Below, one piece after another: positions 1 to 64,000 of a stretch of DNA of 64,000 nucleotides. The stretch's first letter is position 1. Each line of letters opens with the position of its first letter. Made by a program: the position numbers and the translations under genes. This DNA comes from Squalus acanthias (taxonomy: Eukaryota). The notes under the pieces were generated by a model, which was given only the letters and a program-made list of their open reading frames with translations, was not told the DNA's origin and made no database searches. The stretch lies in the NCBI GenBank assembly GCA_030390025.1, contig CM059432.1, positions 76,944,001-77,008,000 of the forward strand, written 5' to 3'.

Positions 1-1059
1 AATTTTCAGCTGATTAGAGAGAGCCAGCATGAATTTGTAAAGGGTAGGTCATGCCTGACGAACCTGATTGAATTTTTTGAAGATGTGAGTGAAGTAGTGG
101 ACAGGGGAATGTCTATAGATGTTATTTATATGGACTTCCAGAAGATATTTGATAAAGTCTCACATAAGAGACTGTTAGCTAAAGTTGAAGCTCATGGAAT
201 TGAAGGCAAATTATTAACCTGGTTAGGAAATTGGCTCTAATTGGCAGGATGTGACTAGGTGGTGTCCCGGCAAGATCTGTGTTGGGGCCTCAACTATTGA
301 CCGTATTTATTAACGACTTAGATGATGGGATAGAAAGTCACATATCCATGTTTGCTGATGACACAAAGATACGTGGCATTGTCAGCAGTGTAGCTGGAAG
401 CAGAAAATTACAAAGATATTAATCGATTAAGTGTATGGGCAAAACTGTGGCAAATGGATTTCAATGTAGGTAAATGTGAAGTCATCCACTTTGGGCGTAA
501 AAAACATAGACAGGGTACTTTCTAAATGGTGAAAAGCTAGAAACAGTGGAGGTCCAAAAGAGACTTGGGAGTCCAGGTACATAGATCATTAAAATGTCAT
601 GAACAGGTACAGAGAATAATCAAAAAAGGGCTAATGGGATGCTGGCCTTTATATCTAGAAGACTAGAATGCAAGGGGGTATTTTATATCTAGAGGACTAG
701 AATACATGCTACAACTGTATAAAGCCCTGGTTAGACCACACCTGGAGTACTGTGAGCAATTCTGGGCACCACACCTTGGGAAGGATATATTGGCCTTGGA
801 GGGAGTGCAACTTAGATTTACCAGAACGATACCCAGACTCCAAGGATTAAATTATGAGGAGAGATTACACAAACTAGGGCTGTATTCCCTGGAATTTAGA
901 TGGTTAAGGGGTGACTTGATTGAAGTTTTCAAGATATTAAGGGGAACAGATAGGGTAGATAGAGAGAAACTATTTCCTCTGGTTGAGGAGTCTAGGACTA
1001 GGGGACATAGTCTAAAAATGAGAGCCAGACCTTACAGGAGTGAAATTAGGAAAACCTTC
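1..1059 (+). mobile_element. CR1 LINE, degenerate RT/C-terminal region (left part, split by a MITE)
   Basis: Translates to FVKGRSCLTNLIEFF, FADDTK and LYKALVRPHLEYCEQFWAPHL (ORF 706-1077); frameshifted. Confidence 0.93.
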
Positions 1060-1876
1060 GGGCGCGAAATTCGGTAGCGCCCCGTTTGAGGGCGGTAACG
1101 CTGGCGAGGCGGGACATCCTGCGCCCGGCAAGGAAGTCCCTCCCCAGCCGCAAAATTCGCCTTACCGCCCCGCCCAGGAAGTGGAGCACAATTTCGGGCG
1201 CTCCACTTCCTGGTGGGGCGGTAACCAAGGCGATGTCGGGGCGCAATCGGTAGCGCTCCGCAGATGCTCCGCAGAGCGCTGCCGCGTTTCAACGCCCCTC
1301 CTCTTCAGTTAAAGGGGAGGGCCGCTGCGCACTTGACAGAGCCTCCGATGGCCCACACTAGGCCACCAGGGCGGCGTGGTGCCACGGCAGCAGCCCGGTG
1401 TCGAGACGCGGTGCTAGGCTGCGCAATGGCGGCCAGGACCACACCACGGAGGGCCGACCTGGAGGTAGGCCAAAAAAAGAAAATGGCGGCGCGGGTCACG
1501 GCCACACCTCCCCTTTAACAACTGCCCTGCAAGTGGAGGTCGGCCTGGCTAGTGACCCACGAGGCTGGCGCTGACACTGCCCACGGCAGCCTTGAGGGGC
1601 GCAGCTGAATTTCTGCCGCAGGGTGGTAAGGGGACGCAGTGGGGCGCTAAGGGGTTGCCGCGCACGGTGATGATGTCATCACTGGAGGCGCGGTGGCCCG
1701 GGGCGCTACCGGCAGGGTCGTGGTGCTATCGGGTAGCGCTTCAGCATTGCCCTGCCGAATTTCGGGGGAGGCACTTTTTTCGCGCCGCCCCCCTTCCCGG
1801 GCGATAACCCCTTTGCGCCCCGTTAGCGTCCCCCAGAGGCGCTAATGTCAGGCACAAAGGAGCCGAATTTCGCCCG
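1060..1876. mobile_element. GC-rich non-autonomous TIR element (Harbinger-type MITE)
   Basis: Ends GGGCGCGAAATTCGG ... CCGAATTTCGCCCG, flanked by TTC/TTC; CR1 is continuous across the insertion. Confidence 0.85.
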
Positions 1877-2112
1877 TTCCGAACACAAAGGGTGGTAGAA
1901 GTTTGGAACTCTCTTCCGCAAATGGCAATTGATACCAGATCAATTGTAATTTTAAATCTAAGATTGATAGATTTCTGTTAACCAAAGGTATTAAGGGATA
2001 TGGGCCATAGGCGGATCTATGGAGCTGGGCCACAGATCAGTCATGATCTCATTGAAAGGCACAACAGGCTCGAGGAGCTAAATGGCCTTACTCCTATTCC
2101 TATGTTCCTATG
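1877..2112 (+). mobile_element. CR1 3' end (right part)
   Basis: TQRVVEVWNSLP coding remnant, 3' UTR and CCTATGTT-type repeat tail. Confidence 0.9.
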
Positions 2113-3525
2113 CTTCTTTGATGTAGCACTGGAGGCCTTGGTCCAGGGGGTATATTGGAGAGAGGTCCACTACACACAGGGGGTCAGAGGCTCTCAAGAC
2201 ACACCGTGAGAAGGCAGTGGGAGCAGATTGCCCAAGCCGTCAGTGCCATGAGTGTCGCTGCAAGGACCTGGATCCAGTCCCGCAAGAAATTTAATGACCT
2301 CACACAAGTGGTCAAGGTGAGTGAATGCATCTTCAAATGCCATATCCCACCAACTGCACCACAAGCCTCACACACTGCTCAATGCACCACACCCCCATCG
2401 CTCACCTACCAACAATCTCTAGCTATCACGGCTCATACCTCACAATCATAGCTTCACCTCACCCTCACACACTTACCACTACTGCAAGCCTCACACCCAC
2501 ATCTTGCACCTTGCACACAATGTCAGATATTCAACTGTGACACAGACACGACAGGCCAAATGGCCTCCTTCTGTGCATTAAATTTCTATGATTCTATGAC
2601 AGGCACATTACCCAAACACATTGCACCAAACTCACTGACATACTTCACTTTTCTGGAGGCCAAGGTTGCTCACAACCGGCATGAGCAGCAACAGAGAGGC
2701 TGGGGGCAAGCACGGCTGCACAACCTCACTGCGCTGGAGGAGACAGTGCTGCAGATAATTGGAGGGGCTGTCACTGAGGTCATGGCGAGTGGCGAGATTG
2801 AAAGCATTGATGATGATGGTATGCTCAGAAGAAGAATCCTTCTTCTCACATCCCACTTCCCCCTCATCGCACAATCTCTTCTCACTTACAAGCTACTGAT
2901 GGTGAAAGCATGCATATCTTGCTTCCCCCCTTCCCCTCACCACAACCCAACCCTTGAGCCTTTCTCCTTTCAGATGCTCAAGAACTGCCAGCAGCTCAGC
3001 CAGTGCAGAAAGAACTAGAGGAGGAGAGTGATGGAGAAGATGAGGCAACGTCACTCGCAGGCACCAGCTCAGAAAATGGCACTGGGCAAACTTTAGAGGG
3101 TAGTATAGAGGTGGGTCCTGCATGTGGTGAGTCACCGGGCACGAGTGGGTTGCAGACAGGCCAGGAGGAAAGGGTAGCACAGATGCCAGCTCCCCGGAGG
3201 GTGAGTTCGCGCATGAGTTCTGCTGCACAGGACTCAGATGCAGACTCCAATGGGGCGGCCTTCAGAAGACGGGTGAGGGACATGCACACAGAACTGCTTG
3301 GTGCAATGGCAGTCCTGCCAAAGAGCCTGTTGTCACTATCAAGGAGCATGGAGGAGTCCGGCTCTAACATTTGCGCGGAGCTTAGAGCCCATGCTGCCCA
3401 GGATGGAAGTGATGGGTGTGATGGGCGATGTCGCAGCTTCCATTGCAGCACAAGCGGAAGCGACCCAACATCTGAGTGCTGCAGTGGAAGCTCAGACTTC
3501 TGTCATGCAGGCTCAGCTTGCTGGC
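2113..3525 (+). pseudogene. Harbinger Myb/SANT-like DNA-binding partner gene, spliced (exon ends 2316; exon 2659-2818; exon from 2974); tail resumes ~10286-10540
   Basis: FDVALEALVQ..WEQIAQAVSAMSVAARTWIQSRKKFNDLTQVVK|gtgagt; gag|gcc, gatg|gtatgc and tttcag|at splice sites keep the frame into ORF 3003. Confidence 0.8.
2532..2595 (+). mobile_element. Ultra-short CR1 3' tail insertion in the Myb intron
   Basis: ggccaaatggcctccttctgtg + ctatgattctatga tail, flanked by TGACA/TGACA. Confidence 0.7.
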
Positions 3526-4399
3526 ACACATGGTTGCAGGGTAACCAAAGCTGGGAACTGAATGTTCCAGGGTACTCAACATTTAGGAAGGACAGACAAA
3601 AAGGAAAAGGAGGTGGCGTAGCGCTGTTAATAAGGGATAAGATCGGTACGGTAGAGATAAAAGATCTTGGCTCAGCAGATTGTGATGTAGAACTGGAATC
3701 AGTTTGGGTGGAGCTAAGAAACAGCAAAGGGCGGAAAGCATTGGTGGGAGTTGTGTATAGGCCACCAAACAGTAGTGGTAATGTAGGGCACAGTATCAAT
3801 CAAGAAATTAGAAGTGCATGTAACAAGGGCAATACGGTAATCATGGGGGAGTTTAATCTACATATTGACTGGGCAAATCAAATTACCACTAATGGTGTGG
3901 AGGACAAATTCTTGTAATGCCGGCAAGATGGTTTCCTGGATCAATATGTGGAGGAACCAACCAGGGAACAGGCGATTCTGGATCTGGTACTGTGTAATGA
4001 GAAAGGGCTAATCAATAATCTTGTGGTAAAGGGGCCTTTAGGGACAAGTGACCATAATATGTTTAATTTTATATTAAGTTTGAGAGTGATGTAGTCCAAT
4101 CTGAAACTAAGGTCTTCAATCTAAACAGAGGAAACTACAACGGTATGAGGGACAAGTTGGTCATGGTAGATTGGGAGACTACACTAAAAGGTATGAAGGT
4201 GGACATACAATGGCTAACATTCAAGGAAATAATGCATAATTTACAACAAACATATATTCCTCTAGGGTATAAAACCCCAAAGGAAAGGTAATCCAACAGA
4301 TGCTGCCTGGCCTGCTGAGTATTTCCAGCATTTTCTGTTGTTATTTCAAATTTCCAGCATCCGCAGTATTTTGCTATTGTATTAGTGTTTGGTTCATTG

Positions 4400-7157
4400 C
4401 CACCTCTCTTCTAGGAATGCCCACCTTGAAGAAGTTCTGCTCTTTTCTCCGACGGGATTTCCGTTTGTCTCTTCAACCTTGTTCATCTTCATTGCTTTCA
4501 GTTTCCCTTCTCGTGTTTGATCAGGTATCTGCCAAGACTCGGTTTCACAGCCACATCTCTTTCCTCAGCAACTGTCTCCGGTTCCGACATATTCCACGTG
4601 GATTCCAATTGAACTTCCACCCTTCGTGTTTCGGATCGACCCAGCATTACAAATATCTCCAAGATATTCATTGTTCCTCGAACTACTGCTCTCGCCGCAT
4701 CTTGAGATCCACGCTCAACGCCATGCGCCGCCACATGAATACTCTCGACCTCTCTCTTCAGCAGCACCGACGCACTCTATCTCAAAGCTGTCCTGGTCCA
4801 TAGTTCCATTTCATCCTTCGACTCATCCGACGCTTCAACAAAAAACTTTTTTTCTTCCTTTCTGATGTCAAGGATCACAAGCTTCATCAACTCTTGGACA
4901 CCAATGCCCCTCCGGAACCTTCTTCCCCATCACTTTCCTCTGACCCCATCCCTTCTTCCAATCTCACCCCTGCCATGTTTTCACTATCCCCTCTGACCTT
5001 CCCATCTCTGACCCCGAACGATCAGTCCTCAGCAAAGGCCTGAGCTTCATCCCCTTACGCCCCCATCTCAATGAATTTTGAGCTCGGTACGATGCTGAGC
5101 TCTTTTTCCGTCACCTTCGTCTCCGTGCCCACTTCTTTGGCCAGGAGTCTTCCCCCCACACAGCTGACCCTTTCTTCCGCTTTCAAAATTCTCGTTCTAC
5201 CTGGAGCCCTCCCTCTGGCCTCTTACCCTCTCTAGATCTTTTCATTGCTAACTACCGATGTGACATCGACTGTCTCAATTTCTCTGCTCCCCTCTCACTC
5301 CAACCTACCTCCCTCTGAACTTGCAGCACTCCGTTCTCTCCGATCCAATCCTAACATTATCATTAAACCTGCTGATAAGGGTGGTGCTGTTGTTGTTTGG
5401 CGAACCGACCTCTACCGTGCGGAAGCTGAACACCAACTCTCCGACACCTCCTCCTACCTCCGCCTGGACCATGACCCCACTAGCAAACATCAAGCCATTG
5501 TTTCCAAGACTGTCACTGACCTCATCTCCTCTGGAGATCTTCCCTCCACGGCCGCCAACCTCATAGTCCCCCAACCCCGCACAGCCCGCTTCTACCTCCT
5601 TCCCAAGATCCACAAACAGGACTGCCCTGGTAGACCCATCGTTTCAGCCTGTTCTTGCCCCACGGAACTTATCTCTTCCTATCTTGACTCTATTTTTTCT
5701 CCCCTTGTCCAGTCTCTTCCCACCTACATTCATGACTCTTCCGACGCCCTCCGTCACTTTAACAGTTTCCAGTTTCCTGGCCCCGTCTCCTTTTCACTAT
5801 GCACGTCCAATCACCCTACACCTCCATCCCCCACCAGGACGGCCTGAGGGCGCTCCACTTCTTCCTTGAACAGAGGCCCAACCAGTCCCCATCCACCACC
5901 ACCCTCCTCCGCCTGGCTGAACTTGTTCTCACATTGAACAACTTCTCCTCTGACTCCACTCACTTCCTCCAAATTAAAGGTGTTGCTATGGGAACCCGCA
6001 TGGGCCCTAGCTATGCCTGCCTTTTCAAGGGATATGTGGAACATTCTTTGTTCCAGTCCTACTCAGGTCCCCTCCCTCACCTTTTTTTCCGGTACATCGA
6101 TGACTGTATCAGTGCCGTTTCCTGCTCTCGCCCTGAACTAGATAAGTTCATTCAGTTTAGTTCCAATTTCCACCCTTCCCTCACCTTCACATGGTCCATC
6201 TCCGACTCTTCTCTTCCCTTCCTTGACTTCTCTGTCTCCATTTCTGGCGATCGGCTTTCGACAAACATCCACTCCAAGCCCACTGACTCCCACAGCTACC
6301 TGGACTACACTTCCTCCCACCCCGCTTCCTGTAAGGACTCTATTCCATTCTCCCAGTTTCTCCGTCTCCGCTGCGTCTGTTCTGACAATGCCACCTTCCA
6401 TACCAGTGCTTCCGACATGTCTTCCTTTTTCCTCAACCGAGGATTCCCCTCTACTGTGGTTGACACGGCCCTTGACCGTGTCCGTTCCATTTCCCGCACT
6501 TCTGCTCTCACCCCTTCCCCTCCCTCCCAGAACCACGATAGGGATCCCCTTGTCCTCACCTTTCACCCCACCAGCCTCCACATTCAACGGATCATCCTTC
6601 GCCATTTCCGCCACCTCCAACGTGATCCCACCACCAAACGCATCTTCCCCTCACCTCCCCTTTCAGCATTCCGAAGGGACCGCTCCCTCCGCGACACCCT
6701 GGTCCACTCCTCAACCACCCCTAACAGCCCTTCCCCTTCGCCTGGCACCTTCCCATGCAAGCGCAGGAGATGCAACACATGCCCTTTTACCTCCTCCCTT
6801 CCCACTGTCCAGGGCCCCAAACACCCCTTCCAGGTGAAACAGCGATTTACTTGTACTTCTTGCAATTTAATATACTGTATTCGCTGCTCACGATGCGGTC
6901 TCCTCTACATTGGGGAGACCAAACGCAGATTGGGCGACTGTTTTGTGGAACACCTCCGTTCAGTCTGTAAGGTTGACCCTGAGCTTCTGGTCGCCTGTCA
7001 CTTTAATTCTCCGCTTCACTCCCACTCTGATCTCTCTGTCCTCGGCCTATTACATTGTTCCAATGAAGCTCAACGTAAGCTCGAGGAACAGCACCTCATC
7101 TTTCGATTAGGTACTATACAGCCTTCTGGACTCAACATTGAGTTCAACAATTTCTAA
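4400..7157 (+). pseudogene. PLE polyprotein: RT + Cys-rich linker + GIY-YIG endonuclease (frameshifts, stops)
   Basis: KPADKGGAVVV, FYLLPKIHK, GRPIVS, GVAMGTRMGPSYA, FFRYIDD, CKRRRCNTC, LIYCIRCSRCGLLYIGETKRRL, GLN. Confidence 0.93.
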
Positions 7158-7334
7158 CTATAACCCCTGCCCCCATTTTTCATGCTGTATGATTTTTCCA
7201 TTCCCATTTGCAACATTTTATCTCACCTGCCTCTTACATAAGCACAGTATATTCCTTCAATTCCTTCCTCCCCTCCACTCCCCCCACCCTGTCTCTGCAC
7301 CTGCTTAATATCTGTTACATCTCCAGCTTTTTCC

Positions 7335-8206
7335 AGTTCTGATGAAGGGTCCCAGACCTGAAACGTTGGGCAGAATTTTCATTGACCCGTGGAGGCGGGT
7401 TTGGAGGCAGGAGTGGTGGAAAAATAGCAGATTCGGGGGTCCCGAACCCATCCCACCCCCAACCCGCCTCCATGCCAGTTTCACAGGAGGCGGATACCCG
7501 ACCTGTGCTGGGACCCGCCTCCCCAAGGCGGGAAGGGGATTAGTGCCAATAAACTGCTGTTAACAGGTAGTTAACAGGCAGTTTTTTGCTTAATCCCTAT
7601 TTTTGGCCCTGAAGTGTGGGCTTCCCGACAGGCCGATTTAGCATGGTGGACCGTCGGTCTGGAGGGCTTGGAGGGGTCGAGATGTCCGGTGTGCAGGTGA
7701 GTGATGGGTGCATGAGTGCAGAGGTAAGTGTGTTTGGTGTGTGTAAAGTGTTTTAAAAACTTGTACTTACCTTAACTTTGTCCTGCAGGCTTCCTTCCTT
7801 CAGTTCTCGGGAGTCCCTCAGCTCACCGGCACAGAAAGCAGAATGGCCGCGGAGCTGTCAAAAGCTGCAGTCTCTGCTTTCTGTGCTGGATTGATTTCTA
7901 ACTCAGTCTAAGTACAGGGACTCAAGTTAGAAATCATATTGTCAGTGTTTGACAGCTTCACAGAGCTGTCAAATGCTGAAATTTCATCTGTCAAAAGCTC
8001 TTGACAGATGAAATTTCAATGGCTGACGTCACCTGTATCCAAGGGACCCTTGATTGGCCTGCTAAGCCCGCTGGGCGGGCTTAACAAGGTCAATCAAAGG
8101 AAAATACAGTGGGTTGGCCACAAGTCGATGGAGGTGGGACTACAACCCAAAAAGTGGGAGTGCCACCTCCATCACATCCCCATTGACAAAATCCAGCCCA
8201 TTAACT
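7335..8206 (+). ncRNA. Minimal hammerhead ribozyme motif of the PLE 3' pLTR, split by the MITE (parts 7335-7367 and 8200-8206)
   Basis: agtt-CTGATGA-agggtc(cca)gacct-GAAA-cg-TT ... aact; helix I agtt/aact is restored if the MITE and one TSD copy are removed. Confidence 0.75.
7368..8199. mobile_element. Harbinger-type MITE
   Basis: TIRs GGGCAGAATTTT / AAAATCCAGCCC; TSD GTT/ATT (CpG-type change); subterminal similarity to 52370-54112. Confidence 0.85.
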
Positions 8207-10789
8207 CTGTTTCTCTGTCCACGGATGCTGCCTGGCCTGCTGAGTATTTTCAGCATTTTCTGTTGTTGTTTTATAAAAGAAATTAAAGCTAGTATTAAGT
8301 CAAAGGAGGAAGCTTATAAAGTTGCCAGAAAAAGCGGTCAGCCTGAGGATTGGGATCTTTTTAGAAATCAGCAAAGGGGGACCAAGAAATTGATAAAGAA
8401 AGGGGAAATGGAATATGAGCACAAACTAGCGAAAAATATAAAAACGGATTGTAAAAGCTTCTATAGGTATGTGAAAAGGAAAAGACTGGCAAAGGTAAAT
8501 GTAAGTCCTTTACAGTCAGAGAAGGGAGAATTTATAATGGGGAATGAGGAAATGGCTTGGAAATTAAATAAATACTTTGTTTCTGTCTTCACGAAGGATG
8601 ACACAAAAAACCTCCCAGAAATACGAGAAAACCAAGGGTGTGGCGAGAATGAGGAACTTAAAGAAATTATTACTAGTAAAAAAACAGTACCAGCAAAATT
8701 AATTGGACTAAAAGTCGATAAATCTCAAGGACCAGATGACCTACATCCTAGGGTTTTGAAAGAGGTGGCCATTGGGATAGTGGACGCATTGGTTGTCATC
8801 TTCCAAAATTCTATAGATTCTGGTACGGTTCCTGCAGATTGGAGGATAGCAAATGTAACCCTGCTATTTAAGAAAGCAGGGAGAGAGAAAACGGGGAACT
8901 ACAGACCTGTTAGCCTCACATCAGTAGTTGGGAAAATGCTGGAATCTATTATAAAGGATGCAATAACTGGGCACTTAGAAACTAATAGTAAGATTGGGCA
9001 GAGTCAACATGGATTTACGAAAGGGAAGTCCTGTTTGACAAACCTATTGGAGTTCTTTGAGGATGTAACTAGTGGAGTAGACAAAGGGGAACCAGTAGAT
9101 GTGGTGTATTTGGATTTTCAGAAGGCCTTCGATAAGGTCCCACACAGGAGGTTGGTGAACAAAATTAGAGCACATGGAATTGGGGGTAATATACTAGCAT
9201 GGATTGAGAATTGGTTAACAGACAGAAAACAAAGAGTAGGGATAAACGGGTCTTTTTCAGGATGGCAGGCTGTGACTAGTGGGGTACCGCAAGGATCGGT
9301 GCTTGGGCCCCAGCTATTCACAATCTATATCAATGATTTGGATGAGGGGACTAAATGTAACATTTCCAAATTTGCTGATGACACAAAGCTAGGTGGCAGT
9401 GTCAGTTGCGAAGAGGATGTGAAGAGGCTTCAAGGGGATCTTGACAGGCTCAGTGAGTGGGCGAGAACATGGCAGATGGATTATAATGTGGATAAATGTA
9501 AAGTTATCCACTTTGGTAGAAAAAACAGAAAGCAGAGTATTTCCTAAATGGTGAAAGATTGGGGAATGCAGATGCTCAAAGGGACCTGGGTGTCCTTGTA
9601 CACGAGTCACTGAAAGTGAATGTGCAGGTGCAGCAAGCCATTAGGAAGGCAAATGGTATGCTGGCCTTCATTACAAGAGGATTTGAGTACAGGAGTAAAG
9701 AAGTCTTACTCCAATTATATAGGGCCTTGGTGAGACCACACCTGGAGTACTGTGTGCAATTTTGGTCTCCTTACCTAAGGAAGGATATACTTGCCATACA
9801 GGGAGTGCAACGAAGGTTCACGAGATTGATTCCTGGGATGGTGGGACTGTCGTATGAGAAGAGATTGAGTAAATTGAATTCAGAAGAATGAGAGGGGATC
9901 TCAATGAAGCATACAAAATTATTACAGGGCTTGATAGGGTGGATGCTGGGAGAATGTTTCCCTTGGCTGGGGAGTCTAGAACCAGGGACCACAGCCTCAG
10001 GATAAAGGGTAGGCCATTCAGGACTGAGATGAGAAGAAATTTCTTCACACAGAGGGTGGTGAATCTTTGGAATTCTCTACCCCAGAGGGCTGTGGAGGCT
10101 CAGTCATTTAGTATATTCAAAACAGAAGTCACTAGATTTCTGACTAGTAAGGGCATCAAGGGATATGGCGATAAGGCCGGTGAATGGAATTGAGGCAGAA
10201 GATCAGCCATGATCTCATTGAATGGCGGAGCAGGCTCGAAGGGCTGAAAGGCCTACTCCTGCTCCTATTTCTTATGTTCTTATGTAAGCTCAAACAGCTC
10301 TCATGCAGGATGACAGCAGTTGTACTCCCACACCTGCCACACCACCAGAGCCATTGCAGTTGCCTGTCTGTCAGCCAGCCCAGACTGCTGCCGCCCAGGC
10401 CGAGATGGTGTAGTCTACAGTCGGGCCTTCTGGGCCCAGAGCTGCTCGAGGTCATCCTGCAAGACCATCTGTAGTCTCCCCCACAGAAAGTCAGCAACCT
10501 TCCACCAGCCATGTTGCAGCCCCTGGGGTAGCACTGTGTAGGAGCACTAGAATAGGCAAAGGCACACAAAAGACAGACACTAAGGGAATGCACAAGGGTG
10601 ATTAGTTGTCTTTATTATGTAAGATTCAAATTAATCATTTATAAATTTTGTTTGGAATGTTTGTTTTGTGGTGGCTTTCATTTCAGCTTTGTGCCCAAGA
10701 GGACACTGTGATGTTCCGTGACAGAGAGATGGTAAGGAGGGGAACTATTGAGCAACGCGGATCTGGGGCTTCATTCATTGGAACCGGAG

Positions 10790-11927
10790 TCTGATGATGC
10801 GCACACGGACAATCCCGTCCGGAACGGGGATCTGCTGCCTGCCACTTCCCTGCCTCCTCCTCTTCCTCTTCATCCTTCTGTTCTTCCTCCTCCTCCTCCT
10901 CCTGAGGTAGTCACAGAACCCGTAGTGGCAAGGGCTGTGTCCTCATGATGGCCAAGTTGTGGAGGATGCAGCAGACCAACACGAAATGGGACGCCTGCTC
11001 CAGTGTGTACTGGAGGACCCCTCCCGAGCGGTCAAAGCAGCGGAACCGTTGCTTGAGCACCCCGATGGCCTGCTCGATGACGTTCCTCATGGCGCTCATT
11101 ATATGAGTGTTGGCCACGAGTGGTGGGGTTGTGGAGGGGAGTCATCAGCCAGGTGTAGAGCGGATAGCCCTTGTCTCCGAGCAGCCACCTCGGGTTCGAC
11201 GTGGTAGCTGGAAGATTGCTGGCATAGCGGACTGGCGCAGGATGAAGGCATCCTGACTGCTGCCAGGACACCAGGCATTCACCATCATGATGTGCTGGGC
11301 ATGGTTTCACACTAACTGTACATTAAGAGAGTGGTACCCTTCGCGGTTACGGAGCATCTCAGGATTGCTATGCGGCGCCCGCAAAGCCACATGTGTGTAG
11401 TCGAGGGTGCCCTGCACCATGAGGCCGCCTGATATCCTGGAAAAACCACAGGCGCGCTCCTCCTGCTTCACTCTGTTCAGAGAGAAGACAATGAAGTCCC
11501 TTCTCCTGGAATAAAGAGCCTCTGTGACCTCGCGGATGCAGCGATGGACGGCAAACTGGGAGATGTTAGATAAGTCATCTGCTCCAGCCTGAAATGATCC
11601 AGTGGTGAAAAAAATCAGGGCCACGGTCACCTTAGGGGCCACTGGCAGCGCTGCCGTCACCCTGCTCTGAGGCTGAAGGTCTGGTTCCAAGAGGTGGCAG
11701 CGTTCTGTGACCACCTCCTTGATGAAGTGGAGGCTCTGAATACACTGCTCCTGGTTTAAGCGCAGGTAGGAGAAGTGCTCCCTGAAGACCCTAGGTGGGT
11801 AAGGCCTCCTACTGAGAGCCCTCCTCCCCTTCCTCCTCCTCCCTCTGCGAGCAGCTTGTCTTTGCTGCCTCTGCTCCATCTCCCTGTCATGCTGCAGCGC
11901 GAGGAGGACTGCAACTAGAGCCCCCAT
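10790..11927 (-). pseudogene. Harbinger DDE transposase (HARBI1-like), frameshifted
   Basis: VQGTLDYTHVALRAP, NREGYHSLNVQLV, WLLGDKGYPL, RNVIEQAIGVLKQRFRC, VCCILHN, acidic tail. Confidence 0.92.
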
Positions 11928-12404
11928 GATTGGGAGCAAGTGGTGTAGTCAGAGACCTTTCAGTTGCAGCCAACACCTTCTTGCATACTTTACCAAATTT
12001 ATAAATGTGTTCCAGCAAGCCAGTATCAATATAAACTCTGCAGCAGCCAGTACAAGAGAACAAATCAACTTACCTGCAAGTTGGATGTATCCGTTTAAAT
12101 AGCGCTGGTGGTGGTTCCGTCGTGCAGCTGAACGTACGTTCAATGTGCATGTTTAAGAGGCGGCGTTGATTGTCGTGCAACAAATCAGCGTTGCATGCTG
12201 ATTGATGTCACAATCTGCCTCATTTGCATTCTTCCGCCGCACGCAGGCAACAGCCGCACTAGCGACCTGCCCAAAATGGTGGCCACCATGGCCAGCGCTG
12301 GAAGTGGCTGGAAGCGAGGCGATCGCCATTGCCGAAACCGGACTTAACTACTGGTGCAAGCAGGGGATTTTCGTGGTCTAAGTGTATTAGAGAGTGACCT
12401 GGTG

Positions 12405-12820
12405 GAAAAGAAAGTATATATAGCACCTTTCACGACCTCAAGACATCTCAAAGTGCTTCACAGGCAATGCGGAGAAATGCGGCAGCGAACTTGTGCACAG
12501 CAAGGTCCCAAAAACAGCAGTGTGGTTAATGGCCAGATAATCTGTTTTTTGGTGGCACTGGTTGAGGGATAAATGTTGGCCAGGATATCGGGAGAACTCA
12601 CCTACTCTCTTCAAAAAGTGCTGTGGGATCTTTTATATCTACCTGAGAAGGCAGACATTTGGTTTACATTTCATCCGAAAGGCAGCTCCTTCGACACTGC
12701 AGCACTGCTTCAGTACTACATTGAAGTGTCAGCCTAGATTATGTGCTCAAGTCCTGCAGTGGGACTTTGAACCCACAACCATCTCACTCAGAAACAAGAG
12801 TGCTACCTACTGAGCCAAGT
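12405..12820 (-). mobile_element. tRNA-derived Deu-domain SINE (degenerate)
   Basis: Homologous to 31237-31695; A/B-box head and ..gctatatata tail. Confidence 0.85.
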
Positions 12821-12859
12821 CTGAAATCTAAAGTTGTGAAGATATGTCTGTCAAGGTAG

Positions 12860-13870
12860 AATGTTGTTGTTTTCGGACTGGAGGAAGGTATACAGTGGTG
12901 TTCCCCAGGGGTCGGTTCTACGACCACTGCTTTTCTTGATATATATTAATGATTTGGACATGGGTGTACAGGGCACAATTTCAAAATTTGCAGATGACAC
13001 AAAACTTGGCAGTATAGTGAACAGTGAGGAGGAGAGTGATAGACATTAGGAAGACATTGACAGGCTGGTGAAATGGGCGGACACGTGGCAGATGAAATTT
13101 AATGCAGGAAAGTGCGAAGTGATACATTTTTGTAGAAAGAATGAGGAGAGGACATATAAACTAAATGGTACAATCTTGAAGGGAGTGCACGAACAGAGAG
13201 ACCTAGGGGTATGTGTGCACAAATCGTTGAAGGTGGCAGGGCAGGTTGAGAAAGCAGTTAAAAAGGCTTACGGGATCCTGGGCTTCATGAATAGAGGTAT
13301 AGAGTACAAAAGTGTGGAAATTATGATGAACTTGTATAAAACACTGGTTCGGCGCCAACTGGAGTATTGTGTCCAATTCTGGGCACCACACTTTAGGAAG
13401 GATGTGAAGGCCTTAGAGAAGGTGCAGAAAAGATTTACGAGAATGGTTCCAGGAATGATGGACTTCAGTTACGTTGATAGACTGGAGAAGAGAAAATTGA
13501 GAGGAGATTTGATAGAGGTGTTCAAAATCATGAAGGGTCTGGACAGAGTAGATAGAGAAAAACTGTTCCCATTGGCAGAAGGATCGAGAAGCAGAGGACA
13601 CAGATTTAAGGTGATTGGCAAAAGAACCAAAGGCGAATTAAGAAAAAACTTTTTTACGCAGCGAGTGGTTAAGATCTGGAATGCGCTGCCTGAAAGGGTG
13701 GTGGAGGCAGACTCAATCGTATCTTTCAAAAGGGAGTTGGATAAGTACCTGAAGGAAAAAAAAATTCAGGGCTACAGGGAAAGGGCGGGGGAGTGGGACT
13801 AGCTGAGAGTTGGCATGGGCTCAACGGGCTGAATGGCCTTCTTCCGTGCTGTAACCATTCTATTATTCTA
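12860..13870 (+). mobile_element. 5'-truncated CR1 LINE
   Basis: [29 protein letters not shown]; cattcta tail. Confidence 0.93.
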
Positions 13871-14117
13871 GCATGTGAAACATGGCACAGGTGTGGGGAA
13901 GTGAGAGACATAATTGTGAGGACAGTAGCAGATGTAGAGTGTGCCAGGAGCAGCAGAAGGATGTTGAGTGATGTGTGTTCCTGTGATTGCAGGAGAATGA
14001 AGGGAAGCAGCAGAGGGAAGACTTGTGAGCGTTGGAGCTATAGGTTGTGCAGTGCTAAACAGAGAGTAAGAGAGATGTAAGTAGGAGTGTTAACGTAGCA
14101 ACTTGGTCAGATCATTA

Positions 14118-14816
14118 ATAAAAACAGAAAATCCTGAAAATACTCAGCAGGTCAGGCAGCATCTGTGGAGAGAGAAACAGTTAATGTTGCAGGTCGATAA
14201 CCTTTCATCAGAATTGGAAAAAGTTATAGATGTAACAGGTTTTAAGCAAGTACAGAGGCAGGGAAAAGGGGGATGGGAGGAAAGAACAATAGGGAAGGTA
14301 TGTGATAGGGTGGTAGGCAGGTTAGATTAAATGACAAAAGAGATGATGGTGTAAGAGAAAAGGGAGTGGTAATGGGACAAGTAAAGAAACAAAAGATGAG
14401 TCTAGAGGAAGTGTAAATGGGAAAACCAGAATCATCAACAACTGCTGTCCGTAAAAATGGAGGCAGAGGTTATGATCTGAAATTGTTGAACTCAATGTTA
14501 AGTCCGGAAGGCTGTAAAGTGCCTAATTGAAAGATGAGGTGCTGTTCCGAGCTTAAGTTGAGCTTCATTGGAACAATGTAGGAGGCCGAGGACAGAGAGG
14601 TCAGAGTAGGAGTGGAGCGGAGAATTAAAGTGACAGACGACCGGAAGCGCGGGGTCATTCTTGCGGACTGAACGGAGGTGTTCCGCAAAGGGGTCACCCA
14701 ATCTGCGTTTGGTCTCCCCAGTGTGCGTTTGGTCTCCCCAATGTAGAGGAGACCGCATCGTGAGCAGCGAATACAGTATACTAAATTGAAAGAAGTACAA
14801 GTAAATCGCTGTTTCA
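14118..14816 (-). mobile_element. 5'-truncated PLE (GIY-YIG end + pLTR with degenerate hammerhead motif)
   Basis: GETKRRLGD..EHL, GTLQPSGLNIEFNNF; minus strand CTGATGA-aaggttatcgacct-GCAA at ~14178-14216. Confidence 0.9.
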
Positions 14817-14829
14817 GTCGGTCAGATCA

Positions 14830-15258
14830 TTGTATTTTTTCCGGCATTGCAGCCAGGTCCTGGGTACTATCCTGCTCACATTCACCTGCTCTGCCACCTC
14901 TGCCCACTGTTGCCAGGCAACTTGGCCCGGCACTCTTCTCCCATTGGCTGGAAAGTGCAGCTGCCTCCTCCTGGCTACCTCCTCCACCAACACCTCCAGA
15001 GCAGCGTTTGAAAATTGGGGGGCCCTTCTGGCATCACACCTGCCGTTTCCAGTGCTGAACTGTAATTCAGATGACAGTAGCCAAAGTGCACCTCCCCTTT
15101 AAGAGGTACAGACTGCCTTCAAATGATGTCACTGACACCCGATTTCCCTCTCTTCCCAACAATAATCAAATAAGACACGTGCTCTAATTATACTTGTGCT
15201 GCTCGCTGACATCATCAGGCCCATGTTCCGATCGCGATGCCTATTGAATTTCTCACCC
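14830..15258 (-). mobile_element. Harbinger-derived terminal remnant
   Basis: ctcccctttaagaggt matches the Myb-side leader of copy B (~38363); ends in TIR-like GAATTTCTCACCC. Confidence 0.5.
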
Positions 15259-15534
15259 TATATCTCTATTCGCTTCCAGGGAGATATGCTTTAGGGTGAG
15301 ATCAGACTATGATGACTGTTTCTATCTGGAAGTACCATGATGCTATACTGTAAATGATAAAAGTGGTTCAATCATAAAATATGTATTGTATTCACCAGAG
15401 GGACAATTTCCTTTATAAATGGTCTGCTTATGCACAGAATATTAAATAAATTGAGTTGTTTTTTTGACCATTGTGTCTAAGGCATTGAACACATTGAATA
15501 AAGATATGGAATTACTAATGTTTTCAGGTATGAG

Positions 15535-16962
15535 TTTTTTTTTAATTCATTCATGGGATGTGGGCATCGCTGGCAAGGCCAGCATTTATTGCCCATCTCT
15601 AGTTGCCCTTGAGAAGGTGGTGAAGAGCCGCCTTCTTGAACCGTTGCAGTCCATGTGGTGAAGGTACTCCCAGACTGCTGTTAGGGAGGGAGTTCCAGGA
15701 TTTTGACCCAGTGACAATGAAGGATCGGCGATATACTTCCAAGACAGGATGGTGTGTGACTTGGAGGGGAACTTGGAGGTGGTGGTGTTCCCATGCGCCT
15801 GCTGCCCTTGTCCTTCTAGGTGGTAGAGGTCGCGGGTTTGGGAGGTGCTGCCGAAGAAGCCTTGGCGAGTTGCTGCAGTGCATCTTGTAGAGGGTACACA
15901 TTGCAGCCACAGTACGCCGGTGGTGGAGGGAATGAATGTTTAAGGTGGTGGATGGGGTGCCAATCAAGCAGGCTGCTTTGTCCTGGATGGTGTTGAGCTT
16001 CTTGAGTGTTGTTGGAGTTGCACTCATCCAGGCAAGTAGAGAATATTCCATCACACTCCTTACTTGTGCCTTGTAGATGGTGGAAAGGCTTTGGGGAGTC
16101 AGGAGGTGAGACACTCGCCACAGAATACTTAGCCTCTGACCTGCTCTTGTTGCCACAGTATTTATGTGGCTGGTCCAGTTAAGTTTCTGGTCAATGGTGA
16201 CCTCCAGGATGTTGATGGTGGGGGATTCGGCGATGGTAATGCCGTTGAATGTCAAGGGACAGTGGTTAGACTCTCGCTTGTTGGAGATAGTCATTGCCTG
16301 GCACTTGTGTGGCGCGAATGTTACCTGCCACTTATCAGCCCAAGCCTGAATGTCGTCCAGATCTTGCTGCATGCGGGCATTTACAGCTTCATTATCTGAG
16401 GAGTTGTGAATGGAACTGAACACTGTGCAGTCATCAGCGAACATCCCCATTTCTGACCTTATGTTGGAGGGAAGGTCTTTGATGAAGCAGCTGAAGATGG
16501 TTGGGCCTAGGACACTGCCCTGAGGAACTCCTGCAGCGATGTCCAGGGACTGAGATGATTGACCTCCAACCACCACAACCATCTTCCTTTGTGCTAGGTA
16601 TGACTCCAGCCAGTGGAGAGTTTTCCTCCCGATTCCCATTGACTTCAGTTTTACTAGGGCTCCTTGATGCCACACTCAGTCAAATGCTGCCTTGATGTCG
16701 AGGGCAGTCACTCTCACCTCACCTCTGGAATTCAGCTCCTTTGTCCATGTTTGGACCAAGGCTGTAATGAGGTCGGGAGCAGAGTGGTCCTGACGGAACC
16801 CAAACTGGGCATCAGTGAGTAGGTTATTGGCGAGTAAGTGCCGCTTGATAGCACTGTCGATGACACCTTCCATCACTTTGCTGATGATTGAGAGTAGACT
16901 GATGGGGCGGTAATTGGCCGGGTTGGATTTGTCCTGCTTTTTGTGGACAGGACATACCTGGG
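15535..16962 (-). mobile_element. Non-LTR retrotransposon RT fragment with 3' end (CR1/L2/Jockey group, clade unresolved)
   Basis: [39 protein letters not shown]-rich tail near 15535. Confidence 0.9.
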
Positions 16963-16967
16963 AGTTA

Positions 16968-18700
16968 AACAACAACAACAACAACTTGCATTATATACCG
17001 CCTTTAATGTAGCAAAACATTCCAAGGCATTTCACAAGAGTGTTATCAAACACAATTTGACACCAAGCCACAGAAGGAGATATCAGGACAGATGACCAAA
17101 AACTTGCTCAAAGAGATAGGTTTTAAGGAGCATCTTAAAGGAGGAGAGAGAGGTAGAAAGGTGGAGGGAAAAGGCAGCTGAAAGCGTGGCCGCCGATGGT
17201 GGAGTGATTAAAATCAGGGATGCGCAAGATGTCTGAATTGGAGGAGTGCAGAGATCTCGAAGGCTTGTATGGCTGGAGGAGATTACAGAGATAGGGAGGG
17301 ACAAGGCCATAGAGAGATTTGAAATCAAGGATGAGTTAAGATACAGGCAGGAGAATTTTGGATGAGCGCAAATTTATGTAGGGTGGAAGATGGGAGGCCA
17401 GCCAGGAGAGCATTGGAATCGTCAAGTCTAGAGGTAACAAAGGCATGGATGAGGGCTTTGGCAGCAGATGAGCTGAGGTAGGGTCCGAGTTGGGCGATGT
17501 TATGGAGTTGGAAGTAGGCACTCTTGGTGATGGAGGAGATATGTAGTCGGAAGCTCATCTCAGGGTCAAACACAACACCAAGGTTGCGAACAGTCAGGCT
17601 CAGCTTCAGACAGTTGCCAGGAAGAGGGATGGAAACGGTGGTCAGGGAATAGATTTTATGGCGGGGACCAAAGACAATGGCTTCGATCTTCCCAATATTT
17701 AGTTGGAGAAAATTTCTGCTCATCCAATATTGGATGTCATATGAGCAGTGTGACAAATCAGAGACAGTGGAGGGGTCAAGAGAGGTGGTGGTGAGATAGA
17801 GCTGAGTGTTGTCACTGTACATGTTGAACCTGATGTTGTGTTTTCAGATGATGTCACCGAAGGGAAGAATGTAGATGAGAAATAGAAGGGGGCCAAGAAT
17901 AGATCCTTAGGGAACTCCAGAGGTAATGGTGCGGAAGTGGGAAGGGAAGCCATTGCAGGTGATTCTCTGGCTACGATTCGACAGATAAGAATGGAACCAG
18001 GCAAGGGCAGTTCCACCCAGCTGGATGACAGAGGAGAGTCGTTGGAGGAGGATGGTGTGGTCAACTGTGTCGAAGGCTGCAGATAGGTCGAGAAGGGTGA
18101 GTAGGGATAGTTTATCACGGTCACAGTCACATAGAATGTCATATGTGACTTCGATAAGGGCCGTTTCAGTACTGTGGTTGGGGCAGAAACCTGATTGGGG
18201 GAATCAAACATGGGATTGTGGGAAAGATGGGCACGAATTTGGGAGGTTACATGTTCAAGGACATTGGAGAGGAAAGGGAGGTTGGAGGTAGGGCAGTAGT
18301 TTGCAAGGACAGAGGGGTCAAAGGTGAGTTTTTTGAGGAGAGGGGTGATGGTGGCAGATTTGAAGGGGAGGGGGACAGTACCTGAGGAGAGGAATCTGTT
18401 AACAACATCAGCTAACATGGGGGCCAGGAAGAGAAATTGGGTGGTCAACAGTTTAGTGGGAATAGGGTCGAGGGAGCAGGAGGTGGGTCTCATGGAGAAG
18501 ATGAGCTCGGAGAGAGCATGGTGAGAGATGGGATTGAAATAAAGAAAGATGTGAGTTCAGGGCTAGGGCAGCAGGGAGCATTAGGAGAAGTTTGGCCTTG
18601 GTGGGCTAGGGGAAGGGAGGGAAGTGGCAGAGGCAGCTGAAAGGATGGCCTTGATCTTAGTGACATAGTGTTATTGGAGGTGAGGGTGGAGGAGGCATGG
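16968..18700 (-). mobile_element. L2 LINE, 5'-truncated
   Basis: PTSCSLDPIPTKLL, YSDNTQLY, IHAFVTSRLD; tail tatataatgcaag(ttg)n. Confidence 0.92.
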
Positions 18701-20154
18701 GAGGGTTCTTTATTAAAGTCTTATTAAATCATCAGCATGCCAGAGATGAGTAGGCCAACTGGGAAATGATTAGAACCGCCTCAAAAATCAATCGAGCTGC
18801 AAGATGAAAATACAAAATGAAACATAGCAAGAAGGTTTTCAATCTTATTGTATTGAACAATGGTGGCAAATATACATACAAGTCTAGAAATGACAATGCT
18901 TAACATATGTCTGATATTTTAATGCAGGAATTAATCTATTTCATTTAAATGGCCTCTTCTAAAATAATGGGCAAAGGAATGTCACACAAACGTGTTAAAC
19001 TTTTGTCCACTAATATTATCAAGTCATTTCTAGGCTATCAATATTACATCCTGTATGTATGCACTTGCATTTTTTCTAGATGACCCAAATTGGCCTACAT
19101 TTGGACACTTTTGTGCCTTTTCAAAAGGTCTAAAGTAGTTCAATGCAGGCCCTGCATTCTGTTCAGCACTCATCTGTCCAAATTTTGTTTTATTCATATT
19201 TTTGTGTCATTTGTGAATTGTGAAGCCATTTAAGCATGTGCATCGCCAACTAGCATAAGGTGTCCCAAAACCATTTCATTTAGGACCCTTAACAGCTGTC
19301 AGAGAGAGCAGGCATGCAGCCCATCTGTTTGGGTCCAGGTTCCCAGAGGTGAAAGGACTGTGTTCTAACCCACTGCACTAACCAGTCGTCCCTGGACACA
19401 CAACTTCAAGGTTGATCTGTGGAGTTAGGAGAAACAGTGATACAGAAAAATCATATTTTGTTTCAAAATTAATTGTCTTTAAATAGTAATGAACAAGAAT
19501 GTATTTTTGTTGCTAGCTTTAAAGAAATCTTATATTTCATGTGGCTCATAGAACATTAAGCTAAAGTAGACAAGTTGCTTAGGACTGCTGTTTCAAACAA
19601 CTTGTCCCATTTTGTCTTATTAGCAAGGACTGACTGAGCATGAAGGTGTTCTTTGCTTGTCAGTTGATAAAGTGGGCACTCCTTTCTTATCTTCTCTCTG
19701 ATTCTGACTTCCCCTTGTCTAATCTGTGCAAGCACACCTATCATCTGTGCAGAGGGAATGATATCCAATTAATTCAATATGCTAATTTAACAACACACAT
19801 CATTAACCTAATGTGTAATATATAGAAACAGTGGTAAATTAATCATCACCAGTGTAATGTTCAAATTAATTCTGAAACATCAATTAGCTGCAAATATGCA
19901 CCTCTGAAATGATATATTAGAAGTTAAAATTTTATTTTTGGAAACATCATGTTATTCCTGAATATTTGTGAATTACCCTGACTTATTCATTTAGGGATCT
20001 TAAATTTGTATTGATTATTTTAGATTAAAAACACAAGCACAGTTCATGCAAGCAAGAATTTGCCGCCTCTCCAAAGTCATATATTTCAAATGCAATAAAC
20101 AGCACTAAGTATTGTTCCTAATTCTACTTCTGTAGTCACACTGCACTTATTCTA

Positions 20155-20930
20155 TAACAGAAGAAATAGGAGCAGGAGTAGGCCATACGGCCCCTCGAGC
20201 CTGCTCCACCATTCAATAAGATCATGGCTGATCATCGACCTCAACTCCACTTTCCCACCCGATCTCCATATCCCTTGATTTCCCTAGAGTCCAAAAATCT
20301 ATCTATCTCAGCCTTGAATATACTCAAAGACTCAGCATTCACAGCCCTCTGGGGCAGAGAATTCCAAAGATTCACAACCCTCTAAGTGAAGAAATTCTGA
20401 CCAACCCCTTATCCTGAGACTACGCCCCTTAGTTCTAGACACTCCAGCCAGGGGAATCAACCTTTCAGCATCTACCCTGTCAATCCCCTTCAGAATCTTG
20501 TATGTTTCAATGAGATCACCTCTCATTCTTCTAAACTCCAGAGAGTATAGGCCATTCTACACAATATCTCATCATAGGACAGCCCTCGCATCCCAGGAAT
20601 CAATCTAGTGAACCTTCGTTGCACCACCTCCAAGGCAAGTATATCCTTCCTTAGATAAGGAGACCAAAACTGTGCACAGTACTCCAGGTGTGGTCTCACC
20701 AAGGCCCTGTACAATTGTAGCAAGACTTCCTTACTCTTATACTCCAAACCCCTGGCAATAAAGGCCAACATGCCATTTGCCTTCCTTATTGTTTGCTGTA
20801 CCTGCATGCTAGCTTTCTGTGTTTCTTGCACGAGGACACCCAAATCTCTCTGAACACCAACATTTGAAAGTTTCTCACCATTTAAAAAATAATCTGTTTT
20901 TCTATTCTTCCTACCAAAGTGAATAACCTC
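20155..20930 (-). mobile_element. CR1 3' fragment
   Basis: LYRALVRPHLEYCAQFWSPYLRKD, RGDLIETYKIL; 3' UTR. Confidence 0.92.
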
Positions 20931-21123
20931 ACTATATCAATTTAAATAGTGACAGTCTTTTCATTCGTTGTACAGCACCTTTAATGAGTCATTTTTGGAT
21001 GTTATTCTCAGTAGTCCTACCTGTTCATTGTTGATGCTTTCAGTAACATCTGTTCTCTTTTTAAATTGTATTCTGTTTAAGTGGAGAGACTGAATACATT
21101 GCATTCATATTTGACAGACTGAT

Positions 21124-21209
21124 AGTATTAGCAATGGCTATAAGTATATTAAATAGGTTTTGTGATACTACAAAACCTACTTTATATACTCATAGCCATT
21201 GCTAATACT
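21124..21209. repeat. Inverted repeat, 40-bp arms, 6-nt loop
   Basis: Arms 21124-21163 and 21170-21209 match at 37/40. Confidence 0.9.
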
Positions 21210-21244
21210 TTATCATGTTGACTGTAATAAGACCTACACCAGTC

Positions 21245-21412
21245 GTTTTCCCAAGGATTCTTCTGATTGTTGCCATAACTTCAGTGGAGGATTAGAGGAA
21301 CCACTGGAGAAACAGCATAAAAGGCAATAAATGGTTGTTTCCGCCGTTTCTTCTGGGTTTCCACCAATCTTCTGCCAAAGTTGCAACAGGAGATTGGGAG
21401 AATCTGGCGGAA
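21245..21412. repeat. Degenerate palindrome (old MITE-like)
   Basis: Left ~75 bp loosely complements right ~75 bp (gattct..aactt..gatt..gaaac). Confidence 0.5.
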
Positions 21413-21737
21413 ATTGCTTCCAAATGAATAGGATTATTGGAAGCAAGCTCAACGAACTATCTTTCTAAAAGGCAGTGATTGCAGAGAGAATCCTCCTTCC
21501 CTGACCCCCTGACACTTTGAGACTGTTGCTTTTTGTAGATTTGTAACCTATGCTAGAGTGGAAGTCACATTATTGTTTTATATATATATTAAAACGGATG
21601 TGTTGACGCACTGCCTTTTCACCTCTGAAATATGGATTTTAAAAAAAACAAGACTAATAGAAAGAAATCTCCTCTGTTCACTCTAAGGATTCTGCACAGC
21701 GTGACAACCCATCCAATTTTGAATGGGACAGTCGAGT

Positions 21738-21768
21738 TTAGAGGTCGGCCACCTGGTAACTTGGATAA
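21738..21768 (-). CDS. Possible terminal coding exon of an unidentified host gene (xYPSYQVADL*)
   Basis: Strong acceptor cttgctgttttgttttcag, CpG-retaining short frame to TAA, AT-rich UTR-like sequence downstream; no upstream exon found. Confidence 0.25.
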
Positions 21769-21954
21769 CTGAAAACAAAACAGCAAGAAGTTCAGTTTCA
21801 ATTACTGCATTAAAAAAAGGTACTGTGCAAAAGCACGAACATACTTTTCTCATGCATGTGCAGAGCATTTTTCAAACCATAAGACATCATGCCTAAACCC
21901 TACCATCCATCCAGAGCCCTGTATTAAGACTGGTCAAAATTGGCATCCCTAACC

Positions 21955-22300
21955 CTACATGAAATCAATTTGATCTGTCTCAACTCAAGCCCTAGTAGAC
22001 ATAGACTTAAAGCACAAAACTGATCCTAATTTGGCACTAGATTGATAATTTAATTCAGAGAGCCCTCATGGATGGACGTGTGGGAAATTCAAAGAAATAC
22101 ATTGGTGCAGTTGTGGTGCTCTTCTGCGATTGAGGCAGTAGCTTATCGTTGATCCAGGGTAAAGGGAACTTTTTTCTGGAGCTGGGTGTATTATACCTGA
22201 CCTGGGAATGTTCATGCCTATACCAGATGCTTGTTTGTGTGGACATCAGGTGAGGACAGGATTATTTTGCCCTCCAAGTCAAGCATTCTGTCTACTCGCA
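21955..22300 (+). mobile_element. Old LF-SINE-like SINE fragment
   Basis: Homologous to 51665-52060 (cctagt.gaca, cctaat..gcacta, tatacctgacctggga). Confidence 0.5.
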
Positions 22301-22809
22301 GAAGCAAGACTCACACAGAAATATCCACTTAATTGAAATATTAAGGGGCTGCCAGAATCAGAGAAAGCATGCTCCAGTATTTGTCACTGCCTTCAGAAAG
22401 AATAAAAACAGGGGAGAAATTAGTGAAATCAAAATGCCTATTTTAAACATGGACATGGCCAACACTGACTCTCTTATCACATTCCCTTCAGCAGTAACTT
22501 ACTGAACCATGGAAGACTCAATTAATAACAAAGACTTTTTAAACAAACATCCATTGTCAGGCCAATACACGCTCACCACACGTATAATTGATTCATTCCA
22601 GTGCCCCCATCTCCTGACAAAGGCAAAAGAAAACACAGAAACCTGCAGTCAATTCAAGAAACATCTATCAAAAATTGCTCACTGGGCCCTCAAAGGCACT
22701 CAGGCAAGCCCCTGGAGGCCCCAACCAGCTAGTTATTATCCAAAATCTTACCTTCCTTCTGCTCTGATCTTGTAATTTTTCAGAAAAGCATCTCATATCT
22801 TCTTGAAGA

Positions 22810-24125
22810 ATTGCAAGGCGTCACAGCTGATTACCACCTCTGAATGCTGTTCCACAAGTCGATGATCTTCTGTAAAACATAAAACTTAAGCACATCCAAC
22901 CCCACTCTCTGCTTTCCCAATTTAAATGGGTGGCCCTTAGTTTTACCCAGCCCCATCTCCTCAAATATTCTACACACTTGTATGTTAATGATGCTACATT
23001 GAAGATAAGTTGCTAACCTCGCATCCACATCTCCAATTTATTCAAATGTAGTTGTAATCTATTTCCTTCTCCTAAGGTCATGACTGTCCTGCATAATTTA
23101 GTATCATGGCCAAATTTAATAAATGTATTATCTATGCTCTGGTCCAGATCATTAAACGTAAACAGGAAGGGACCCAGCACTAAACCCTAGGGAACCCCAC
23201 TAGTGACAGGAACCCATTGGGAAGCAACCACACTTAGTTAGAGCCACTCCTTGCCTAAGGTCATAGAGTCATAACGGCACAGAAGGAGGCCATTCGGCCC
23301 ATCAAGTCCGTGCCTGCTCTCTGTAGAGCAATCCAGTCAGTCCCACTCCCCCGCTTTATCCTCGTAGCCCTGCAAGTTTATTTCCCTCAAGTGTCTATCC
23401 AGTCTCCCCTTGAAAACACCACTTCCGTCAGCAGCGAGTTCCAGGTCCTCACCACTCACTGCGTAAAAAAGATTTTCCTCACATCCCCCCTGTATCTCTT
23501 GCCCAAAAACCTTAAATCTGTGTCCCCTAGTCCTTGTACCATCAACTAGTGGGAACAGCCTTTCCCCATCTAGCCTATCCAAACTCGTCATAATCTTGTA
23601 CACCTCTATCAAATCACCCTTCAACCTCCTTTGCTCTAATGAAAACAAATCCAGCTTCTCCAACCTGTCCTTGTAGCTAAGATCCCCCATCCCCGGAACC
23701 ATTCTGGTAAATCTCCTCTGCACCCTCTCAAGGGCCTTCAGATATTTTCAATCATCTTGAAATATCACCCTTAACACCATGGGACTTAATATTAGCACAT
23801 AGGTGTGACATTTTATCGAAAATTTTTAAATCCCATTGGATGACATCTACCAGATCTCCATGATTTACCAATCTAGTGGACCAGATTTGTCAAACATGAT
23901 CTCTGTTTCTGAAGTCATGTTAAGTATCTCCTATCAAGCCATAGTGTTGTAGGTGATTATTAATGGCACCCCTAATGATGCTCTCCATTGAGTTCCCCAC
24001 CACTAAGGTTAAACTCATCAGTCAAAAGTTGTGAATTTAATCCTTTTTTAAACAGGAGCATCACATGCACTTTGCTCCAATCATCTGTTATTTCCCTGGC
24101 TCTCAGTAAACTATTGAAACATTCA
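22810..24125 (-). mobile_element. Old CR1 remnant, interrupted by a younger CR1
   Basis: Degenerate GVP.GLVLGP and DLWNS motifs. Confidence 0.6.
23261..23740 (-). mobile_element. Young CR1 3' fragment
   Basis: QRRFTRMVPGMGDLSYKDRLEKL; ctatgact-type tail; very similar to 25857-26379 and 50943-51243. Confidence 0.93.
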
Positions 24126-24202
24126 CTGGGGCAGAGGTTCCCAAACTTGTTTTGCTGAGCCCCCTTCGGACATTTGCACCTCTCCTTTTTCGAAGAAACA
24201 GT

Positions 24203-24968
24203 GAGCCGGAATTTGCGGTGGGTAATAACAGCAAACTTGCAGCATTCGCCATTATTACCCCTTTGAAACTGACCGCAACTTCAGGATGTAGCAGATGCCC
24301 ATCTAAACACGGAAATCCTGAAGTTGCGGTCAGTCATTCACTACTCCGACACTGGCTGTGCTGTGGCTCCCCCCCACCCCACCCACCCATAGCCAGCTAT
24401 CAGTGAAATCTGTGAAACTGACGAAAACTTGGGGTTTTCCGCAGTAATATCTCTGTTAACTACCCCATTAAATGTTAGGCCTTGTTGTATTAGATGTAAC
24501 TGGGGTTTTACAGCATATTGACTGCTTAACAAATGTTATGGCTCTGATAAAATAATTTTAATTTTGTGGAGTATCAAATTTCTCCATTATGATAAAAATT
24601 ACAATTTTTAAGAGAATTAAAAAAAAAAAAGTTTTTTCATGATTATTTCAGGTTCTACCCTATCCCCATGTGAGAGCCCCAATCTTTGTTTTGCTCTCTG
24701 TAACATTTTTTAAAAGTCGGGATAAAAGCAGATTCTCATTTCCTGCTCCCCTGTCTGTGAGAATTCTGCATTGTGATTGGCTGCTTAGACAGCTTGTTGA
24801 CATCATAGCAGATCACGTATGGGATTCCCCACTATACTGCTCTCAAATCACTTAAGTGTTGAAAAAGGCAAACTTCTCACCACAGAGATCAAGAGATGTC
24901 TGATGGCAGCTTTATTCAGGGCCAGCAGCGAACGCCTTTGCTTCATCGCTGACCACAAATTCTGGGCC
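24203..24968. mobile_element. TIR-bounded non-autonomous DNA element
   Basis: TIRs gagccggaatttgcggt / accacaaattctgggcc (13/17); flanks agt/att; homologous to 39223-40590. Confidence 0.75.
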
Positions 24969-24999
24969 ATTATTTTGTAGTCCCCAAGAACATACCGTT

Positions 25000-25600
25000 C
25001 AATCCTATTGGTTTCAAAAACTGGGAGAAAAATTGAGAGAAGTTCAAAATGCTCACCCTGCCTTCAGCCATGTATGGATTGTGTGCCTCAAATAGTCAAC
25101 TGCTTCAAGGATCTCTACTGTCATGCAGCAATCAGGAGATGCAGCCTCGCAAAGCCAGAGGAGGTGCATTACGGAGCAATCCCAGCACATGTTTGTGATC
25201 TCAGGGATGTTTGAATCCCTGCCAATTTCTAGAAGTGGACATTGGGTCCAATTGGTTCTTATTGGATCTACCATACCAGCCCTCAAGACTCGGAGCCATG
25301 TATCAAGTTGGCTGATCGGCTGATGATGATTCCTGTAAGGCTTCCACAGACAGAGGGAGGCAATAGAACTACAAGAAATGTGATGGAGTAGTCGATAGGC
25401 ACCCTGAGGTTTAATTTTAGGTAGCTGAATAAATCTGGTGGAGCTCTGCATTACAACCCAGGGAGAGTCTCCAGAGTCAACATAGCTTGCTGCATACTAC
25501 ATAACATCGCAATGAAGAAAAGCTTGCTACTTCCAGAAGCTGAAGGAGATGATAATGAAGGCAATAGGGAAACACCTACATCCCCAGAATAAGGTGGGTG
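25000..25600 (+). pseudogene. Ancient Harbinger transposase remnant
   Basis: ~25434-25520 reads SGGALHYNPGRVSRVNIACCILHNIAMK, followed by an acidic stretch. Confidence 0.7.
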
Positions 25601-25856
25601 CACAGGAGTGAGAAACATGGAACAGCATAGCCATCAACCTGAGAAAGGAAGAAATAGAGAACTCATTGTAATCTAGCTGTGTTTACAGAACAATATTCAG
25701 CAAAAGATGCCTACAACTATCTCTTAACACAATGTCTACTATTCAACCAGCTTATGTTGGGTCATGAGGTTACAGATTGTGATGGTATACAGTTCTACTG
25801 CTGCTGATGGCCCAAAGCATCTTGTGGATGCCCAGAGTTTATGGCTACTAGATCTT

Positions 25857-26379
25857 ATAGAGTCATAGAGTCATAACGGCACAGAAGGAGGCCATTCAGC
25901 CCATTGAGTCTGTGCCGGCTCTCTGTAGAGCAATCCAGTCAGTCCCATTCCCCGCTCTATCCCCGTAGTCCTGCAAGTTTATTTCCCTCAAGTGCCTATC
26001 CAGTCTCCCTTTGAAAACATTGAGTGTGTCCGCTTCCACCACTTCCGTCGGCAGCGAGTTCCAGGTCTTCACCACTCGCTGCGTATAAAAGTTTTTCCTC
26101 ATATCCCCCCTGTATCTCTTGCCCAAAACCTTAAATCTGTGTCCCCTAGTCCTTATACCATCAACTCGTGGGAACAGCCTTTCCCCGTCTAGCCTATCCA
26201 AACCTGTCATAATTTTGTACACCTCTATCAAATCACCTCTCAACCTCCTTTGCTCTAATGAAAACAAATCCAGCTTCTCCAACCTGTCCTTGTAGTAAGA
26301 TCCCCCATCCCCGGAATCATTCTGGTAAATCTCCTCTGCACCCTCTCAAGGGCCTTCACATCCTTCCTAAAGTGTGGCG
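25857..26379 (-). mobile_element. CR1 3' segment of the rearranged copy
   Basis: APHFRKDVKALERVQRRFT; ctatgact tail. Confidence 0.93.
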
Positions 26380-29300
26380 CTGTAAAGAGCGCGAGAGGAG
26401 CGGCGAGGGGAGCAGGGTCAGTGGCGCAGGAGTGGTGCAGCGTGGACCAGCAGCGGGGGCAGGGCCCAGGGAAGGTGCAGCACGGGCCAACAGCGAGGTC
26501 GGGAGGATCACACTGCATCCTATCAAACCCAGGCAGAGAGGACCTGCAGGAAGGAGGGAGGATGACAGTAGGAGTATGTTTGTGTGTGTGTGCTAGGCTG
26601 ATGTAGCAGAGCCTGGTAACCAATCGTCTTGGATCCCCTTGCCATTGGACCAAGACCTTGCTTTGTCAAGCCCGTATGGTAGCTGATGTGCAACGGCCAC
26701 CCCACGATAAAAGAATTCACGCACAGGCATCTTCCATCCTTTAAAATGAAGTTCGGGCCCAGGAACGTCAGGACCCTCATGGACAACCCCAACAGCAACA
26801 GACCAGAACGCCATACTGCTATCGTTGCCCAGGAGCTCAGACGTTTCGACATAGACATCGCCGCCCTAAGCGAGACCCAGCGGGCAGGGGAAGGCCAGCT
26901 CAAGGAGCAAGGCGGTGGTTACATCTTCTCTGGAAAGGCAAACTTGAAGAAGAACGCCGCCTCCATGGGGTAGGCTTCGCCATAAAAAATGAGCTAGTTG
27001 GACGTCTCAGAGACTCCACTTGCGGAATAAACGAACGCCTCATGACTCTTCGGCTCACCCTAGCCTGCAACCAGTGCGCTACGGTCATCAGTGTGTATGC
27101 CCCAACACTGGAAGCCACAGACGAGACCAGAGAGGAATTCTACTCCAGCCTCGAACAATCCCTATCCCGAGTCCCAACGGGCGACAAGCTGATCCTCCTT
27201 TGCGACTTTAACGCCAGAGTTGGAAAGGACACAGACCTCTGGGGAGGTGTGATCGGCAGAGAGGAGGTAGGGAAAGCCAACTCCAACGGCACCCTCCTCC
27301 TGACGAAATGCTTAGAACATTGCTTTGTCATAACCGACACCTTGTTCTGTCAGAGAGACAGAAGTACAAGGTTTCATGGCAACACCCTCGCTCCAAGCAC
27401 TGGCATCTGCTGGACTACATCTTCGTCCGAGCGAGGGACCACAAGGACGTCCGCATCACCCGTGCCATGACAGTAGCTGACGACTGCTGGACAGACTACC
27501 GCCTAATCCGCTCTGTCATCTCCACCAATGTAGCCCCAAAACAGCGGCGGCAGGAAAATCAACGCTGGAGCACTCAAAGACCCTGCTAAGAAAGCCCTAT
27601 TCAGCCTGCGCCTCACAACCAACCTGACGACTCCCAGTGATTCAGAGACACAGAGTGTCCACAGCGTCTGGTCTGCATTCAAGGCCTCCATAATCAGCAC
27701 CTGTGAAGAGACGCTCGGTCACTCGACCAGGAAACACCAAGACTGGCTTGATGAGAACGACCAGGAGATCCAGGAGCTAATAAGCTGCAAGCGCAAGGCA
27801 TTCCTGATCTGGAAACAGCAACAGAACTCGAGAGCAAGAAAGCAGCTCTACAGATGCCTGAAGGCCGAGGTCCAACAAAAAACTTGCGACCTAAAGAACA
27901 GATGGTGGGTGGAGAAAGTGCAGGAGATCCAGCAGCTAGCCGACAACCACGACGTGCGTGGATTCTTTAGCGCAGTCAAGACCACCTACGGCCCAAGCAT
28001 CCAAGGTCCTACCCCACTGCGGGCCAAGAACGGAGAGGTACTCATCAAGGACAGAGAGGCAGTCAGTGCCCGCTGGAAGGAACACTTCGAAGGTCTCCTT
28101 AACCGAGACTCTGCCTTCGACGCGAGTGTCCTCAACTCCGCTACCCGCCACCACCTCAGCACAACCCCAGCCCGGCATAAGGTTGAAAAGGCCATCCGAC
28201 AACTGAAGAACAACAAGGCCAAGATGGAATCCCCGCTGAGGCAGTAAAGCATGGCGGAAAAACACTATTGGCGCGAAAACATGAACTCGTTTCTCTTATT
28301 TGGAAGGAGGAGAGCATGCCAGGAGATCTCAGAGACGCCGTAATCATGACCATCTTCAAGAAAGGTGACAAGTCCAATTGTGGTAATTACAGAGGAGTCT
28401 CCCTGCTGTCTGCCACAGGGAACGTCATCGCAAGACTCCTCCTCAATCGCCTTCTCCCAGTGGCTGAAGAGCTCCTCCCAGAGTTGCAATGTGGATTCTG
28501 CCCACTAAGGGGCACAATGGACATGATCTTCACCACGCGTCAACTACAAGAGAAATGCAGGGAACAGCACCAACTGCTGTACATGGCCTTCTTTGACCTC
28601 ACAAAGGCCTTCGACACTGTCAACCATGAGGGATTATGGAGTGTCCTCCTCAAATTCGGCTGCCCTCAAAAGTTTGTCACCATCCTCCACCTGCTTCACG
28701 ACGGCATGCAAGCCGTGATCCTGACCAATGGATCCACCACAGACCCAATTCAAGTACGGACCGGGGTCAAGCAAGGCTGTGTCATCGCACCAACGCTCTT
28801 CTCGACCTTCCTTGCTGCAATGCTCCATCTCACCCTCAGTAAGCTCCCCGCTGGAGTGGAGCTAATCTACAGAACAAACGGGAAACTGTTCAACCTCCGT
28901 CGCCTCCAGTCCAAATCCAAGGTCGTCCCATCCTCTGTCGTCGAATTACAGTATGCAGACGATGCTTGCATCTGCGCTCACTCGGAGGTTGAACTCCAAA
29001 CCATCGTCAATACCTTCACCGAAGTGTACGAGAGCATGGGCCTTACACTAAACATCCGTAAGACAAAGGTCCTCTACCAACCTGCCCCAGCCACACAGTA
29101 CTGCCCTGATTATCAAAATCCACGACAAGGCCTTGGACAACGTGGACCACTTTCCATACCTCACGAGCCTACTGTCAACAAGGGCAGACGTCGATGACGA
29201 AGTCCAACACCGCTTTCGGTGTGCCAGTGCAGCCTTCGGTCGCCTGTGGAAGAGAGTGTTTGATGACCAGGACCTCAAACCCGGCACTAAGCTCATGGTC

Positions 29301-29933
29301 TACAGAGCAGCAGTGATACCCACCTTGCTGTATGCCTCAGAGACATGGACCATGTACAGCAGGCACCTCAAAGCACTGGAGAGGTAGCACCAACGCTGCC
29401 TCCACAAGATCCTGCAAATCCATTGGCAGGATAGGCGCACCAACGTCAGTGTTCTCGCTCAGGCCAACATCCCCAGCATCGAAGCTTTGACCACGCTCGA
29501 TCAACTCCGGTGGACGGGTCACATCGTCCACATGCCCGATACGAGACTCCCAAAACAAACGCTCTACTCGGAGCTCCGACACGGCAAGAGAGCCCCAGCT
29601 GGGCAGAGGAAATGCTTCAAGGACACCCTCAAAGCCTCCTTGAAAAAGTGCAACATCTCCACTGACACCTGGGAATCCCTGGCCCAAGACCGCACAAAGT
29701 GGAGGAGAAGCATCCGGGAAGGCGCAGAACACCCCGAGTCTCTTCGCCGGGAGGAAGCGGAAGCCAAGCGCAGGCAGCGCAAGGAGCGCACGTCAACCCA
29801 AGCACCCCACCCACCCGCCCCTTCAACCACCGTCTGCCCCATCCCGCATTGGACTCATCAGTCACCTGAGAACTCATTTTTAATGTGGAAGCAAGTCATC
29901 CTCGGTTCCAAGGGACTGCCTAAGAAGAAGAAG
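26380..29933 (+). mobile_element. RTE-clade LINE, near full length (5' UTR, APE, RT, (AAG)n tail), frameshifted
   Basis: MKFGPRNVRTL..DIAALSET, ISVYAPT, NYRGVSLLS, FFDLTKAFD, GVKQGCVIAP, LQYADD; taagaagaagaag tail. Confidence 0.95.
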
Positions 29934-30510
29934 GGATAACGAACTGGCTTAAGGACAGAAAACAGCGAGTTATGGTAAATGGCTGTTTTTTAGACTGGAG
30001 GATGGTAGACAGTGGTGTTCCCCAAGGGTCAGTGCTGGGGCCACTGCCTTTCTTTGATATATATAAATGACTTGGATATTGGAATACAGCGTAGAATTTC
30101 TAAATTTACCGATGACACCAATCTTGGAGGTACGGCAAACAGTGAGGATGATACCAATCGACTGCAACAGGACATAGAAAGGCTAGCAGAATATGCAGAC
30201 AAGTGGCAGATGGAATTTAATAGAGAAGTGTGAGGTGATGCATTTTGGCAGAAGGAACAGGGAGAGGCAATATACACTTAATGGCACAGTTTTAAAGAGT
30301 GTGCAGGGACAGAGGGACCTGGGAGTTAATGTGCATAGGTCCCTGAAGGTGGCGGGACATATTGAGAGAGTGGTTAGCAAAGCATATGGGATCTTGGGCC
30401 TCATAAATAGAGGTATTGAGTACAAAAGTAGAGAAGTTGTGCTGAACCTTTATAAAGCGCTGGTTAGGCCACAACTGGAGTATTGCGTCCAGTTCTAGTC
30501 ACCACACTTT
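29934..30510 (+). mobile_element. Inverted middle segment of the minus-strand CR1
   Basis: Starts ITNWLKDRKQRV and ends LEYCVQF*SPHF; fits between the flanking minus-strand pieces. Confidence 0.9.
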
Positions 30511-30929
30511 CTTCTCTTCTTAGGCAGTCCCTCAGAACCGAGGATGACTTGATTCCACACTAACTGGTGACTGATGAGTCCAATGCGGGACCTACAGTCT
30601 CTGCCACAGGTGAGGCAGACGGTGGTTGAAGGGGCGGGTGGGTGGGGTGCTTGGGTTGACGTGCGCTCCTTCCGCCATTTGCGCTTGGCTTCCACTTGCT
30701 CCCGGCGAAGAGACTTGAGGTGTTCTGCATACTGTAATTCGACGACAGAGGATGGGACGACCTTGGATCTGGGCTGGAGGCGACGGAGGTTGAACAGTTT
30801 CCCGTTTGTTCTGTAAATTAGTTCCACTCCAGCAGGGAGCTTATTGAGGGTGAGATGGAGCATTGCAGCAAGGAAGATCGAGAAGAGTGTTGGTGTGATG
30901 ACACAGCCTTGCTTGACTCCAGTCCGTAC
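30511..30929 (-). mobile_element. 5'-truncated, internally deleted RTE copy
   Basis: RTGVKQGCVITP..LQYAE|HLKSLRR (join at GCAGA microhomology); aagaagagaag tail. Confidence 0.92.
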
Positions 30930-32670
30930 ATCATCCAAGCTGCCACTGACCCACCTATTCCATGAGCCTCAATTTTGTTAACTAGCCTTCTATGTGGTAC
31001 TTTGTCAAAAGCCTTCCGAAAATCCATGTAGACAACATCCATTGCATTCCCTTCATCAATCCTTCTGTTACTTCATCAAAAAATTCAATTAGATTAGTCA
31101 AACACGATCTGCCTTTTACAAATCCGTGTTGGCTCTCCTTAACTAGCTTAAACCTCTCCAAGTGCCCGTTAATTTTTTCCTTGATTATTGTTTCTAAAAC
31201 TTTACCCACCACTGATGTTAAACTGACCGGCCTGTAAAGAAAGACTTGCATTTATATAGCGCCTTTCACGACCCCCGGATGTCTCAAAGCGCTTTACAGT
31301 CAATGAAGTACTTTTGAAGTGGAGTCACTGTTGTAATGTGGGAAATGCGGCAGCCAATTTGCACACAGCAAGGTCCCACAAACAGCAATCTGATAATGAC
31401 CAGATAATCTGTTTTTGTTATGTTGGTTGAGGGATAAATATTGGCCAGGACACCGGGGATAACTCCCCTGCTCTTCTTCGAAATAGTGCCATGGGATCTT
31501 TTACATCCACCTGAGAGAGCAGACGGGGCCTCGGTTTAATGTCTCATCGGAAAGACGGCACCTCCGACAGTGCAGCACTCCCTCAGCACTGCACTGGAGT
31601 GTCAGCCTAGCTTTATGTGCTCAAGTCCCTGGACTGGGACTTGAACCCACAACCTTCTGACTCAGAGGCAAGTGTGCTACCAACTGAGCCACAGCTATAG
31701 TTACTAGGATTGTCCTTACACCCTTTCTTGAACAATGGTGTCACATTTGCCACTTTCCAATCCTCAGGCACCTCCCCCGCATTTAGGAAAGATTGGAAAA
31801 TTATGGCAAGCTCTTCCACTATCTCCTTCCCCAATTCCCTTAGCAACCTGGGATGCAAACCATCTGGACTGGGCGACTTGTCCACTCTAAGCATACCCAG
31901 CCTTTCTAGTACATCCTGTCTATCAATTTTCACCCCTTCCATTGCTTCTACCTTTTCCACTTCTACCGATATTTTGTCAGCATCCACCTCCTTAGTAAAC
32001 ACCGATACAAAGTACACATTGAGTATTCTAGCCTTGCCCTGCGCCTCTAAGCATAGATCACCTTCTTTGTCCCTAATAGGCCCCACCCTGCCTCTTACTA
32101 CCCGCTTACTGTTTAGATGCCGGTAGAAGATTTTGGGGTTCCCTTTTATGTTAACCGCCATTCTACTCTCATATTCTCTCTTTGCCAATCTTATTTTCAT
32201 CTTCACTTCCCCTCTCAACTTATTGTATTTGGTCTGGTTCTCCCTTGAAGAATTCACCTGACATTCATCATACACCCTCTATTTTTGTTTCATCATCTTC
32301 TCTATCTCCCTCATCATCCAAGGAGCCCATGCTTTGGTTCCCTTACCCTTCCCTCGTGTTGGAATGTACCTAGCCTGTACTTGGAACATCTCCTCCTTAA
32401 AGATCACCCATTGTTCCGTTACAGTTTTGCCTGTCAGTCTTTGGTTCCATTTTAACCTGGCTAGATCCTTTCACATCCCATTGAAGTTAGCCCTATTCCA
32501 GTTTAGAAGTTCCACTCTAGATTGTTCCTTTCTCCTCTCCATTGCTAATCTAAATGTTATGATACGATGATCACTCGTACTCAAGTGTTCTCCCACAGAC
32601 ACTTGGTCTACCTGGCCCACCTCATTCCCCAGCACCAGATCCAGCAATGCCTCCTTCCTCGTTGGGCCAA
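30929..32670 (-). mobile_element. CR1 5' segment of the rearranged copy
   Basis: LLDLVLGNE, KSPSPDGLHPR, YRPVSLTS, ..IEAHGIGGSVAAW. Confidence 0.93.
31237..31695 (-). mobile_element. Intact tRNA-derived Deu-domain SINE (SacSINE1-like) with L2-type tail
   Basis: A box TGGCTCAGTTGG, B box GGTTCAAGTCC, core aaaccgaggccccgtctg..gatgtaaaagatcccatggcactatttcgaagaagagcagggg, tail ggcgctatataaatgcaagtctttcttt. Confidence 0.9.
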
Positions 32671-33680
32671 GAACATTGATGAAGCAGCTGAAGATGGTTG
32701 GACCTAGGACACTGCCCTGAGGAACTCCTGCAGTGATGTCCTGGGGCTGTGATGATTGACCTTCAATCACTACAACCATCTTCCTTTGTGCTAGGTATGA
32801 CTCCAGCCAGTGGAGCGTTTTCCCCCCTGATTCCCATTGACTTCAGTTTTACTAGGGCTCCTTGAAGCCACACTCGGTCGAGGAGGAACTACTTCACTCA
32901 GAGGGTGGTAGGTCCATGGAATATGCTGCCACAAAAAGCTGTAGAAGCTACATCATTAAATAAATTTAAAACAGAAATAGACAGTTTCCTAGAAGTAAAG
33001 GGCATTAAGGGTTACGGGGAGCGGGCAGGAATTTGGACATGAGTCTAGGTTCGGATCGGTCATGGCCCTGTGGGTAGTGGAGCGGGCCCAGGGACCGTGT
33101 AGCCGGATTCTGCTCCTATTTCATGTGTGCAATTCTGTTAGATGCAGGAGATGGTTCTGTGATAGATAGTAGATTGGCGGTTAGGATCAGATCAGCCATG
33201 ATCTTATTGAATGGCGGAGCAGGCTCGAGGGGCCGATTGGCCTACTCCTGCTCCTATTTCTTATGTTCTTATGTTCTTATGTTCTTATGAATGCTGCCTT
33301 GATGTCAAGGGTAGTCACTCTCACCTCACCTCTGGAATTCAGCTCCTTTGTCCATGTTTGGGCCAAGGCTTTAATGAGGTCGGGAGCCGAGTGGTCTTGG
33401 CAGAACCCAAACTAGGCATCAGTGAGCAGGTTATTGGTGAGTAAGTGCCGCTTGATAGCACTGTCGATGACAGCTTCCATCACTTTGCTGATGATTGAGA
33501 GTAGACTGTTGGGGCGGTAATTGGCTGGGTTGGATTTGTCCTGCTTTTTGTGGACAGGACATACCTGGGCAATTTTCCACATTGTCGGATAGATGCCAGT
33601 GTTGTAGCTGTACTGGAACAGCTTGGCTAGAGGCGCAGCTAGTTCTGGAGCACAAGTCTTCAGCACGATAGCCGGGATAG
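32671..33680 (-). mobile_element. LINE RT fragment, same family as 15535-16962
   Basis: [42 protein letters not shown]. Confidence 0.9.
32881..33288 (+). mobile_element. CR1 3' fragment inserted in the LINE
   Basis: RNYFTQRVV..WN.LP; (ttcttatg)n tail. Confidence 0.88.
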
Positions 33681-33713
33681 TATTTGTATTGCATTGCATA
33701 TTGGAAAAATATT

Positions 33714-34080
33714 GGACCAGAAATTGCTGCAATGGTTTGGCGGCGAATGACATTAATTGAACTTTTTACTTCACCATTCACATCGCATTATATTTGCACC
33801 GCAAATTACTAGAACGTCGATCTGATAACAGCGTAGCGATATCAACGTCGCATCTGGGGCCTCGTGAACATTGTGCCAATGGTTTATCTCCCTAACCAAT
33901 GAAAGAAAAGGAGAAAAAAAAAACAAGAGACAGAGAAGGAAATAGGGTGAATTAGAGTCAAATGAAATATAGAGGCAGAAAGAGGTATAAAGAGAGGGAA
34001 TGAAAAGGAGTGGTATAAGAGAGAGAGAAAAAAGAGACAGAAAGCAACAGTAAGAATAAAATGAAAAAAAAACAAGCAGA
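33714..34080 (+). mobile_element. Truncated copy of the 44645-45374 TIR family
   Basis: ggaccagaaattgctg start; gcatctggg..gtgaaca..taaccaat..gggtgaatt shared. Confidence 0.6.
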
Positions 34081-34774
34081 AAAAAGGACTTAGTAACCCA
34101 GTTGTGTTTGGGAATTGTTGTATTGGTCCTTGAGAAGTTAATGGGTGAATGGCAGAGTAGATATGAGAAATGTACAAGCATTCTCCACCCATGAAGTATA
34201 GAACCAGTGGCCCCATCCATAATGATCAGGAACAGTGGAACACCCAGTGGGTACATCATTGCACTGCTCTCATAGGAACATAGGAATTGCTGGACAAAAA
34301 AAGACCAAGGTCTATCTAGTTCACCTTCCACTATCCTGGTATTTGCATGATACTGTGGTAATGGAGTTGTTAACTAATCAAAGCAATCAATCGCTATCAA
34401 TTAGTCTACAACAGACTCAGAAATGACACAAGGGAAAACCCCAGTGGTGGAGAGCTTTGGGAACCAAGGCCTAGAAATTTGGTTGCGTAGCGCCCACTGT
34501 TTTGGCACTATGGATGGCGAATTTGGACCAAAATGGCATCTGAGCAGCGCGCACACTCTTCTGGTGCGGGCCACACCAGACGCCACCTTGGTGAGGGCGG
34601 TAGGGCGGCCGTTAGGAACATGCGCTAGAAGTACAGTAAATAGGCAGATCGTGACTTCATGCTGATTTGACGCCAGCACTGCCATTTTCGTCGTCATTGC
34701 TGGAGCTAACACCCTCTCTTAACCTCGCACAGCTGAACATGCATTCAGCAGCAGGAAGGACCCCCCACCAGTGC

Positions 34775-34956
34775 TATTTAAAGGGATCATCATCATCACC
34801 AACTTTCAGGTAACTTGATTTTTGATTTCTACTGGCTCTGTGTAAGTTTGTGGAACTGTTTGGAGCTTTCTAGAGTTATTTAAAGTTGGTGAGGTGACAG
34901 GGAGTGGTGCTGCAAGTGGAGAAGGCCTTGCTTCTGACTTCAAGGGTTCTGCTCAG
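34775..34956 (+). promoter_or_regulatory. Putative transposase TATA-like box and 5' UTR intron
   Basis: TATTTAAA 34775-34782, donor cag|gtaact 34809/10, acceptor ctcag 34956; TATA-like box and donor also present in copy A (12094-12101, 12073). Confidence 0.55.
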
Positions 34957-34973
34957 ACCACTTGCTCCCAGTC

Positions 34974-36057
34974 ATGGGTGCTGTAGTTGTCATCCCCCTT
35001 GGCCTGCAGCATGACAGGGAGATGGAGCAGAGGCAGCAAAGCAGAGGACAAGCTGCTCGCAGAGGGAGGAGGAGGTGGAGAAGAGCTCTCAGCAGGCGGC
35101 CTGACCCACCTAGGGTCTTCCAAGAGCAATTCCCTTACCTCCACCTGAGCCAGGAGCAGTGTGTGAGGCGTCTGCGCTTTACGAAGGAGGTGCTCACGGA
35201 ACTTTGCAACCACACCTGCAGCCTCACTCCAGAGCAAGGACAGCGCTGCCAGTGGCTGTGAAGGCGACCATGGCCCTGAATTTCTTTGCGTCGGGATCCT
35301 TCCAGGCTTGAGCAGGCAACATCTATAACATTTCCCAGTTCGCTGTCCACTGCTGCATTAGAGAGGTGACAGACACTCTTTATGCCAGGAGAGGGGACTT
35401 CATTGTCTTCTCTCTGAGCAGAGAGAAGCAGACAGAGCATGCACGTGGCTTTGCCAGGATAGTGGACTTCCCCACGGTGTAGGGTGCCATCGACTGTATA
35501 CACGTGGCTTTGCGGGCACCTTATATAAATGCTGAGATGTACCGCAACCACAAAGGCTACCACTCGCTGAATGTGCAGTTGGTGTGCAACCATGCTGAGC
35601 ACATCATGATGGTGAATGCCCAGTATCCTGGCAGCAGTCATGATGCTTTTATTCTGCCAGTTCCCTCAGTTTTTGAGCCACCAAGACAAACCAGTGGGTG
35701 GCTACTGGGTGAAATGGCTATCCCTTGATCACCTGGCTCATGACTCCGCTCCGCCACCCAAGCACACGTGGGCAGCATGTATACAATGAGAGCCATGCTG
35801 TCACACGAAACATCATAGAGCAAACCATTGAGGTGCTCAAGCAACAGTTCCGCTGCCTGGACCGCGTTGGAGGAGCCCTACAGTATTCACAGGACCATGT
35901 GTCCCGATTCGTTGTGGTCTGCTGCATCCTCCTCAACCTGGCCATCATGAGGGCACAGCCATTGCCACCAGGGATACGTTCACGAGCTCAGGAGCAGGAG
36001 GAGGAGCAGGAAAAGGAGGAGGAGGAGGAAGAGAAGGAAAGGAAGAGGAGGAAATGA
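34974..36057 (+). pseudogene. Harbinger DDE transposase (HARBI1-like), frameshifted
   Basis: GAIDCIHVALRAP, YRNHKGYHSLNVQLVC, YPGSSHDAFIL, TRNIIEQTIEVLKQQFRCL, acidic tail. Confidence 0.93.
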
Positions 36058-36194
36058 AACAGGAGGAGGTGGAAGCAGAAGGAAGGAAACAACCCAGACA
36101 CCCTTTCTGGCCGGGATATGCGGTAGTGAATCATCCGCCTGCATTACAAGTGAACGCAACCCCAATTCCCCATTCAACATTAGTTCCACACCTT

Positions 36195-36270
36195 CACAGA
36201 ATCACAGAAATTTAGAATCATAGAAATTTACGGCACAGAAGGAGGCCAGTCGGACCATCGTGTCCGTGCC
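36195..36270 (-). mobile_element. Ultra-short CR1 tail insertion
   Basis: ggcctccttctgtgccgtaaatttctatgattcta on the minus strand; CCTTC on both flanks. Confidence 0.65.
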
Positions 36271-36399
36271 TTCCCTCTGTTACTGACCATCACAGCGTCC
36301 TCTTGGCCACAATGCTGAAATAAAAGCCACCACAAAGCAAACATTCCAATCAAACTTTATACATCTATCCATCCAATATTACATTAAAAAATCAACTAA

Positions 36400-38297
36400 T
36401 CACCCTTGTGCATTCCCTTAGTGACTGTCTGGCATGTGCCTTTGCCTATCCTAGTGCTCCTACACAGTGCTACCCCAATGGCTGCAGCAAGGCTGGCTGC
36501 TGACTTTCAGTTTGGGAGACTGTAGATGGCTTTGCAGGATGACCTTGAGGAGCTCTAGGCCTATAGGCCCAGCTTTGGACTGCACCACCTCAGCATAGGC
36601 GGCACCAGTCTGAGCTGTCTGATTGACAGGCAACAGCAAAGGCAATGACGGAGTGGCACTGGTGGGAGGACGAATGCTGTTATCCTGAGAGAGGACAGCA
36701 GGTTCGTCCTCCATGGATCCATTGCCACTCCCCCAGGGCCAGCGCCTCAGCAATCTTAGTAATCTGCTGGAGTACAGACTGCTGGACTGCTGTGACACCC
36801 TGCAAGCCCCTTTCAACACTAGTAAACCCAGCCATGATGGCAGCAGTCTGTGCTTGCATGACTTCAGTCTGAGCTTCCACTGCAGCACTCAGACGTTGGG
36901 TGGCTTCTGCTTGTGCTACAATGGAAGTTGAGACTTCAGCCATCAGATGCAGCATGATGGTTGCATTACAAGTGCATTAATGGATCTGTTCAGCCCTTCC
37001 ATCCTGGAAAGGATGGGCTCCAAGCTCTGCCCTAAGTCCTGTGCAAGGCTGGTGCTGGACTCCTCCATGCTCCTTGACATTGCACTCAGGCTTTCTGGCA
37101 GGCCTGCCAATGTACCAATCATGTCATTGTGCATACCCATCAGTTTTCTTCTGTAGGCCGCCCCATCGAGGTCTTCAGCTGAGTCCTTTGTAGCAGAACT
37201 CATGTGTAACCTCGCCCTCTGGGGAGTTGGCACCTGAGCTACCCTATCCCCCTGCCCTGGCTGCAGGCCACTCGTGCCCGGTGACTCACCATGTGCAGAT
37301 CCCGGGTCTAACCTATCCTCTAAAGTATGCGGAGTGTCAGTATCTGAGCTGGTGGCTGCGAGTGTGTAATCGAGTGACGGTGTTTCTTCTTCTTCTTCTT
37401 CACTCTTCTTTCCCTCTTCTTTGTCAATCATGGGCTGGGCAGGCTGGATTTCTTGGATCTCTGAAATGAGAAAGTTACAAGGGTTAGGTTGTGGTGAGGA
37501 GAGGGGAGAAAGCAAGAGTTGCTTGTTTACACCATGTGCAGCTTATAAATCAGAAGAGATTGTGGGATGAGGGGGAAGTGGGATGTGAGAAGGAGGATAA
37601 CGCATGAGGATACTGGCATCTTGTGTTCTTTCAGCCCCGCCAGTGGGCAAGGGCTCAGCCATGCTCCTGCCAAGAATGGCCAGCACCGTCTCCTCCAAGG
37701 GGGTGAGGTGATGCAGGCGAGTCTGTCCCTGCCGGTTCAGGTCTGCTGGCGCCAGTTATGCGCCACCTTTTCCTGCAAGAGAAAGGGAAGTGTGTCAGTG
37801 AGTGTGGTGCAATGTGTTTGGGTGATGTGCCTGTCATGGTTGAATAGTTGACAGTGTGTTCAAGCTGTGAGATGTGGGTGTGAGGCTTGTAGCAATGGTA
37901 AGAGTGTGTGATTGAGGTGAAGCTATGAATGTGAGGTGTGAGTCATGTTTGGTAGAGATTGTTGGTAGGTGAGTGATAGGGGCGTGGTGCTTTGTGCAGT
38001 GTGTGAGGCTAGTGGCGCAGATGGTGGGATATGGCATTTGAAGATGAATTCACTGACCTTAACCACTCGTGTGAGGTCATTAAACTTCTTCCTGCACTGA
38101 GTCTAGGTCCTCGCATTTATACTGCTGGCATTAGCCACTTTGGCTATCTGCTCCCACTGTAGTCTTCTCTGTTGCCTGGTGAGCCTCCAGGCCCCCTGGG
38201 AAAGAGGACCTCTCTCCTGGAGTTAGCTTCCTGGACCAAGGCCTCTAATGCTGCATTCAAGAAACTAGGTGCACGCTCACTCCCCTGTTTAGCCATC
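36400..38297 (-). pseudogene. Harbinger Myb/SANT-like partner gene (exons ~38297-38058, 37772-37614, from 37460)
   Basis: MAKQGSERAPSFLNAALEALVQE..QCRKKFNDLTRVVK|gtcagt; cttgcag| and tttcag| acceptors; coiled-coil-like LSAAVEAQTEVMQAQT. Confidence 0.85.
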
Positions 38298-39222
38298 ATT
38301 AGAACTGTCTTCTCTAATGTCCTCCCAGCCACGTCAATCACCTGTTACAGGCAGAAGGCAGCTCCCCTTTAAGAGGTGCAGGCTGCCTTTAAGTAGTGTA
38401 GGCTAGCTTTAATTGGTGCTAGCCTCACATGAACTTGGGCCCCCTGGTAGCATTCAGCCACTCAGCAGCACGTTCAGTGCTGGGCTGAACGCTACTATCA
38501 TGTTAATTTGCAGGCAGCATGAATTTTACGTGCTGCCTGCAGTCCTCCGAACGGACGCGGGTTATTATCGCATCATGATCCCCGCGTCTGTTTTCAGGGG
38601 ATACTAAATTTCTAGGCCCATGTGTCCAAAGTCACCTTTTTCCTCCCAAGCATGCTAAACTTACCATGTTATTTTTGGAAAGAAATCTGTATCATTTGCA
38701 TTTGATTGAGCGGCCCTCTTCTGAGAGTCGTAACAGCTTTGCTTCCTGAAAATTATTGCCCTCTAACACTAATAGGACTGTGGATGGCAAGACTGGCACA
38801 AAATGACTGCCAAAACAGATATAAAGTATTAAAAAAACTCTAAATTCACTACCTGCTGCAGTGAGACTCCACAGCTTCAGTGGTCCCTTTACGGACCTCC
38901 AAGGTTGAGTGTCAAGTCAGGACCATTAATCACATCATTATCAGGGTCCTGTATGACATTAATTACCAGCCCTAACTGGCTGCGGTGAGAATAATTCATA
39001 ATAATGTCTTAGATCCAGTAATTTCACGATTGCCTTTAAATTCAATTAGGAGCCTCACAGTGAGGACAAACTTTTATCGGCCCTGGCGAGGTTAACAGTG
39101 GACTGGTGCAAATCATCCAGCAATTTGTGAAGGATTGAAACTCATGGCGTATCTCTTTTACTCTACAAATTGCTGGATATTTCATGAATTAATACTGGCG
39201 TGCAATGTTAATGCATATTTCT

Positions 39223-40590
39223 CCCCCAGATTTTGTGGTGGGTAATGAAGGTAAACTGTCAGCAATCGCCAACATTACCCCTCTGAAACTGACCGCAACT
39301 TCAGGATTTAGCACATGCGCATCTAAACGCGGAAATCCTGAACTTGTGGTCAGTCATTCGCTGCTCCAACACAGGCTGTACTGTGGACTCCCTGCACCAC
39401 CAGCCGCCACCCCCCGCCCCCCCCACCCCCCGCCCCCCACCACACCCCATAGCCGGCAATCAGTGAAATCAGTGGAACTGATGAAAACCTGAGCTTTTCC
39501 ACACTAATATCGCTGTTAAAAACCCCATTAAATGTTAAGCCTTGTTGGAATAGGTATAACTGGGGTTTTAACAGCATATTGACTGCTAAACAACCATTCT
39601 GGCCCTGAAAAATTAATTTCCATATTTTGTCAATTTTCACCATTATGATAAAAAATGCATCTTTAAAAAGAATGTTTTTAAAAGTTTTTTCCTGATATTT
39701 CAGATTCTACCTTATCCCCATTTGAAAGTCCTAGGGCTAGAAATTGGCTTCCTTAGCGCCTCCCGTTATGGGGTGCAATAACGGGGCGCTAATGACTTAC
39801 CGCCCGGACGCGGCGATGTTACCGTCACCTGTGAAATTTACCTGGCAGTTTGCTGTGGCGGCGGTAATCTCTAGCGCCACAATCTCCTGCGCCTGGAGAG
39901 AGTGACGTCATCCGGCTGCGCATCGCCCCAGTAGCACCCTGGACCAGAACTTCGGTTCTGCCCCCTGCAGCATTGCCGGGCGAAAACACCGGCAGCTGCA
40001 GGATGCGTTCATCGGGAGGCCGGGCGCTTCGGAAACGATACTTAAAGGCGAGGTGGCCGAGGTAGGGAAAAAAATAATCAAATGCTCTTTCTCTTTTTTT
40101 CCTTTGTCTTCGCCAGCGATCAATCAGCCTGGCACTCTGCTGCAGTGCATCAAACTGATCGGGCCGGATTGCGGTAAGTTTTCCCCTTGCAGAGCCTGCA
40201 GCAATGGCCCTTCCCTTTAAGGGAGGGAAAGAGCCTTCCAACGCGGCAGCGCTGCTGCCTGTTGCACTCCAGGAAGGAAGTGGCGCGCTTGATTTAGCAC
40301 TCCACTTCCTTCCTGGAGCGCTAAAACCCAATTTTTTTAAAGCTGGGAATGATTAGCGCCTGGCGCTAACTTACCCAGCTTTCAAAAGTTACCGCCCCTA
40401 AATGGGGCGAGACCAAATTTCTAGCCCCTAATCTTTATTTTGCTCTCTGTACCATTTTTAAAAAGTGAGGCTAAAAGCTGCTTTTTACTTCCTGGTTTGC
40501 TATGTGTGAAAATTCTTCAATGTGATTGGCTGCTTAGGCAGCTTGATGATGATGTGGCTGCATCACTCTAGAATCCCCTATTCAAGGAAT
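39223..40590. mobile_element. Copy of the 24203-24968 family, hosting a nested MITE
   Basis: Long alignment with 24210-24830 (tgaaactgaccgcaacttcagga..tgtgattggctgcttag). Confidence 0.8.
39734..40427. mobile_element. Young GC-rich Harbinger-type MITE
   Basis: Perfect 12-bp TIR GGGCTAGAAATT, TSD CTA/CTA; CpG-rich; resembles 1060-1876. Confidence 0.92.
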
Positions 40591-40733
40591 CATTAGATTT
40601 TGACATTGTGAGACAAAAATTTGCAAGAGATAGTAAAATAAATGTACTAGATATCAGGAAATCTGATTTAAAAGTCATGAAGCTCAAAATAGGAAGAATA
40701 CATAAGGGAGAGGAAACACACTTAAAAAATTGA

Positions 40734-41507
40734 GGCTTGGAGTTTCCACTAGTGGGGCAATCGGGAAAATGGTCCGGAATCCACTGGACATTGCACCGGT
40801 TTTGCTGAGGTAAAGTTTCACTCAAGTTTCCGCTCAAATTCACGAGCATAAGCCCAAACGTAAAATCTCCCATCAATCAGCGCAATCGAGCAGTGTTATC
40901 GATCGCAATCGATTATTGACTGAAACATGGACAATGGGGCCTCAAGATTACTGAATTAAATGAATTTAAACTGAAAATTTGTTCAAATAATTGCTGCAGC
41001 TGAAGAAACAGGCCAATCAGTAGTTTCAATTGACTGCTGGTCTCAGGTCCTATGCACTAAGGGCAGATCAATTAACTGAATTTGAACTCATTGGAACAGA
41101 ATTTAAAGCAATTTAAAGTAATTGGAGCACCAACATGAGAAACAGACCTGAGTGAGGCTTCAATTAACTGCTGGTCACTGCAGCTGCAGGTCATTAACGA
41201 TAGATTAATGTGGCCACGGGTTCCCGTCTGCCCGAAATTCTGGGCGTAATATGATGACCACCCCCGACAAGAGCAAGTGGTGGAAACTCACCATGCCGAC
41301 CTGGGGGTGTGGCCAGTGTTACGGGCGGGGATTGCTTCAGATGAATTGACTTTTGAACCAGCGTAAAAGATCGCGGAAACTCGACTGTAAGTGATTATGG
41401 GCGTAACTGAATGATGTTTTAAATTCCACAATCCTTTGCGCTATTGCAGTCGATTCTGCACTGATTGCACTGACATCCGGGTAGAAAACATGCAGAAACT
41501 GTAGGTC
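40734..41507. mobile_element. Older TIR-bounded element
   Basis: ggcttggagtttc / gaaactgtaggtc (9/13), TGA/TGA flanks. Confidence 0.55.
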
Positions 41508-41763
41508 TGAATATTTTAAAGAATATATATTAGAGAGGGTGCAATTATATTATGCGATATATAAGGATTGACATTCTGCTGAGCCCAATTGGAAGTTGCA
41601 TCCAGCGCTCTGTTGCTAAAGATTCTGATAAAAAGTTTTCTGCAACTCCCTTTGAGTAGCTGATACTGTCTTTCAGAATGCGGAGATGCCGGTGTTGGAC
41701 TGGGGTGGACAAAAGTGAGAAGTCGCACAACACCAGGTTATAGTCCAACAGTTTTATTTGAAA

Positions 41764-41801
41764 TCACAAGCTTTCGGAGCTGCTGCCCCTTCGTCAGGTG
41801 A
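41764..41801 (-). ncRNA. Minimal hammerhead ribozyme motif (intact core)
   Basis: tcac-CTGACGA-aggggc(agca)gctcc-GAAA-gc-TT-gtga; helix I tcac/gtga; palindromic AAGCTT at helix III. Confidence 0.75.
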
Positions 41802-41812
41802 AATATTTGACT

Positions 41813-41850
41813 TCACCTGACGAAGGGGCAGCAGCTCCGAAAACTTGTGA
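41813..41850 (+). ncRNA. Minimal hammerhead ribozyme motif (helix III palindrome broken by G>A)
   Basis: tcac-CTGACGA-aggggc(agca)gctcc-GAAA-ac-TT-gtga. Confidence 0.65.
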
Positions 41851-42924
41851 TTTCAAATAAAACTGTTGGACTATAACCTGGTGTTGTGCGACTTCTCACT
41901 TTTGTCTTTCAGAAGTTAGGGCACCAGGGTTGCCGAGAGTGTGTCAGTATTTCCAAGAGCTAACTACAGTGTGTCAATATTTCCAGAGGGCCCCCAATCC
42001 TGAAAAGTTCAAAGACCACTGGACTATAAACAGTCTTAATCTTCCCTCCAATACTAAGAGCAGAAGGTCGCAAGAGCAACATTTCATTTTGTTCTCAATA
42101 GAAGTATACTCCAGGCATTTCAGTCCATTGTGCATACATTATATCTAGATAACTTCATTTCATTTTCTGGCCTGGTCTTCATACTTTAAGATAAAATCTC
42201 TGTTCTTTTAAAGAATTTAAAATGCATATCACAAATTAGGACTTTAAATCTTGAGTTTCTATGTTTTATACACATTTTTACTATGCTATCATCTTTGTCC
42301 TGTTTCTTTAACAAAAGTAAGATTAATAAATTGCTAATTTTACAGAACTAGGCAACGAGTCATTATGGAACAAGTTCATTTTATTTCTGTTCGATTAATT
42401 TTCACCAAGCTTGGTTGGGTTCCACTGGAGTACAGATGCCAAATCTATTTGATTTTTATTACCTATAGAAATAACCAGTATGGACTACTACTCCCTGGCT
42501 GCATAATTTAACACATTGATATTTAAAAAAATATTTCTTATACTTCGAGGTCTAGTACCAGAACAAATATTTTATCTATAAAATCAGCAGCAATTTAATA
42601 ATCTGTTTTACCATAGCTCTACTTTACTGAGTGAAGTGTAAGATTAAAGTTCCTTCATGCCTACTTTTAAAACAAGGGTCAAATGAAAGTTACTACTTGT
42701 GATTCCCCATTTACCAAGTTCATATCTTATAATCTGTGCCATTGGGAAAATTCCAAACAGATGCAAAAATGCTTTCTTACAGGATAAAGGATAAATAGGT
42801 GAATGAAGCAGCTGAGGCTGTTCTTGCAAACCTCCAGTTTATTTTCTTTCATACACTAGTTTTAGCAAAAAAGTTGAAATGAGTATAAGGTGCAGTTCTC
42901 TTGAGACTATGTTCACTGGAGCAG

Positions 42925-43265
42925 AGTTTTAAAACAGGCTTTTAAAATTATGAAGAATTTTGTTAGCATGAATGAAAAAAGACTATTTCATCTGGTTGGC
43001 AAGTCAATGATGAGGGGGTCATCAGTTTAAAATGATCATGAGCAGAGTGAGGAGAGAGGGTTACTCGAGCATGGATATCTTTGCCACAGGGAATGGTTGG
43101 GGCTGAGACCCGAGCTTCTTTTAAGGAAAATTTGGATAAGTATTTGGAGTAAATGGGAAGAAAGCAGCACAGTGGGATTAGGTTTGAATTACACTACTAA
43201 GAATCGGCACAGCCACAATGGGCCAAATGGTCTCCTTCTATACTGTAAATTTCTATGGTTCTATC
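42925..43265 (+). mobile_element. Old CR1 3' remnant
   Basis: Degenerate FKIMK..LF.LV remnant; atgggccaaatggtctcctt..tttctatggttcta tail. Confidence 0.7.
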
Positions 43266-43684
43266 TCCTTCATAGATATTCTCATATAATCTACTAGCCT
43301 AAGTGGCATAGGAGTTTCAGTTCCCAAAGGTTCCAGTTGTCTCTATCAGGCGATGCCGTCCCATGCAAGTGGAAATTAGCAAATGTCATTGTTGGAACAT
43401 GGGACATGTTGAAAAATGGAGAAGGAAGAGACACAGAACTTGTCAGGATATTAAGGCTAGCTTAGCATATAGTATAGGGAGCAAACACTACAAGATAGTG
43501 TGCATCTAACACGCATTTTCTTATACATTCACACAAGTAATTTACAATTAACTTATGAGCCAAATGAGCTAACTTGGTAGAGAGCTTGCTGGGAGATTAA
43601 AAGTTAACTTAACATACAGAAACTTAATTGAAGGACCGTGCGTGGACCTTGAAAAAACTTGCCAAAGAAGAGCTGTTTATGACA

Positions 43685-43698
43685 GTTGCCTAGGAAAC
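43685..43698. promoter_or_regulatory. RFX X-box-like motif
   Basis: GTTGCCTAGGAAAC in unique sequence, CAGCTG E-box close downstream. Confidence 0.35.
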
Positions 43699-44588
43699 CA
43701 GATTGGACATGCAGCTGCAGACAGTGTAATAAATACGACTTTGTTGTTCACACAGAAAAGCAGACTGATAAGGTGTTGGGAGCAGACGAGATAAGGGATG
43801 CTATGTGATATGGAGCTTGGACCTTGTTTCAGCATTGACATAACGGGAAGGTTACTAAAGGGGAGGTGTCATGTTAAGTCAGGTGACAGAAGGAATCAAT
43901 CAAGGGAGAAAAGGCAGATTTGTGTTTAGTAAGGGGACAAGAATCATATAAAAACAGACATTTTGTGCTTAGAAAAGTTAGTGCAGCAAGGAATAGTGAC
44001 ATGCGTGTCTACATTTCTGTACTCGTAACTGTTTAATCGACTTTGCTTGTAAAGTGCTTTGCATGCTGACTGAAGAAATAAAGGTATTGAACCTGAAGCA
44101 ATGATTATTTTTGTTATTACTCAAGTAAAGAGACAACGTGGATCTCTTCACATACTTCATCAGTCATATCTATGCACAAGAGGAAATCAAAGTTGGACTC
44201 TGATAACAACAGACTAGCATACTACAGCAATTATTTTAAGAAACCATGTTGAATAAGAAACTAATGCAATGTTTCAGTTGCAGCACCTTGCAATAAGATT
44301 TTCATATTAATAAAACAGAAGATATATATTTTCTGTGACAAAATAATGATAAAATTATTTACAATATGATTTAAATACACGTTGCTCTGCTCTTGGCAAA
44401 GATGCACGCAATGATGTTTTGCTTTGAGTTTTTTCACATGGAAAACACACATCAGCATCATTCTACACATATACTTGTTCATAAAATTGTCTCTGCTTTT
44501 AATGATCAATATTACTGCAACAGCATTTAGTAACAAGTTTATACAGGCACAGGGTCGAATTAAAGAACAAAAAGCAATAAAAACTATG

Positions 44589-44606
44589 TGCCAATAGATG
44601 GCGCTA
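44589..44606 (+). promoter_or_regulatory. CTCF-like motif
   Basis: tgCCAATAGATGGCGCTa resembles CCACNAGRTGGCGC; CpG retained. Confidence 0.45.
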
Positions 44607-44644
44607 TGGCTCTGACATTGGTAAACAACTGACAGGAATACATT

Positions 44645-45374
44645 GGCCCAGATTTTGCTGTAGCAGGGCATCTAACAGCATCTGCCATTAGTTAGATGTG
44701 CCCTTGCACATTTAGTTTTTTTAATCTTTTGTGTGGCAAGTTGCTGAAAGTGCGAGCTGATAACATCGCAGTGAGGGAAACAGGGCATCTGGGACCTGAG
44801 TGAACAGGACAAGCAACTGTGTGACTCCTTAACCAATCAGATTGAAGGATTGTTAAATTAACAGTGCAAGGACTGAGAAGGAAATTAGAGTGGGTGAATT
44901 CAATGTCAAATCAGGTACAGAAAGGGAAATAGAGAGGGAAAGAAAGATTGCTTAAGAGAGAGAGAAAAAAAGACAGAAAGGAAAAGTAATAAAAAATGTT
45001 TTAATTTAAAGTTTTACCTTTTAAAAATCAATTTTCAGTGCCAGAGAGGTTGTTTTGCAGTAATTAACACTTATTACATCGTTAAAAGAGTACTTAGACT
45101 GGAATGGACAAGATTTCATTTTCTGTGACGAGTTTAGTTTGTATCTACTGTGCAAATACAGCAACTTCATGCCATTCAATGCATTTCAATGGTGAGGCAG
45201 ACAGCGAGATGCCGTTTTTGCGAAGGTAACGGCGGAGCGGCACAACTCAGACAACAACTTTTGGGTATTTGAGTTTAACCGCATATCTGCCCCTCGCCTG
45301 AAGTTGCTGTACCAGTTACATAATAATGGCGAGCGCCATTAGCCTCACCGTTATTTTGACAGGAAAATCTGGGC
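44645..45374. mobile_element. TIR-bounded non-autonomous DNA element
   Basis: GGCCCAGATTTT / AAAATCTGGGC, TSD ATT/ATT; homologous to 58722-60121. Confidence 0.85.
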
Positions 45375-45547
45375 ATTAATGAAAGTAGCCACATTATTGG
45401 TACTTAAAGGAACAAATTTAACCCACAGTAAGTCATGAACAGTTACTTCCTGACACAGAAAGATTGTTCAAAAAATGTGTATTGACAAGTCGGAGAAGTG
45501 ACCACTAATTTCATGGAAGTTGATTACTCCTGAGAGAGGGACTGTCT

Positions 45548-47332
45548 GGGGGAGAAATTGGTGATCTCCAGCAAAGCAGTCGGTGTCACCGCCAACTGTC
45601 GTTAACGGCCGCCCGAAATGGCCGCAGTGCTAATCGACCTAAATTGGTGTGGGGGGCATGGAGGAAGGTGGCACAGCGCTAACCTTAGGTGCAACGCCGT
45701 CCTGGTGGCATTGCACGAGGGATCCGGGACCAATTTGTAGTCCTGGTGCGATGTTGCTGCTTCCCCGAGTGTCTGTGAATCTTCCCCGAGTGTCTGTGTG
45801 CGAGGCTGTGAAGCTCACAATGTATTGTGGGCAGTGAGGAACTCTGAAATTTAAAGGGGCCATGCACATTGAAGCAAGACAAAATAAAATGCACTGATTC
45901 AATACATTTTTCAGCCCTTTCTGTCTTTTTACAAATAATCAATATTTAAAAGAAGTTCCAAATGTGATTTTTCAGCTCTTAAAGCTGAATTACCTTCCTG
46001 AACTGAACAAATGGGAAAACTGCCTCAGCACTAACACAAATGGCTCAGCAAGCCAGGGAAGGGGCACCCAGGGTCTCGCACGCAGCACTCCAGCTTTGTG
46101 CAGGGATCAACACTGCAAGAGAGCTCCTCTACCCACAGGGGCCAGGAAGCCCTCCAGAAAGAACAATGTGGGAGTACATTACCAAGGCCATCACTGTCAG
46201 CAGTGTCACCCCCACCACCTGGTTCCAGTGCCCAAAGAAGCTTCATGACCTCAGACCACTGGTCAAGGTCAGTGAATGCGTCTGCAAAAGCCATCACCTA
46301 CCAACTGCACCACTAGCCTCACACGCTTCTCAATGCAGGACCCCCAATCACTCACCTACCAACAATCTGCATCAATGACGAGGCACATTTACCATTCCTA
46401 GCATCACCTCACCCCCTTGGAGGAGATGGTGCAGGCCATTCTTGGCAGGGGCATTGCTGAGCCCTTGGCCAGCAGCGGGGCTGAAAGGATATAAGATGCT
46501 GGTATCCTCGTACGTTATCCTCCTTCTGACATACACCTCTAGGTTTCCCGCCCGCCCGTCAGCACAACTCCACCCTTGTGTCTTCCTCATTTCACACACC
46601 CAAGAAATGCAGCTTGCCCAGACAGTGGGTCAACAAGAAGAGGCACCCTGCCCAGCCAGTGGGACCACAGGTGGATGATTCCATCATGGATATCCCGGCC
46701 ACAAAGGGGCTGTCTGGGATGCATCCTTCCATCTGATTCCTCCTCTTCGGCTTCCTCCTCTTCTATGTCATCTTCTTCTGTGTCTTCCTCTTCCCTCTGC
46801 AAGCGAATGCTGTAAATGTGAAATGACAGCATAAGATGCTGCAAATACTCAGTTGGTCAGGCAGCATGTCGACCTGAGACGTGAACTCCATGGATGTTGC
46901 GTGACCTGCTGAGTATTCGCAGCATGTTCTGTCTTCTCAAAGGCTTTCACTTACCATCTGAGCCCTTGCAAGCATCCCAAAACACTTAAAAAACTTTCCA
47001 CATATATTTCAGCAAGCCACCACTTCAATAAAATCCAAAAATCCAAGGCCAAACCCTTCCTTTCAAACTTACCTTAATCTGCCGTGCTTAGGACCCAGCC
47101 CTGAATCGAGCGCTAGGGTCGAAGTTCACTTAGGTGACATTAAGTCGGCGTTGCACCCGGACTTGACGTCTCCACGCCGCCATTTTTTTTTACTAACCGG
47201 CAGCGCAAAGGGGCCCGCAAATATGCCGGCCACCGCAGGGACCGCCTCCAGCTGGCGCAAGAGTGGCGACCGCCATTTTTTCAAGAATCGCTGGTGCTAA
47301 CAGGTGGCGGTAAATATATGAATTTCTCGCCC
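45548..47332. mobile_element. Internally deleted Harbinger (copy C)
   Basis: TIRs GGGGGAGAAATT / AATTTCTCGCCC, TSD TCT/TCT; Myb exon (WEYITKAI..QCPKKLHDLRPLVK|gtcagt, +) and transposase acidic-tail/leader remnant (-). Confidence 0.88.
46815..46935. mobile_element. Degenerate inverted PLE terminal-repeat fragment
   Basis: atgctgcaaatactcag..ggtcaggcagcat pairs with atgttgcgtgacctgctgagtattcgcagcat; matches the pLTR at 4299. Confidence 0.7.
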
Positions 47333-47835
47333 TCTGTGTCCTACTGTATGGCTGTCCAAGCAGGTGGCGATAAACCTGTCTTTCTTCTTACATTTACTCT
47401 GCAATGGCTATCGTTTAAGTGATATGCTATTTGAGTCCGAAGAATAAGTTGGACAATGGGACAAAATGAGTGTATCATTTTAAAACTGATCTGCAGAAAC
47501 AGCTATAATAGCACAAACTAGAAATATTTAGAGTAGTCTGATTTTACAGAAATCAGAGGAATCAACCAGTGTAAAAAAGCAATCTCCAATGAGTAACTAT
47601 ATTAACACTAGTTAACTTTCATATTTTAGGTCTTTTCCTACCTCTAGAGTTGTGAACTCTCGCAAATAATGGTATTCTTTATTCTTGATATAGATAATTA
47701 ATGCTGTTAACACACGATCAGTTAGTTCAAGATAACAAATCACTAACCATCACTAATGGTGTCAGCACATGCCATTAGACACAAGACAAGAATTCTTTTG
47801 AGCAAGTGGATTTTCTGTTTCTGTATACCAGAGTC

Positions 47836-48298
47836 TGCAGACTATTCCAATGCTCTCCTGGCCAGCCTCCCATCTTCCACCCTACATTGGCTCCCGGTCC
47901 GGCAACATCTCAATTTTAAAATTATCATTCTTGATTTCAAATCTCTCCATACAATCACTCCTCCCTATCTCTGTAACCTCCTCCAGCCCTACAGCCCTCT
48001 GAGATCGCTGCGCTCCTCCAATTCTGGCCTCTTGCACAGCCCCGATTTTAATGGCTCCACCATTGACGACTATGCCTTCACCTGCCTGGGCCCTAAGCTC
48101 TGGAATTCCCTCCCTAAACCTCTCTGCCTCTCTACATCTCTCTCCTCCTTTAAGACACTCCTTAAAAACTACCTCTCACCTGTCCTAATATCTCCTTATG
48201 TGGCTCGGTGTCAAATTTTGTTTGATAATACTCCTGTGAAGCACCTTGGGACATTTTACTGCATTAAAGGTGCTATATAAATGCAAGTTGTTGTTGTT
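47836..48298 (+). mobile_element. L2 3' fragment
   Basis: DYSNALLASLP, LHWLPV; gctatataaatgcaag(ttg)n tail. Confidence 0.9.
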
Positions 48299-48299
48299 G

Positions 48300-49320
48300 G
48301 GAGGATGCTTCAGCAGGCTGTGTCACCGCTGCAGGTATGTGGGCAGCCTGGTCCAATATGAGCAGGCATCTGAGGGGGCTGGCTAAAAGCTTACACGAGC
48401 TGTCCTCAGGAGAGAGGACGACAACATGAAGGTGGGTTCCAGCCATGCCTCTTGTGCTGTGTCCTGGATCTGAGTGCCCACTGATCAGCAGAACAGCAGA
48501 TCTGATGGTACCAGGTAGATCTTGCTGAATCAGAGATGGCACCCTCAGAATCGGGTTGCCATTGTTCTTTCCAAATGGTCCCTCAAGGCCTCAAACCCAG
48601 TGGTCAAAGCATCCACTTTGGATGCACTGACTGGTCTGGGGCCCTATCTGTCAGAAGGGACAGATGCAGATGTTTATGCTGCCACCATCTGCTCCAACTA
48701 ACACTGCATTGTATTGAATTCTACTCGCATATTGGCACTTAGGATGGCATTAGACTTTGCCATGACCCCTGCAATCAGTCTCAGATCCTGCAAGATGGTC
48801 CTCGGTGCCTCTCTGTGAATGTGATCCTCCTCCAGCATGCTTCTTTTTAGTGCAGAGATCTGAGTCCACAGGCTTGGTAGCCAGGGGCTGACTTCTACAG
48901 AACCTCTGCTCCCCACTGTCAGATCCGACTTTCACCTCTGACTCCTCTAGCACTCTGTGGGTAATGAATGAAGGTGTACCACACATATAAAAAGACTGCA
49001 GAGAAGGGTCGGGGGAGCAGGGAGCTTACCTTGACTGCTCTGGTGAGGTCATTAAACTTTGTCGTGCACTTAAAGAAGTCCTGGGTTTCAAGGAGATGGC
49101 ACATACTCCAACAGCAACCTCTCTTAACTAAGTGCCTATCACATGCTTGGATGATTTCTGGTACCCTACCCCAAATAGCCTGTCCCTCCTGCTCTGTACC
49201 ACCATATGAAGGATATCCAAGTCAGACTCCTTGAAGTTTGCCACTCCTTTCTTCGACTGCCATCCTTCTCACCAAGGTTGTCTACTTCCTTCAGTGCTCT
49301 CACTTCCCATTTAAGCAGCA
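48300..49320 (-). pseudogene. Old Harbinger Myb-gene remnant
   Basis: KCTTKFNDLTRAVK|gtaagc at ~49029. Confidence 0.6.
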
Positions 49321-50942
49321 ATATGAGTGAATGCTTTCATAATTCATAAATGAGCAGAATAGCGGTCAGTAATTTGTACAGGTTAACCTCCTCGATCAAA
49401 ATACAACTTATATTACACCTCACTATAATAGATTGTTTGTACCACAAGTCTGGGGACGATTTTCAATTATAGTACACACTGAGTGGATGGTGAACAATGC
49501 AATTGCAATGCCCCCCCCCCCCCCGACCCCCACCCCCCGCCACCCCACTCCAGTAGGATTAGCAACAGGCCTGAACCATTTTCATGGTCAATCCTCCTTT
49601 TGAATTTGTTCAGCAATCTCCCAATCTCCAATCAAGGTGGGGTGAAGCAGGAAATCCAGGGGCTCCTATGCGGAGTTAAGCTGGACGTTAACCCTTAAGG
49701 GGGAGCACAAACACGAGGAGGAGGCTACGGGGTGACTGGGGGTGGGTGGGAAGATTAATGCTCCTCCTGACCCCACTAAAATCAGTGGCATTGAGAGTTT
49801 TGCCGTTAAAGACCGCTAGTTAGGTCTCTGTACATCCGGTACCACTAAGCGGAGCGGAGCATGCATGGCACACACTCGGCCCATTGGTACCTGAAAGTTG
49901 AGTTAGGGTCCTACAACTGGCATAGGACCACGATTTAAATATTTAAACAAGGTTTCTGTCTGTTTCGGGTGAGAGCACTGGGCAGCCATTTCGAGGCTTG
50001 CTCAATAGTCAAGTCGGGTGGGCAACTTGAGTAATAGTTATTATATCATGATGTGCAGCAACTGAATTGTGCTGGGTGGCATTTCACTGCAATCACACTT
50101 TGGCTCAAGGTAGAAAGATGTTTATTAACTAATTGTGAAGGTTGTGTTCAAAATGTATTTACTGGGCACTGAAAGACCTTCGTCCTGCAGCTCAAGTAAG
50201 ATGTAGCTTGTACTACTTAAGCTATACCAGGGCCTTCCTTCAGCATTTCTATAAAGCATACTTTTCAGAGATCTTTAAGTTAATCTATTTTTGGTTCTGA
50301 TTCTTTTCCGAGACCTTTACAAATATTAGAGGTCGATTTTAACCTACCCACTCAGTGGAAAGTTCAGAGCAGTTAAAAACGAGCAGGTTACTTACCCACT
50401 CGAAACTCAACACTTTTGCTCCATTTCCCATTTTAACCTGTAACATTCTGCAAGCAGATGAGGTGCCCGCCTAAAGTGAATGCAAATCAGGGTCCGAATA
50501 TATCAAAAGGATCCCGATTGCCTTTTAACTGGGACCAGAGCGAGGGAGCCATCGCTGCTTTCCCGCCAGGCTGAAGCAGGTCTGCAGACAGAAGAGATCC
50601 TCCAAGGCAAGTGAAAAACTTTCCTTTGTGGGGCTGAGAGGAACAGGAATACTCCTCTGAGCCCCACAAGAAAAGTTGCGGTCTCTCCTCCCTTCTTCCC
50701 TTCCACAGGACCCTCCCGAAACCCCCACCCTGTAACTTACCTGCTTGTCGGTGAGCCTTCCCTTATGCCAGCTGATGGCCTCTTGTCACCCAAACTTCTT
50801 CTCCTGCCCGACGGCCAGCTGCTGCTCTCTGTCTGTTTCGGACGGGCAGGTGACTGGTGGCATGTAGATGAGGCCCAGGAGTTAAAATACCCGGGGCCTC
50901 AAACTTAGGCCAGTGAGTGTATTTTGCATCCACCCCACCTCC

Positions 50943-51243
50943 TTGATGGTACAAGGACTAGGGGACACAGATTTAAGGTTTTGGGCAAGAGATACAGGGG
51001 GGATGTGAGGAAAAAATTTTTACGCAGCGAGTGGTGAGGACCTGGAACTCGCTGCCGACGGAAGTGGTGGAAGTGGAGACACTCAATGTTTTCAAGGGGA
51101 GACTGGATAGGCACTTGAGGGAAATAAATTTGCAGGGTTACAGGGACAGAGCGGGGGAATGGGACTGACTGGATTGCTCTACAGAGAGCCAGCATGGACT
51201 CGATGGGCCGAATGGCCTCCTTCTGTGCCGTTATGACTCTATG
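50943..51243 (+). mobile_element. Young CR1 3' fragment inside an unclassified GC-richer repeat (~50330-51280)
   Basis: DGTRTRGHRFKVLGKRYRGD; ttatgactctatga tail. Confidence 0.9.
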
Positions 51244-51664
51244 ACACCTGCCTGCCCGAAACTCACTCAGGGTTCAAACTAATCTGCATAAAGCTTCATT
51301 ATTAATACTTTTCATATTGGCTATCAATAAGCAATAATATCTTAAAAACAACTGTTTTTATGTCAAAAAAATCAATGCTATAAATTGTACTGTGTTATAC
51401 ATCAAGTTGTTTTTTGTATCTATGGGTTTGGAGGTTGTAATAGTTGGGAAGCTAATTGGGGCTTACAGGTCTGAGTTACGCTTGAATGAAGGAGCCAAGG
51501 ATGATTAATGACTTCAGAATATTGAACAACATCTTTTCTTGTGCCTAAAGTACTTTCTACATGCATTTGTATGTTAAAGACATAAAACAGGAGACATGAG
51601 AGCAATTTTTGTGCACTGGTGTACGTCAGTTCTACATGGTTGAAAACTGACTCACGGAAACATG

Positions 51665-52060
51665 AATGGCACAGTAGGTTAGAGACTTACTTTTCACCTC
51701 TGTGACCTGGGTTCAAATCCAACTCAGACTGATGGGATGAAAGTTTCTTCTAGCTGCAAGAGTCCTATGTGAAGTAGGTTTGGGCAGTCTTAATCGAATT
51801 CCTAGTGGGCATGGGCCTACAGCAGAAAATCATCCCTAATCCAACACTAATTGGCAGTTTTACTCAGACTAATGGATGGCTGGTGTGGGAATGGATAAAT
51901 TGTCATTCTGATCAGTCGGGAATACTCTGCTGAGACATGTTTATGGGGCAGAGTAAATGGAGCTTTGTGCTATACCTGGCCTGGGAGAGCTTGGTGCTGA
52001 TGCTGACACTGGGTAGGGATCTATTCCCCAGCAGTAATGTCCCTCACCTTGATGAACACA
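51665..52060 (+). mobile_element. tRNA-derived SINE resembling LF-SINE
   Basis: tttcacctct..gggttcaaatcca (B box)..cctatgtgaa..ttcctagtgg..cactaattggca; family similarity recalled, not searched. Confidence 0.6.
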
Positions 52061-52369
52061 AAAAAAATTAAAAGAAGAACTGTTTCACAATAGTAAAATA
52101 GCACTCAAATTTTATAGGCCCTATCATTTACAGAATTATTCATACATCGCAGTGCAGATTTAGAGGGGTACAGGAAGCACATGTGGGTGAAGTTAATGCA
52201 AAGGAAAATTGGATGAGGTGTACAATGGGTGGCCAATCCGACACCACGCCCACCAAAGTTGAACGTTACGCCTATTGTAACACTAAAGCGTATAATCTTT
52301 CTGTTAATTACTTTGTCACAGTATAGCATAGTCACCTGGACTTTTTGCTCTATTATTATTTAAAACACA

Positions 52370-54112
52370 ATTGCCGCGATTTCCCCTACCTCGGCGGGTC
52401 CGGTGTGGCCAAGGTCGGTGGCGGGGTGCGACCCCGCTGCTGGCTCCAGCCCGCTGTCCAAAGTGATCTTACGCTGATTGGGCTTGTTAAGCCTACCCAG
52501 CGCGTTTCCCAGCCAATTAAAGGAAGCAGGTCTGATGACGTCACTTGATAATGTGTCATCTGCTGGTTTATTTAAAGGGACCATGCGCAAATTGATTTTG
52601 ACAGTTGTGCTGTCAGTGTTCTACACCATTGAGGTGCTGCAAACACTGACGAGCACTGCGCAGAGGTGCACGGCTGCACCCAGGCTCTCCCATGACTCCC
52701 TCCATATGCTTATGGAGGGAGTCACAGCACGCAGGGACGTTCTCTTCCTTTCCAATGGGCGGAAGAGACCTCCCCAGGAGATCAATGCAGCCCGGTTGCA
52801 CATTGCACAGGAGGACTCAAGCAGGGATGTCGTCAAGAGGACCAGGCTGCAGTGGCGCAAACCTTTCAATGATCTCAGTAGATCACAAAATGTTACTGCA
52901 AAGCCACACTCAACCTCATCCTGCTGTGCCACTCATCACATCCTCATCACTCTGTCTTCCCTACCCTACTCCTGCACATCCTTACTCACACCAACTTACC
53001 TTGCACCTCCACCCATCCCTCTCTATCTACATTATCACTTCCCCATCTCACTAGCCACCTCTCACATTCACCCTCATCCTAGTCCAATCATACCAAGTAA
53101 CAACACACAAGGGTAGGCATTGTTCATGTGAAGTTTCTGTTAATGTGCTGTCAAACAATGAAATCTTTATTTTCAACACTTTGCGTTCTGGGACAGATCT
53201 ATGTGCACCTTTGGAAGTGGCTTAATGAGTTGCAGTGAATGGTGAGACATAACGGCGATGAGTGTGAAAGGAATGGCTTGGGCATTGTAGGGATGTTTTA
53301 TGATGTTGGTGTGGGGTGGTGCCAACCTGGCGCATCATGTGGCAGCCAGGGTGTACAGCGTCAAGTGAAGTAAATCTGGCCATGGTGAGGCCATCCCTGG
53401 CCTCCCAGGCAGCAATGTGCTCGGATGCTGATGCTCTGTGTCCTGTGCAGCATCAGTTGATTGCAGAGAATGTTGGTGTTGTTGTTGGTGCTGCTGGTGT
53501 GCCTGGTGCTGCTGGTGTTGGGGCTTATCGTGGTGGGATTCTGAAGACCAAGGTGAAATATTTTCAAGGGCACCGATGCTGATGGAATAGATGGCAGGGG
53601 AAGTTGAGATGACAGAAGCAATCTGTCAATGGTGAGAGAGGTTGTTCCAATGAGGTGACACTGGATACAGAGTTTGCTCCAAACACTTGCAAGCTGCATA
53701 AAGCTCAATCTGTCTTCGAAATGCAGTAAGCAACAGCTTCTGATGTTGGAAAGTGAACAGCTATGAAATGGGAGCTTTTATAGCACAGTTGCAGCTGTCA
53801 AGTTACGAAATGATCCCAAGCTGACACAACTCCCTACCTGCTTAGCTGACGTGATCCCCGATCCATGGGCGAACTCTTAAAATTTAAAGGTGAGCTTAAA
53901 ATAGTTTTTAAGTGCCTGTTAACAAGCTCTTAATCATCTAAATTGCCTCCCCCGCCGCTTGGTGTCGGGACTGTTCAGCGATGACAGACCCGATATCTGG
54001 GAAACTAGCATGGTGGCGGGTTGACAGCGGGTTCCCTACCTGCTGTCAAAAAAAAAATTCCCACCCAACCCACCACCAATCGCGCCCGCTGACCCCCTGA
54101 AAAATTCCCCCC
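52370..54112. mobile_element. Harbinger derivative (copy D) with a NAIF1-like Myb exon (+, ~52670-52890)
   Basis: APRLSHDSLHMLMEGVTARRDVLF..KRTRLQWRKPFNDLSRS; right TIR AAAATTCCCCCC; left TIR degenerate. Confidence 0.75.
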
Positions 54113-54115
54113 AAA

Positions 54116-54320
54116 GTGTGCGTTTAACTCAGTTGGGATTACTCTTACCTTTGAGTTAAAAAGTTATGGCTTCAAGCCATGTTCCAGGATATGAGCACAT
54201 AATCTATGCTAACCTTCCACTGCAGTGCCAGGGAAGTGTTGTGATGGGCTGTCCTTTAGTTGAGGTCATTAACCTGAGGACCTACCTACCTGTCCGGCTG
54301 GATGTTAAAGATCCCATGGG
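54116..54320 (+). mobile_element. Deu-domain SINE 5' part, truncated at a CR1
   Basis: Degenerate tRNA head and ggatgttaaagatcccatgg core. Confidence 0.7.
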
Positions 54321-55335
54321 AGTATCAGTGCTTGGGCCTCAGCTATTCACAATCTACATCAATGATTTGGATGAGGGGACCAAATGTAATATATCCTAGT
54401 TTGCTGATGATACAAAGCTGAGTGGGAATGTAAGTTGTGAGGAGGATGCAAGGAGGCTTCAAGGGGATATATACAGGCTAAGTGAGTGGGCAAGAACATG
54501 GCAAATGGAATATAATGTGGAGAAATGTGAAGTTATCCACTTTGATAGGAAAAATAGAAAAGCAGAGTATTTTTAAATGGTGAGAGATTGGGAAATGTTG
54601 GTGTCCAGAGGGACCTGGGTGTCCTTGTAAACGAATCACTGAAAGTTAACATGCAGGTACAGCAAGCAATTAGGAAAGCAAATGGTATGTTGGCCTTTAT
54701 TACAACAGGATTTGAGTATAAGAGTAAAGACATCTTACTGCAATTATATAGGGCCCTGGTGAGACCACACCTGGAGTATTGTGTACAGTTTTGGTCTCCT
54801 TACCAAAGGAAGGGTATACTTGCCATAGAGGGAGTGCAACGAAGGTTCACCAAACTGATTCCTGGGATGGGGGGATTGTTCTATGAGGAGAGATTGAGTA
54901 GACTAGGCCTATATTCTCTAGAGTTTAGAAGAATGAGAGGTGATCTCATTGAAACATACAAAATTCTTACAGGGCTTGACAGGATAGATACAGGGAGGAT
55001 GTTTCCCCTGGCTGGGGAGTCTAGAACCAGGGATCACAGTCTCAGAATAAGGTGTCGGCCATTTAGGACTGAGATGAGGAGAAATTTCTTCACTCAGAGG
55101 GTGGTGAATCTTTGGAATTCTCTACCCCAGAGGGCTGTGGAGGCTCAGTCATTAAGTATATTTAAGACAGAGATCGATAGATTGTTGATTATTAAGGGAA
55201 TCAAGGGATATGGGGATAGTTCAGGAAAGTGGAGATGAGGTAGAAAATCAGCCATGATCTTATTGAATGGCGGAGCAGGTTCAAAGGGCCAAATGACCTA
55301 CTCCTGCTCCTATTTCTTATGTTCTTTTATTCTTA
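54321..55335 (+). mobile_element. 5'-truncated CR1
   Basis: SVLGPQLFTIYIND, ORF 54588-55238; same subfamily as 8273-10285. Confidence 0.94.
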
Positions 55336-55570
55336 ATGTAAGGAACATCCCAAGGCACTTCACAAATAGATGTAATGGAACTGGACAGCGAGTCAGAGGG
55401 TAAAGATTAAGAAGGGTGATCAAAAGCATGGTCAAATAAATTAGTTTTGAGGAGAACATTAAAGGTAGAGAGAGAGAGGTGGAGAAGCTGAGAGATTTAA
55501 ATAGGGAGTTTCAAAGAGTACAACCAAGGTGGTGGAGAACTTTACCATCAATGGTGAAGCGAAGGCAACC
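55336..55570 (-). mobile_element. Old L2 3' remnant
   Basis: catcccaaggcacttcaca..gttttgaggagaacattaaagg matches the L2 tails. Confidence 0.6.
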
Positions 55571-57392
55571 ACTACAATCTCTCTCTTACAGATCCTTGTT
55601 GACATATGAGCTAAGTGTAGAATGAAATGTATGTGCAGGCTTAATCATAAGAGACATAAGATGAAGCAGAGGTTCAGGAGAACTGATTTTTCATGGATTT
55701 GCCTCATCATAGTTCAAACATAGTTGGAGATATCTACTTTTGAATAAATTCTGTAGTTATAGAATGGTGTGAGCTAGTAGGACTAAATTAAATGGGTAAA
55801 TGGGGAGCTATGCTTAAAGGGAGCATGGGTCAGAGAGTGTTGTAGCTATATCTCTTTGGAGTGTGGGATTGGTGAATTGTATTCTATACTACCAGCTCCA
55901 AACCATTCTCTATTTAGGGAAATCAGAGCTTTGCAAGTGTGCTTTTTTTTAGTTAGAAAAGAGCCAACAGTCCTGTCTGCACTTTTTTAACATTAGGAAT
56001 ATGAAGACAGTCCAGTAGACTACCTTAACAAGTTGGTGTTGTACTGATTTCAGTTATACTGCCACCCTATGTGTAGCCAGAGCAATGTCTGGCTTCAAGG
56101 TCTAACTGCTCAAGGTGTTCCAACACCTGAAGCCAATCCCCAAACTCGTGCTGGTTTGGCTACAGTAAAACTGCACAATTTTGCAAAGCTAAAACCAGTT
56201 TCCAATGATACAAATATATACAGTATAAATGTTATAATTAGAATTTCTAGGTAATACTGGCTTCAATAAGTGCCTTAGCAACACCAGAAAATGTGGAATG
56301 AGAAAATATGATTTGGCTCTCAACCCCCTCCTTCCAATAAACCATGTACAATGTGTGTTGTCATGGACACTCTTTGATCTTCCCTAACAAGCTGCAGACT
56401 ATTGAATATCATGTTTTCAGCTTATGAATGACTATATATTTCTTAGACAGTTCACGTTCATAACACTTAAGTATAAATTCATAATGTATATCTCAGTGAC
56501 TGAGTCTTCGGGTTACTGCTGATATTATCGACTCACTTTACAATATTCAATGTGTCCTGGCTTTTTATCTCATTCACTACTAAAGCCACCATTTGTCATT
56601 GTTTCCACTATAATCCCAGGTGCTGGGAAGACACCAGATGGCATCATTATTACAACTGTGTGGAGTCAATATGGGCTGTAACAAGTGAAATCACAACGTG
56701 GGTGTAGTGAACTGGTTAATAAAATGTGTCAAAACATTCTTCCAAGGCATGAATGTCTGCTTTTTAAATTAAAAATACTTTCTACTGGCCAGTTTGATTC
56801 CTTTCACCAAAAATTGCCATTAATTTGTAATTAATAAGCATTTGCAAGAAGAAGGAAGTTTGCTATAGAATCAATTTGGTGATGGAGCATTCTCAAATCC
56901 AATGTAAAATTATAGAAACTGTTAGCTTCTTTTATTGAAGATAATCAAAGCCAATTTGGCTAAATATTGAACTTGTAGTTGTCAATATGCCTATTCACCT
57001 TAGATCAAACCAATTTACTCTCAGGCACAGCTGAGCAAATAAGATCACGTGAGATGAGTAAATAAAAGTTAACAATATAACTGGTTCTCATTTTAAGACC
57101 TCAGAATCTAATTAAGACTTGTAATTCAAAATATTTGGATATTTTATACACTTTCTCCTTTTCTTCCCTCCTCACTGGAAGATACTCACATATACTGCGA
57201 TACTTTCCCATATGTGCCCAAGTGATCATTCTTCCCATTGGACCCTAACCAATAAATGTCAGTAGGCTATTTGAGACCATTTTGCAAAAGGGAAAGCATC
57301 AAAGCTGTGCCCAATCCTATCTCCCACACATGCACACTTTCCAGCTAGGATTACTGGATATTGATCAGAAAGAATTCTCCTCTCTTCACCTA

Positions 57393-57825
57393 CAACAACT
57401 TGCATTTATATAGCAAAACTTCCCAACGCCCTTCACAGGTGCATTATCAAACAAAATTTGACACCGAGCCACATAAGGAGATATTAGGACAGGTGACCAA
57501 AAACTTGCTCAAATAGGTAGGTTTTAAGAGCATCTTACAGGAGAAGAGCAATGTAGAGAAGCAGAGAGACTTAGGGCAGGAATTCCAGCGCCTAGGGCCT
57601 AGGCAGCTGAAGGCATAGCTGCCAATGGTGGAGCCATTAAAATTGGGGATGCGTAAGAGGCCAGAATTGGAGGAGTGCAGAGATCTCGGAGGGTTGTAGG
57701 GCTGGAAGAGGTTACAGAGATAGGGAGGGACGAGGCCATGGAAGGATTTGAAAACAAGGATGAGAATTTGTAAATCGAGGTGTTGCCGGACCGGGAGCCA
57801 ATGTAGGTCAGCGAGCACAGGGATG
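57393..57825 (-). mobile_element. L2 3' fragment
   Basis: IPVLADLHWLPV; ctatataaatgcaagttgttg tail. Confidence 0.9.
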
Positions 57826-58721
57826 TTGAAGACATCTGCAGTATTCCTATGACCATCCTTGCTAAGAACAGCCAACTCAGCACAGACCAGAAATTTCCCT
57901 GATCTGTATTGCTGAGCACTATACGAGCATTTACCTGCTGAGTGATTGGGCAGGTTGTATCAAATATTTCTTTATAGCTGCAACTAAACTACTTTCTCCC
58001 AAGTGACAGTTCTTTCATAACCATTGAATACTCCCATAGATATCAAAGAATAATTGCACGATAGATTATCTTTGCTCAATTTCTTGCTGGGGTGTGGAGG
58101 TGAAAGGATCTTTTTCTCTTATAAGATAGAGAACCTTTTGTTTCTAATTTTCTTCCCTTAATGATTCCATCCCCTCCACCCACCCATGCATTTCTTTCAT
58201 CCAAAACTGTGGGCAGGCAGTTTACTGCCAGGCATTGTCAAAACTGCTGTTAGTTCTGGGAAACATGTGGAAGCTGTTTATTGAAGACTCCACATCCAAT
58301 TTTCCTTTTGCTCATAAGTGAGGCATTTGGCCTCTGTTTAGTGCCTCTCTGCAGCTGTTTTACTGAAATTAGAACAGCAGAGGAATGAAAGATTAAACCT
58401 TCATCCCACAGTGTAAGGATATGGTGGCTGGCTGTGTAAGCACCAAATAAATTAAAAAGAAAGCAGTGTTTCATATTCAATACAAAAAACCCTTCACTGA
58501 TTTTTTTTTAAATAAGCAATTTCAATCATGTTTATTTGTTGTTATTGTTGCAGGAGCTATTTATCTGGGTGAGCAATTCTGATTTCAATAACAAACATTA
58601 TGGGACGAGGCAGCTTTGCTATATAAAATGCTGGAAATGCTTTGATATATGTAACCTACAGACAAACTACAGATAGAAACCTTATCATGAATCATGGATA
58701 ATTGAACTGTAAAAATATAAT

Positions 58722-60121
58722 GGACCAAAATTTACTATAGCCGGCGAATGAAAGGCGTCTGCCGTTTGTTAGACCTGCCCTTGCCCATTTAATTTTTATG
58801 GGGCGGAATTTGCAGTCGGCGGCGTACCTCCGGAGTAGGCCTCCGACCCGAAAAAAAATCCGAACCTACCTGCTGGCTCCTGGGCTTCAGAGACTTCGAG
58901 TATTGGGCCTGCAGGTGTATGCCTGCATAAAGGCCCACAGATCCCAGGGACGCAGGCGGTTTGGAAGCCAGGGCCAGGTCCTCCTATCAGAAAGGAGGAT
59001 TCCTCATGTGCTTATGGAGATTCCATTTATGAACAGAATCCCCATAAGCATATGAGGAATCCCCAAATAATTAAATAATTTATATAACTGGAATAAAAAT
59101 CAAATGTTCCCTTTAATGAAGCATTTACAATAAAAAATAAATTTTTTGAAAAATAATTTTAAACATTTTAATCCGGGCCAAAATTTACATAAACTAATTT
59201 TAAATGTTTGTGGATGATTTTTTATTTTTAAATGTTTAATTTAACAGTTGTATTAACCCTTACGCTGGTGAAAACAGGCCCTATGCCTGCTTTTACCAGG
59301 CGTAAGTGTTTCGTGGGCATTTGCTGGGCAGTAGTTGGGCAAATAGCCCAACTCTACGCCAGCTAAAGTGATTTTTGGGTCAGTTCATATGATCTGTCAA
59401 GGCGAACCTTGACAGATCGCAAGTTCCGGGTTTGCACTGTAAGTTGCTGTAAGTTAGAGAGCCAAATGGCACAGCGTCCTCTGCAGGGCATCTGGGACCT
59501 GTGTGAACAGGACAAGCAGCTGTGTGTCTCCTTAACTAATCAGACTGAAGTATTGTTAATGAACAGCACAGAGTCTGAACCAGGAAGTGTAAGTTAAAAT
59601 AGTGAATTCAATATCAAATCAGGTACAGAAAACAAAATAGAGGGAAGGAAAGAATGGATTAAGAGAGAGAAAAAAGAGACAGAAAGAAAAAGTAAAAAAT
59701 TGTAATTTACAATTTTTCTTTTAAATCTTCAACAACAATTAAAATCTGAAGGAATGAGGATCCACATTTGTAAAAGTTAATTTTCAGTGCCAGTTGTTTG
59801 GCAGTAATTAAGACTCACCACGTTGTTAAAAAAGGTACTTACACTGATATGGACAAGCCCTAACTTTTTGTGGCGATTTAGTCCATATCTACGATGGAAG
59901 TACAGGATCTTCACGCTGTTCAGTACATTTGAATGGGGAGCCAGACAGCAAGATGCCGTTTTTGCACAGTTTACGAAGGAACAGAGCATCTCGGTCAGCA
60001 ACTTCCGAATTTTTGCGTTTAACTGTGCATCTGCGCTCACCAGAAGTCACTGCAAGATTTGTACATAAATAACAGTGAGCACCATTAGCTTCACCATTCA
60101 TTTTATAGTAAATTCTGGCCC
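58722..60121. mobile_element. TIR-bounded element of the 44645 family with a nested insertion
   Basis: ggaccaaaatttactata / tatagtaaattctggccc (16/18); flanks aat/att. Confidence 0.82.
58800..59430. mobile_element. Nested hairpin-rich MITE-like element
   Basis: Starts GGGGCGGAATTTGC; absent from the 44645 copy; several internal palindromes. Confidence 0.65.
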
Positions 60122-61294
60122 ATTGTGTTTCTTTCAAATGACTACTGTTGCAGTTGTTAACCAATAGACTGCATGTTGGCAATTCTACAGGTCCTGAATG
60201 TTAAATATAAGTAATATAACATATAAGATGTTCTAACCCAACAGTTTATAGATTTTTCTATAATTATTTTGCATTTGCTTAGACTGTAAATGCATAAAGA
60301 TATGTCAATTATTAATAGTATATAGTACTCCACACATTTTAACACAGTGAGAGAGCATGTGGAAAGAGGAAATGAGAAGTGGCAGAAGGCCTGGTGAGGA
60401 CAAAGAGAACAACAGAAAGCAACAGAAGAAATTAAGTAAAATTGTTATGGGAAACTGAAAAAAATAAAGAGTACACACGGAAAGTAGTTTTAAAAAATCA
60501 ATAAGCAAAGGACTGTGCGTGTTCCAAACACTTTAACACATGAGTTAAGCCATTAATAATGATTGTTAGCTGGTAATAAATTGCTCCACTCAGGCTGTCA
60601 TGGATCTATGTTTATCTCCAAGAAAGTGCCATTTAGCAGTATAAAAACTGCCTGCTCATTTTTTTTGTTCCTGGGCATGCCTTAGCCTCATCCCGAGGTG
60701 CCAAATGAGCCTTCTGTGATTTCTTGTAGCTTGATCTGGCCTGATCATGTCCCTGCCCTCTGATCGCACCCACTCTCTCCCCAACAACAATCTCACCTGC
60801 CTCCTTCATTCACTCCCAACATCTGGATCACAAGAAGCAGATGCATTCTTCTTTGACCTTTTGGGCCACAGAGATATGTACAGAAGTGCTGAAAATGGAA
60901 GTTATTCTTTTGGCTAATTTGTAGCTGTCACCGCACTCCAGTTAACACTTATCAGATTTAACACATTTATTATCAACACTACACACATAGCCCCAGGATT
61001 GTCTTCACAAATACACTGATCTCTATGGGACATCACCATGGCTCCATAACATGCAACTATATTCACACTTCTGGGTCCCAGCTCCTTGGGGCACATCTTC
61101 TTAAGTAGGGCCAAATTTGTCTCATCTCTATGCAAGTATTACATGTTTCTACTTTTGATATAGTTATTTCAAACTGTATTATGGTTCACAAACATATTAA
61201 TCATTAACAAAATAAAAAACACATACAGATCCATCGACATCTGCAAAACGAAAAACCAGATTCATGTATCTGGTGGAGATTTCATAAGAGTCTG

Positions 61295-61410
61295 AACTTC
61301 ACCTGAAACTTTAACCTGTGTTTTCTCTTTTCAAAAGCTCGCAGCCCTGTAGTGCATATCCAGTATTTTCTGCCTTTATTTCTGATTTCCAATATTCACA
61401 CTTCTTTCTT
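61295..61410 (+). mobile_element. Old PLE terminal-repeat remnant
   Basis: acctgaaactttaacctgtgttttctct..ccagtattttctg..tatttctgatttcca resembles the pLTR. Confidence 0.5.
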
Positions 61411-64000
61411 TTGTCTGAAACATATTAAACAGTCATGTAATCAATAACTATACAAGCTAAAAAAATCGACCAAAAAGATACTCATATTCCTCCATCTTTT
61501 GCTCAGCCTCAAATATATGGACTTGAATGTGTAATAGCAACAAAATATCAATTAAACAAATTCCTCTTATGTGTGTATGAAATACCTACTTTGTTCTAAC
61601 TCTTTAATACTAGCTGATCTAATCCAATAAGGGGTTTTCCTCTGAGACAGTTAGTGATCCGATTAGTAGATCCCTGAGGATCATCTCAATATTTCTACTT
61701 TGATTGAAAATTAGATTTTGCTTCCCATCAGCAGTACAAAATTCAGACAAAGCACCACTCTGACCCAGCACACTCCAAAACTCTTAAGATTCTAAAATAA
61801 TAGATTGGTATACATGATACACCTTTGTTGACAGGGATAACAACATTTATTACAACTGCAGTGCTAAGTCCATGGCCGATTTAACAGTGCTTTGATAGAG
61901 ATTCTGGTATTATTCAATGTTATTATGTACCTCGTGTCCTCAGTTGTGTGGAGATGCATATAGAGATGTAACAGAAATATAGAACCCCACTGCGGTGACA
62001 TTAGTGGCAGCATCACTGTACCACAGGGAGTCCACTGCTGATGGGGATTGTTTTTTACTCTAGTGTTTAATATGATGATGGCATGATTTTCTACAGATCT
62101 GGGCTAAATGATCATGATTCTTTATATGATGCACAGGATGAAGACATCCAGTTAATTTGGGGACACTTATGCAAAATAAGAAAGAGTCCCTTCATGAAAA
62201 TAGACCCAGGTTAGTTAGTGCACTGCCAAACTTGAGTTGATTATTGTTGCTATCACAGGGTTATGTTTAAATCTAACCTTCCCTGCATTAAATGTTACCA
62301 GGTTGTTAATACTAATGCTACTGTACAAATTTACTTCCCTATTATGACAGGCTGAAGAGTGCCATTCGATCTCGCTGTTTAGGCAACATGTGTTCACATT
62401 AGTCAAATATTACCACAGGGCAGATGAACAAGGCAGAGTAAGGACCCTGTAGTTTATAAAGAAATAAACATTCACGATATTTGCATCTAATAAGTATTTT
62501 TTGTTGGAATTGCTTTTTCCGTTTGCAATATTTTACACCTATATGTATAAATTTAGGAAAAGTTTCCAATGTTACAACGGATGTACTGTAATTGCAGTCA
62601 GTCAGTGTCATGCTACAAGGTGCGTCATTTCATTTGCAGTCCTCCATTGTCATAAAGACATGTAAAAATGCCTTTATTTTATACAAAATCACTTCACTGT
62701 CAAACACGGGTTATCAGCTGTTACACCTTTCACTAAATCCAGCCTACTTTCCAAGTTCGGGTATTGTAATCCCAAAGGAGAAATGTCAAATCATTTGACT
62801 TTCAATTACAACAATTGATTATGATTTTAAAACGCTGTGACGTTGTTTTGAAAATATTTACTGACAGCAAAGAAATAAGTATTACAATTGCTTTGCTGCA
62901 TACTTTTTTGCACGCAGGGAAACAAGGAAAATGCAAAATACCTTTTGAAACGCGCCGAACATCCTAGCGCAGAATATTAACTAATATCATAGGATTCGCT
63001 AATATTAATAGCGAATAATAATAACGAAGTTTAAATTAGTCAGCGGCAATTTTAATTCATATTTATCACTGTCTGTCACTAAAATGTGTAAACTCGATCA
63101 CTTATAACTGGTTAGTTCAAATTAAGGTAAGATCGAAGATAACGTAATAACCTACCAGCAAATACGAGCTCGTTAACAGAAAATATGTCCTGTTGTAAAT
63201 TTACTCTTATTTAGCTTTATTTAATACCAGAGCTCCACATTGTCAGTTTCATACGGGGAAAGGGGCACTTTTATTTCAACCTAATGAGGAAACAAACATA
63301 ACGATGAAAAGTTACTGCTGATACCTGTTGTTGCGAGGGTAAATTGCCACTGGGCTCCAATCAGTTGTACATAAACCAAAATTGTAATCTCAATTGTCGC
63401 GCTTATATTGGATTGTGCCATTCTTTTGCAGCAACCAGATTTGTACAAGTCACAGGCACAGGTTTAATATCGAAGGACAAGTTAAGCAAACAAAAAGTCC
63501 CCCAAAAAACTGCAAAGTCTGGAAATCTGAAACAAAAAAAAGGTTCTGGAGAACAATTCTGCCGCAGACATCAAACTGTATTTTTACTCTGCGGGTCTTG
63601 ACTGACCTGACAAGTAAAGCAAACATAGTTCCATAAAGAAAGGAGATTAAAAGAAAACAGGAAATCCTTAGAATCAGTCTGGACTTTTCCAGCCATTCGC
63701 TTGACTTTGCTTCAAAATGCAATAAATTCATTGAACTTTTCTGGAGTTTTCGGGACAATCTCTCCAATTATTTCACAGCATGGAGCCTACATTGTTGCTT
63801 TTATTTCTTGTTTTTTCTCCTTTTTCTTTCTCTCTCCCTGTTTCTTTCTCCCTCTTTCTCTCTTTAACTCTCATTATGAGCCTTCTATTGATCAATTAAC
63901 CAATTGACATGGAGGAAGCATCAAAGTTCATAAAAGATTCTCGTCTGATTAATCCTGAACAATATTGACTCGATTCATGTATTGTATATTCTGCTGACAT

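Follow-up and report, generated by a model that had tools for sequence, protein, structure and literature searches.

A compact hammerhead palindrome in the Squalus acanthias genome formed by two head-to-head ends of a coding Penelope-like element, with arm starts clustered at a predicted transcription start

EN+ Penelope-like elements (PLEs), such as Pen2a_Av and the D. virilis Penelope, are described in the accessible parts of three reports (PMC3846280, PMC8557442, PMC2377424) as inserting with head-to-head arms within a target-site duplication (TSD). They carry a tail of 30-40 bp on one side only, ending near the ORF start, and a TATA box plus a TCACT initiator-like motif in the pLTR; this pair of motifs is described for the rotifer pLTR (PMC3846280), and the D. 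virilis element as TATA-less (PMC2377424). The origin of the inverted repeat and the tail is given as undefined in one of these texts (PMC8557442) and as antisense self-priming in another (PMC3846280). Poseidon of Anolis carolinensis (PAc), according to the available part of an in vitro report (PMC11167929), cuts and extends both target strands, is a predicted dimer, and has two adjacent reverse transcription (RT) start sites that bound the tail. The family described here would resemble PAc in having two tail-bounding RT start sites ~100 nt past the hammerhead, in using both strands and in the predicted dimer. It differs in that the PAc ORF starts inside the hammerhead and ours at +129; inverted insertions and run-off at the RNA start are not treated in the part of the PAc report available to us (PMC11167929).

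Minimal hammerheads of metazoan PLEs, as far as the accessible text describes them (PMC4209133), have the features found here: a CUGANGA core, an extra base before helix II, G10.1-C11.1, a 4-bp helix I and a palindromic helix III. The same source interprets opposite-strand hammerhead pairs 100-700 bp apart as truncated PLEs. Non-LTR retrozymes, as presented in the available part of a preprint (10.64898/2026.07.22.740005), are likewise short, non-coding and PLE-derived with a type I hammerhead; they are arranged as head-to-tail tandems, whereas the insert analysed here is head-to-head with a variable centre, a tail and a TSD.

We analysed a 64,000-nt stretch (the window), in which the initial annotation had described a palindromic insertion with a hammerhead motif on each strand. 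Sequence comparison shows that it consists of the 3' end of an autonomous coding PLE, present twice in head-to-head arrangement inside one target duplication. Its two inverted arms (41708-41802 and 41812-41906) are 95 nt each and 99% complementary, with one mismatch and 9 nt between them. We number positions from an initiator-like A in the parent (+1), located within TCACTTC; TATATAT, a consensus match and predicted promoter element, begins 30 nt upstream. The left arm (41708-41802, minus strand) is the 3' part of the pLTR, +3 to +97. Outside it lies a 29-bp stretch (41679-41707, minus strand) with no counterpart on the right arm, corresponding to +98 to +126 and stopping 3 nt short of the parent ATG. 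The tail-less right arm (41810-41906, plus strand) starts exactly at +1, the predicted transcription start, behind a G supplied by neither arm, and runs to +93/+97, its last 4 nt being common with the duplication. Junction comparison leaves a 7-nt spacer (41803-41809) absent from both arms, its final base being the G that precedes +1; such centres vary between copies. The 95-bp arms and their single mismatch thus stand as first annotated, and the 9-nt loop shrinks to 7 nt of sequence foreign to the parent. A 12-nt direct repeat flanks the insert (41667-41678 and 41903-41914, both plus strand); the 12-bp duplication annotated earlier is real as a direct repeat, but the first 4 nt of its right-hand copy also fit the element, so its length is 8-12 nt.

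Two other copies, L046 and L047, carry the same end as the window arms attached to long ORF pieces with RT and GIY-YIG. The parent, L047, has a 716-aa ORF piece with RVT_1 (E 2.6e-8) followed by GIY-YIG (E 8e-5), and the window arms match it at 124/125 bases (left arm plus tail) and 95/96 bases (right arm). In L052 the 29-bp piece continues into the ORF ATG, and it is therefore the PLE tail. Four features of an EN+ PLE are present at the insert: an RT-GIY-YIG parent, an inverted 5'-truncated pLTR copy, a tail at one end (29 bp) and a TSD (12 nt). The earlier attribution to a PLE is borne out by these features and by arms 99% identical to a copy coding for RT and GIY-YIG; the same identity supports the claim of a recent insertion, and proteins only 32% identical support that of a family different from the PLE at 4298. 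The head-to-head layout itself is already published and the locus is an ordinary one among thousands: the 3.7 Gb genome contains 2,484 exact matches to a 36-mer from the hammerhead, and a sister variant is commoner still. Compared with the EN+ PLEs in the accessible text of the three reports (PMC3846280, PMC8557442, PMC2377424), the window insert differs in having no ORF between its arms, and its family in arm starts that pile up at the initiator with an excess of G; those texts invoke self-priming or leave the inversion unexplained. The opposite-strand pairs as described in the available part of PMC4209133 differ too: here <20 nt separates the hammerheads, and one of them has lost its helix III palindrome.

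The core pattern places one hammerhead on each strand, at 41768-41797 (minus) and 41817-41846 (plus), confirming the annotated motifs; the window holds four matches against 1.18 expected, and 4/100 shuffles reach four. The left-arm motif (41762-41801, minus strand) is a complete minimal type I hammerhead, with helix I UCAC/GUGA, CUGACGA, the extra A, helix II, GAAA and palindromic AAGCUU. The right-arm motif (41813-41850, plus strand) has the core boxes, helices I and II and the extra base, and lacks the palindrome: the sole arm mismatch, a G>A change, falls in its helix III (AAACUU). Rfam hammerhead models gave no match in the searched sequence. The only Rfam hits were to hairpin-type miRNA models below cut-off, and short hairpins at 21132-21202 and 40258-40321 of the window lie far below it. 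Across families helix I is TCAC/GTGA, TTAC/GTAA or AGTT/AACT and helix III is AAGCTT or AACGTT, so the helix covariation that the initial annotation wanted checked is found, as helices preserved through compensatory change. The loop of helix II varies (AGC, AGCC, AGCA or longer) on several backgrounds.

Folding prediction gives a single hairpin for the whole insert (-179 kcal/mol, z -26). An arm by itself forms helices I and II, with a fold no better than that of shuffles (z -1.35). These predictions agree with the earlier suggestion that a read-through hairpin would compete with the ribozyme fold. No hammerhead dimer can form in cis, because one transcript contains one sense hammerhead and its complement. 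With the helix III palindrome of the right arm broken as well, ribozyme activity at the window locus is unlikely, and the hammerheads would be passengers in the 5' UTR, silenced by the hairpin in read-through RNA. Arms beginning at the hammerhead cut site, +38, number 391 against 175 at +40, these being the two positions counted; at 30 such loci about 10 are GTGA microhomology joins and two are mutated long copies. We rejected recombination at the cut site: discordance between arms seemed higher 5' of +38, but linkage in 475 arms revealed mosaics over several intervals with no clean break. Such mosaic haplotypes point to frequent template switching or conversion.

Where do arms begin? Among 100 arms picked by the 36-mer only, 13 have their 5' end at +1, 32 fall in the eight positions -3 to +5, 16 in the 47 positions -4 to -50, and 52 are longer. 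Genome-wide counts are of exact sequence patterns that pass different fractions of random flanks, and arm-end counts are therefore comparable only roughly: at least 3,189 arms have G or A, mostly G, preceding +1; 2,370 diverge from the parent at -2; 2,602 end at +2, and 624 at -2. Of 100 listed arms diverging at -2, 97 are true junctions at +1 or -1, and 25 of these have C at -1 and possibly end there. At 30 loci most +2 ends turn out to be the opposite side of a +1 junction or to have been joined at microhomology; ends anywhere from +2 to +5 are also common, and those at -2 are again often the far side of a +1-type junction. We consider it likely that the +1 pile-up represents complete copies of the front end of the RNA, from a predicted capped start, and neither random breaks nor a separate ribozyme element. 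A splice acceptor at +1 was excluded, as spliced RNA would leave no upstream AG in DNA copies. RNA-labelled contigs cover the region with a summed depth that increases downstream of +1, depth here being confounded by copy number and DNA.

The base preceding arms at +1 was G in 46, A in 21, C in 25 and T in 8 of the matches listed, in which -2 is not T; at +40 it was G in 29, A in 45 and C in 26 of the matches listed. The G:A ratio is thus 46:21 at +1 versus 29:45 at +40 (P 7e-4). The 80:20 ratio among arms with G or A before +1 includes a class that can also be read as arms ending at -1. An inverted partner is present at 68 junctions. G precedes the arm in 22 of the 27 blunt ones, against an expectation of 24%; 12 of the 27 share one breakpoint, and counted per distinct breakpoint G is found in 7/10 (P 0.003). 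Support for a G excess is slight where bases were added at the junction (11 G and 12 C of 30), and likewise in single-arm copies (G in 9/26, P 0.09; six long, tandem or hidden-partner copies left out). An additional G at the 5' end marks copying of the cap in L1, according to the accessible text of PMC11702581. By analogy, the G before +1 may be a cap-templated C, kept or used as a one-base join. In the literature searched, which left most subscription papers outside its coverage, neither run-off at the start site nor an extra G was found for PLEs; relative to that literature, the start-site pile-up and the G excess are the new contribution.

In the second PLE family of the window (4298-7367), a TTAATAT box at 7305 precedes the initiator-like A of CCAGTTC (7335) by 30 nt, as in the first family. 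Ends predicted at the 7335 A gave 1,593 matches, and 18/30 loci were true junctions, 11 of those behind G. Ends at -2 number 558 and are about as frequent as those at +1, the nearby position with which they were compared; the start would therefore be spread over a few bases in this family. As judged from these sequences, the second family is a partial replication of the start-site geometry. Its 3' pLTR halts right after the hammerhead NUH at 7367 and other sequence follows; other copies continue.

How uniform are the palindromes as a population? There are 87 exact compact palindromes genome-wide, with many different centres among 50 places listed. Head-to-head spacing ranges from 61 to 3,046 nt in 44 pairs drawn from the first 100 hammerhead matches on contig 1, unselected, and arm lengths form a continuum reaching 3 kb. 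The tail is on exactly one arm in 164/172 pairs, on both in none and on neither in eight; a duplication of 12-13 nt accompanies 95 of the 164 one-tail pairs, and none was found in 17. As centres, spacing, tail and duplication pattern show no fixed unit, the palindromes must be built anew at each insertion. The initial annotation had offered a choice between an extreme truncation and a retrozyme-like non-autonomous unit, to be settled by copy number, uniform boundaries and the parent. The retrozyme-like unit is not supported, given heterogeneous centres, wide spacing, the lack of tandem units and a parent PLE that codes for protein. The choice as posed also overlooks that 5' ends accumulate at a single predicted start, so that the short form represents neither a family of fixed units nor truncation at random.

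The account that we think probable is that both target ends prime on sense RNA, with run-off from the capped start and joining of the cDNA ends. The element's enzyme would cut both target strands with a stagger of 12-13 nt, and each end would prime reverse transcription on sense RNA, one at the end of the tail, about +126 to +131, the other ~35 nt upstream, about +87 to +98. For the right arm, reverse transcription likely runs off the capped RNA start. Complete copying would leave only a stump, because the priming sites in the first pLTR are just 90-130 nt from the start. The cDNA 3' ends would then be joined bluntly, via microhomology or after the addition of a few bases. Arms that are long and truncated would come from use of the same priming sites in the downstream pLTR of a long transcript. 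In this scheme we infer the start site, the cap, the dimer and the joining route.

Retroviral minus strong-stop DNA is primed close to the start of the RNA and runs off as a short cDNA; the PLE stump would resemble it in exactly this. The two parts of an L1 twin-priming product copy different stretches of one RNA; PLE arms differ in holding the same stretch, starting at two fixed sites and using no poly(A). The likeness to twin priming, as the available text of PMC11702581 describes it, is that both target strands prime and that complete 5' ends have an extra G. A fuller version, to which we give even weight for and against, has a dimer priming both strands, one end per tail-bounding site and at times on different RNAs, with strong-stop products that carry a cap-derived G giving rise to thousands of insertions of a SINE-like hammerhead unit.

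Could one molecule supply both arms? In a single-template fold-back, one cDNA (or antisense template) would self-prime at its end and copy itself into the second arm, as self-priming on an antisense template was proposed for PLEs by Arkhipova et al. 2013 (PMC3846280, accessible text). Arms do usually have variants in common: site +53 differs in 5/61 pairs versus 32 when shuffled, and among pairs of two long arms 0/13 differ at -17 versus 7.4 expected. Since arms mostly agree at variant sites, most pairs should have a single locus or a single molecule as their source. Short partner arms that end before +90 (L186, L172) resemble fold-back synthesis, and CAG/TCAG pieces before +1 fit priming by a terminal C. 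However, in 15/86 informative pairs the arms differ at two or more linked variant sites, against a background mismatch of 1.3%; this count leaves out the set selected for two identical arms, and 14/17 such discordant pairs have a single duplication around the whole unit. Discordant arms cannot come from a self-folding cDNA; gene conversion at a later stage might create them, though it would need to be frequent. Nor does fold-back account for arm lengths without fixed order (the tail arm and the other arm are the longer in 66 and 69 pairs, with 61 equal or unresolved), or for a pile-up that tracks sense-strand promoter geometry. Tail-less single-arm copies (18/32 scored solo) show that +90 is a priming site of its own, used independently. 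With all this in view we regard fold-back as unlikely.

The pile-up itself might have a humbler cause, a stall, or a hot spot for microhomology, a little way 5' of hammerhead helix I, the remainder being ordinary 5' truncation. The CTTCACTTCACC repeat and the palindrome centre supply microhomology, ends are scattered over -3 to +5, and +1 is read from DNA alone. But arms begin at +1 whatever their partner (partner ends range from -489 to +57, and single-arm copies do the same), and a stall explains neither the G excess nor why an AT-rich box should lie 30 nt away in each of two families with 32% protein identity; we find such a cause quite improbable. A retrozyme- or MITE-like non-autonomous family spreading as a palindromic unit would be in keeping with the many similar-sized copies, among them the 87 exact compact pairs, with the conserved hammerhead and with the existence of PLE-derived retrozymes (bioRxiv 10.64898/2026.07.22.740005, available part). 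We give it very little credence: centres differ, lengths are continuous, the arms equal those of the coding parent, tandem arrays are absent and the unit does not end at the cleavage site. Two specific candidates were rejected, a non-LTR retrozyme on the head-to-head arrangement at the locus, with no head-to-tail units, and on the variable centres and length continuum, and a MITE or fold-back DNA transposon on the one-sided tail, the variable interior and the lack of symmetric terminal inverted repeats by the TSD.

If the fuller version, with two-ended priming on sense RNA and run-off at the capped start, is correct, it would account for the inverted arms, for a tail on one side only and for the minimal hammerheads scattered in large numbers through animal genomes, and PLE start sites would become readable from DNA alone. 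As a footprint, the copies also make base-level predictions for the published in vitro PLE system (PMC11167929): run-off at a capped +1 together with an added C, a single tail in each pair, and arms of mixed origin when two RNAs serve as templates. A caution follows for annotation: in such genomes, 'solo' hammerheads at scattered sites, like palindromes that contain hammerheads, would be by-products of PLE insertion, not independent ribozyme elements.

Several loci are more complex. At L221 and L301 an ORF piece is joined, in direct rather than inverted orientation, to an arm whose start is +1 or +38; such joins may be intermediates of pLTR-regenerating partial tandems. L172 is a complex insertion, as are L094 and L099: these have sequence resembling the target between their arms, or else inverted internal segments and ORF pieces in rearranged order. 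At L098, L103 and L036 a younger head-to-head pair lies beside or inside an older pair of a related subfamily, which would fit a preference of the endonuclease for its own sequence. At L001 a pLTR of the second PLE family harbours a compact palindrome of the window-insert family, inserted just 5' of its hammerhead. Elsewhere in the window, 2958-3917, 8066-9547, 15599-16675 and 28187-29197 are fragments of LINE-type RT or endonuclease.
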